From Sphaerodactylus townsendi (taxonomy: Eukaryota): a stretch of DNA of 64,000 nt. The DNA is taken from positions 22,630,001-22,694,000 of the forward strand of contig NC_059437.1 in the NCBI RefSeq assembly GCF_021028975.2, read 5' to 3'. Positions 1-64,000 of the stretch are shown piece after piece. The position numbers and the translations under genes are program-made. The notes beneath the pieces were generated by a model. That model saw only the letters and a program-made list of their open reading frames with translations, did no database searches and was not told the DNA's origin. Numbering within the stretch: the stretch's first letter is position 1; every line of letters begins with the position of its first letter.

Positions 1-430
1 ACCTTATCTTCATGGTCTAACTCTTAATTTATGGCATAATAGCACAATTCAATTTGTAATACAATTATCCACCTTTCCACCTTGCTGGGGTTAGAAGCGC
101 AGCAATCCGGAAATCAGGATTAAAAATTTTGGCTCTCCCAGAGAGTAAGTCTGATTTTTTTTCTTTTTCTTTGTTTTCTTTTTTTTTTTTAATTGTGTAT
201 ATTTATAGTATTTAAAAGATAAAATATGTTGATATTATACAATGGAGAAAGTTGGCATGTGGAGGGGGATACCTGTACAATGAATGCAATCCAGAGGAGG
301 TCAGGCATGCCCAAGTCTCATTTGAATCATCAGGCCTTTGCTTGGAGTCATGAGTCTGGACAGTTATTTGGATGTCAGTCCCATTGGCTCTTTCTGGACG
401 AGGCACAGCAGGGGCTGCCATTGAGCCAAG

Positions 431-650
431 GTGGGGTTACCAACCTTTGGGTGGTGGCTAGAGATCTCCTGGGATTATAACTGATCTCCAGGCAACAGAG
501 ATCAGTTCACCTGGAGGAAATGGCTGTTTTGGAAGTAGACTCTAAGATACTAAATCCCACTGAAGTCCATTTCCTTCCCCAAACCCTGCCCTCCTCAGAC
601 TCCATCCCCAAAATCTCCAGGTATTTCCCAACTCAAAGCTGTCAACCCTA
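431..650 (+). mobile_element. hAT-like MITE (TAGGGTTGCCA...TGGCAACCCTA termini family)
   Basis: Shares internal sequence (agatctcctgggattataactgatctccagg...aaatctccaggtatttcccaac) with copies at ~5491-5771, 7153-7376, 13926-14086, 46330-46530 and 52370-52715. Confidence 0.6.
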
Positions 651-2508
651 GGCGGAGGACATTCCTCCATGCATCTAGTAAAACAATGACACACCCAGCC
701 GCAGGGTGGGAAAAGGGCAAGGAAGAAGGAGATGTAATCCCCCAGGGATATTCTTGAGATCCCTGATTGTGGGTTAAGATTTTGTTCTCAAGGTGCCAAA
801 TCAATACACAGGCGGTATCAATTCAGAGTACAGGTGGGAAGCTCATGATTGAGTGCTTCGTTGTTGTTTTAAATCCTGCATATAGACATGTCAGTTCTCT
901 GTTCGCAAGTCAGATTTTGTATGGAGGACTGTTCAGTCACGTGAACGCTGAGTCTGAAGTGGAACAGCCCAGACACCGATTTGTCATCCCTGTGAGAATC
1001 AAGCCTAAGACTCACCTTTATGTTCATACCTTAAGAAATAAGGCAGCTCGGCACCTTCTAGTATTCCAGCCAATGAGTTGTGACCAAATGTACTGAGATG
1101 ATAAAGATTTGGACCCTTAGCCTGATCCCAGTGTTATCAAAGGATAATATGGCATTAAGGATCAGCTTGTGTTGCCACATTTTTATCATATCATAGCCCA
1201 TGTATGTGGCATTGATGATAAACACAATGGGTTGTATTCTAATATTCTGCTCAGTGAATGGTGGCCCCTTCTTGCAGCACGAAGAGCTTTCTTCTAGTGC
1301 AAGAGACTGAGCCCTCTTTCCTTGGAGTAAGGCTCCTTATGTAAGGGAAGATGCTTCTGTTAGCTGAGCAGAGAAGTGAGATAATATATAGTGCCATGAA
1401 AATGATGATTGACATGATCGTAAAAAGGGGGATCAGTGATAGGGGAAGGAGGGTTAATGGATGGTGTAAAGAAAGTGTGCTTTTGTGAGATTGTAATGTG
1501 AACTTAGCATGAGAGTAGCCATTTTGTATGATTTTAGAAAATAAATGTGGTGTCTGTATGCTTTGTTTCAGTAACTGTAGCTTGAAGAAGATTGTTTTAC
1601 AATTCTCCAAGGTCACAAAAGATCATTGAATGAGATAATTGGAAAGTGTGTTCCTGGTAGAGTTTGTAACTGTCTCCACCTACAAGCAGTTGAAATAATA
1701 CTGGCACTTAGATTAATTAGTAGAAATGATTTAATTGGATGTATAGTGTCACCTGACATATAGCTTTTTCTGTAATGCTTTAGAATATTCTAAGAGAGTC
1801 ATCTTTACTTATCTGCTTGTGCTGTTACATGTATTATTTTCCTCATTTTTGGACTTTGATCAGTGTTCCTAAGAATGCTATTTTTGCTTGTTTTTTGGAA
1901 CTAAGGCTGAGTAATCATGAATATTGCTGACAGGACTATTCTGGAACTTTCCCTTCTTATGCTGGCTACTGCTATATTCCAATTAAGTTTTTGTTCCATT
2001 TGTGAATGTCACTACCAGTGCCTTTGAACTGTAATTCTTCTTACAATAAATCAAAAATAATTTTTACTCAGTTTGTATGAACTGTTTTTTGGGGGGGGGG
2101 GGGCAGAAAGGACCCACACACTAATAGGTCCTGAGTGAGTAATCAGGGACTTTGACAGATGGGGTCAGTGTAGGTCAGAAATGTCCAACTGTGGCGCTTC
2201 CAGATGTTCGTGAACTACAATTCCCATCAGCCCCTGCTGGCTTGGCTAATATTATATTTCTGGATTGAAGTAAAAGTATTTCATCTTACTAATATCAGCA
2301 TAAAGCATCAGTCAATAGTAATTAATATTTAAATAGAAATTAACAAACCCCGTATAAATTCTTTAATAACATTTTGCAATTTATGTCTTATGGACCTACT
2401 TGCCTCAGTTAACTACAGGTCTACATCTTGTCAATTGCAACACTATCACACCCAACATGCCTGGGTCCAAAGGTATGGACATTCATAAATATCAGCCTTT
2501 CTCCTTAC

Positions 2509-2787
2509 TTTCATGTATTCTTCAATCTTCATCAGCCCTTTTGTCGTCGTGAATTCCTTGCATGTCAGCCACTTGATATTTTTCACTTCATATTTGGCCT
2601 CAGCAACTGAAGAAGGCTCAGCGAAGAATTTCTCCCGACTTGGAACAACGGTAGGACTTGCAATACCCGCCTTTTCCAGCTGTTCTTTTATAACAACCTG
2701 TTCAGCACTTTTGATCACATCATCAACGATTATATATGCAAGCGCTGAGATAGCGTCAAAGGGAATTTCTGTGTTTTTCCAGTCCAT
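2509..2787 (-). CDS. AKAP14: A-kinase anchoring protein 14 (AKAP28 family), 5' coding exon (93 codons); remaining exons not found, presumably left of the window
   Basis: MDWKN...ISALAYIIVDDVIKSAEQV (RII-binding amphipathic helix)...KNIKWLTCKEFTTTKGLMKIEEYMK matches recalled human AKAP14 [24 protein letters not shown]. Ends at phase-0 donor AAA|GTAAGG. Position and orientation relative to NDUFA1 as expected from synteny. Confidence 0.85.
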
Positions 2788-4544
2788 TGTTTTCAACCTT
2801 CCCAAAAGATGGGAAATGAATGTGTGGGATCCTGAGGTTGTTCAGCAGGGGGAAAGGTAAGCAATTTGTGATAGGCAAGGCTCTTGTGGACCCTGTAGTA
2901 ACAAATAATAAATAACAGGATTTTTCACCAGGAAAAGTTAAATAATTTGACCTGGTACGTGAGGTTGTGTCCAACCATTTTTTTTTCTCAGTTGCGAAAG
3001 GGAGGATGGAACTCTTTCTCCTTGAGAAACGGTCAAAGGCTCTAGACCCTGACAACTTGAAATTCTGCTCAACTATTTTTTTTTCAGATAGTCGCTACCT
3101 TTTTGTTGCATGTCCTTATCTCTTTTAATTTATTTAACTACTTGCTTTTATATTTCCGTGGAGACCCAAAGTTCAGTTTAAAAAAACAAGAAATGCATCT
3201 GCTCTCAGTGGGGTGCTGGAGCCATTGGCCCACTTCACTTGAAGAACTTGAGAGCAATAGCCTTTTGGCTTGCTTGTTTATAAAGTTAGTAAAGACCTTA
3301 TACAGGTGCTGTTAGCAAGGTATTCTCCACCTTTGGATGATGCCTTGTTAAAGTTGGTCAGGGTGTGAAGTCAGGTGGTCTTCAGACTTCAGTTCCTTCC
3401 CCTGGGTTTTTTTCAACCAGTTCATAATTCCAAACAGTGTCCAAGGGAAAGCCACTCACAGAGCACATGACAATTCTAAGCCAAGATCACTATTTTTATT
3501 TTAAAAAATTATGTGGCCTTTCCACCTTGGCAGCAGTCATGAAATGGCAGCAACCAAGTTTCTCTTTAAACTCTGTTGATTATGAAGAAGGGTAAAGTGA
3601 AAAGAGATAAGCTTCTTATGCACTTGTGTTGCTCTGTGGTAAGCGTATATTTCCTTTAGGGCTGATTTCTGGTTGTGTGCAGGTTTTACTTGTCATTTTC
3701 TCACTCCTTCCTGCCTACCCACCTTTCCCTGTCTGGATTGCCACACATTTCAGAGTGATCAAAGGGTGTTTGCTTTAACACCAGCATTCTAGTGATTCAA
3801 TCATGTATCTTGCAAATGAAGCAACTCTGAACAAAACAGACACTCGCAAACATGAAGGCAGCAGGCAGCAGAATCAAGGGAGCTGGTGGGGCGGGGTGGG
3901 AGTTGGGAGGGAGTTGAGGAAGGGACTTATTTGCAATTCTCAGCAGCTGGGTCTGCAAAGAGAAGGAGGAGGAGGAATTTGGATTTATATCCTGCCTTTC
4001 TCTCTTGTAAGAAGACTCAAGGCAGCTTACAATCTCCTTTCCCTACCTCGTGAGGTAGGTGGGGCTGAGAGAGTTCAGAGAGAAATGTGACTAGCCCAAG
4101 GTCACCCAGCAGGAATGTAGGCATGGGGAAACAAACCAATTCACCAGATAAGAGTCCACCTGCTCTTAACCACTATATCAGTGGCTCTCAAATCAAGGCA
4201 ACTGTGGACAGCCAAAATGGTGGATTGACTCTGTTCTGCTGGACACTTTACACAGAAAATCATGGGGAAATCCTAGTCTGAAGCATGGGGTAAGTGGGTG
4301 ATGAATAATGGGTCAGTGAAATTGAAGGGCAGCTGCAAAGTCAGGCAGATCTAATGTGAATATTAGTGAAAATCTGCATACAATTAGATTAAATATTCTT
4401 GGACAGAATGTAAAACTCCGAATAAAATGAAGGAAGAAAGGCAGAACAACAGAGGAAGTTAGAGAGCTGCAAAGAGTTTGTTGATACAGCTTGTAATCCA
4501 TCTTGGAAAGACTAGAATGGTATCTGCCTTGGCGGTTGACTTGG

Positions 4545-4557
4545 GTTGCCAGGCAAC
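4545..4557. promoter_or_regulatory. RFX X-box upstream of AKAP14
   Basis: GTTGCCAGGCAAC fits the X-box consensus GTTRCC(N0-3)RGYAAC, ~1.8 kb upstream of a ciliary gene. Confidence 0.4.
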
Positions 4558-5365
4558 CAGCAGGAGACTGTGGATGGAGTAGGAATACCAAGAGGTGGTT
4601 GTCAGCCACAGTGCAATGGTGTGCAGTGGCAGTGCAGTGGCACTACTAGCCACACCTCATTAGGAATCAACTAAAACTATATAGTAAAACCATGGAGTTT
4701 TCAGCAGTTCATAGAAAGGATTGTCATTTCTTCCAGGTGTTCCTGGAAGTGATGTCATCATACCTGTGCTGTCACTGTGGGGGTTTCCCCCTATTTTCCC
4801 CCCTGTCACAGCTTGGAGTGGCAGAGGACAATGGGAGCTCGGGGTACAGCATCCCCCTCCTGAAACAAAGACAATGGTATCCCGATCCAGAGTGCAGATG
4901 GCAAGTCTAGGACATAACCATGTTGGTGTTTACCAACCCAAAAGCAGACAAAACATATAAAAATAATACAGTATTTAAGTCACAGTATTAATTGCACAGG
5001 AGATGAACAATATATGTGAAAACAACCAAGAGAAAGTTGTTGATGCGTACCTATAAATAAGCTCAAGCTTAAGAGGCGTTCTGTAGGTGAATCAAAAAGG
5101 AGACATAACTTTTGTAAAGTTGACCGAGTTAATCCTATTTGCAGATACGGAAGCTGTAGCATTTTCAAAAAGTAGCTGTTCAACACCATAACCCTAAGCT
5201 TGCTGCTGAGTGAACGCTCAACATGGAACTGCAGCCAATTCTGGTCCCAGACATCATGTCATGCTGCTTTGACACATATTTTGGAGCACAGACATTTAAA
5301 CCTCATAGCAAACTTAAAAACAACATACAGTATGTAAAAATACATTATTAGCATGAACTAATTTA

Positions 5366-5463
5366 GGCGGATTCCGCATGGGCCAAAAACAGCGGTGTGA
5401 AAATGGTGGAAGCCCTTTTACACCTTTCTCACACCACTGGTTTTGGCCCATGAGGAATCCGCT
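5366..5463. mobile_element. PIF/Harbinger-like palindromic MITE
   Basis: TIR ggcggattccgcatgggccaaaa / ttttggcccatgaggaatccgct, flanked by TTA/TTA; same family as 61162-61301. Confidence 0.65.
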
Positions 5464-5490
5464 TTACTCTTTTGGTTTCTTCTTTTATAT

Positions 5491-5771
5491 TTAGGGTTTC
5501 CAACCCCCAAGGTGGTGGCGGGAGATCTCCCGGAATTACAACTAGTCTTCTAATTACAGAGATTGGTTCTCCTGGACAAAAGGCTGCTTTGCAGGTGGTC
5601 TGTATGACATTATAGCCTGCCGAAGTCCCTCCCTTCCCCAGACCCTAGCCTCCCCTGGTTGCCTACGGCCATACCACCCTGAACGCGCCCGATCTCGTCT
5701 GATCTTGGAAGCTTCCTCTGGTTCTACTTCCAAATCTCCAGGTATTTCTCAATCCAGAGCCATCAACCCTT
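5491..5771 (+). mobile_element. hAT-like MITE interrupted by a 5S rRNA fragment
   Basis: Termini ttagggtttccaac ... catcaaccctt; internal sequence matches other copies of the family. Confidence 0.65.
5661..5713 (+). pseudogene. 5S rRNA retropseudogene, 3'-truncated (nt 1-53)
   Basis: GCCTACGGCCATACCACCCTGAACGCGCCCGATCTCGTCTGATCTTGGAAGCT is the vertebrate 5S 5' half with one CpG transition. Flanked by tcccctggtt (5651-5660) and tcctctggtt (5714-5723). Confidence 0.92.
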
Positions 5772-7385
5772 ACACTCCAGCACAAATGCTCATGAGGAAA
5801 CATACAGCCTCTGACACAGGAAGGTGGGTATATTAGGTATAATGATCAAGCCTGCTTCACTGGGCATCAGATTGATCACAGCACTTCTTCCCCCCAAAAG
5901 TAGCTTGAGGATGTTTAATTACCTGCACCTGCCAGCTTCTTTCCTCTTGTGATGCGATCTGCTTTATTTCCCCCAGAGAAGCTATTTCTCAGGGCTCATT
6001 ATGGAGTGGATTGGCAGGTTTCCCAACTTCTTCGGTGTTTGGTGACAATCGTCACCCAGGCAACCCCAGTTCAGCCAACAGAATGACAGCATTGATGTGC
6101 AGGCATTCCATTTCCATCCGGCTTACAAGAAATGTGCCGCTGAAGAACAGCTTGTTATGTGCATCAAACTGGGCAATGAGAAATCTGAAGGCAATCACTG
6201 CCAACTTATGTTTAAGTTGGGAATGGTGCAGAGGGATCTTTACCCTCCATGCATTGCTAAATGCTGGCTGGGCAGCGTTGGAAACAAACGTGAGCAACAT
6301 GTATTTTGGCCTGAAGCCAACTGAGCAATTATGTATGAAAAAAATTCAAAAGCAACAGTAATGTACCAGTAATAAACCTCAGAGAGGTATGTTAGTTTGG
6401 TGTGGTTGAAATCACCAAGTCGTGATATTGGTCAAGCCAAAGCAAGTTTTGGCCCACAAATGCTTATGCCACAATAAATGTGTTAGTCTTTGAGATGTAA
6501 CAAAGATTATTTGCTGTTTCAGAAGTATTACTTTTATTAGGACCAGCTGTAAAACTTTCTCAGTAATTTGTAACGATTTCAGTGAGCCCCTTGAGAGGTC
6601 GGAGAAATCACGTGTGCAACGTGTCCTATTTAAACTTCTAACACATGCAAAGGAGCTAATTACAATACTATTACTATACCATACAATACATCCATGCGTC
6701 AGTGGCTCCGCTCTTTGCAAACTACACGCTGTATATGAAGCTTCTCTGCTCAGGTAGCAGCCCCAAGGTAAGCAAGACACTGTGGGACTGAAAAGCAAAC
6801 TTTTGCTTCTCCAGCTTCATGTTTAAATCAGACCTGAATGGATCCTGATAAATGTTATGCCAGGCTTATGCATAAGATCATCTGAAAACTTTTTAATTCC
6901 CCCTAGGTGTTTCCCCAGCTACTTTCCTGTAGGGAAAAAAGACAAGTACAGTTTAATGCCTGTCTTATTCTCTAGAAGGGCGAACATTTGCCTGAGATGC
7001 ATTTTTGACTGGGGAAACTGCGAAGTAGACAGAGTAAAATTCACCAGGCCCTGCATCATAACTATATCTCCCCCACCTACTTTCTAGGAGCACCCCCAAG
7101 CTGTGATAGCCTGCCATGGGAATCCAATGCCACATGAGCCTCTGGGTTTAATCTAGGGTTGCCACCCTCCAGGTGTGGCCTGGAGGGTCTCCCAGAATTA
7201 CAACTAATCTTCAGATTATGTAAATAAATGAATTCCCCTGGAGAAAATAGAAGAAGAATTCTATGACATCAACAACACACACCCTAAGCTCACTTCCTCT
7301 CCAGACTCCATCGTTCCCAGGCACTCTCTCCAAATACCCAGGAGTTTCCCAGCCAGAGTTGGCATTGGCAACCCTAAAATCATCG

Positions 7386-7915
7386 TGTAACCCCTGTGTT
7401 GAGAATGGAATGTCCCAGAAAGGGATGGAGACTGAAAGAAGGAAAAGGCTGCAGAACTCGTAAAGTTGAAGGAAGCATGGCTACCCAGCTGGGACCTTGA
7501 TAGATTAGGGTTCTTAACACCTTGTTTAAGGTAACTGCAATGTCGTTGGGACCTAGTGGGAAGGGAGATGGTTATTTCTTATGTTGTAAATGTTAGAATG
7601 TATTGTTTCAGGGGGTTTTGTGTGTAATTGTTGAGAGTTCTTTTGAGGACCTTCATCATGTCAAATCCACTACACCAAGCCTCTGGAGTCTTCATGAGCC
7701 ACCCATTTGCAGGAAGAAATGGACTTGGCATTATCAGATTGTAATTAGAGGGATGTGAAATGAAACTTAAACAGGACCTTGAATTGTTATGTTAAATGTT
7801 AATACTTGATTAGTGTTGTATGTTAAGGAAAAGTAAAACAATTTTGTTTAAAAATTTAGTTGTTGCAAAACTCCTTCCAAGTTCTGCCCCACTGAACCAA
7901 TAAGCTGAGGTTACA
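7386..7915 (+). mobile_element. Probable solo LTR
   Basis: Begins TGTAACC and ends GGTTACA (TG...CA, 7-bp inverted termini), ~530 bp, AGTAAA signal near the 3' end; TSD not clean. Confidence 0.5.
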
Positions 7916-9953
7916 ATTACACTTGGTTTTCTTAGTTAGATGAGGGAATCCTGTAGACACATAGGGGATAGGCTCCGTGGCAGGTAGGCATTTGTTGTTC
8001 TTATTCTAAAAGTATTCCTGTAAGAGTTAATTCTGCCTCCGATTGTAACTTTTTAAAAAAGTATACTTTTTCTCAGCCCACGAGGGGAAGGGCAAGGTAT
8101 AAAACTAATAAATTGTGAACGAAACGTCGTGAAATTTTGACCACAACCATCTTGTTGCTGCTTTTCATGGTTTTTAATGGGACATTTGCAAAAACATCCT
8201 GTCTTTTCATTTCTTCATCTTGTGACAGGAAATCTGAGTTTCAGCTTTAATTGATTTCCAAGCTCAAACTCCTTTCCTTTGGAGTGAGTGAGGGGGTGCT
8301 TGATTGCCCATAACAAATTATTGGGGGGCTTTGGAAAGAGTCTGTGATCTCACTCCCTGCAGAAGACTGACTTTGACAGGAAGTTTGATGAGTTTGTCAT
8401 GGGTTAGCATGTCCAGCCCTATCATCTTTTACAATTTGCATTTTTATTAAATCCTATGACATCCCAAAATTCTTGAAGGCAGTTCCTGGCGGGAGGTGCA
8501 CACACCTGCTTTTTCTTTTCCTTCTAATCAATATCAGCTAAGATACCGGTAAGAACAATTCCCCATTTGTTCTTCTGGAACTACAAAGCAAACACAAGTG
8601 ACCTTGAAGTTTGCCAGAGCAGCTAATGGATATAGGGACTTTGAAGGGAAGGTTTAATCTTGTCAAGGTAATACCCAGGAATTACAGGAATGTGTGATGC
8701 TTGTAGGTTACCCGTGCCTGCAAACCATGGATCTCTTTGGTTCAACATCCACATATGTCTCATACTAATAATACCTCTTTGACTTGAAAGCAACTTGAAG
8801 CAGGAACATGGAAAAGGGATTTTAAAACAACTTCAGTGTACCTTGGAGCAATATACTAAAACATAATGAAGAGCTGGTGGAGCAGAGAGACTGGAATTCT
8901 CAGCTTGCAGCCAAGAAGTCCCAGGTTCAACATCACTTCAGTAATGAACTTATCTACCTTGCATGGCTAGCACAAAAATCATGTAACATGAACTTTTTAA
9001 TAACTGCACCAAAGCTTATAATGCCTTCCCAGAGGAGATCTGATAGTCAGGTTTATAAAATTGCTTAAAACTGTATTGTTGTATTGTTGTAAAACTGTAT
9101 TATTGTTTCCTTTAGCTAAATTGCTTTTGCCAGTCATTTTGATGTTTTTAGTTCTGATTGATCTTATAACGCCATTTTAAAAAACGTTTAGTGTTTGCAA
9201 ACTGCAGTGTGATCCTATTAGGTAAAAAAAATGGGCATAAAATATCTGAAATAAAAAAATCAGGATGATGCATGTGAACATTTAGTGCTATCTAAACGTT
9301 CAATAGAATGCTTACTTATAAAAGTCTATACAATAATTGTACAGTTAGTTGATTTGAACCAAGTCTTTTTGTATCCCCCCTCAACTGATATGTAAATATT
9401 GGAATTCCCAGATATTCTCAAGATGCATTAGCAGATTTTGCATGTATAAACACTGCAGTAATGAGAACTAACATTTAAACAACAACAACGATATGTAAGT
9501 AGAGAGCCACTTCCATAAAGGCATGTAAATTATACATTATGAGCAAATATGGCACATATCCTTATGTCACCATATTCTGACTCCAGAAAGCACATACGGG
9601 TACATGGCATGAAGCAGGCATATTCAATGGTCCTGCTTTTTCTGACACAGAACTCCTTTTCAGTGGAGTAGATTGGTTTCCTTTCAAGAGAGCAAAGCAC
9701 CGTGCAATCTTTAACCGTGCAAATTCCTAAATCTGTCTCATTTTTCAGCGAGAAGAAACCTAGCTCCCAGTAAAAAGAAGGGGCATGTGAGCAAGAGGTT
9801 TTTGCATCTGAAATGGGCAGAAAATGAAATTGTTATGGGTCAATGACTCAGCAGGGCCCTCCCTTTCATTTTAAATACTTTTTTCCCAAGCCTCAGAGAG
9901 TTCACGATTGAGACCAAAGAGAGCAGGCGTACCAACTCCTTTTCTCCTTGGCT

Positions 9954-12900
9954 ATGGCTCAGTGGATCTTCTCCCTTCTCTTTGGCACAACAGTTCTCTG
10001 GACCATGCTCATTCCACACAGTTCCTTTCCGACAGGGGCTCCTGCCTCCGCCTGTGAGAATATGTTACCTGGGCACACTGGGATCCAGCCCCAACAAACT
10101 CTGGCTCCCTTTGAATTTCTGGTGAGCTCACCATCTTTCCTAAACGGGCAACCGATTAACAGTAAGTGCCTCTTTTTTGTTTGCTTATGTTAAAACTTTT
10201 CACTTTAAATAATATTATGGCAATCAAGGAGGAAGTTGACTTTTCTATTCAGTTTTTGTTACACTAACAGTTAAAGATGTTTCCTTAAAGTACACTAAGT
10301 AGGGTTGCCGGGTTGGGAAATACCTGGAGATTTTGAAGGTGGAGCCTGAGGAGAGTGGGGTTAAAGGACTTATATCCTGGCCTTCCATCCTCCCCCCCAC
10401 CTCCCACCACAGATCTTCAGGATAAGTTACAGCCATTTTAAAACCACGAAACACAGTTTTACAGCCAAAAGACAGGCTGTAATGTCTCTCTTATCAGAAT
10501 AATTAAAACCAACAATTTTTAAAAAGAGACCAATCCAATATAAAACTAAAGCTAGCAAGAACCCTTGTAAAAAGGGTGAGTTTTAATGTATGGTGAGATG
10601 CCAGTGGGGATAGTGTGAAGTGGACTTCGCTTAGGAAGGAATTCCAGAGCAATGGAGAAATTGCAGAGAAGCCTTGCCCTCCTGCAGCATATGTCAGGTG
10701 GTGGGACATGTTACCCAAAGTGGAGACAGAGTGTCCCTTTTAGAGTTGGGGAATTAGTGAGAGCAGATATTTTGCTTAGCAAGGGGTTGGGCAAGCTCAG
10801 AATCTTGGTTTCCAACTTTTACAGAGAGTTGCTTAAGGAAGAAATCCGCAAGAGAATGAAATAAAGTTTAATAAGTTTATTAAAGAAAAAATAATAAATA
10901 TATAAGCACACAATAATCAAAGCAGCAGAGAGCATACACACAGTCCTAGGATGTCTATAGAGTTGAGGATATATGTTTGGAAAAGCAGAAGAATTTGTTG
11001 GGGAAGGGTTATATGACCTGTTCCTGAAGAAGGAGTCCAGAAAAGCAGTGTCTGCGCTGAGCTTTCAGAAGGTTGGGGAGAAAGCAGATGGCACACAGTG
11101 CAACTGACAGAAGTACTGGGCACTGGGTGAGGGGATAATTTATAGGGAAGATTGGATCCTCTAGCCATGGTAAGAGAGCTTAATCTTCATGGACCAAGGA
11201 AGGTCCTTGTTTTTCTGGGGAAGACAAAGAGGAACATTACACTTAAGGGTTGGCTAATCTAATAGGTTGAGCACTTGATTTAAGTGGCTAAGCTGGGGAG
11301 TGCTTGAAAGGGGGAAGGTAGCTGCTTACATTACAGCTGCAAAACAGTGTCAGTGCAAAAAAGGCTGGCTTTGGAGAGACGTTAATCAGAGGAGGAAATT
11401 AAGATTAGTGTTGAGCTGGCAGGAACAGAGTAAGCACATTAGCATGTTCTTTGTCGTAGTGAAAATTACATAGACCAGGACTGGAGGTGGGAACAGCTTC
11501 TACGGCAGAAAGTATTGTTTACCTTAATCCATTTAGGAAGGGTGTGGGGCAGGCATTTTGCACAGAGAATATGGGTGAAGGCAAGTCCAGTGAGGATTTT
11601 CTGTCCTTTTGAGTACACTAGCAAATGCAGAGAATGGGCTCCCTATCTTGGCATTACACTGCTGATTCACCATTGAAGATTGAGGTTTCCAATCCACCTC
11701 ATCTTTGCAAGGAAGATTTGACATTCTAGAATGTGATCCTCTGCCTTTGAAGTCATGTGATCCATTTCACTACCCGGAGTCTCTGTTACCGCATTGCTCC
11801 CTAGGTTTGCCAGATCCCACTGACCATGGAGGAATGTGGGGGTGTATGGTTGCCAGATCCCAATTGGGACGTTCTTGGAGATTTGGGGATGGAACCTGGG
11901 GAGAACAGGAACCTCAGTTGGGTAGGGCGGTTTATGAGCCCTCTGGGGGTAGGGCGGTTTATCAAATTGAGTTAACAACAACAACAACAACAATAATAAT
12001 AATAATAAATGCCAATAGATTCTCCCCTCCAAAGCAATCCAGGAGAACTGATCTCTGTAGTCTAGAGATGAGCTGTAATTCAAGGGGATCCAACCCCCTG
12101 TTCTCTTTCCAGTTCAGATCGTCGGGCCTGCATACAGAGGGTTGCTATTAGAGGCTCGCTCATTTCGCTCCACCACTGCACTGGGCTTTTGGAAGAGTCC
12201 ACCCAACAACACCAAATACTTGCAGGTAAGAGAGACAAAGTCATTCTTCATCTCCAGCCAGAGGTCCTAGAGTTCAACCAGAAAGCTTGCAGATTGAGCT
12301 GTATAGTTCTACAGTAATGGATTGGGTTTGGTATTAACTTGTCCTGCCACCCCTGCTTTCCTTTTAAAATATTATTCTGTTGTCTGATTCCTAAATAACA
12401 CTCTCAGTGTCCCCCTTCACAACTTCTGACTAGGTGCATACCTGCTTAGTTCCAGTAAATTGGTAGTATTAGGTGTTCTGCAGCTATTGGCTGGGTCCCA
12501 ACAGTGGGATTTACTTAAATTTCTTACTAGTACTTTTTTAGGGTGCTTGAAACATAAGTAGATGGAAAGTATACCATTCCAGTCCTTTACTTACTGGTTC
12601 TCTATACTGGCCTCTACTAGATTACTTCAACTTATTGGATCCCTTGATGCTGTACAGATGAGCTTGGATTCCAATGGCAACATGTATCCAAACAGCTGTA
12701 CTAAAACTGTTTCATGAACCATACATAACATTAATAACCTAGGTGGAAACATAATGCTATTACATTCCAATGAAAAAAATTTGTGACACACACGGACATT
12801 TGATTGCGGAATGGCTATGTCATGTACAGAATGGCCTTTGACATGGGAAAAAGTTGTAGAGCCATAATGATCTGTGCAAAATTCAAAAACAAAAACCATG

Positions 12901-15568
12901 TGATATTTTTTATTTGGACCAGTCAAACTGACGCAAAATATTTTGTATGTGTTTGAGCTCCCTAGGACTTTTTATCAGGCTGGATGATTCAGAATTTTAA
13001 ATGGCTAGAAAGCAGGTTGTTTAGGCCAGGATGTTAAGGTCTGATTTTGCATGCACCCTCTGAGAGATGCAAGCAGGCAGTTAGCTTAATTTTATTGCTG
13101 GTAAGATGCCATTTTACTGGACATTCTCTGGGAAACTGTATTCAGTCCATGTCAGTCTTTTCTTTGCTCTCAGGTTGGAATATGGAAACCACCCTAAGTC
13201 CATTCAAAACTGTCTCAAATCATAATTTAGAATCAGAGCAAGAGTGTCAGGCAAAGTCCAAAACATTCAATTTGTTTGGATCTTTGACTGCCAGTGAGCT
13301 AAATACTCTTAATCCTGTTTAAAATGTAGAAGTGTTTGAGAGCAATTATGTAAATATTTCCCCCCTCCCTCTTTCACAGTGCTCTGGAAACCCACATGGA
13401 GCAGTGACTCATTCCAACACCAATTTAAAAACAAGACAGACTACTTATACATGGCTCCCACCTAACTCTGGATGTCCCCCGGTTGTTACATTCATGTAAG
13501 TGTCATGCATCCTTTAAAAAAATTGCTGCCTTCCTTTAAATTCTCCAAGGGGGCATAATGGCTGCTAAGCAACTGCCACAAGCTCCTTTCTCACTGTTTG
13601 ATTCACAATAATTTCATTCTTCCAGGATGTAAAGGTGTGTTTTTGATTATAATGAACTCTTAGAAACTGAATCAAAGCAGTTGCAAAGTTTCTCCCCTGA
13701 TGCATATAAGACATACAGACAAGTGGTCCATCTAGTCCAACATCCTGTTTGACAATGAGACCAACCCGTTGCCCTTCGGGCCACCAACAGGACATAGAGG
13801 CAAAGGCTTTCCCTTAGTGTTGCCTCTTAGCAAAGAAATTAAGAGGTTACTGCCTCAAATTGAGGAGGCTTCATTTAGCCATCATGGCTTGAAGGCACTG
13901 GTTAGTATTTGGATGGGAGACCACTAGAGTTGCCAGTGTCCAGGTGTGGCCTGGAAATAGAGATCAGTTCCCCTGGAGAAAACGGCTACTTTGGAGGGTG
14001 GATGGCATTCCACTGTGCTGAAGTCCCTCCCCCGTCTCTACCCCCCAAATCTCCATGTGTCTCCATACCCAGACCTGGCAACCCTGGAGACCACCAAGGA
14101 TGTTTAGAGTCATGATGTAGAAGCGGGGAATGGCAAACCACCTCTAAGCATCTCCTGCCTTGAAAACCCCATTGGGGTTGCCATTAGTCAGCTGCAACCT
14201 GACAGCATTAATCAGTGGTGGGATTCAAGTAATTTAACAACCGATTCCGGTGATGTGATTCAAGTAATTTAACAACTATTTGTTGACAAGCGCCATTTTA
14301 ACAACCGGTTCTGCCGAAGTGGCGCGAATCTGCTGAATCCCATCACTGGCATTAATACTACTAATAATAATCATAATTCTTCTGACCATGAAGCAGTGCA
14401 TTCCACATTTACTTGTCTATCCTGAATATATTGCCCATGAACTTTATTGGGTGTACTTGAGTTCAAGTGTTAGGTGCGTGAGAGAAAATCTTTGCCAATT
14501 TTCTGTACTCCATGGACTACTTTGTAAACCTCTATCACGGTAGACTGCAAATGTCCATCTCTCAATGTGTACTGAGAACTCCCCCCCCTTTTTCACATTA
14601 GGGCAACAGTCGCCCTGTCTCATGAAATCTACTGGACCAACATCAGGTCTAAAGTGATCTGGAAAAGTGAGTAACTCTCTAAATCACTTTTTTGAAATAA
14701 GGCCCTGCTTTCAAGGAAACTAACTGCTTCCCCTAAAATAGCACATTCTGCGTGGAAAGAATACATAGCCAACGGAGTGTGATACTAGTAGTGATGAGAA
14801 CCAGGTTCACATGGAAGCTCCCTGGGTGACTTTGACCAGCCTATTTCACAGCCTTACCTATTCACAGGGATATTGTGAATATATCTATGAAGAGAACGAT
14901 GTATGAGCCGTGCAGTCTGGTGGTTAGAATGCCAGATCAGGATCTGGCTGACCCAGCTTTGAATCTCCACTCTGCTGTAGAGAATTGCTGAGGACCTTGG
15001 CCCAGGGCCACATTCTCAGTCTAACAGGGATGTTGTGAGGATAAAATGGAGACGGAAAGAATGTTGTAAGCCACTCTGAATCCCCATTTGTGCAAAAAGT
15101 GGATATACACAAAGTGAGTAAATTAATAAAATGTCTCCCTTGAGCTGTTTGGAAAAACAGCAGCATAAAAATGACATAGATAATAGATTTTTAAAGTCCA
15201 AGAAAATTGTTACATCTGTTGATTACTAATTTGAGCCTCCAAGTACACAGGAAATATATATCTGACTAGCAGATGGTTAAGAAGGATATTACCTGTATTA
15301 ATTGTCTCTATCCATTTTGTCAAGAGTTGAAAATAGGGCAGTGGGCTGAATCCAGAAAGACAATTCTTAATATTCTTGAATGAAAGTGGTGAACAAAACT
15401 GAACCTCTCGTTTTATATTACGTCAGCTTTAGCTCAAACTGGAAAGATCTTAATCTTTTTTTCTACATTGCAGATCCCAAAGCTACATGTGGAGCTGAGA
15501 TGCCAACCAGAAAACTTCCTGCTGCAGCATTGTTATCTCTGCTACTGATTTTATTTGAATACATTTAG
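9954..15568 (+). CDS. Secreted, probably GPI-anchored stand-alone Reeler-domain protein (putative defense protein / FRRS1 N-terminal-like), 198 aa
   Basis: Exons 9954-10161, 12113-12225, 13380-13495, 14602-14666, 15474-15568; all GT-AG, phases 1/0/2/1 consistent, 597 nt. Signal peptide, Reeler motifs FPTGAPASACENMLPGH, YRGLLLEAR, LGFW, CSGNPHGAVTHSN, TWLPP, FMATVALSHEIYW, then hydrophobic C-terminus AAALLSLLLILFEYI*. AATAAA at 15596. Confidence 0.88.
10480..10700 (-). mobile_element. L2-type LINE 3' fragment in Reeler gene intron 1
   Basis: Translation GFSAISPLLWNSFLSEV...LKLTLF resembles the L2 ORF2 C-terminus (AFSVAAPRLWNSLP...LKTxLF). Confidence 0.55.
11973..12008. repeat. Compound (AAC)n(AAT)n microsatellite
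   Basis: aacaacaacaacaacaacaacaataataataataat; produces the spurious poly-L and poly-T/I ORFs in the track. Confidence 0.9.
14213..14348. mobile_element. hAT MITE with perfect 8-bp TSD
   Basis: TIR cagtggtgggattca / tgaatcccatcactg; TSD GCATTAAT at 14205-14212 and 14349-14356. Confidence 0.8.
14906..15130 (+). mobile_element. tRNA-derived squamate SINE
   Basis: tRNA-like head (gtggttagaatgccagat...tttgaatctccactc) and LINE-derived tail (ttgtaagccactctga...). Related copies near 3960-4180, 17455-17640, 42735-42925, 47880-48090, 57060-57245 and 63120-63340. Confidence 0.6.
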
Positions 15569-16325
15569 AAACCAGTATAAGGTTTAGATTTTGTGAATAA
15601 ATCAAAATAGAATCATTTTTTTAACTGCAGAAAAAATGCACTCTTTTGCTCTTCTCTAAGATCTCCATGACGTTCCAACAGACATCTTTATATAGAGTTT
15701 CTGCTTCTTATTATTATAAGGCAACTTTTCTAGCTTCTAGAATGGGAGAAAAACTGGACAATTTGGAGTTAATGAAAATATTATTCCATTGCTGGAATAG
15801 CCACTACAGATTTTCAGTGTACAAATAAATCATATCACCAAGTTTGCACATAATTTGATTTGGTGTAGAACTTACCAGATTTATTGTAGCCATGGTTTGA
15901 AACGACTGAATAAATGTCACTCAGTCAAGCCTAATTAAGCAGATATGGCAATGTTACCTCAAGTTAATGGAACCATTAATGGGCAAAACTATAATTCAGT
16001 CTCCCCATTATAGGAAAGAGTATTTGAGCATATAGTGAAGATATGAAACGTTAACACACCTGATGCAAGTGTTATCATAATATTGCATGAAGATGAAACC
16101 TTTGGAAATTATCACCAGTACTTTGTATCAGGATTTGAAAGAAGAAATGGGGATGGCCAAGCAAAAGACCATCAGTTTCCTCCTTAACCAGATAATAGAA
16201 GCATGGCCACATTTTATGTCCTCCTTCGCCCATTCTCAAGTTTATACTCAGTATGAGGTACATTTTGTTAAATTCATGTTTATTGATATTAAGCTGGTTC
16301 AGGTAGAACTTATCACGTCATGGGT

Positions 16326-19249
16326 TCAGTCAATGTTTTCCAAGCCCTGAAAAATAAAAAGTTAGACCAAGTTAAAGGCTTCTACTACATGCAACATTGA
16401 TGCGATTCAAGAGTTAAGAAATCCTTTTCTAAGGTTTCTGTTTATTCTGTTTATTTTTACTAACAATGGCAAGATCCTGTGCAGTGCAAAGAGAGCTGAC
16501 TGAATAACAGTAATTTTCCTGCCTAGTTCTCCCTCCACCTCTGTTTCCCCTACATGCTTCCAAGGTTGGTAAGCAGACCCCCAGGGCCAGCATGAGGGTT
16601 TAAATGTGAGGCTGCCATAAAGGGGGAGGAATTAGTGAAAATCACTATCCCTTTCTGAGTGGAAGTACCTATGATCAATGTATCTTCAGTGCAACAAACA
16701 AACTCTTTTCTAACATCAGAATTGAGCTATAACAGCTATTCTGGTTGCCATTGGCCCCACTGATGTGATGTCACAGGGCATCAGGCTGAACAGAAAATTC
16801 TTCAGTAGACATCCCGTGCCAAAGCAACAGAATTTGGCACAAAAGGGTTAAGAATCATTGTAATTCATTTTGTTGAAATTCTGTGGACTAATTTTGTGGA
16901 ATAATACAAGGTTCTACATTTCAAAAGATATAATGAATCTGCAAAACTGCAAAAGAAATCCATGACTATGCTGCAACCCACAGTGGCTGATTAGGCACTG
17001 AATGCCTCTTGGCGTAATGGAGAAATTACAGATATGAAATGTGAAACCCATGAGTAACATATACCAATTTAAACAACATAAACATTACATGGGTGCTCTG
17101 GGCATTAAACAGCACCTTGTGGACAAGGAAAACTTGACATGCTTCAGAACCATCTGCAGAAAATTGATTAACATCCATTAAGGACATGGAAGCCAGAGAC
17201 TGTACTAATATTACTCGGGTAAATCAGCCCCAATTCCTGCTGCCCAGAACCCACCAGTGGTTTCCAACTCCCCACCCCACCCCCACGGTCATTTGTTTAG
17301 ATCACAGTGGCTGTTGGGTTTGGGGTTTTTTTGTTATTTGTATGATGAGATAACATGGCAGTCAAATGCCAGCAACCTCTGGAAATGACAAAGGCTGTGG
17401 GACAAACAATGGCAAACAATGGAAGAAGAGGTAAAAGGTTAGGAGTCTATGATGTGCTGTGGCTAATGTGTTAGAAAAGGATCAAGGAGAACTGGGCTCA
17501 AATCCCCACTCACCCACAAAGTTTACTTTAGACCAGTTCGCTCTATCTCAGCCTAATCTAATTCGACGAGTAGTTATAAAGGATAAAGCAGAGAAGTAGA
17601 GAATCACACACATCACTCTGAGCTTATCAGAAGAATGGAGTAATGCTCAGGCATCAGACAGCAATACTGCGCACACAAAAAGGGAAGCAGGAAAAAAACA
17701 AGGAACTTCTTGAAAGCAAAAAAGAGAACTGCCATCCACCCACCCCCATATACAAAGGTCTAAATCCCTGAATTAGTCAATCTCACATTGAAAATAATGG
17801 CAGCATTCAGAATTTCTACAACAATTCTTCATCCAGCACTATTACTTTATCAGTGACTTATTTTCTTGTCCAAAATGTTCTGGCCACATCCTGCTCTGTT
17901 ATCTCCTGGAGATGGGGTGGCTATGAACAGAAGTTAAAGGGTGGATCCCAGCCCAGAATTCACCTAGGGACCAAGGCAGAGGTGAATTGCTGATGAACTT
18001 AAGTCTTCTAATACTAGTTTTGCCCAGAAACTTTGTTCCAAAAGGTCTGTTCAAAACTCACCTTTGATTCATAGTAGCGATTGGTTTGGGAAACACGCCT
18101 GTCCCTTTCCATCAGATACCACTGATAGGTGTTCAGAGCAGTCCGCTTCTCCTATGCATAGAAATGTATCAGATAGTATAGAGGCCAGAAAAAAGAGAAA
18201 TGATACAACTGTAACAGAAAAAAATTAGATGTAAAGCAAAGCTGACATCAGAATCCAAGTGATGCTGGTTTAGGTGCAAAGATTTTTCTGCAACCGCATT
18301 ACTGGACATTATAATCTAACATGACACCCAGTTAAATCTGTAGGTAGGGATACAGTTCAACAGAGAAGGTGATAAAAATGTGTCTGCACCATTTCAAGCT
18401 GCTAATATGGGATTTTAAAAAAATCACTGAATCAAATCTCCACAGTTCTGAAATGGCGACTACTGAAATGCCATTATGTTTTTTGCCACAGATTTATATC
18501 AAAGAGCTCAGTGTGTGCATAGGCCTCTTTGTTCCCAAATTATCAATTCTCTAACTGGGCCAACAACAGCTACTAAACTAGGACAGCCAAACAGGGATTT
18601 AAATGCAGAGTTGTCCAGTCTATTCCATTCTTATTGAACACTGCTTCCAAAGAGCCCATGATAACATATAGAGGTCACCTCTCCCCTAGTTTTAGTGTCA
18701 CAACAACCCAGTGAGGCAGTTTAGGCTTAGAAAGGTAGTGATGTAGTTGTTACCACATAGTAAACCATAATCTGTCACTTTAACTGCTCCTCAATTCAGG
18801 CTGCTCAGTCATTTCATGTGTAATATTGAAATGCTACGAAGTCAGACTAAAATCTTATGATAAAGAAGATTTTTTACAGTCAGATAGGATCGTCGGTGGG
18901 TAAAGTGTCTGGTAGAATAGGCCCAAACCCCTACTCAACCACAAATCTCACTGGTGATCTAGGAACAGTCACACACGCTTTCAAATTAGCCTACCTTACA
19001 GGGTTGCTGTGCGGATAAAGTAAAAGAAAACATGACATACCGCCCTTAAGCTCACGGGAGAAACTATAGCATAAAGCATACTCGACAGAAAGAGTCAGCT
19101 AGGGAGCAAAAATGGAAACCTTCTTTTCACGGCTGACACACGCTCACCTTTCCCCCATTCGTGTATTTGTGGATCCTGGTGGTGGAGAATCCAGGGATAC
19201 ACAAACAGACATACATGACGGTCAAAGCGGGCAGGATCTCGTACCACAT
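16326..19249 (-). CDS. NDUFA1: NADH:ubiquinone oxidoreductase subunit A1 (MWFE), 70 aa, 3 exons
   Basis: Exons 19249-19148 ([34 protein letters not shown]), 18151-18062 ([30 protein letters not shown]), 16346-16326 (GLENID*). GT-AG introns; AATAAA on the minus strand at 16279-16284. Not in the ORF track. Confidence 0.97.
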
Positions 19250-19757
19250 CTCGACATTCGCACGCCACTAACCTTCTCGCCTTAATCCGGACACACAATA
19301 ATCACTACGCATGTGCGAAAGGATTCACCCGCACTCCCGACCTTGCCCAGAATGCGCCGCGCAATATCGCATTCGTCAGTGGCTGTTGCTATGGAAACTA
19401 GAAAATAAATGCCAAGGCGTGTTTTTGATATTACATTCGGTATTTTGTTTTCCCAATGGCTTAAAAAAATAAAATAAACAAATTGGTTACGTATGTGAAT
19501 GACCGGTGCATGCCGGGAATAAGCAGTTATGTGATGTATCACCGAAGGCTGTGATGATCGTGGAGCATGCTGGGAGTTGCGGGTACGTCAGGAATAGTAC
19601 TCTCCATGGCAACCGTGAGGCCTGGCGTGGTGGAAGAGGCGTCGTTTTGGGGGCGGCTCTTCGTTCGCTATTCCCGCGAGAGTAGGGATGGCTGATCCGC
19701 GCCCCGAGCGGAGCTGAGGCGGACGGAGAAGGGAGGCTCAGGCCCGCCACACCGAGG
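19250..19757. promoter_or_regulatory. Bidirectional CpG-island promoter NDUFA1/UPF3B
   Basis: Head-to-head ATGs ~0.5 kb apart; CpG-rich; NRF1-like tacgcatgtgcg (19306-19317); X-box-like GTTGCTATGGAAAC (19385-19398) and CTCCATGGCAAC (19602-19613). Confidence 0.8.
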
Positions 19758-22700
19758 ATGAAGGAGGATAAGGAAAACGCCAGGCCGAAGGAGAAGCGAG
19801 GCGGGCCTCTCACCCCGACCGGGTTCGGAGCGGCCATGGGCGGAGCGGACGCCAAAGCGGGTGGCGAGCCTGACAAGCTCGAACGGCCCAAGGACAAGAA
19901 AGAGACGCTCCTCAAGGTGCGGCCCTGCTTGCCTAAAGGCGTTCAGCGGGGCTTTGTGGATGCAGTCGGGCTTTTCTGTGACCTCTGCTTCTTCAGACTG
20001 GGTTGTGGTTAGAGTGTTTCCATGCCTTTAGAAAACTATCATGTCAAGACGGACCCGCCTCCTTGACGTGCTAGTTTTCTCCCTGCGGGGACTTTTGTTA
20101 TTATTGGGCCGGAGAGCAGTCAAGCATATGAACTCATGTTGAGCTTTCGGTACATCCAGTTGCTGTAATCTTGAGGTCTTCTTGAATAGTCCCGTTTTTG
20201 GCTGCCCTGACTAATTGCATATAGAAAGGGAGCGAGAAGAATGTGAGGCTGAGCCTTCCAAGCTAATTTTCCACGTGTAGGGATATGTAGGACTGAACAT
20301 TAAAACTTGACCTGCCGTCAGCATCTCCTCTCGTTGAGCTTACTGTCAGGTGCTGGGGCTGTTCGTTGGCTTTACCGTTTCTGGCTGTGTTAGGAGTGTG
20401 TATGTTTCCGGTTTTGACGAATTATATGTAAACAACCAGTGCACCAAGAGGAAGATTATGATGAAACCATTTCTCTGACATGGTTGCTTTCTGTGTGCTG
20501 GTAGAATTGTGTGCCTTCAAAACGCACAAGCTCCCCACTGCCATCAGTTTGAAGTCATGTGATCCAAGGCAAGTATTGATTTATTTTGTTGACTGCAAAC
20601 TGGCCTCAAGTTGTGCTTCTCTCTTCACATTAATGGCTTCAGGAGAGATGAGGCACAAATTAGCTTTCTCTGCAATTGGTGATCACTGTTGTAAGGTACT
20701 AAAGTGAGCTCTGCAATAGCAAAAATACAATAAAGGAGGTGTTTGCAACTTGGTGTGCAGTTGGTTTTTTTATTGTTGTACAAACCCCCATTATAAATAA
20801 CAGATAGTGTATTATTTTTAAGTGTATTTTAGTGGAGAGAATGTGGTCTGGAAAAGTTTTGAACTTCTACCCACATTTAGGTCCAACTGTACTGTCCTTT
20901 TGCTAGAGTTCTGTAATTAAACATTCTATCAGAAGTTATTATTAGTAAATATATAATCCCTGTTTCTTGTTAACAAAGAGCATGGAAGCTTTAGTACTTA
21001 TCACTAGCAACAAAAATATGTCTTGCTAATTTTTTCAACAGTGATCTTAGATAATCTGGACTGAGTGGTGTAAAAGATTTTAGGTATTTAGTATTATTGG
21101 GGGGAAACTCCTAATATAATAGAAAGGACCAATGAAGCTACATTTACCAAAGTGTATTACATGCAGAATAAGCATTTGGCTCCTGTGAATGCTTTTAAAA
21201 ATGAAGCCTATTTCTAGGTACTAGAATATATAAGAAGAATTATGCAACATCTTGCTTAGGTGAAACTGTGCTGAGTCCGTTTATGTTTATACTTGTTCAT
21301 CACTGGATCTAAACTTATATGGGGGGGTCACTTCAAAGATCTCTAACTTGTGTTTTGAAAGGTAATAAAATGTTTAAAAAGGGTTTTGCAGCATGTATCC
21401 ACAAAGTCATTTATAAAAAGCGAAACTTTTTTCCCTTTAAGGTAGTGATTCGACGCCTGCCTCCCAGTCTGACCAAGGAACAGCTTGAAGAACATCTCCA
21501 GCCTCTGCCTGAGCATGATTATTTTGAATTCTTTGCTAATGATTCAAGGTAAAAGGAGCTTGGACCCTTGGTTGTGTTGCATGTGACAGTGGCATGTCAT
21601 GATTGTCTTTTCAGTTTTACACCTGTCTGCGTTGTGTATATATTCGGTCATCACTCAGCAGCGTTTCCTTATACATTGCCATTTTCTGTCCTTCTGCAGT
21701 TTGTATCCACACATGTTTTCCAGAGCATACATCAACTTTAGAAACCAAGAAGACATAGTTCTATTCAGGGATCGCTTTGATGGTTATGTTTTTGTTGATC
21801 ACAAAGGCAAGTAAGCCTAAAACTTGGTTCTCTCTGTCATGTCTCTTTAATTTATTTATATCTAGACATATATTAATTGACAAGAAATGAGACTGTAACT
21901 TGGGAAGCGCCCATGTCTTTAAGCCAAGATTTCAGAGGATAACTTACAGCCTGTGCATGATTGTCAGTAAGTCCCAGTGAGTTTCAAAGGAATTTATTTG
22001 CAAGTTAGTTTGCTTAGTATTTCTGCCTTGCCGCCACAATTGTCCTTAATGTATTGTCCTGAACGGAAGTTCCATTAGCATTGATCAGCCTTCCTTCCAA
22101 TTAAGTATGTCTAGGCAAGTGACCCTCTTCTTTTGCACATGCTGAAGCAGCGATGTCTGGAACCCATCCTAAAGTTCCTAACGCTACCGCTTGGGAGCAG
22201 CTTGCAGTGTGTGCAAAAACTGTGTCTTGTGAGGGGCCAGAACTCGTGGCAGCCCTCTTGTTCAGGATCCAGAAGGGCTTTGGGGCCCCAGAATTCTTCA
22301 TTAAACAGATAGATGCACTGATAATTTCTGACAATAGGGAGCTTAATTGTAGTGGCATGGATGTAGGACAGGCAGTCGTGCTCCAGTAACCTATCACAGG
22401 ATGCTGTTTTAGCATCCTTCACTTGAACAGCAGCAGTTGAACCAGCACTACAGGATCATTCTGCTTATATTCTTTTTCTTTCTTTACCATTCTTCATATA
22501 ACCAAATTTATTTTTATGAAGTAGTGCTACGGTAGTCTCTGTTGTTCAAGAAGCACTTGTTCATTGAACTTCAACAGTTAATCCATGTATGTGTGTTTGA
22601 CCAGACCAGTAGCGTTCCATTCATTATAATAATTTTCCCATTTGAAAAAAAAAGAATACATAATCTGCTGCATTGTAGTGTCGGGGCAGTTCACAGGATA

Positions 22701-25700
22701 CATTTCTTGCCTGTATGAGCAGAACTAACATTCTGGCCTACTCATGGGGATAAGCAGTGTGTTATGTGAAACTGGCCCTTGAACCCATTTTATTAAGTTG
22801 GGGGTGGAGGGGGGGGTCCTGTTCTTAACAACTAACAATGATTTTAGGAATTTTTTTCAATGAATAAATAGGTCTCGAGTATCCTGCCATCGTGGAATTT
22901 GCACCATTTCAGAAAGCTGCCAAAAAGAAGAGTAAGAAAAAGGATGCCAAAGCTGGGACCATTGAAGATGGTTAGTAACCACTGTAGCTTATTGTGTGAG
23001 ATTTTAGTTGGCGTGCTAATGGAGAATAAGTGCATTGGTGGACTTTGTGGATACATTAAGGCAGTGGCTGCAATAGTAGAAAAGGTGAATAAAAATGTAT
23101 ATATAATGACTTGCCTGGCAACTTGAGGCTCTATTGCCATATCACACATAACCTGTTGTATCTCTTTGCTCACAAGATTTTATGAGGCACAGAGTACAGA
23201 AGCAACAGCTTCTTCAGATTGTTCTCATAGTTTTAGTCAGTAATTACCCTAGGTACAAAATAAATGTGGCATATGCTTGGTTTTTTATTACATCACCTCT
23301 CCCAATTCGTATCTGATCTTGCTGGTAGAACTAATAACTTCTGATTTATTTTTTTTTCTGAATGACAGATGCAGAGGTATATGGCTGTTTGTGATGTGTA
23401 CATTTTTATTCCTCATCAGATCCAGAGTATAAGAAATTCCTGGAGAGCTACAGCGCTGACGATGAAAAGCTAGCGTCTACCCCTGAGACTCTGCTGGAAG
23501 AAATAGAGGCAAGAAACAAAGAACTGATAGGTACGAAAAGAATTTTACCATTGTGAATCTTAGCATGCTTCCTTTAGAATACTTGGTATTTTTTGTATAT
23601 GTTTGAAGAGCAATATAGTCCTTATTATCTCTGCTGCTATTACAAAGATCATATTTCTGAGTGATCACTTTAATTCTCAGCGACAGAGAGGGACTGTATT
23701 AAACATAGTTCAAAACAGTGAATGCAACTCTCATGCTCTTTGCCATGGTGATATTTTTGCCTGAACCAGAAACAAACACTGAAAGGACATGCTGCTTGTC
23801 ACCTATGACAGATAGCATCCTTTCTGGTAGTATTTTAACATTAACATGTTAACTGCAACAGAGCTTTTGCAGGTACAAATGGTGACAAGTGGGAAAAGCT
23901 AGTTTAAGCATATTCCGTATAATTTTTTTAGCATTACTCTACAAACTTCTTTTTGAAAGTTGTATCTTATCCAAGTCTATGGTTGTTTTTGAATGCAGTG
24001 TGCTTATCTGTCTGTGAGCAGATTTCTGTCAGTAGACATTATGAATAGTGTAAAGCTCCGTCTCTGCTGAAGTCTGCCTGGTTGTTCCAGTTTTGCTAAA
24101 TGGTTTTGTAGATAGACTCTTTATATACTGACCAATGGATTGACAGCCCTGGAATAATTAATTCACAGCTGTAGTACATGAAGGAAGATACAACAAAAGA
24201 GAAGTCCTGTAACAAGCAATCATTATGAACACCAATTAGGCTTTCTAAGGCAGTGTGTTCTAGAATGCTATGTCTGTTTGTTTGGAAGATAGACTGACTG
24301 AGTCCAATGGGACTTACTCCTAAAATAACTGTGCAGACTAGCAGTTAATAGAACTGTGGTTGACTTTTGTATTGGGAGGTTTTAAGCTAATTTTTATAGT
24401 TACTGTGGCAATAACATTCTTTCTTTTTCAATTTTTAGCAAAAAAGACCACTCCTCTGTTGAACTTCTTGAAAAACAAGCAGGTGAGTATTCTTCCATAG
24501 CTAGAGAAAGGAATGGGTTGGACTCTTCTGATCTTGCACATAGGTATTTTCTACTTTCTTTGGATAGAAAATCAAGATCATTATGTCCACCCCATCCTAA
24601 TTTAATAACTCTGGCTGTTCACTTTTGGTACTGAAGTTTGGGATAAATACAGTGGTTTTCCAAATCTTCTTAAGTGCTTTTGTGAGTAATTTTTTCAAGA
24701 TGTATATTTGCCTTAAAAAAACCCCCATAATTATATATTCAGTTCACATACACAGTCTTAGGAGGGTGGGGGTGGGGATTTCCTAAGCAAGAGCCTAGAA
24801 GGAAGGGTTTTTTCCTCTTATCTCATTTTGCCCTTCCAGAGGCTGAGAGAAGAAAAACGAGAGGAGAGGCGGAGGCGGGAATTAGAGAGAAAAAGACAAA
24901 GGGAAGAAGAGAGGAGGAAATGGAAAGAGGAAGAAAGGAGGAAAAGGAAAGAAGCTGAAAAAACAAAGAAGGTGGAGAGATTTCCAGAGAAAGAAAGGGA
25001 CAGATCCAAGGATGAACCAAAGATTAAGGTATCGCTTCGTTCCTGGCGGATATACACTGCCCTCATGCACACATTTGCAAAATGTTGTGTCTAGGCAAAT
25101 CTGTACTCTGAATGTGGTTCAGTAGTATTTGTGTGCCTTTGTTTATACGTGTGTACAGTCTTTTAAGGTTGCTGTCCTGCCTGCATTTTCAGACAACTGC
25201 TCATAATAAAAACATAATAACTCTGTTGGGTGCATTTGGTTTATGCTTTAATCTGAAGAATCCTTGATGGGTGTTAGGCAGGACATGAATTTCCTTATGC
25301 ATAGATACCGCACAACAGTCTTCTCAGTATACATAGCCTGGTTGAAACCAGTACTTCAGGTGCACAGGATGAAATGACTTGCAATGCAGTCCTATGCAGA
25401 GTTACTCCAGGCTAAACTGACTGAAATCAAGGAGCTTAAGAGTAGAGAAAATCAGAATTGCATTTCTTCTCTCACCATCCCCACAAAGCTTTCAAAATCT
25501 GTAAGTGTGTTTGCTCACATTCGTCCTTTGTTTCCCTGCCTTCTCCCTTTGTTATGTTAACTCCTCCACTGTTGAAATCTAGCATGCAAACTCCCATGAG
25601 TGGGATCGCGCTTGTTGTTGATACGCGATTCTTGAAAGTGGCATGTATGTTGAAGGCATTGCATTAGCAAACACATCATGTCAGTGACGTTATCATTAGG

Positions 25701-27874
25701 AGTGACAAGATTACCTTTTTTCATTGGTAATTTATTAAAGTATATCAAAAGTACTAAGTACAAAATAGAATAAATCTGTACAAAATGCAGGTAAGTTGCC
25801 AGCAGCCAAGCATAATAGAAATAACTAGCTCCAGTAATATTACCTGCTGTTCATGTATTACACAAAAGCTGCCCTTGTAATGACGGACTGTCCCCTTAGC
25901 ACAGGTTAGCTTTAGAGTTAATTTAGTAAGGAAAAAGACTAAATTTGTTTTCTTCCTAGCTACTTAAGAAGCCAGAAAAAGATGAAAGAGATTTTGAAAA
26001 AAAGGAAAAGGCCAAGAAACTGGAGAAGGAGAGTCTGAGGGAGGAAAAGGCTACCAGCGCAATCAGCAGTGCGACAGCCAAGCGCTCCGATGGGGAGGTT
26101 AAAGAGGAGAAGGCCAAAAAGTTAGTGTTCTCTTTTCAGTACGTATCCTTGTTTCGCAGAATATGTTGGTTAATTAGGTTGTCTTATCGAGGAACTGCTC
26201 TTGAATTAAATTTTGCTAGCATTCCAAAGTGGAACTGCAGAAGGTAAACGGATAATCTGGAGCAAATAACCGAACAATTCACTGTTTGGTCTTTCAAGCA
26301 GTTTACAAATATTTCCAAGTAGTTCGTAAATGATGTAATTAAATTAGAGCTTATTCACATGATATGCTTAAATTGAACTGTGACAAAGCAGGTCTTAGAA
26401 ACTATGTATATCTTACAAGTATACTTATCAAGATGTTGGAATGGCTTCTCACTCTCTATTGAGTGAACATGCAATAGCAAGTTTGGATTTGTTATGTAAT
26501 GTGTGGAGTGGTCTTAAGAAATCTGATATCTGTTAGACTCATCTGTAGTTACCTTGCCTAAATTAAAAGAGTGCATGTGGTCTTCGGTTGTGGCTTTTGG
26601 TATTATCGTTTGAACTAATACATAAACTTTGCCTAATGTTGTCATGATGCTTAGTTATCAGTGCTGAAGCTCTTTTGTTTCATTGTCTAGGACTTCAGTT
26701 TAATTTTCAAATCTCTCTTTGAGCAGATTGGAAGATGAATGCTGCAAAGACTATAGGGAAAGAGAGCGAGAGTATGACCGGGACCGAGAGTATGAGAGAA
26801 TCCAGCGTGACAGGGACAAGGTCAGGCGCCAAGAAGATGATCGACGGAGGCAGAAAGAACGCTTTGAGAAAGAGAAGCTGTTCAGAAGAAAGGAGGAAGA
26901 TGTGAAAAAGGAAAGAGACTCTGTGCGAGAGAAAGGAAAGCGATCTGAACTTGCTGACTATCTGGGCAATATGGAGAAACCTGAGAAAGTAACCAAAGAG
27001 GATAAAAGAGAAGATATGGCTAAGAGGGATCGCATTAGAAACAAGGTGCTGTTTCTTTGATTTGTTTTCGCCCTTTGCCAGGCTGCGCATTTAGTTTTTG
27101 TGATAGGTTTTTTGAACAGGAAAGGGTGTGATGGACAGCCACAAATCCATGTATGTTAATATAAAATAAGGTCTACATGTTAATTTATCATGTAGCTTAC
27201 TTCTAACTAAGGTGAATCTAGTTGCAGTTAACATCCTTTTTTCAGGCAGTTTTTTGTAATGACAAGGCATAATTCTTATATAACAGCTGAACATTGGGAT
27301 TGGCACCTGAGCTTCCAAAATGTTTGTGTTTGAGCTCTACACAGTGCAGTGTGTGCTGGAGTACATCACTGTGGTTTAAAAGGGTTATTTGTAGTTTGTT
27401 TACTGTACTCAGTTCAACAGCTCTACAAATCATTGGCTTATCTGTGGCTTCTCATTAACAGTGTTCATGCGTATGTCTGTTTTTAAATCCTGCTCTTCCT
27501 CCAAAGAGTTGAGGCTAAGATATGAGTGACTCTCCAGCCTCTCCTCCTCCACCCCACCCCCCCCCCCAAAAAGTTAGGCTGAAAGATAGTGACTAGTCTA
27601 AATTGTCCCAGTGAGATTCAAGGATGAGAGATAGCTTGAACTCAGGTCCCCCTGACTGAAGTCCAACACTGATCTTCATTAAACTGGAAGCAAAGCATCA
27701 CAACAGAATGTATTGTTAATGTTTCAGGATCGCCCAGCCATGCAGCTCTACCAGCCAGGGGCTCGAAACCGGAGTCGGTTATGTGCCTACAATGAAAGCC
27801 CTTCAAAGCCATCTGATCAGGGAGCAGATAAAAAGCTGGAATGTGAGATGAGTAATGCAAAAGAGGAAGACTGA
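19758..27874 (+). CDS. UPF3B: Regulator of nonsense transcripts 3B (NMD factor), 480 aa, 10 coding exons
   Basis: Exons 19758-19916, 21442-21548, 21700-21806 (GC donor), 22872-22970, 23420-23530, 24439-24482, 24840-25028, 25960-26120, 26727-27045, 27728-27874 (1443 nt). RRM KVVIRRLPPSLTKEQL...FRDRFDGYVF...EYPAIVEFAPFQK; KKTTPLL; EJC-binding motif RIRNKDRPAMQLYQPGAR. AATAAA at 28644 and 29392. Confidence 0.97.
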
Positions 27875-29823
27875 TGAGCCGTGGATTTTTGGACCGACTT
27901 GAGAGCCAAAGAGCATGAACTGTGAAGTCCAGAAGTGCCTTGAAGGAGGAAGAGGGGGAAAAGGGGGCCGTACTTTTGGATGTCTCCGGTTTCAACGCCT
28001 CAATGCAGAGTCAAGACTCAAATTGTATTTTCTCAGTTCGTTGTTGGGGTAGGAAGAGGAGATGGTGATTGTGGCAGCGAACAAGGGGGCAGAAAGCTGT
28101 CCATTTCTCAGAAATAAGGCTTAATTACCCCCCTCAATAAGTCATGTGACTAATAGTATCTCAGCGCCACGCTCTTTGAAATAGTAGCCATGTTACCAGT
28201 ATTTGCACTTAAATACAGCCATCTTGGACCCTCAGGATTGCTCATGTGTTAATGCCTTTATCATTGCGCTGTGTGGAATTTGTAACTAAACATGCAGGGG
28301 GTTCTATCGTTGAGAGAGGTTTTTATACGTGGAGCTGCTTGCAGCCGGTTGCAAAATGGATCTTTAGAACAAGAGGCAGCTAAGCTTTGCTTTTTTCTGC
28401 TTGTGACACCTATAAAATCTTCACTGAAATGAGAGTAATTTTTTAATTCATATCTTGTAATATCCAGATATGATGCAACTTCATTTAGCTGTGTAGCTTC
28501 TTTCCAGCTTTTCCTAGAGCTGTAGGGAAAACATTCCATTTCAGTTCTGCATTGTCTTTCCTGGGGCATTAGAGTGTCTTGCAACTTTTACAAAGAGTTG
28601 CTGCTCCTCCTCTATGCTAACACAACACAGCTATTTTGTACTTAATAAAACTCTTTGAGAGATACCATTTAAAACTTGCTTAAATTATTTCTGGCATGGG
28701 CATGCAATTTCTAATTTTCTTTCTGATGTGGTCTTCTGAATTGCTCAGTCCAAAGATGCTCCTGGTAGTTCATTTAAATCCATATGCTGCCTTCTTGCTG
28801 GGTTAGTGCTCTATTAAAGTCAGTTATTACATTGCACCTCCTATTCATTACCTTGTCATACCAAAAGTCACAGCTCTAAAGCTTTCCTACAGAATGCAGT
28901 ACGAGGGTGTATCAAAATAATCAATTTATATATATAAGTTGACTTCTTGCTTGTCTTTAAAGCTAAGGCAACATAGTGGCTGTAGAAGTCCCTGCTTCAA
29001 ATGTTAGCTCTGCCATTAACTTGTTAGATAGCTTGAGGCCATTCACTCTCACTGCCTTAGTTCAGTCCTCCGCTTGCAATGTGAAGATAATAGACACTGC
29101 TGACCTTTACAGGTTTGTCAGTAAGGATATAAAAACTAGAAACAACTTAGAACACTGTAAAATACTGCACAGTGAATTAGCAGTATTTATTACTAAGGTT
29201 AGCCTTGTCCCATGCACAAATGAGGTAGATCTAATTTGATTTGCAGCCTGGGAGACGCTGTGCTAAGGCTGCTGTATTAGATGCAGTGGAGTGTAGATGG
29301 TGCTTAGAGGCCTAGCCGAAATTGTCTTCTTACAACAAGAAAGGTTTGATTTTTGAAATGTATGTTGCACCTCTACCCCATAAACCTTGTGAATAAAGGT
29401 TTACTTCCACCACCACCCCAATTTGTATTTGTTAGAGATTGAGCCCTGGTACAAATCGAGTTCCAATCAAAATGCAAAATAGCAAATAGTTCTGTGGTCC
29501 AGATGAAGCAAAAGACGTATCAAGATTAAGAACGTATCACAATTAGAATAATATATTGTCCGTGTGTATGTTTAAAGTGCCATCAAGTCGAACCAGACAG
29601 ACACAATACATTACTCCCACCTCAATCGTAGCCGACTTGCTCTGCAAAAGCAGAGGCGGCTCCAGCAGTTGACGCCAGAGGAGCAAACGTGCGTGTGCGT
29701 TTTCTGTGATCCGCGTTTCGCCAGGGGTTTAAATGTTTCTTGAAAAGCACCAGGGGTCGCTGTAGCGGAGGAAACTCTAGCCCGCTGCTTCCTGTGCGCT
29801 CTCTCTGATCATTCAACGCTCCG

Positions 29824-29846
29824 CCTCTCCTTTCTCTCTTCCTCGG
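29824..29846 (+). promoter_or_regulatory. RPL39 TCT initiator / 5'TOP pyrimidine tract within a CpG island
   Basis: cctctcctttctctcttcctc ~40-55 nt upstream of the RPL39 ATG. Confidence 0.7.
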
Positions 29847-29880
29847 CGACATTGTAGTGACCGGTCGGCCCGTCTTCACC

Positions 29881-36967
<7,087 letters not shown>

Positions 36968-38160
36968 AGAGAAGTGGCCCCAACCCTCACTACACGTCCT
37001 GCATCAAGACCTCAGATGGCCCTTTGCTACCAATCTGCCACAGACGTGTTCGCAAAGCTGTCTCACGTTGTGCATATTTTCTTTTATAAACCTTTATTTT
37101 CACAAAGAGTTTATTGAAAGAATTAAAACCGAATAATGGAAAGCTTTGTGTACAATTAGTGTCCTCTTAGTTCTCGGTGCTTCTGTTTGAGAAATTCTTG
37201 TTACTGGTGGAAAAGAGGTTCATTAATAAATATGAGATTGCACACAGTCTAGTGAATTAGTGATTTGTGGTTGGGTTTACGAGTTACACTTGCTGCACAC
37301 AGGGGAGTTGGCAACGGCACAAAAGGCTAATGGCTGTGAAATTGGCACCTATTGGAGGGAGGCTGGAAACTTCCCACTGCGTCTTAGTGAGTGAATAGCT
37401 TGAAACAAGCAGTCCTCTGTGCCAATATGGTATTGAGAAACATGTTCCTCGGGAGCTGAAAACGCCATTCGATTGGCTGCAGAAGGCCCAAACAGAGGCT
37501 GAGAAAAAGAGAACTAAAAGGAACAAGGACCCCTCCTCCACCCCCAAAAAGAGAATTGCTTAGAAGCCATGAAAGAGTCCTAGGGGCTTGCTCTGTTAAA
37601 GGGAAAGTGTAATTCAGTTAGCATGACAGCTCTAGAATTTTTAGGAGGCTCAAAAAGTTTGTTCCTTGGTGAAACATACTTGTGTAATGCTTGCCATACA
37701 GTATTATTAGAAGGTGAAAGCATAACCATTTTTTTCCACTTTCAGTCAGGCTAGGGAGAATCAAATCAAAGAATAATGCCAAGTGAAGAGGGGGCTTGTA
37801 CAAATTGGACTAAAATAGCTAATATGCAAACTGACATGTTACAAAACTCCAGTCCTTGTTGCAAAATGGGCTGTGTTTGCCAAGTCCTTCCACATTAATT
37901 TAGCATTCAGATACTGGAGATACCTGCAAGATCATTGAATGTTCAGTTCTCAAGAAGTCATCTCTGGAGTTCTCATATTTTCAAATCATCATGCTGTTCT
38001 AGCATTTCTTGGTGATCATGCAGTATACAAGTCCTTCTAATCAAGGCTGAGGACTTGAGAATACATTTGATTTCCCTCAGTTCTCAAAAAAATAACTTTG
38101 TGGGACATCTACCATAGTTAAAAGTGATTGCTTTTGTAAGTGTATAAGTTAAGACCTATT

Positions 38161-38363
38161 TCCTTCCTTGCCCTTTATTTATGCTGTGAATTCCCCCTCC
38201 TATGTTGGTGTGCATATGGTCCCTGTTTTTAAACACAAACATCACCAGCACTGTGACAGTGACTATAAACCTACCTGTAGCAGATGAAATTTTGAAACAC
38301 ACACAATACTCTGGATTAATATGCCTTGTGTGCTTTATTTGAGAGTGCTCCAATTGATCACCA
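38161..38363. repeat. ~200-bp local duplication, copy 1
   Basis: Aligns by eye at high identity to 39757-39964. Confidence 0.85.
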
Positions 38364-38466
38364 AGTGCATAGTAAAAATAATAGTGAAAACAACCTTTAT
38401 GGTACATTCTGTTTACTACTAGATGTAAGTTGGCATTTTAAATTATCTCAAACTTTCTCCCATTTA

Positions 38467-38662
38467 GTAGTGGTTAAGAGCAGCAGACTGGAGAACCAAG
38501 TTTGATTCTCCATTCCTCCACTTGAAGCCTGCTGGGTGACCTTGGGACAGTCACAGTTCTTAACGCAACCCACACAGAGGTAGGCAGTGGCAAACCACCA
38601 CTGAAAGTGTCTTGCCTTGAAAACCCTGCAGGGTCACTATAAGTCAGATGTGACTTGAAAAG
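38467..38662 (+). mobile_element. Sauria-SINE-like element
   Basis: tRNA-like head plus Bov-B/RTE-like tail ggcaaaccaccactg...tcttgccttgaaaaccc...gacttgaa; the same tail occurs at 14126-14204. Confidence 0.6.
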
Positions 38663-39756
38663 TGCAACTGCAGGCATTTGGGAGTAGGTAAAGCATGACA
38701 TTAAATGAACTGAGGGGTTCTCTAGTAAGGTAATAATTTGGTACCATGCTGTTGAATAGCATACACAGCAGAGATTGTGCTGTTGGGCAATGAAACAATT
38801 TCCTGTTTTTTTGCTGAAACTACACTAGGTGCATAGTTAAAATGCCAGGGGTTTAAATGCCTCAAGTAGGCAATACCCGTATTGAAGTAAAGGTGCAAAG
38901 AGCAGGAGGCAGCACAGGGCATCCCCACAAGGTAAATTTGATGGAACCGTGTGCTTAACAAAATATTGTCAATTCTGCCACCAAAATTCCAGCTGCTCAT
39001 ACACCTTTCCAGTCATGACAAAATCTGCCCCAAATTAGTGACATGCAAGGGACTGAAAAGCATGCCTAGGAATGAACCCATTTGTGGAACAAGTGTCTTT
39101 TCAAGAGATGCAGTTTACTGGTATGTTCACACTGCAAATCTTAAGCCACTTTTAGGTCTTCAAGCATAGCTTGCAACTAAGGAAACCTGGGCACCAGTTC
39201 TGTACTCCCAAGAAGTCTTAGCAGCCACACCAAACAACATTCTCCAGGCTGCTTGGCAGGACTTCTTGTTATTCCACACAACTGGTAGCAGTCTACAACA
39301 CAGAAGATCAGAGCCCTGAGAAAATGTAAACATGACTTCATGCATGGTGCTGAGTCTCCTTTCTGTGAGAAGCATGCTCGTGCAATGCATTATGCATTGC
39401 AAATTGGGTGGGGTGATCCAGGTGCATTCTGCAAGTGCTCCCAGCTCTCGAAAAGCGAAGCAGTAATATCGACCCAGGCTAGAGATTGTACTGCTTCTGT
39501 GATGCTGTTTAGATGTTAAGTGTGTGTCACTGGCACTTGTTGGCTCATAACTGTAACATCACTTTTTCAAGCGTACACCTTATCACACGATACCTGTTTC
39601 ATTGCTGAATGTTTACATTTTTTGTTTTAAAATTCTGCTGTTAAAGCATAGTAGCCTCACAGAATGGGAACACCGTCATCTATAGCTTAGGGGGAGAAAT
39701 ACTTATGAAGGGCTATCCTCTTCATCCTAGCAAATACTTGTCAGTTAAGACTGATA

Positions 39757-39964
39757 TCCTTCCTCCCTCCCTTATTTATACTGTGAATTCCCCCTCTCCT
39801 ATGTTGGAGGGCATATGGTCCCTGTTTTTAAACACAAACATCACCACCACTGTGACAGTGAGTCTATAAACCTACCTGTAGCAGATGAAATTTTAAAATA
39901 CATACAATACTCTGAATTAATATGCCTTGTGAGCTTTATTTGAGAGTGCTCCAATTGATCACCA
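39757..39964. repeat. ~200-bp local duplication, copy 2 (contains the likely SOWAHD poly(A) signal)
   Basis: gcatatggtccctgtttttaaacacaaacatcacc...gctttatttgagagtgctccaattgatcacca is shared with 38161-38363. Confidence 0.85.
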
Positions 39965-40528
39965 TGTACATCCACATTTTCAGACAAGCAGATCTGCAGA
40001 ATTTCTGATTAGAAAAAGATACTTTTCAAAGTGTGTGGGTGATGCTTATGGGAAACCTGGGTAGCTGAAGGATGGCCTGTCCAAGATTTCCAAGCATGAG
40101 GTTTTAATTGCTCAGTACTGTTCCCTGCCACACCCAAACCCAGAATAAATTATACAAATTAAGAATCTATACAGATCAGTTAAATTCACATACACATGTT
40201 ACAGAAGTTCTCCTTCCCTGACTCAGTACTTTGGGATTTGTTTTTAAACTATGTACATGTAATCTTTCCAATGGACTGTTTTTAGCAGTGTATGTCCTTT
40301 CTAGTTCATGTGCGAGTACCCTTGTCTTCTTCAAGACTATGGCCCATACCTAAGGCCAAACTGCAAGACTGGACAGGTTTGCTGAAGCCAGCATCTTACA
40401 AGATAACCTCTACGTGTCCTCATCTACCTCCAACAATTCCTCCCACAGCATTCTCACCATTTCATGATGGCTTCAGTCAAAATCTGCACCGCAGACAGAC
40501 CCAAGTGCCTCCACCACTGAGCAAATGT

Positions 40529-41581
40529 CTACAGCTCTTGGAAGAATGCCACTGCTTGTCTGAACAGGTTCCTTAAAGAGTTCAGCCTGGTGAGGGGCCT
40601 GTGGCTGTTCTCTTCCCCTTGAACGTCCTTGCAGTCTCCTTTGAACCTGTTGCTCCCACCACGTCTGGATGACACACAGTTGTTGTTGGTGTTGCACGCT
40701 CCTAGCAGGGCCAAGTCTTCATCGCAAGCCCCCAGAAGCTCCTTCAACTCCCTTGGAGCATCTGCTCGGAGGTACTGCCACGCTTTGCACCCATTGTGGT
40801 CCCGAAGGCTTGTGTTGGCCCCGTAGGCGCCCACCAGTACCTTGATGACCATCTCATGTCCCTGAAGAGCGGCCAGGTGCAGAGGAGTGAGCCTGCCACT
40901 AGCTGTGAATACGTTGACATCTACCGGGTAATTCTGCTTCTCGGCAAAAGTGATGACTTCTATCAAGTCCTCGTGGTGACCATGTTTGGCCAACCAGTGG
41001 AGGACAGTGAAGCCAGTCACAAAGTCTGTCCTGGAGAACAGGCTGGGATCCTGGTCCAGCAGCCGGAGGATGCTCTCTGCATCTCCCTGGGCCACAGTCA
41101 ACATCCACTCATGCTCCAGTGGGTCCAGAGCTAAAGACAAGTCCTCAAAGTTGGCTTCCAGAAGAGAGTCATGGCCTTGCTGCCCGTCAGAGAGGCTGCT
41201 GGCATTGGTGTCTCCCTTCGACAAAGCTGCCAGCCACACGGGTTTGGCCTCGCTGCTCTGAAGGAGGATCTCTTTCAGTCCTTTCCTCCTCGTGCTGCCT
41301 CCAGCCACGGAGAGCCTGGCTGAGTCTGTGCCCGTTGGCCAGTGATGTGAACGCCTGCTGGCCCTGCTCAGGCTCCTGTTGAAATTGGACTGCTGCGCTC
41401 GGCGGAGAATCAAGCTCCCAGGCCGGAGGCTGGTGCTGGGGGACTGGCTGCCCACAGATGCCTGCATCTGACTCCGGGAGCTGTCCTCTGGTGCACATGG
41501 CTTGAGCTTCTGGGATGTCTGCTGTCTGTCCAAGCATCCACCCCTTTGCTGTTCTGACATATTCTCTCCACCGAACTCCAT
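40529..41581 (-). CDS. SOWAHD: Ankyrin repeat domain-containing protein SOWAHD, 350 aa, intronless CDS
   Basis: LDPLEHEWML, ankyrin repeats DFVTGFTVLHWLAKHGH and GRLTPLHLAALQGH..VIKVLVGAYGA..LRDHNGCKAWQYL are typical of the SOWAH family; syntenic position between RPL39 and SEPTIN6. Confidence 0.92.
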   Translation of the reverse strand: MEFGGENMSEQQRGGCLDRQQTSQKLKPCAPEDSSRSQMQASVGSQSPSTSLRPGSLILRRAQQSNFNRSLSRASRRSHHWPTGTDSARLSVAGGSTRRKGLKEILLQSSEAKPVWLAALSKGDTNASSLSDGQQGHDSLLEANFEDLSLALDPLEHEWMLTVAQGDAESILRLLDQDPSLFSRTDFVTGFTVLHWLAKHGHHEDLIEVITFAEKQNYPVDVNVFTASGRLTPLHLAALQGHEMVIKVLVGAYGANTSLRDHNGCKAWQYLRADAPRELKELLGACDEDLALLGACNTNNNCVSSRRGGSNRFKGDCKDVQGEENSHRPLTRLNSLRNLFRQAVAFFQEL

Positions 41582-42954
41582 TATTCCTCCAAAGTTTCCT
41601 ACATTTCCGGCGACAAGTAAAGTTTTATTTTTTGCAAAGCCGCAAGCGTTGTTTTCCGGCTAGTAAGATGGGTGCTCCTGAGCTTTTGACTGCAGCGCTT
41701 CCTGATTCTGTTTGCAAAGGGGAAGAAACAGTTTCGGTTACTCAGGGGGAACAAAGTGTTTGTGGTGAAAAGAGCTGCCACAGCCTGGTCTGCAGCAAAG
41801 CAGGTTGAGATTCCGTGGCAGGATACGTTTGCTTTTGTTGATCGGGACTCTTGGAAAGACCTTTTGTTCAGAGTGGGTTGTTGTGATCCTGCCTGTAAAT
41901 TTCTCTGCCTCTCAGCCCTTTCCAAATACTTGCTCAAAATCCAGTCCTCTCTTCCATATTTCTAAAGTCTGATTTAAGCTATATTCTGTTCTACAAAAAG
42001 ATGATAGTAGGGTTGTATATTCCTCCGCCACAGCACAAAGCATGCTGGATCTTCTTTATTGCAGATTGTTCTGCCTATGTCCTAGTGCCTTCCTAGCCTT
42101 CTTCTCCCCCCACCCATCCATTTAAAAGTAAAAATACACTTTGGCATAAATGCTCTTGTAGCAAAGTACCATGTTTAATAAATCTCAAAATAATGGTTTT
42201 AACATAGGCAGCAGGTAAAAATGAATGATAATTCTCATATTCGTTTAGGACTATATTCTAATGCGGAAGCATACAATTTTCTCAACTGCTGCACCTCAAC
42301 TGACTGCATCAATTCCACTATCATCCTTCTGTGGAACAAAGTATAATGCTGACTAACGTGAAAGCACTTTCTCCTGGGACTTCACACTCACCTGGCTTCA
42401 CCTTTAAACTAGGTTCCTACCTGTGAAAAGCATCTGCACAGCCCATGTAGCTACTTTTCAAGGGTAAGAGCTCAGTTTGAACAAGAAGAACCTGGGCCTG
42501 TGCAAAGTTCCACAGAAGAATCTTTTTGTCTTGTCTTTGCTAGGACAACTTTTGAAACTTGGACAGGAGAGTAAACCCAATTTTTTAAAAATGTCTGGAG
42601 ACAGTCAATAGTTGTCATCAGTGTGTCTGCAGCAAGCCTTCATTACCCAGAATTCACACACACATATTTCTGTTACTTTTGGATTGACCAAATCTGACAG
42701 GTTTTTAGGATACCAAAGACATGTTCACTAGTGTAATGTAGTTATTAAGGTGCAGAATGTGGAAGACCCAGGATCACAACCCCACTCTATCACGGAAGCT
42801 TGCTGAATGACCTTGGACCAGTCGTTCTCTCGCAACCAAGCTTCCCTCATAGGGTTGTTAATAAGAATAAAATGAAGGAGCAAAGGGCCATATGTGGTGC
42901 CTTGAGTTTATTGGAAGAAAGGCAATCACCCTTTCAAAGTGCCTTCAGCTTTGA

Positions 42955-43232
42955 GAGCCAGTGTAGTGGTTAAGAACATGTGGACGCTAGTCTGGAGAAC
43001 TGGGTTTGATTCCCCATTCCTCCACATGAGCAGCAGACTCTTGTCTGGTGAACTGGATTTGTTTCCCCGCTCCTACATTCCTGCTGGGTGACCTTAGGTT
43101 AGTCACAGTGCTTCAGAAGTCTGTCAGCCCCACCTCCCTCACAAGGTATCAGTTGGGAGGAGATGAACGGAAAAGAGTTTCTAAGCCTCTATGAGTCTCC
43201 TTACAGGAGAGAAAAGGGTATAAATCCAAAAT
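42955..43232 (+). mobile_element. Full-length tRNA-derived squamate SINE
   Basis: Head gagccagtgtagtggttaag, B-box-like gggtttgattcccc, tail gagtctccttacaggagagaaaagggtataaatcc; the same tail occurs at 49141-49260 and inverted at ~3960-4180. Confidence 0.7.
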
Positions 43233-44719
43233 CTTTGTCTGGGGAGGGGGACAGCTTCTGTCCCCAGCCTGAAAACAGCATGAATGTTCAATCTTTCTGA
43301 GGGTTTTTTCCCCCTGAATGGTACAATATTTTAACATGGAATCTATAAATACTTTAATATTTAATAAGTATTTTACTATTTCCCAAGGCTTATTGATGAT
43401 TCCACCCTCTCTGCATCTGTTGTTGTTATTGTCCTGTTTTCTGCTGTAATATTTTATCTCACTTCTGGTTTTATCTCCTTGTTGCTTAAATCATTTTCTC
43501 TTTTATAGTGAGCTTCTTTCTCTTTGTACTGAGATGTGCTTTTATGACTTTGTTGTCAACTGCCTGGGGTATTTTTAATGAAGGCCTCAGGATATACCAT
43601 GTTTAAAAGGAATTCTCACAACTACCCTGTAAGGAAGGCTGATTTCCTTCCATCTTAAAGATGGTGGTAGACTGAGAGAGGCTACCTTAAAGCAACCTAC
43701 AAATTCATGACTGAAGTGAGATTTTAACTGGGGGTGGGGCAGTCTCTTAAATGATTATGGGCTCTAAGTTCCAACTCTGAACTACAGCAATTCATTTCTT
43801 AAATAAATGCAAACTGCACTTTGCTAGGGACACTGCCACATATTCTGACTTCATTATGTTTCATGAACTGGGACCCACCACAAGTTCTGACAATGTCCAA
43901 GGGTTTAAGCAAGGATTCCACTTCTCCTATTTGACATGATGCTGGATGAGCTTTTCATCTTTGGTGTAGGAAAAAAATCAAATGTCAATTTTACATTCAT
44001 AATGTATTTATTTACATTATTCATCATCGGCCTGTCTCACTGGGAGTCAAAGTGGATTTAACAGAGTACAATATGTAGAGTATCTGGCATTTTCACACTA
44101 TTTCAGTAACAGTTAAGAATATCCCTGTAAGGTAGGTCTATATTATAACTCCGTATGTAATTGCTGGCAGGCGGAGTCTTCTTTAAGCTACAGTACTATT
44201 AAACATCTATACAGAAGGGTTTGTGTCTCCCCAGAACCGCAACAATGCCCTTTCAGAAGTCACAGGATGGTGTGAAAGGGGAATTTACTTTTGCAAGCAG
44301 AATGTTCATAGGATCCAACCCAAATCATGATCACAATAATCCTTGCCATCTCCTTATAAGGCAGGTAGTACTGTTATCCCTATATTGGAGACAGGAGACT
44401 GTAGCAAGACACAAACAGATTTACTCAAAACAAATCAGTAAATTTGGGACAGAGATTTAAACCAGCAGCCTCAGGGATCGCAGCACCAAAGCCGGGTTTC
44501 TGAACCACTATGCTAAACCACCTCAATAGCTGAAATTAACAAGGAGTTTCTGAATCAGGGTTTATACTCTGTTCCTTTCCCACCCCAGTTCTCTCCGATC
44601 CAGGAAATGCAACCCTTGATTGATATGCCACATGTCACAGCTGCCTCCTTCCTAGGGAAACCATTCTGAAGGTGCTTTTTTTTTTGAAAAAGTTCTTGTT
44701 GTTATTTTATCTCTAGTCA

Positions 44720-45230
44720 AACAACCTGCTGCTCCCGCCGCGTGTCCCAAACCCGAAGACCGCTTTTTTCCCCAGGCTGCTTTTTTCCCAGAGCTGCAAA
44801 AGAAACCAAGATGGCCAAAACGAGACCCAAAGCTCACCTTTCCAGGTGCACCGTCATTCGGGGCGGCGGCGGATGCTGATCGGGGGCGGAGGCCGGCATC
44901 CCCCACCTGGAGGGGCTCTCGGGTGGGCGCCGTGAAACGCCGCGGGGCTGCGGGCTCCCCCTTGCAGGCGCTTGGCTTCCTTCCGCGTCTGGCGGCGGCT
45001 TCCAGCCGAGTTCCTCTGCGCCCAAGTTTGCCCTGGGTGCGTTTCCCGCACGTTGCAAGGGCGGCCGCGTGACCTTCGCTCTCCTTACAGCTCAAGGCGG
45101 ATCAAGCTGCTCTCTTGGACGGCTCGGGGCCCCAGGGGCGACCCCTCTGGCGGGGGTCCCGGCCGGGCGGCTGTCTTTGGCTCCCTGCCGGAAGAGTTAC
45201 AAACAACAAAACCTGAAAAACTCGCCTGGC
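44720..45230. promoter_or_regulatory. CpG island ~3.2 kb upstream of the SOWAHD ATG; probable promoter or first exon
   Basis: High GC and CpG content; strong minus-strand donor AAG|GTGAGC at ~44832-44840. Confidence 0.55.
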
Positions 45231-45434
45231 TGGACACTTTGCAAGGAGGCAGTAAGCCAGGGGCATCATCGCTTTAGGCAGCGTGGTGTAGTGGTTAGAG
45301 AGTTGGATTAGGAGCCGGTGGTAAAGCCAAGTTGGAATCTCAAGGTTGGCCTAGGATTGTGACTGGCACAAGGTCACGCAAGGGACTTGGGTTGAACATT
45401 TTACTTCAGTGATCATCTCTTGGTTGGTCTAAGG

Positions 45435-45766
45435 CAGTGTTTCCCAACTTTTTCAATGTCACGGTACCCTTGACCTCACTCTTCATATCTCACGGTACTC
45501 CTGCCATCCCCCCACCTTCCCCTCCCAGTGCCCCTGCTTGCCACCCCCCCTTCCCCTCCCAGGGTGAGGGGAAGCACTGGGGGGCAGGGGGCGGGAAGTG
45601 GCTGCTGACCTTGCGGCAGGCCCTGCCCCCTGGGCCAGCTCCATGTCCTTACTGGTGCTGGCGGGAGACACCACAAAAGTGAGGGGGCCAGTAGCATTGC
45701 TGCGGCACCCCTGGGACATGCTCACGGCACCCCAGGGTACCACGGAACCCTGGTTGGGAATCGCTG
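45435..45766. mobile_element. hAT (Charlie-like) non-autonomous element
   Basis: TIR cagtgtttcccaac / gttgggaatcgctg; 8-bp TSD gtctaagg / ttctaagg. Confidence 0.75.
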
Positions 45767-48700
45767 TTCTAAGGTATTACACTGTCTTTCAGACTGCCTT
45801 TTCAGAAGGAATGAGACCAGTCTACCCTTTACAGTTATTGTAAGGATTACTTATATAATTACTGAGAAGCACATTGAGAACTTAAGTTTTTTAAAAAAAT
45901 CTTAAGAACCTAGTATTGTTATTTACCATGTACATATTTCTGTGGTTGGTGATTCCAGAAGAACAGTCATTTTAGGGAGTGGCAGAAACGGAAGAGAAAT
46001 TAATGTGCGCGCTAAGAGGACTTTGAAGACAGCAAGTTGATGAAACTGGAAGTTACATCTCTCACTGTAATGAACAAACTGACCAGCCTTAGTATTGTGC
46101 CTCCTCACCCACCCACCCACCCACCCGACAACACACACACAATCAAAATGGGAGTAATGAAACAAACAAAAAAGCAGTCACAAGGAGGATGACAGAGATT
46201 GAATACGGGAAACGCTTTCAACGCTCAAACCTGCTAAAAACCAGTGTTACAAAATGCTATGGTTTCTGGTGGCCCAAGTTTTTGTCGCCATCTGCATGCA
46301 GTGCAGCACAGCTGACTGCATATGTAAGAAGGTTGCCAGCCTCCAGATGGTGTCTGGAGATCTCAGGAAATTACAACCCATCTCCCCCACAGAGATCAGT
46401 TCATTTGTAAGAAATGGCTGCTTTGGAAGGTGGGCTTTATAGCATTATACTCAGCTCCCCAAACCATACCCTCCTCAGGCTCCACCCACAAAATCTCCAA
46501 GTATTACCCAACCCAAAACTGGCAACCCTATTTCTAAGACAGCCTCTGCCTAGATCCCTTCTGGAGATTCCCTGAATCCATTTATGGACCAGATCTGCAT
46601 AGCAACAGGAAGGGGGGTATATTGTGAGTCCTGTTGGTTTTCTGCATTGCTGGGAAGCCAAGCATTTCCTAATAGCAGCACTGTCACTTTCTCACTAAAG
46701 GAGAACTACTTAGTCATTACTTGCACTTCCTGGTCTGCAAGGAGATAACAGTTTTTAACTGCCTTTGATGATGCCTGAGTCAGAACTGACGGTAGCCAGT
46801 CGTCCCTGGATCTTGCTCCTGTGGTGAACTCCTTCCTCACAGCTACCAACTGCTACAGGCGCTAGAGAGAGGGAGTGGCTCCTTTTTGTGCCCCCAGGAT
46901 TCAGTTCCAGTTTCCAGCTTCCAACTGCCATCGCTAAGGCCAGAGAGAGAAGAAGCCAACCACCCTTCTTTCAGGACTAGGCTCAGATGTCACTGAAAAT
47001 CTCTGGGAATTCCTGTTAAAGTCAAATGTTAGTTTTCTTTGGTCAATTTCCCACTGAAAATCAGATGTAGATTAATCCAAGTTTCAAAATAAACGGTACC
47101 TTTTCATCGCAGTTTCATCGTCCTCACTGCGTCATGTTTCAATTGAAGACATCTGGTTCTGCCTCGGAATCCAGAAAAGCGACAATCCCCACTACCTCGC
47201 GATTGGCTTGCCGGGACTATCCTGGGATTAATCACCGGTGAGGAAACCACCTTTGTCAGTTGAAAATTGCGGCAAACTGTGTTGAGAACCCCATTTTGAC
47301 TGAAAAGTGGGATAAACTTGATCACAAGTGAGTGAAACTGAGGGTCAGGAGAGTCCCAAGAGGAAGGAAAGACAGAGTTTAGGGTAGGTGATGCCATTTG
47401 TGCTGGTTTTAGTGAAAATCTCAATAGAAACAGGTACTGAGGATCCTTTTAAGATTCTGCTCAAGTTCATTCAGTTTGCAAAGTGGGCAGTTGCAGTGCT
47501 CTCTAGTGGTTAAGATCTAAGTTGCAGATAAATGCAAACAGATGAGAATAAGGATGGAAAGGATTTTGGCAACATCATAAAGGACAAGAAGAGACACTGA
47601 GTTCATCCCATGTATAACTTCTTCACCCCAAAATAGAATAGACCAGTAATAATATATGATATGCTAAAATTCTTTAAAAAACCGACCTCCCAGCCCAATA
47701 AAACAGCAATGTGTGTAAAAACAAACCAAACTAGACAGGAAAAGGAACAAGTGGCATATTTAAAATGCCTAAGCCCAACATAATAAAAGCATTTTCACCA
47801 GTCTTTGAGAAACAGAAGCAGAACAGGAATTGGTTCACATTTGAGGACCACTAATGTAAAAGGCTGGGAGTGAGGAATTATTTTATTTTATTCATTTATA
47901 TCCCATTTTTCTCCCCAAGGGCCCCCCAAAGTGACTTACATTCTCTTCTCCATCATTTTATCCACACAACAACCTTGTGAAGTAAATTAGACTGAGAGAA
48001 TGTGACTGACCCAAGGTCACCCAGTGAGTTTCCATGGCATGAATAGGAATTCAAACGTACCAGATTCTAATCGAACACTTTTAAGCACTGCAATGCCCTG
48101 CATCAGATCTTCAACTGCAGATCTCAATAGTATGTTCCATCTTAGGCAGCTGACAATTGCTCAGAGCATTGGGGTGACCACACCCCCATTCCCTCAAATG
48201 CTAGACGATATGTTAACCTTGATTCTGATCCTGGGTGGAACCATTTTCAACTGAACAGTTTTTGGTACACCAAAAAATATTTTGTATGTAGATTGCTAAC
48301 ACACTCAAAGAGTTCTCACCTGCCTACCTCACGGACATGTAGTTTTCTCTATGCATGGAGGTCCACAAATGGCTAGAGACTTTTTAAAAATGAACGCTAC
48401 TAATTCAGAGCTAGCACCTTAGGTCATTATAACTTCACTGTGCTATAGTGACTTAGCAATTACCAACATTTAAAAAAAGCCTTAAAAAGTCTTCTGGTTT
48501 TGGGATGCTGAGGCAAAGGAAGTGCAGTGTGAATACTCCATTGCTGCTTTGAATGCAGAGAAATTTGCAGTGTAACAGGAGCTATACAAAGAATTGTCTC
48601 CATGTGGAAGCTGCCCAGTTCCCAACAGCTACACTACAACAATCATACAATTGAAGCAGAAGGTTCAAGGAACTACTTATTACCTGCCTGCTGTATGTTT

Positions 48701-50502
48701 ACTATTAAGTGGCTGCTTCCACATGCAGGTTTTTCTCCACCATTGTTTCCAAACTGGGGGGCTTTTGGGGGGAGGAAGGAAGAATTGGCATGACATCATC
48801 ATCTAACTGACCTCTTTTTCAATTTCTCCCATCCTCACTATTCTCATTCCCAAACTTGCTTTTCTATGATCTTTTGAGGGAAAGCATAATCCAAGTACTT
48901 TCTACTACGTCATCTGGATGTGGAAGGTGTTTGTTTTCAAAGGTCCCAACCGCCTCAATTCAATTTTCCTGCCACCAGTGCTTTGTGGCTACCATTTACT
49001 ATATCCTAACTTCTGTAGTGTTCTAATGCTGAAGACCTATAACACATTAAAAACCTAGTAGTGTAGCAGGAAAAGCAGCAGCTGGATGGAGCTGAGGTAA
49101 GAAAGTATGCCAATGTGAAGAACACGTAGTGAGGTAGCTCTCAACCCCAGCTACCTCACAGGGTGTTTGTTGTGAGGGGGAAGGGAAAGGAATTTGTAAG
49201 CCCCTTTGAGTCACCTACAGGAGAGAAAGGGGGGATATAAATCCAACTCTTCTTCTTCTTAGAGGGAGTTGAATCTTGAGGGAAGATGACTAAATAAAAT
49301 AAGAATAAAGCTTGTAATAATTCACATTAGCAACATAGTAAGAAGGCATTTCTGAAAGGCAAAAATATTAACAATGATTGGAAAACAGATGGTCGTTGGA
49401 TGAGATGGTCATTTGATGCACATGTGCTATATGCATAGATGGTGGATAGATCCATTTTATTTGCTGTGCATGTTATTTCTAGATAATTGATTGGTTCTAA
49501 GAAGAAAGTAAAAGGTATGTGCATGGAAATGATGGGAGAACTATGGTACAGAAACACAAGAGACTGGAAATGTAATGTAATACAATATCTAACACAATAA
49601 GGCACTTCAACAGCAGTATGTTGCAAAAATTTGCTACAGTGTCAGTTCTACAAAATGAGAGAAAGTCAGTTAAAATAGCTAGGGATTAGACCAGTAAAAT
49701 GAAACACAAGTTTTCAAGCTTCTTCGTTTGTTTCAATGTAAACTTCTACTGTCCGTTTAGGAAAGATGCACATTAGAACTCATCCCAGAATAGGTGCATT
49801 TCCAAATATAGCCACAAGGGACAGAGTAGCTTCTCCTGAATCCTCCTAATCACATTTACCAAAGTCTCAGCAAATTCAGTGGGATTTGCATCTGACTAAA
49901 TATGCATTGGTTCAAACTGTAAAGCTCAGAGCAGCTTCCAATGTGATATTTCCTATCTGACTACTGAGCAGTGGCATGCTAAGACTCAAGTGAATTGTCC
50001 AGTCTGTGAATGGTGGCCTCCATGTGCGACTGGCAGCTTGAAGGCAGCATAAACAGTGACTACCATATCTCTGGCACCCATGAGACCCGGCCTATTTTTC
50101 AAAGGTTTCCATGATTCAGGGAGTCATGATTCTGCCCATGTGTGAGCAAACAAAATATGAGTGCTATAGGGCTGCTTTCATACCTAAGGTCCTCATGCCC
50201 TGCATTGTGCTCCCACCTGCTTTTTCAGTGGGGGCACCTCACTTTTGGAATGCTATTCCCTGTCAAGCTTGCCTAGGACCTACTTTAAATTCCTTTGTAA
50301 CCAGGCTTTTGAAATCTCTTCTAGTTGTTGTATGATCTGCTTTTAGTCCAAGGATTGTTTTATCCACATAACTTCACTATTTCCTTTATTTATAATTATA
50401 TTTCACCTTTGTGCCCAATCAGGACCATCAAAGTAGCTATTCTGTTCTGCTCAGTGTGTGTTTTATGCCCCAGCTCATTCTTTTAATCTGTTGTTTTAAT
50501 TG

Positions 50503-51664
50503 GAGTGTTGTGGAGTTTCCAGGCTGTATGGCAGTGTTCCAGTAGCATTTTCTCCTGACATTTTGCCTGCATCTGTGGCTGGCATCTTCAGAGGATCTGG
50601 TGGTAGTAAAGCAAGTGGAGTATATATACCTGTGGAATGTCCACGGTGGGAGAAAGAACCATTTGTGTGTCAGAACATGTGTAAATGTTTAGATGAGCAA
50701 AATCTAAATGACAGCTGGACCCTCCTTCAAACAGGTGCCATGTGCAGATTAGTACCGAGTGCACAGCATGTATCGTTTGCAAACCAGATAAGATGAGGGT
50801 ATCTGATTGGTACCACTATTGTATATAGTTAGCACAGACAGCAGAGTTATGTGTGCCTGAAAACACCTGTGGTCTGGCGAAGCACTTTGTTAGTAGATAG
50901 CAATAAATAGAACTGCACTGGTGACGGTGTGTCTGTCAGTTTTTGTCTACATTGCGTCCTACAAGGTGGTCTACTCCGAGTAAATCCGCTGCTTCAACAT
51001 TGCATTGGTTAATGTGTAAAGGGTGCAATTAACAAGTGTGATTTGCATGTGTTGAGTAGAATCCATATGTAAGTAACAAGGAAGTTGCCTAATCAGTTAG
51101 TGAAGGCATCTGCATAGTAGTTGCCCGGTATTTTAAATCCTTTGATTGCTTCCTGCCTGGAGACATCCTGGGTGGGGTTCACTAACCATTGTCTTGATTC
51201 TAGTGTTCTTAAGTACTGGTAGCCAAACTTTGTTCATTTTCATGATTTCTTCCTTTCTGTTGAAATTGTCCGTGTGCTTGTGGATTTCAATGGCTTCTCT
51301 GTGCAGTCTGATGTAGTGGTTGTTACAGTGGTCCAGAATTTCTGTGTTTTCAAATAACATTATGTGTCCAGCTTGGTTTATCACGTGTTCTGCTATTGCT
51401 GATTTTTCCCGCTGAATTAGTCTGCAATGCCTTTCATGTTCTTTGATTCGTGTCTGGTTGCTGTGTTTCATGGCCCCTATGTAGACTTGCCCACAGCTGC
51501 ATGGTATGCAGTAAACTTCTGCAGTGATTAGAGGATCCCTCTTATCCTTTGCTGAACATAGCATTTGTTGAATTTTCTTAGTGGATCTAATGGATTGTTT
51601 GGAGGTTATGTTTCTTCATCAGTTTCCCTATATGATCAGCGATTCCCTTGATGTATGGTAAGAA
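50503..51664 (-). mobile_element. Penelope-like retroelement, 5'-truncated (GIY-YIG domain plus 3' terminal repeat)
   Basis: ORF 51133-51564: VYCIPCSCGQVYIG...RIKEH...SAIAEH...REAIEI...NFNRKE. TSD tgttgttttaattg at 50489-50502 and 51665-51678. Confidence 0.9.
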
Positions 51665-53939
51665 TGTTGTTTTAATTGTTTTTTTTATTGTTTTGGCTTT
51701 TTCAGTGACTTGTTTAAATAGCTTTGTCTTGTGTTTCATTGCTGTGTTTTGTTTAATAAGTTTTGTTGTAACCTGCTTTGAGGATATCTCTGGAGAAGCA
51801 GCATGTCAATTTCCTAAATAAATAAAAACTCATGGAAAAAGGTTAATTTGGTTGTTTAAATCACTACGCGACAATCAAGGGGTACGATAGACAGGAGATG
51901 AGGAGTGAAGGTGACAGAACGTTATCTTCTTGTTTAAGACAACTCAGTGTGTTCATGCCCAGGTGAACTTGAATGAGACTCGAAGTCTTTTGCCCTACTC
52001 ACAGCCAAAGCCCTCAAAACACACAGGCAATCGGGGGGTTCCTTTTGTAATCTATTTTATTTGCAGATTGTTTATATAATATTTGGGGTGGCCAGAAACA
52101 TATCACAAACAATCATTCTAAATGCAATGCAATATCAATAGAAATAACTAGAAAAACTGACACAATAAAAATATGAAGCTAACTGCGCAACCCTCGCTCT
52201 CAGTCCAACCTACCTCACAGGGTTGTTGGGAGGATGAAGGGTAGACCCACTTGCACTGTTCTGTGTTCTCTGGAAGAAAGCAAGATTAAAAAGTAGCAGG
52301 TGGATCTTGCCCACAACTTTCCAACTTCCAGGTGGATCCTCCATACTAAATACATTTTGGGGTGGGAAGCTGAGTTTCCAGGTGGGGCCTGAAGATCTGC
52401 TGGAATTTCAACTGATCTCTAGACTACAGAGATCACTTCCCCTGGAGAGAATGACTGTTTAGGTGTCAAACTTGTGGCCCTCCAGATGTTATGGACTACA
52501 GTTCCCATCATCCCCTGCCAGCATCATGTTGGCAGGGGACGGTGGGAACTGTAGTCCATAACATCTGGAGGGCTGCGAGTTTGACACCTGTGGCTGTAAT
52601 CAATGACATTATACCCTGCTGAGGTCTCTCTCTTTCCCATTTATTGCCCTCCCCAGGATCCACCCCCCCCCCCAATCTCAAGGAATTCCTCATCCTGGAA
52701 TTGGTAAGCCTACCTAACAGGCATGTATGTACTGAGTGGATACCCAGCTAACATAAACTGCCCCAAGGACCTTAGTGAGCGAATGAATACAAATGCTCGC
52801 GGCCCAGCCCCATAAGGCTCAATTGCAGTACAGTTCCTTTGCCTGCAGTAGGTTCCAGGTTGAATTTCTGGCAGCTGCAGTGAACAGTATCAGCTAGCAG
52901 GTGAGGTGAAAAACTGGAGAGGATGCTGCCAATAAGATCTTGACCTTGTCAATGGTTAGATTCCGTAAGAGGTCATGTGTACTCAGCAGTAAATCTTACA
53001 CTGAGATGCCTTCTCAATTCACATAGTCCACAGCTCAGCCTCTGGAACTTGCACCACATCACAGGCTAAACTTTTGCTGGGGTGGCTGTTATCTCACTTA
53101 CCCAGCAGGAAAGGATACAATATTTCCTCAAGGCACAGCTGATGCCAAAACCTACCTTAGCCCACTTTTTATCTCTAAGGGGCCAACTGAGGTCAGCCCG
53201 CTGCCATTTTTATGTTGTATTGGGTCTCCCTAACAAGGCAGGGGAGCATCATGGGGAATCATGTCTTTTCTGGGTACCCAATTTTGTGCTGAAATCTCTT
53301 GTAATATGCAGAAGGTGTAGGCCGGGAAAGCAGGAGGATATAGGACTCCACTAGGCAAGTTCACATGCTTCCTAATAGGGGGTGGGGGAGGGTGTTCCTT
53401 CCAAAGCCCCTTAAATCCTGGAGCCACCTTTGATCTGGTGCCCCAGAAAGGTTGTGTGTGTTCTGCATGTTTATGCAAACTTCAGGCGGCTCCATTTCCC
53501 TCCGAGGGTGCATTTCCGAGGGAGGCTGAAATTCTGCACACACTTGCACAGATCTAAGCATCCTAGGACCAGTGCCGGATTTACCTATAGGCTTGGCAAG
53601 CTGAAGCCTGGGACCTCAAAATCTAGGGGTTCCTCTGGCCAAGGTGTGCAATATTTTTGACACTATCATAGGTCTTTCCTACAAATGCTGTCATAACGCA
53701 CTGTGAGCTCTAAATACCCCTTCAGTAGTGTCCCTTGTGCTCCATTTCAGAATAATACTGTCATAAGCAGATAACACGACACTAGCATTGATTTCTGTAT
53801 TGATGTTGTCCTTCCCGGACTTGCCTGAAGTGGATCCCATTATGTGACCCCCATTGTGTGGGCCCCATCTTCCTCTAATCCTAAAGGTGGAGGATTGGGA
53901 GGGGCCTCCCAAGTGGACTAGCCTGGGTCCCCTCTTCAT

Positions 53940-55100
53940 CGACATCCGGCCAAGTAGCCGACAGGCTGACCACTGAATTCCTGCCTAGGATGGGGAAGCA
54001 CTGGAGGAGGGCGGGTGGCGGGGAGGGGACAACGAGACAGAAGCCGCTTTAGCCGGGGAGGCTGCAAGGCCGGCGCCCCCCACCCCCCGCCAGCGGCGTC
54101 TTCGCCCCCTCCCTCCCTCCCTGCGTCCCTCCCGCCCGAGCCATTGCGAGCCACCCGGGCAAGCGCGCAGGCACCTCGCAGCGGCGCGGACTCGTCCCTG
54201 GCGCGGCTGGCCTGCACCATTCCGGACGGCCGGAGGGGGAGGAAGCGCCGGGCTCTGCAGCCGCCTGCGGGAACGGCCCGAGGGCGAGCGGGGCCGCGCG
54301 GGGGTCTCTGCAGCGCCCTGACCTGGGCAACCCCACCGGGGCCGTGCCGGGCTCCGGGCTGCAGCCAGCGGCCGGGGGGCGGCTGCGTCCCCGCCCGGTG
54401 CCTCCCCCTCGCCAGTGCCGCAGTGGCCGGGTCTTCCCCGCCCGGGTAACTGAGCCTCCCCGGCAGAGGCGGAGGGCGAGTGTGCGGCTCGCTCGGCTCC
54501 TGGCGGTGGCGGAGGGGCCATGGCGGCCACCGAGATCGCGCGCCAGGTGGTGAGTGCGGGGCTGACGGGCGGGCGGGCGCGCACCGCACCGGAGTGGGCC
54601 TGCCTGGCCGGGCTGAGCGCAACCTCCGAGCCGGGGCAGCCGGGCGTGCGTCTGCCCGCCCGCCCGGGTGCTTTGCCAGAGAGGGAGGATGCCGGCTGCG
54701 CCGCGGGCGAGGCAGAGGCAGCTGCCGGGATGGGTGGAGGGATGCCCGCATGGCTTCTCCGGGGCAGAGCATGGCGGGCTTCGGACGGGGCGATCTTGGC
54801 TGCCCGATTTGGAAGGGCGAGAGCCGTGGGGGGATGGGGGTGGGGGGGTTAGGCAAAGGGGCGGCCGGCGGAGAGCAGGCGGCCTGCTTTGGAGGTGCCT
54901 TTCTCGGGGCGGGGGGTGGGGGCGGGGAGGAAGCAGTTCGCTTCTTTTCCAGGTGGGCTGGAGGGGCCCTTTCCCGACCCAGCAGGGAGAGCGCTTGGTT
55001 CGGGTCGACCCGAGAAGGGCTGTCTGGCTGTCTGGGGGGAAAGGGGAGGAGAGAGGATGCTGGATTGAATGGGGGCAGGAGATGCTTTGCGGGCGACTCT
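53940..55100 (+). promoter_or_regulatory. SEPTIN6 CpG-island promoter
   Basis: Very GC/CpG-rich with multiple GC boxes; surrounds SEPTIN6 exon 1. Confidence 0.8.
54520..54549 (+). CDS. SEPTIN6: Septin 6, first coding exon (MAATEIARQV); intron 1 appears to run past the end of the window
   Basis: gccATGGCGGCCACCGAGATCGCGCGCCAGGTG|gtgagt matches recalled human MAATDIARQV; strong Kozak context; syntenic position. Confidence 0.9.
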
Positions 55101-55780
55101 TTCCAAAAGGGAGATGATGGGCCTCAATGTGGAGGGCAGCAATAAGGGAGATGCAACTTTTTTTTTTGGTACAAACGTAAGATGCAACGGATGGTTTGTG
55201 GGAAACCCTTAGTTCGCGTTAGGATGGCCTTAATTGTGTTGAACAGGAATCGCGAAACGTAGCATCCAGGGGGAGGGCGGCGCTTTGCACAATTGCCTTG
55301 GACAGGCGATGAACCAAAGCAGGCACCTCTACAAAGTGCTTTGGGTCGGTTTGGAAATCCTACCCAGGCAGATGGATCTCCATTGTGTTCAGTGCCTGTG
55401 CTTCTCTCTCTAGATGCTTGCACGGTGGCTTCCTTTACTCGGGTGTAACATGAGCCCACCGAGGCATTTCCCAATCTGACAGGCATGCACGAAAGGGGGA
55501 TTTTTCAAAACCGGAGGGGTGGAAGCTTTTGTTTCCGCACAGGCTCCAAAAGGTCCGGCGCTCACCTGCTCCGTGTCACGTGTGTCTTTCTCTGCTACAA
55601 TGAAAGAAAGCTACCCAGGCACTTCAGAGGCGAGAGATGGAGCCTTTCCTTTGTGCTCAAAATGAATGGGGAAACCTTGCCGCTCACCAGCGCTTGAGCT
55701 CATTTGAGGTTTCCCATTCCTTTTGATGAGAAGGATCTCCAAGATTGCTGACCTGCCTTGGAGAAGAGTACTGAGTAGCA

Positions 55781-55782
<2 letters not shown>

Positions 55783-55821
<39 letters not shown>
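55783..55821. repeat. (TG)n microsatellite
   Basis: About 19 uninterrupted TG units. Confidence 0.95.
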
Positions 55822-55823
<2 letters not shown>

Positions 55824-58800
55824 AAATAGATAGATTCTCTACCTTAAATCAGTGGGTTGCATTGGATGTCTGTGGCCAGAGTGAAGCAGTTCCTCTGCTC
55901 ACAAGTTTTGTTAATTCAGCCAGATAGAAACCAGGAATTTAACCGGCTTGAATGAAGAGTGACTTGATTTGTTCCAGAATGCATGTTAGCTTTGTAAAAT
56001 GAAAAACAAAGAGCTGTATATATTTTGATTTGGAATGGCGAGACCAGGGTTCAACATGCAGCTCGCTAGGAAGGTATGGACATGCCGTTTGTCTTGCCTC
56101 GTGGCGTGCTGAGTAGGAAAGTGGAATGACTTCCTGAGTGCTGCCTTGAGGTCCATGGATGAAGGTTGGGGAACCAGTATGATTTAAAACACAATCAAGA
56201 TAAATGCACTTGGCAGAGGCTCAGTTGCATGCGAGGAAGGGTCAGTAGTGGGGCACGCTCTTTGTGGTATGGAAGGTCCCCCCGTTCCATTTGCTGTGAA
56301 ATTATTTCAAGTTCAAGTGCACATCCAGGGACTCTGGACTGCTTCAGCTTGGCAGAATCAGCACTACTGGGTCAAGACGGCCAATGCCTGTAAGGCAGTT
56401 TCCTATATATATTATCATATTTCCAAACTGTAATGCCCTCTGGTTTTCAAATTAATATTTTAATCCCTATTTTAAAGCCCCACCCCCGCCCCCAGGAAGC
56501 AGTTGCCAAAAGAGGCAGTCTGGCTGTTTTAACGATCCTAAGGGTAAAGGAATAGATTTTGTGCATTGCCTTTCATACGTCCTTTTGTAGCCCAATGCTA
56601 CATTTATGATGGTGGACTTGAATGGTGGGCATGCAAGAAGAATTCATATATCAATCTAACATGCAGCAAAACTCTTGAAGGCTTTCATTAGGATGGCATA
56701 GTTTGTCTTCCTTTGATAACAGCAAATAAATGAAATGTGAAGCTGCTGGCCTTTTATACTCCATGATATTTATACTCCATAATACATTTTCCACAAGAGT
56801 AAATACTTGTTGAAGTTTACTGTTTCACTTCAATTGGGCTCATTCTGCACGTGGGCAGCGGAATGCAGAGCTCTACTGGAGTCCAGCATTTTCTTCCTTC
56901 TTCACCACTTCCAGCTGTCCCAATGCTTGGTGAGCTGCTGGGTGTGCTTGAAAAGGAACTGAGCGTCAACTTCCTTGCATCTCCTTGAATTATTAAGCAG
57001 CCTGCTCTTCCAGTGCTTCTGCCTGTTTCTGCCAGGAGTAGCCATATGTGAAGCATGATTTTTATTTAATTCATTTATATATCCCACCTCTCCCTATGGG
57101 GAACCCCAAGTGGCTTACAACAACCCTGAGAGGTAGGTCAGGCTGAGAGTGTGTGCGTTCACCCAGCAAGCTTCCATGGTGGAGTGGGGATTTAAACTTG
57201 GGTGTCCCAGATCAAAGTCCGACAATCTAACCAGTGTACCATGCTGAGGGGTGAGTTGCTGGTGGTTTCAAGACAAGGTACAAGAAAGGGGTGTTCTGGT
57301 CACTGTGCCACAAGCTTAGTAGAGCAACAGTGCAATGCCTGCCCACTATGGAAGGAGAGGAGATGCTTACGGAAACAGCTTCACTCTCTTAATGAGAAAT
57401 GAGCAGAGCTCCTCTGTTCGCTTGTTGGCAATAAAAAATAGGACACTTTTAAAGAGCCCCTGACATATTACTAAGCAGATCTTTCTCTGTGTTGTACATC
57501 ACTGGGCCTGTTTAACATGATTTGGCAACCTTTTCTCGATTGTAACAATATTTGGCAGCTGCTTCCAGGCAAATGAGAATTAGCTGACTGTTTTGACGTG
57601 TGTGGCTTTTGACAAGCAAGAAGTGAATTTAGCACAAACGGAGAACGTCTTAATTCTGAAGGAATGACTCATGTTATCTTTCTTGGGCCTGGGCTGGAGA
57701 AACTACACAGTGTGTAACTGGCCAGTGTAAGAGGTGGAGAGTACTTTATAGTTGCCATGGGAACACTACCCAAAATGGCTTCTCCTAGAGGCAAATGATC
57801 CCCGCATCATCTGTAATGTGTAGGAAAGGGCATCTTGTCATTTGGGCCCACACATTGCAGACATGCTTGTGCTCTCAGTGCCTTCTAGGAAGGGTGCAGA
57901 AATGTTTAATGTGCTGTCTGAGATATGTATGATAAGCACAAGGAATTGTTTGCTGCAGGGGAAGACATTTTGAGCAGTACCATAGTGTGTGCTATATAGT
58001 ACATGCTATGGTGAAGACCCGGAGCTTAGTACTACCATGAGGTGAGGTGTAACAGCTGACTTGGTACCACATTTGGAACATCTTTAAGTTCAGGAAAGTG
58101 GGAGGTGGCTGTGGCCCCTGGGGCACACTCCACCCAGGACTCCTCTTGTGCATTGAAATACTGTCTACGGGAGTATGGTATGGGCTCAGGCCCAGTGAGA
58201 TCCTGGAGGTGAATGACTCTTCTGGTGGCATGGGTTATTGTAGGCAACAGACACAGCATACCAGCAGCATATGAGCAGAGGATTCTGGGTACCAAAAGAA
58301 AGAAAGACTGATGCCTTCATGCTCCCCTTCTGAGCGTCCCAGAGATACTGGCTGACTACTGTTAAAAGCAGGATTCTGATCTAGATGGACCCTTGGTCTT
58401 GACTTTTATATTTTTGATGGATAAATATGCATGCACGGGAGCTGAAGTGTTCTTGAGGAAAGCTCACGTGAAAATGCTGAGAACTGGAGTGTCTTTTGGA
58501 AAATGTATCCATTCCGTACTCTGATTTCACTTAAAGTCAGCAGCAACCAAAGTTTGTTATTTCTGGAACATCCTTTTTGCTAATCGATTATGTTAAAATA
58601 AACTTGTATCTCAATAAACGTGAAAGGTTGAGTATTGAAAGAGGTTTTTTTTCTTTTGTCAACAAATGATGGCCTTTTATTAGTTTAGAAAGAAAAGCTG
58701 AAACATGTTTGCCAGTCAAGTGATTGTATCTACGTAGGTTATTTCAAGCAGGGATGAAATCTTTGGTCCACAGGCTATTAATACTGATCCAGTAGTTTTA

Positions 58801-61161
58801 CACACGCACTCACTTCAATGAATTAACTTGTGTGTTTACTTTTGAGCATGCGTCTACCCGCTTAGCACCATCGGAAGACTGCATGTCCTCTTTTTTTCAT
58901 TCCCTTATTTAGAAGGAGATGTCTTGTGCTTGGCTTCAAAGCACTATGTGCAGTGCTGCTTACAGGAACTAGTTTCACCACAGTAACACCTTACTTATGA
59001 GATTATGAAAGCAAGTCTGATGGATTTTTTAAACTGAAAATCACCTTTTAAAATTTGTTCATAATATTTGTTGTATTACAAAATCAAAACAAAATCTTAA
59101 ATTCCTGGATACATCCATACAAATTAAAATGACAGTTATAGTTAACAAAGACTTCCAACCTTCGCCCCAACACAGATCCTCCACACAGATTAAGTGGGCA
59201 TCTTAATAAGAATATGAGCCCCTGTTTTGCTTGGCAAGGGCTTTGTGAAGTGTACAAATGTTTGTTGCAGGGGAAGGTTTGGAATTTAGTAAGAGATTAA
59301 GCAGAGGTGGTGTGCTGCCCAGATACCATGTAGTATGGGAGAAGGTTACATCAAACTATTTTATTTACTTCATTTATATTCAACTTTCTCATTGAGAACC
59401 GAAGACAGATTGCTTAAAGTAAGGTAATCAAATAGTGCAAGACACCTAATCATTCAACAAAGCTAGGCTTGTAAAGATTAGGAACACTTTTTTTTTTTTG
59501 CAGTATCAGATATGATATGTCAAGCTGTTCAGAAAGTGCAATTGCAAAATCTACAAAAACAATGCAGTAAGTGCAGAATAATACATAACGACAACTGGAT
59601 AATACCAGCATTTTTTATACTAACCGTAAGAACGAAGCTAGATTTGTGTTTGGATCCATAATGGAGATAACTGGAAGTCACTAAATATGTATATAGGGAT
59701 GTCTATGAAATGCATGTGTTTTTTCATTTAATTATTACAGTCGAGAGGGAGATTAGATTTGGGTTTTTTCTTTTTTTCATATGTGATGTTTATATGTGCA
59801 AAACAAATAAAAAAACTTGAAAAAACTACAAATGGATAATTCTAGAGGAATCTATTAAACTTGAGCGAGGTCCTCCTCCCCATTGTTGTGCTCACCGGGT
59901 TGCCCGTCTCCTTCACTGGCCTACCTGCATCCCAGCCATAATTTCTTCTCACTCAGCTATCCATTTTCAGTGGTACCATGTCAGCAGTGAGGTGGGAAGG
60001 GGAGAGCTCCTGTGTTTCTTCTCCCATCCACTCTCAGTGGTAGTCAGAATAAAATTGCCTGCATAAGCAGAGACAACTGCTCTCTGTTTGAGTTTTTTTT
60101 TTTCCCCTGGAACCTTCTCCATTTTTTTTTTAGTTTGGAATTTTTCAGCTGACCAGATTCCAATCTGCAGATTTAAGTATCCGCTGTAGGAGCAACATTG
60201 ACTATTATATATGTTGATAAAACATACACAGAGGCACAAACAAAATTCCTGTTCTCTTTATAAAAGTGCTTTCTGTTGTAATATTGCCTTTCTTCTGATT
60301 GGTTCAAAGTGGCATTCTGCTGTTGCATGTTAAGATTGTGTCATGAAAACAGCAGCAAAACTACAGCAGCTCAAATATACCCTTCCTCACCTCTATAAAG
60401 CACCCACCCCACTCAGGGACAGAATGGTTAGATTTGCAGCCAGGCCTTTGTGCTGTGCTTTCTGGTTGGTCTTCCCAAACCACTGCTCTCTGCTCTGTCC
60501 TTCCTGTGAACTCCTTGCAGGAAAAAGTCTTTGCACTTTTGAGAATTCTTCACACTTTATTTCCGGGACTGGCTGGAGGAAAGTAGTACTGGGAAACTGT
60601 CTCGGTCTAGGACTCTAGGTAGTTTGCCGTTTCTGTGCCCTTTGTCAAGGACTCAAGGACATAAAGGAGAATTCAGTCAGAGCTGCTGGAAACTGTGAGT
60701 TCAGATGGCATAGACTGTTTGGATTCCAGAGGGCTGAACAGACATAGCACGATAATAATGAGAAGCTCGGTTTATGCATTTTGCTTTTCATTGGCTGGTA
60801 GTGGTATAGAACCCCTCTCCCCAATCTAATTTCCTCTTCCCGTCCTCAGATCAATTTGCTGGCTTCAGAAACACCAGGGGGAGAGAGTGGAAAAACAGAA
60901 GCTCCCCTCAGTGTTCAGAAGTTTCATGCAGTCACAGCAAGCAGCATATGTATCCCACCAGGGATGCTTGCCATTACAAAACAGCATTTCCCCTTTGTAG
61001 TTGGAGGCCATCAAGAAATACATTCGTTCCTTTCTTCTGATGAAAATTGACCACATTCTAAATGGAAAGATGATCACATATAAACAGGCTTGCAGTTGCA
61101 TGGGTAGTCTCTTTCGTTGCTTGATAATGAATGGAAAAGTTTTACACCTGATAAACTCCTA

Positions 61162-61301
61162 GGCTGATTCCGCATGGGCCAAAAACAGCAGTGTGAAAAC
61201 GGTGTGAAAACAGTATAAACCCTTTTACACCGTTTTAAACCCTTTTACGCCATTTTCACACCATTTTCACACTGCTGTTTTTGGCCCATGCGGAATCAGC
61301 C
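61162..61301. mobile_element. PIF/Harbinger-like palindromic MITE
   Basis: Long TIR ggctgattccgcatgggccaaaaacagcagtgtgaaaa / ttttcacactgctgtttttggcccatgcggaatcagcc; 3-bp TSD CTA. Confidence 0.8.
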
Positions 61302-64000
61302 CTAACTAGTTATTTTAGGACCATGTGTCTCAAAAAAAAAAAATCTACCTTGAAATTTGCATGCATCTTTGTTTGGAAGACAAGCCTCTAGCTAGCAGTA
61401 TACATCTTTTAACAACAACAACAACAACAACACTGGTTTAATTCCGCCTGCAGTTCTGTGGAATTTCTGATAGCTCTTTCCGAATCCTGGGATTAAGGCT
61501 GCTGTCTTGACATCTTGTGTATGGGCTTCCTGGAATCATCTGGCTGGCCACTGCTGGAAACAGGATGCTGGCCTAGTTGGGCCCTTGATCTAATCCAGGA
61601 GGGCTCTTCCTTATTTTTCTTTTCATTTTTTGTTGTAGAATATAGTGAAGACTATAGCACTGCACACAGTTATGGATTTCTGGTTTCCAACTGAAAGTCA
61701 TTGTTTGAAGGGCAGAAATGCATTTATGGGCCAAAGGAACCTATAAATTGTAATTCTGTGCTGCTCTGCTTATCTGCTGTTGATTACCAATTCATGACAG
61801 TGTTCCATTTGACAGTATTCCTACTGTATGTAAGCACTATTTATTTTATCTATTTTGTGGCATTCGTAAATTGTTTTTCAAGTCTCAGCATTGTTTCTGT
61901 AGACAAAAACATAAATAAAATCACTTAGAATGCCAATAAAACAAAACCATTAATACAATAACTGGCCAACTTACCCCAATAATCAGTAGAACCTTCTGTT
62001 GCCCTTACAAGGGGAATAAGTACAGCCCTCACATCACACAGAAGTGGAGCCTTCACTCCATAGGTCAGTGGTGGCAAACCTATGGCACTCCAGATGTTCA
62101 TGCTGGAAGGGGCTGATGGGAATTGTAGTCCATGAACATCTGGAGTGCCATAGGTCGTGATCCATGTAATCTCCTTGTTGGAATAGATGCAATGTAAGTA
62201 TACTGAGTGGTTTGTCCCAGTCAACAAGCTGCTTTTTCTAATTGAAGTTTCTAAATTATCTTCAAGGGCAGACCCACTGAGCACAATTTAATAATCTAGC
62301 CTTTAGGGTACATTCACACTGATCAGTGTGACCTCATGGGTTTAGAAGGTTGCTCATTTTACAAGCCACAGATAACTGGGAAAAATTATGTGGACTGCTT
62401 AACTACTCATATGCATCTAGTATATAATTAGGCATACCCTGATTATGGTTACTCAGTGATAACTATTTATGACTCCTTTGTAACAGAAGGAGAGAAACTT
62501 TGGACCGCTTAACTGCTGAATTTCTGCATGGGTGCAGATAGAACATCACTAGTGGAGCGCATACTGAACTGGGTTAGTCATCCCTCCTGAATCCACAGGC
62601 ATAGTTGTGCTTGACTTGCAGAGTCCTTGTGTTTGTGGTAGGAAGCCTATCCCCAGCTTGTGTGCCCTGCCTGCCCTGGAGCAGTAGTGTACTGTTCTTT
62701 TCCTCCACCGTTTTTTTCTTGCTTGCCAGAAAAACAGAGAATAAAATAACCCATGTAAACAGTTTGTATGGAAATATTCTGTATCATGAACCACCCCTTA
62801 GAACAGTCGTGTTCAGACTTTCTCCTTGTAGAGACCCTTTCCATATGCTGATTTATCTGCCAGAGAACCATTGGACATTTTCTATGGAAATCCAAGGGCT
62901 TGTGGGAGATTCTGGGGACATGTCCCAGGTTATGTGGGCTTGGCTCAGCCTTCAGTGCTGCCCCCTGTGCACTGAGACACTCAGTTGTGTGGCCATACTG
63001 TCTTTAAGAAAAGCTTGCCAGCCGTTAATGGTATCCTTAATAAATTTGTGGGGGAAACCAACTCTCCCCACCAGTTTCATGGGCACAGTTTGAGGACTAT
63101 TATCACAGAAGAAATGGAATTTTTATTTACTTCACTTATACCCTGTTTTTCTCACCAATGGAAGTGGCTTACATTGTTCTCTTGTCCTCCATTTTATCCT
63201 CATAATAACCCCATAAGGTAGGTTACTTTGAGAGTATGTTATGGGGCTATGGTTTCCCCCACAAGCCCCCATGACACATTGAAGATTCAAACCCGGGTCT
63301 TCCAGATTCTCATTCAAGATTCTAACTATTTCACCACAGTGCTGTTTCTGAACATAACAACTAAGATTCTAGTGCAGCTGCTACCTAAATTGCAGAGTGC
63401 ATTCTTTTAAGAAAATTGTTTTTGTATGATGAAGTTACATTTTTTCATGATGAAGAAAGACCCACAGACATGCTTGTTGGTGATGCACCTGAGACTGAAA
63501 ACACAATGAGGTATTTATCTTTCTCAGCAGGATCTTCTATAATTGGACTCCTGTAATTGGATGTATTTTTCTGTAGGTGCTTCTTGCAACACACTCCCCT
63601 GGTAAAGCACAGGAGCAACACAGATGCATGTTGCTTACTTTTTCAGTTGCTAAAGATATGGCATTTGTGTGCTTTCAAGAAGGTTGTAGACTGCAGTTTT
63701 TATGCAAAAAACAAGAACTCAGTAGAAGAGAGAGGTTGGATAAGGGGTCTCTAGTTTTGCTGAGCTAGGGACACATTTGGATCCTGAGAACTGAGAACAT
63801 TTTTAAATATCACTTAAAAATGGCTGCCACTAGGGACTAAGGACACTTGCAAAATGTTGAGAATTTCCAAGCTAAGCATTGCCCTACCTGCAACGAAGGC
63901 AGCTGTTTTTAAAAGGCCACTTCCTGCAACGTTCATACCTCCTGGGTTCTTCTGAAGTGCTTTCTGCTCTAGTGAAGCTGAGGAAATGCAAGACCAGCTC

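Follow-up and report, generated by a model that had tools for sequence, protein, structure and literature searches.

The window analysed here, a 64,000-nucleotide stretch of contig NC_059437.1 of the gecko Sphaerodactylus townsendi, raises the question of what the small Reeler-domain gene between AKAP14 and NDUFA1 is and what its product does. The gene has five exons and encodes 198 aa. Each of the four introns has GT-AG ends (phases 1, 0, 2, and 1 in order), and a single one of the eight exon-boundary combinations tried stays open as far as the TAG. Residue for residue, the product equals the RefSeq proteins XP_048370013.1 and XP_048370014.1 of the same species, which are named "putative defense protein 3". 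The splice model and the RefSeq identity thus confirm the original prediction of an intact gene with five phase-compatible exons. The exon variants among those listed comprise two substitutions and no frameshifts. Three read runs cover the introns evenly, and none of the 15 joints listed for them links two exons, so they are uninformative on splicing.

Table 1. Positions within the window of the Reeler gene, its predicted features and its neighbours.
Feature	Position	Strand	Basis
Coding exon 1; predicted signal peptide, mature start FPTGAP, C34, M37, H41	9954..10161	+	Splice model, translation
Predicted signal peptide, aa 1-24	9954-10025	+	Cleavage placed by alignment with the F/Y/L-P start of homologues
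Coding exon 2; aa 70-107, Reeler core strands, sequon N101	12113..12225	+	Splice model, translation
Coding exon 3; aa 108-146, C108, H118, C139	13380..13495	+	Exon alone matches Reeler, E 0.00047
Coding exon 4; aa 146-168, last domain strands	14602..14666	+	Splice model
Coding exon 5; C173, spacer, hydrophobic tail, TAG	15474..15568	+	Splice model, translation
C173 codon, candidate omega site C-G-A	15488-15490	+	Sequence pattern
AATAAA, candidate polyadenylation signal	15596..15601	+	Motif
AKAP14-like coding exon, directed away from Reeler gene	2506..2787	-	In ORF 2449-2841; weak Pfam AKAP28 match
NDUFA1, three coding exons, tail-to-tail with Reeler gene	16326..19249	-	Exon 1 ATG 19249

The predicted location between the two neighbours holds within the window, with a weak match on the AKAP14 side (E 0.011 to AKAP28, model positions 1–22, under the cut-off). 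This exon is presumably AKAP14, a name that rests partly on its likeness to the known AKAP14 sequence. NDUFA1 is identified by its exon 1, which matches Pfam MWFE (E 2.6e-10).

The Pfam search found a Reeler domain (PF02014) at residues 34–158 with an E-value of 3e-24 and 86.4 bits against a cut-off of 21. The model is covered in full (positions 1–131 of 131), and the protein has the one stand-alone Reeler domain that had been proposed. It carries a single sequon, NNT at 101, and Cys residues at positions 34, 108, 139, and 173, and the mature domain is basic (pI 9.6). Both termini are hydrophobic, the N-terminal stretch being residues 1–20, and no basic residue follows the C-terminal tail. The candidate omega site C173-G-A sits 25 residues before the protein end. 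Such tails are common in the family: 86 of 107 clusters terminate in a hydrophobic stretch with a median of 2 residues beyond it, and in 72 of these 86 no K or R follows. The protein is thus likely GPI-anchored, with attachment at or just after C173, and the signal peptide is presumably cleaved after residue 24. Both calls derive from sequence pattern and conservation, and they agree with the GPI-type architecture first proposed.

Residues C139 and C173 are both present in 35 and both missing in 49 of the 86 tailed clusters, and discordant in only 2. That they are kept or lost jointly in 84 of 86 points to a disulfide, and we infer the pairs C34-C108 and C139-C173. Ray-finned fish, ranoid frogs, and Ahaetulla have lost both members of the latter pair. 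A sequence search of solved structures reached F-spondin no better than at E 0.02–0.03 with one of two queries, and the second gave no relevant match. The AlphaFold model has a pLDDT of 96.8; it supersedes an earlier one, built on 47 rows, in which the N-terminal segment was poor. The best fold match is again the F-spondin Reeler (VIA Z 10.7, rmsd 3.2, 122 aligned; Foldseek E 1.2e-7). A structure atlas search excluding Reeler clusters gave no usable match.

In a maximum-likelihood tree of 37 selected rows, the gecko protein groups with those of other reptiles, amphibians, sharks, chimaera, and labelled teleosts in one 30-row clade, whose branching roughly follows the species tree. Support for this clade is 94/96, slightly below the star mark of the tool, and wider trees give the orthogroup clade a support of 98. 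Orthologues were found in chimaera, sharks, teleosts, amphibians, turtles, crocodilians, and squamates. The trees thus define a jawed-vertebrate orthogroup that is already annotated in RefSeq and is not reptile-specific. The suggestion of a lineage-specific or reptile-restricted gene is therefore rejected. An FRRS1 fragment was rejected as well; an FRRS1-type protein with Reeler, DOMON, and cytochrome b561 domains falls outside the clade. Some orthologues are wrongly labelled "ferric-chelate reductase".

The teleost members of the clade carry the zebrafish label Si:dkey-251i10.2, and the labelled arowana protein shares 48% identity with the gecko protein. The zebrafish protein itself was absent from the matches, and the labelled teleost proteins were taken to stand for the zebrafish gene. 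A second paralogue goes under the same automatic name in gar, paddlefish, and cartilaginous fish. For these two reasons, the goldfish, cichlid, salmon, and frog entries discussed below are unassignable by name. Lamprey and hemichordates possess similar tailed proteins, so the architecture is older than any use in xanthophores.

Expression of the likely zebrafish counterpart points to pigment cells. In Saunders 2019 (PMC6588384, supplement Table 1) si:dkey-251i10.2 appears under Xanthophore only, where it is 20th of 30 genes by specificity (0.69), is found in 88.8% of cells, and has the second-highest mean expression. In the source data of Howard 2021 (PMC7886338) it marks cluster 15 at 68–70 hpf (100% vs 4.6% of cells, logFC 3.48), which the text of that paper identifies as xanthophores; the gene also appears in a further cluster, 16, at 48–50 hpf. 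Both sets cover sox10-lineage cells only. The gene is absent from zebrafish whole-skin marker tables (PMC10495112) and does not figure in the accessible part of the Lencer 2021 supplements (PMC8367380), which makes it a xanthophore marker in two of the four zebrafish data sets searched. In goldfish skin (PMC9854719), "putative defense protein 3" has FPKM values of 0 in white, 23 in yellow, and 9.5 in brown, and is listed alongside perilipin-3-like, slc2a11-like, and GCH1-like. For a tree frog, the figure legend on chromatophores includes DFP1 (PMC11640764). A cichlid hdd11 disagrees with the xanthophore reading, being under-expressed in an egg-spot comparison (logFC -2.19; PMC5012078). The marker table for leopard gecko embryonic skin has no "defen" entry; xanthophores at that stage are immature and do not express GCH1 and XDH (PMC11260152). 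In our own motif scan, the region upstream of the Reeler gene held 2 E-boxes against 1.1 expected and no M-box, SOX, or PAX3/7 motifs, and thus no enrichment of pigment-cell motifs.

Since the likely zebrafish counterpart marks xanthophores, the gene probably concerns skin colour rather than mucosal defence. Xanthophore expression comes from the papers for zebrafish only, and in the gecko it is presumed. We tentatively propose, with slightly less than an even chance of being right, a GPI-tethered protein on the xanthophore surface. Its Reeler ectodomain would attach to glycans of the matrix or to adjacent cells, and such adhesion could help the yellow pigment cells to settle, spread, and keep their position in the dermis. 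There is precedent in GPI-anchored PLET1, which promotes migration through matrix (PMC6492104), and in a crayfish Reeler that binds LPS, peptidoglycan, and zymosan (PMC10149183).

The mucosal-defence part of the original prediction rests on a name borrowed from insects, and the best expression data for the likely zebrafish orthologue indicate xanthophores. An innate-defence role in skin or mucosa, in which the Reeler, tethered or shed, would hold on to polysaccharides of microbes and impede biofilm like its arthropod counterparts, is unlikely but a serious contender. Single-Reeler proteins of crayfish and shrimp attach to bacteria and suppress biofilm or growth, and core residues are shared with distant stand-alone Reelers; yet the shrimp proteins are described as secreted (signal peptide plus Reeler domain), and in place of the soluble, anchor-free form typical of arthropods we found a conserved hydrophobic C-terminal tail. 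In salmon fin, hdd11 drops about 25-fold on exposure to sea lice (PMC7177938), which also fits an immune role, and the zebrafish protein decreases in a copper-inflammation proteome (PMC7271515), but both changes are decreases and not inductions. A defence role would leave the putative bird and mammal loss unexplained, and we found no vertebrate binding or infection test of this protein in the literature searched. Such a role is compatible with production by xanthophores. Distinctly unlikely, in our judgement, is a protein that binds a cofactor or metal at the xanthophore surface or in the pigment-organelle lumen, using a cytochrome-f-like pocket of the free N-terminal amine, H41, M37, and H118, and that takes part in the chemistry of pteridines or carotenoids or acts as a scaffold of the organelle. 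Cytochrome f binds heme via its N-terminal amine and CxxCH. In the wide fold search its chains come second and fifth, and the alignments begin at residue 1 of both proteins (Z 9.0, rmsd 3.0, 131 aligned for the one; Z 8.1, rmsd 3.2, 133 aligned for the other). However, unrelated beta-sandwiches reach about the same Z of 8–9 (PECAM-1 8.4, pilin 8.3), and cytochrome f is not among the Foldseek rows listed. H41 is present in 141, H118 in 139, and M37 in 124 of 142 rows. The near-invariant histidines and the modelled cytochrome f alignment hint at a cofactor pocket, and the zebrafish gene is highly expressed in xanthophores; these residues are conserved family-wide, though, and so say nothing specific about pigment cells. 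Of 10 proteins, 3 matched bacterial choice-of-anchor V, which has CxxCH, but weakly and under the cut-off in every case (best E 5.6e-9). Our family instead has CxxMxPxH in 123 of 142 rows and lacks CxxCH, and C34 is predicted to pair with C108.

The anchor and the loss have rivals of their own. It is very improbable that the tail stays uncleaved and anchors the protein in the membrane, or that the gene chiefly yields a secreted form of 169 aa stopping after exon 4. Reading through the exon 4 donor gives a stop after KSE, two skink records end at IWRSE in just this way, intron 4 holds a second AATAAA at 15125, and the tail is also missing from a few fish, frog, and snake isoforms. The SE ending is, however, a consequence of the donor consensus GTGAGT, and skinks retain C139, which would be unpaired in the short form, so a missed exon 5 is equally likely. 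The tails are also short, often contain His or Gln, and lack cytosolic basic residues. A conserved secreted isoform as the main product was rejected. Birds and mammals lost dermal xanthophores, and under the proposed adhesion role the gene would have been lost after these cells. Neither group is represented among the 104 named clusters, which agrees with the predicted absence from mammals; the gene may be absent from both groups, perhaps lost together with xanthophores. The apparent absence in birds is a point that the original prediction missed. The chance is slight that no true loss occurred and that mammals or birds still possess the orthologue, evolving fast at another locus, for example as PLET1. 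PLET1 has about 200 aa and lies on another human chromosome. It carries a GPI anchor, and its fold as predicted by Phyre2 on template 3coo is Reeler-like (PMC6492104). The word-based search refound 14 of 22 reptile clusters only, and clusters at 50% identity may conceal members; against this, the unnamed representatives inside the tetrapod clade are all from salamanders or the tailed frog, the family otherwise evolves slowly, and no PLET1-named entries occur among the named matches. An improbable, more far-reaching version combines these threads into an ancient vertebrate xanthophore gene, masked by an insect "defence protein" label, whose GPI-anchored product has a cytochrome-f-like amine/His pocket and is needed for yellow cells; birds and mammals would each have deleted this gene from the NDUFA1-AKAP14 interval as their dermal xanthophores vanished. 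This locus is easy to inspect for relics.

The gene is already annotated in many genomes, and it is uncharacterised as claimed, in that no functional study in any vertebrate was found in the literature searched. Its link to a strong zebrafish xanthophore marker makes it a candidate species-wide xanthophore marker for reptile colour biology, which the leopard gecko study describes as still wanted (PMC11260152). The proposed xanthophore surface protein is also a candidate player in the contacts between pigment cells from which stripes and spots arise. Should birds and mammals indeed both have lost the gene, it would join a small set tracing the loss of a cell type. If the far-reaching version is true, a vanished cell type would have left its scar in the genome here, and stand-alone Reeler domains would gain their first biochemical function.

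Among known systems, the arthropod proteins Hdd11, Noduler, PcReeler, and LvReeler, from which the automatic name originates, likewise have a signal peptide and one Reeler domain. They are described as secreted, microbe-binding, and infection-induced, whereas the vertebrate protein has an anchor tail. F-spondin (PDB 2zot, 2zou, 3coo; TM 0.59–0.67 by query, 17–20% identity) has a Cys in the loop corresponding to C139, and is a large secreted multidomain protein in contrast to the single domain of the gecko protein. The Reeler of FRRS1 is of the same subtype (predicted-model TM 0.89), but FRRS1 is a Reeler-DOMON-cytochrome b561 protein, and the Pfam search found the Reeler domain alone, with neither DOMON nor b561, in the gecko protein. 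The cytochrome f large domain likewise has a signal peptide, an aromatic-Pro N-terminus, a beta-sandwich, and a C-terminal anchor; the gecko protein shares 11–12% identity with it and lacks CxxCH and the small domain, and heme binding is hypothetical. PLET1, GPI-anchored and with a predicted Reeler-like fold, is expressed in epithelia and dendritic cells. The teleost "putative defense protein Hdd11/3" or si:dkey-251i10.2 has the same clade, length, and architecture at mostly 42–56% identity, and its ray-finned fish members differ in lacking the C139/C173 pair.

The gecko Reeler gene is real, intact and annotated, and it is older and more widespread than the original prediction held. Its five exons lie at the predicted positions, all introns are GT-AG with phases 1,0,2,1, and only one of the eight exon-boundary combinations tried keeps the frame open through to the TAG at 15568. 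The 198-aa product (P0001) is identical to RefSeq XP_048370013.1 and XP_048370014.1 ("putative defense protein 3", Sphaerodactylus townsendi), and the gene had therefore been annotated already. Phase, conservation and the RefSeq models argue for the predicted splicing. A Pfam match covers residues 34–158 of P0001 as a Reeler domain, and the sequon, four cysteines and two hydrophobic ends are also present. Repeats of very high copy number lie in introns 1 and 3, where summed contig depth reaches ∼2 million against ∼80 in unique sequence, and intron 3 also carries a short inverted element that is duplicated.

The gene is flanked by NDUFA1 and by an AKAP14-like exon with weak Pfam support (E 0.011), whose naming draws partly on its likeness to AKAP14. 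The UPF3-, RPL39- and ankyrin-type order right of NDUFA1 is that of human Xq24, and the intronless ankyrin ORF we take to be SOWAHD-like. The interval from NDUFA1 to UPF3B, which in human carries an intronless RNF113A copy, showed no RNF113A motif in the window. The GC-rich island (63% GC) has long open frames on both strands, and the one frame tested gave no Pfam match.

Features of the window around the Reeler gene
Feature	Position	Strand	Remark
AKAP14-like exon		-	flanks Reeler gene
Reeler gene	9954..15568	+	
Part of intron 1	10242-12081		repeats
Part of intron 3	13574-14357		repeats
Inverted element	near 14213-14302		in intron 3
Exon-4 donor read-through	14667-14675		would end after KSE
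NDUFA1		-	flanks Reeler gene
UPF3-type gene	21313	+	right of NDUFA1
RPL39	about 31900	+	beyond UPF3-type gene
Intronless ankyrin ORF	40532-41659	-	beyond RPL39
GC-rich island	53900-55200		

The earlier view of a reptile-only or lineage-specific gene does not hold. Across two word-based searches, with 65 and 70 clusters, 107 different clusters came up, 104 of them named; they span squamates, tuatara, turtles, crocodilians, frogs, sturgeon, teleosts, sharks, rays and chimaera, and no bird or mammal is among the 104. From the best 150 of 1269 representatives matched in an exhaustive HMMER search, listed without names, 138 new ones were placed with FastTree, and among the 17 looked up by name the tetrapod-placed newcomers were three, Pleurodeles, Lissotriton and Ascaphus. 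Birds and mammals thus likely lack an orthologue, which falls short of proof because the word-based searches are leaky (the second recovered 14 of 22 reptile clusters) and the HMMER search would hide a bird protein >50% identical to a reptile representative.

Of the 37 rows selected for a careful tree, 30 form one clade (support 94/96, just under the tool's star) that branches roughly as the species tree and takes in three teleost proteins with the UniRef label Si:dkey-251i10.2. Since the zebrafish protein is absent from the tree, the gecko–zebrafish link rests on these labels. Outside the clade fall lamprey and hemichordate proteins and a second vertebrate paralogue, present in gar, paddlefish, chimaera and sawshark; all of these have similar hydrophobic tails. 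This paralogue of tailed single-Reeler proteins (P0181, P0182, P0166, P0174, P0188) bears the same automatic name, and sawshark holds several copies. An extra, long-branched chimaera copy (P0304/P0194) is nested within the main clade, and its contig is as long as that of P0057, which suggests a tandem duplicate.

The predicted GPI-type tail is supported: 86 of the 107 clusters finish on a hydrophobic stretch with a median of 2 residues after it, as expected of a GPI signal; in 13 the tail is short or absent, and 8 lie under the threshold used. C139 and C173 occur together in 35 tailed clusters, are both missing in 49 and discordant in 2, counts that are not independent given the kinship of the rows; joint loss is seen at three separate points of the tree, once in ray-finned fish, once in ranoid frogs and once in the snake Ahaetulla. 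We infer a C139–C173 disulfide, which would keep C173 in the mature chain. C173-G-A is the best candidate omega site in geckos, but the site would not always be C173, since several frogs have a longer stalk beyond it.

Vertebrate evidence found on the family consists of expression tables. In the supplement of Saunders 2019, si:dkey-251i10.2, the likely zebrafish counterpart, is among 30 xanthophore markers (88.8% of cells; PMC6588384), and Howard 2021 lists it in 100% of xanthophore-cluster cells vs 4.6% elsewhere, and also in an earlier cluster (PMC7886338). It is listed in two of four zebrafish data sets, both of which sampled sox10-lineage cells only; it was not found in the supplements of Aman 2023 (PMC10495112) and Lencer 2021 (PMC8367380), nor was the Reeler gene in those of a leopard gecko embryo study, in which xanthophores were immature (PMC11260152), and these negatives may rest on partial tables. 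Table 1 of the Saunders supplement also gives thy1, likewise small and GPI-anchored, as a xanthophore marker (88% of cells; PMC6588384). Where an entry carries just the name hdd11, DFP1 or "defense protein 3", it may be the second paralogue. With that limit, goldfish skin (FPKM 0 white, 23 yellow, 9.5 brown; PMC9854719) and a tree-frog chromatophore figure legend naming DFP1 (PMC11640764) speak for xanthophores, and cichlid hdd11, under-expressed in an egg-spot comparison (PMC5012078), is neutral for or counts against a xanthophore reading. The same goes for salmon hdd11, which falls 25-fold with lice (PMC7177938), and for the zebrafish protein, which falls in copper inflammation (PMC7271515). 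The gene is uncharacterised, as predicted: in the open-access literature searched we found neither a functional study of the vertebrate gene nor a paper tying it to xanthophore loss.

Our tentative preference, held at somewhat under even chances, is for a xanthophore surface protein with a GPI tether, whose ligands would be matrix glycans or partner cells. The alternatives are not all mutually exclusive. A defence role is rather unlikely, though by analogy it could follow from secreted single-Reeler proteins of arthropods, which grip microbial polysaccharides and stop biofilm (PMC10149183, PMC12113285); the "defence" label on vertebrate genes originates there, and one review regards Hdd11 as confined to insects (PMC11821578). 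A secreted or otherwise non-GPI product is quite improbable, even with two skink records (P0006, P0007) that terminate at IWRSE by exon-4 donor read-through, before any anchor tail; these ends may be an annotation artefact or real. Least probable is a mammalian orthologue that persists in hiding: the gaps in both kinds of search would allow it, but the named clusters argue against it.

A cofactor or organelle role, which we consider unlikely, draws on the fold. The model predicted for residues 25–173 from a 142-row alignment (pLDDT 96.8) has the F-spondin Reeler domain as its top structural match, and cytochrome f came second in a wide fold search with Z 9.0 and rmsd 3.0 over 131 aligned positions, residue 1 lying on residue 1. 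Unrelated beta-sandwiches scored nearly as high (Z 8.3–8.4), and cytochrome f is not in Foldseek's listed rows. H41 (141/142), H118 (139/142) and M37 (124/142) are near-invariant, and three of ten family members tested gave weak matches to bacterial choice-of-anchor V. Cytochrome f has CxxCH-linked heme chemistry, whereas the gecko protein has no CxxCH motif. Read together with that chemistry, the likeness and the near-invariant residues suggest a candidate cofactor or metal pocket, as a lead.

Under the favoured xanthophore reading, the predicted anchor would hold the protein on the cell surface, where its ectodomain would bind glycans or partner cells. Birds and mammals lack dermal xanthophores, which would account for the range of the gene. 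A "defence" gene is thereby re-read as a pigment-cell gene; the putative double loss in birds and mammals is testable, and a cytochrome-f-like candidate pocket in a Reeler protein adds further value. Surface binding is suggested by the basic Reeler sandwich and by glycan binding in relatives; PLET1, which is GPI-anchored and has a predicted Reeler-like fold, offers a precedent in that it helps migration through matrix (PMC6492104).
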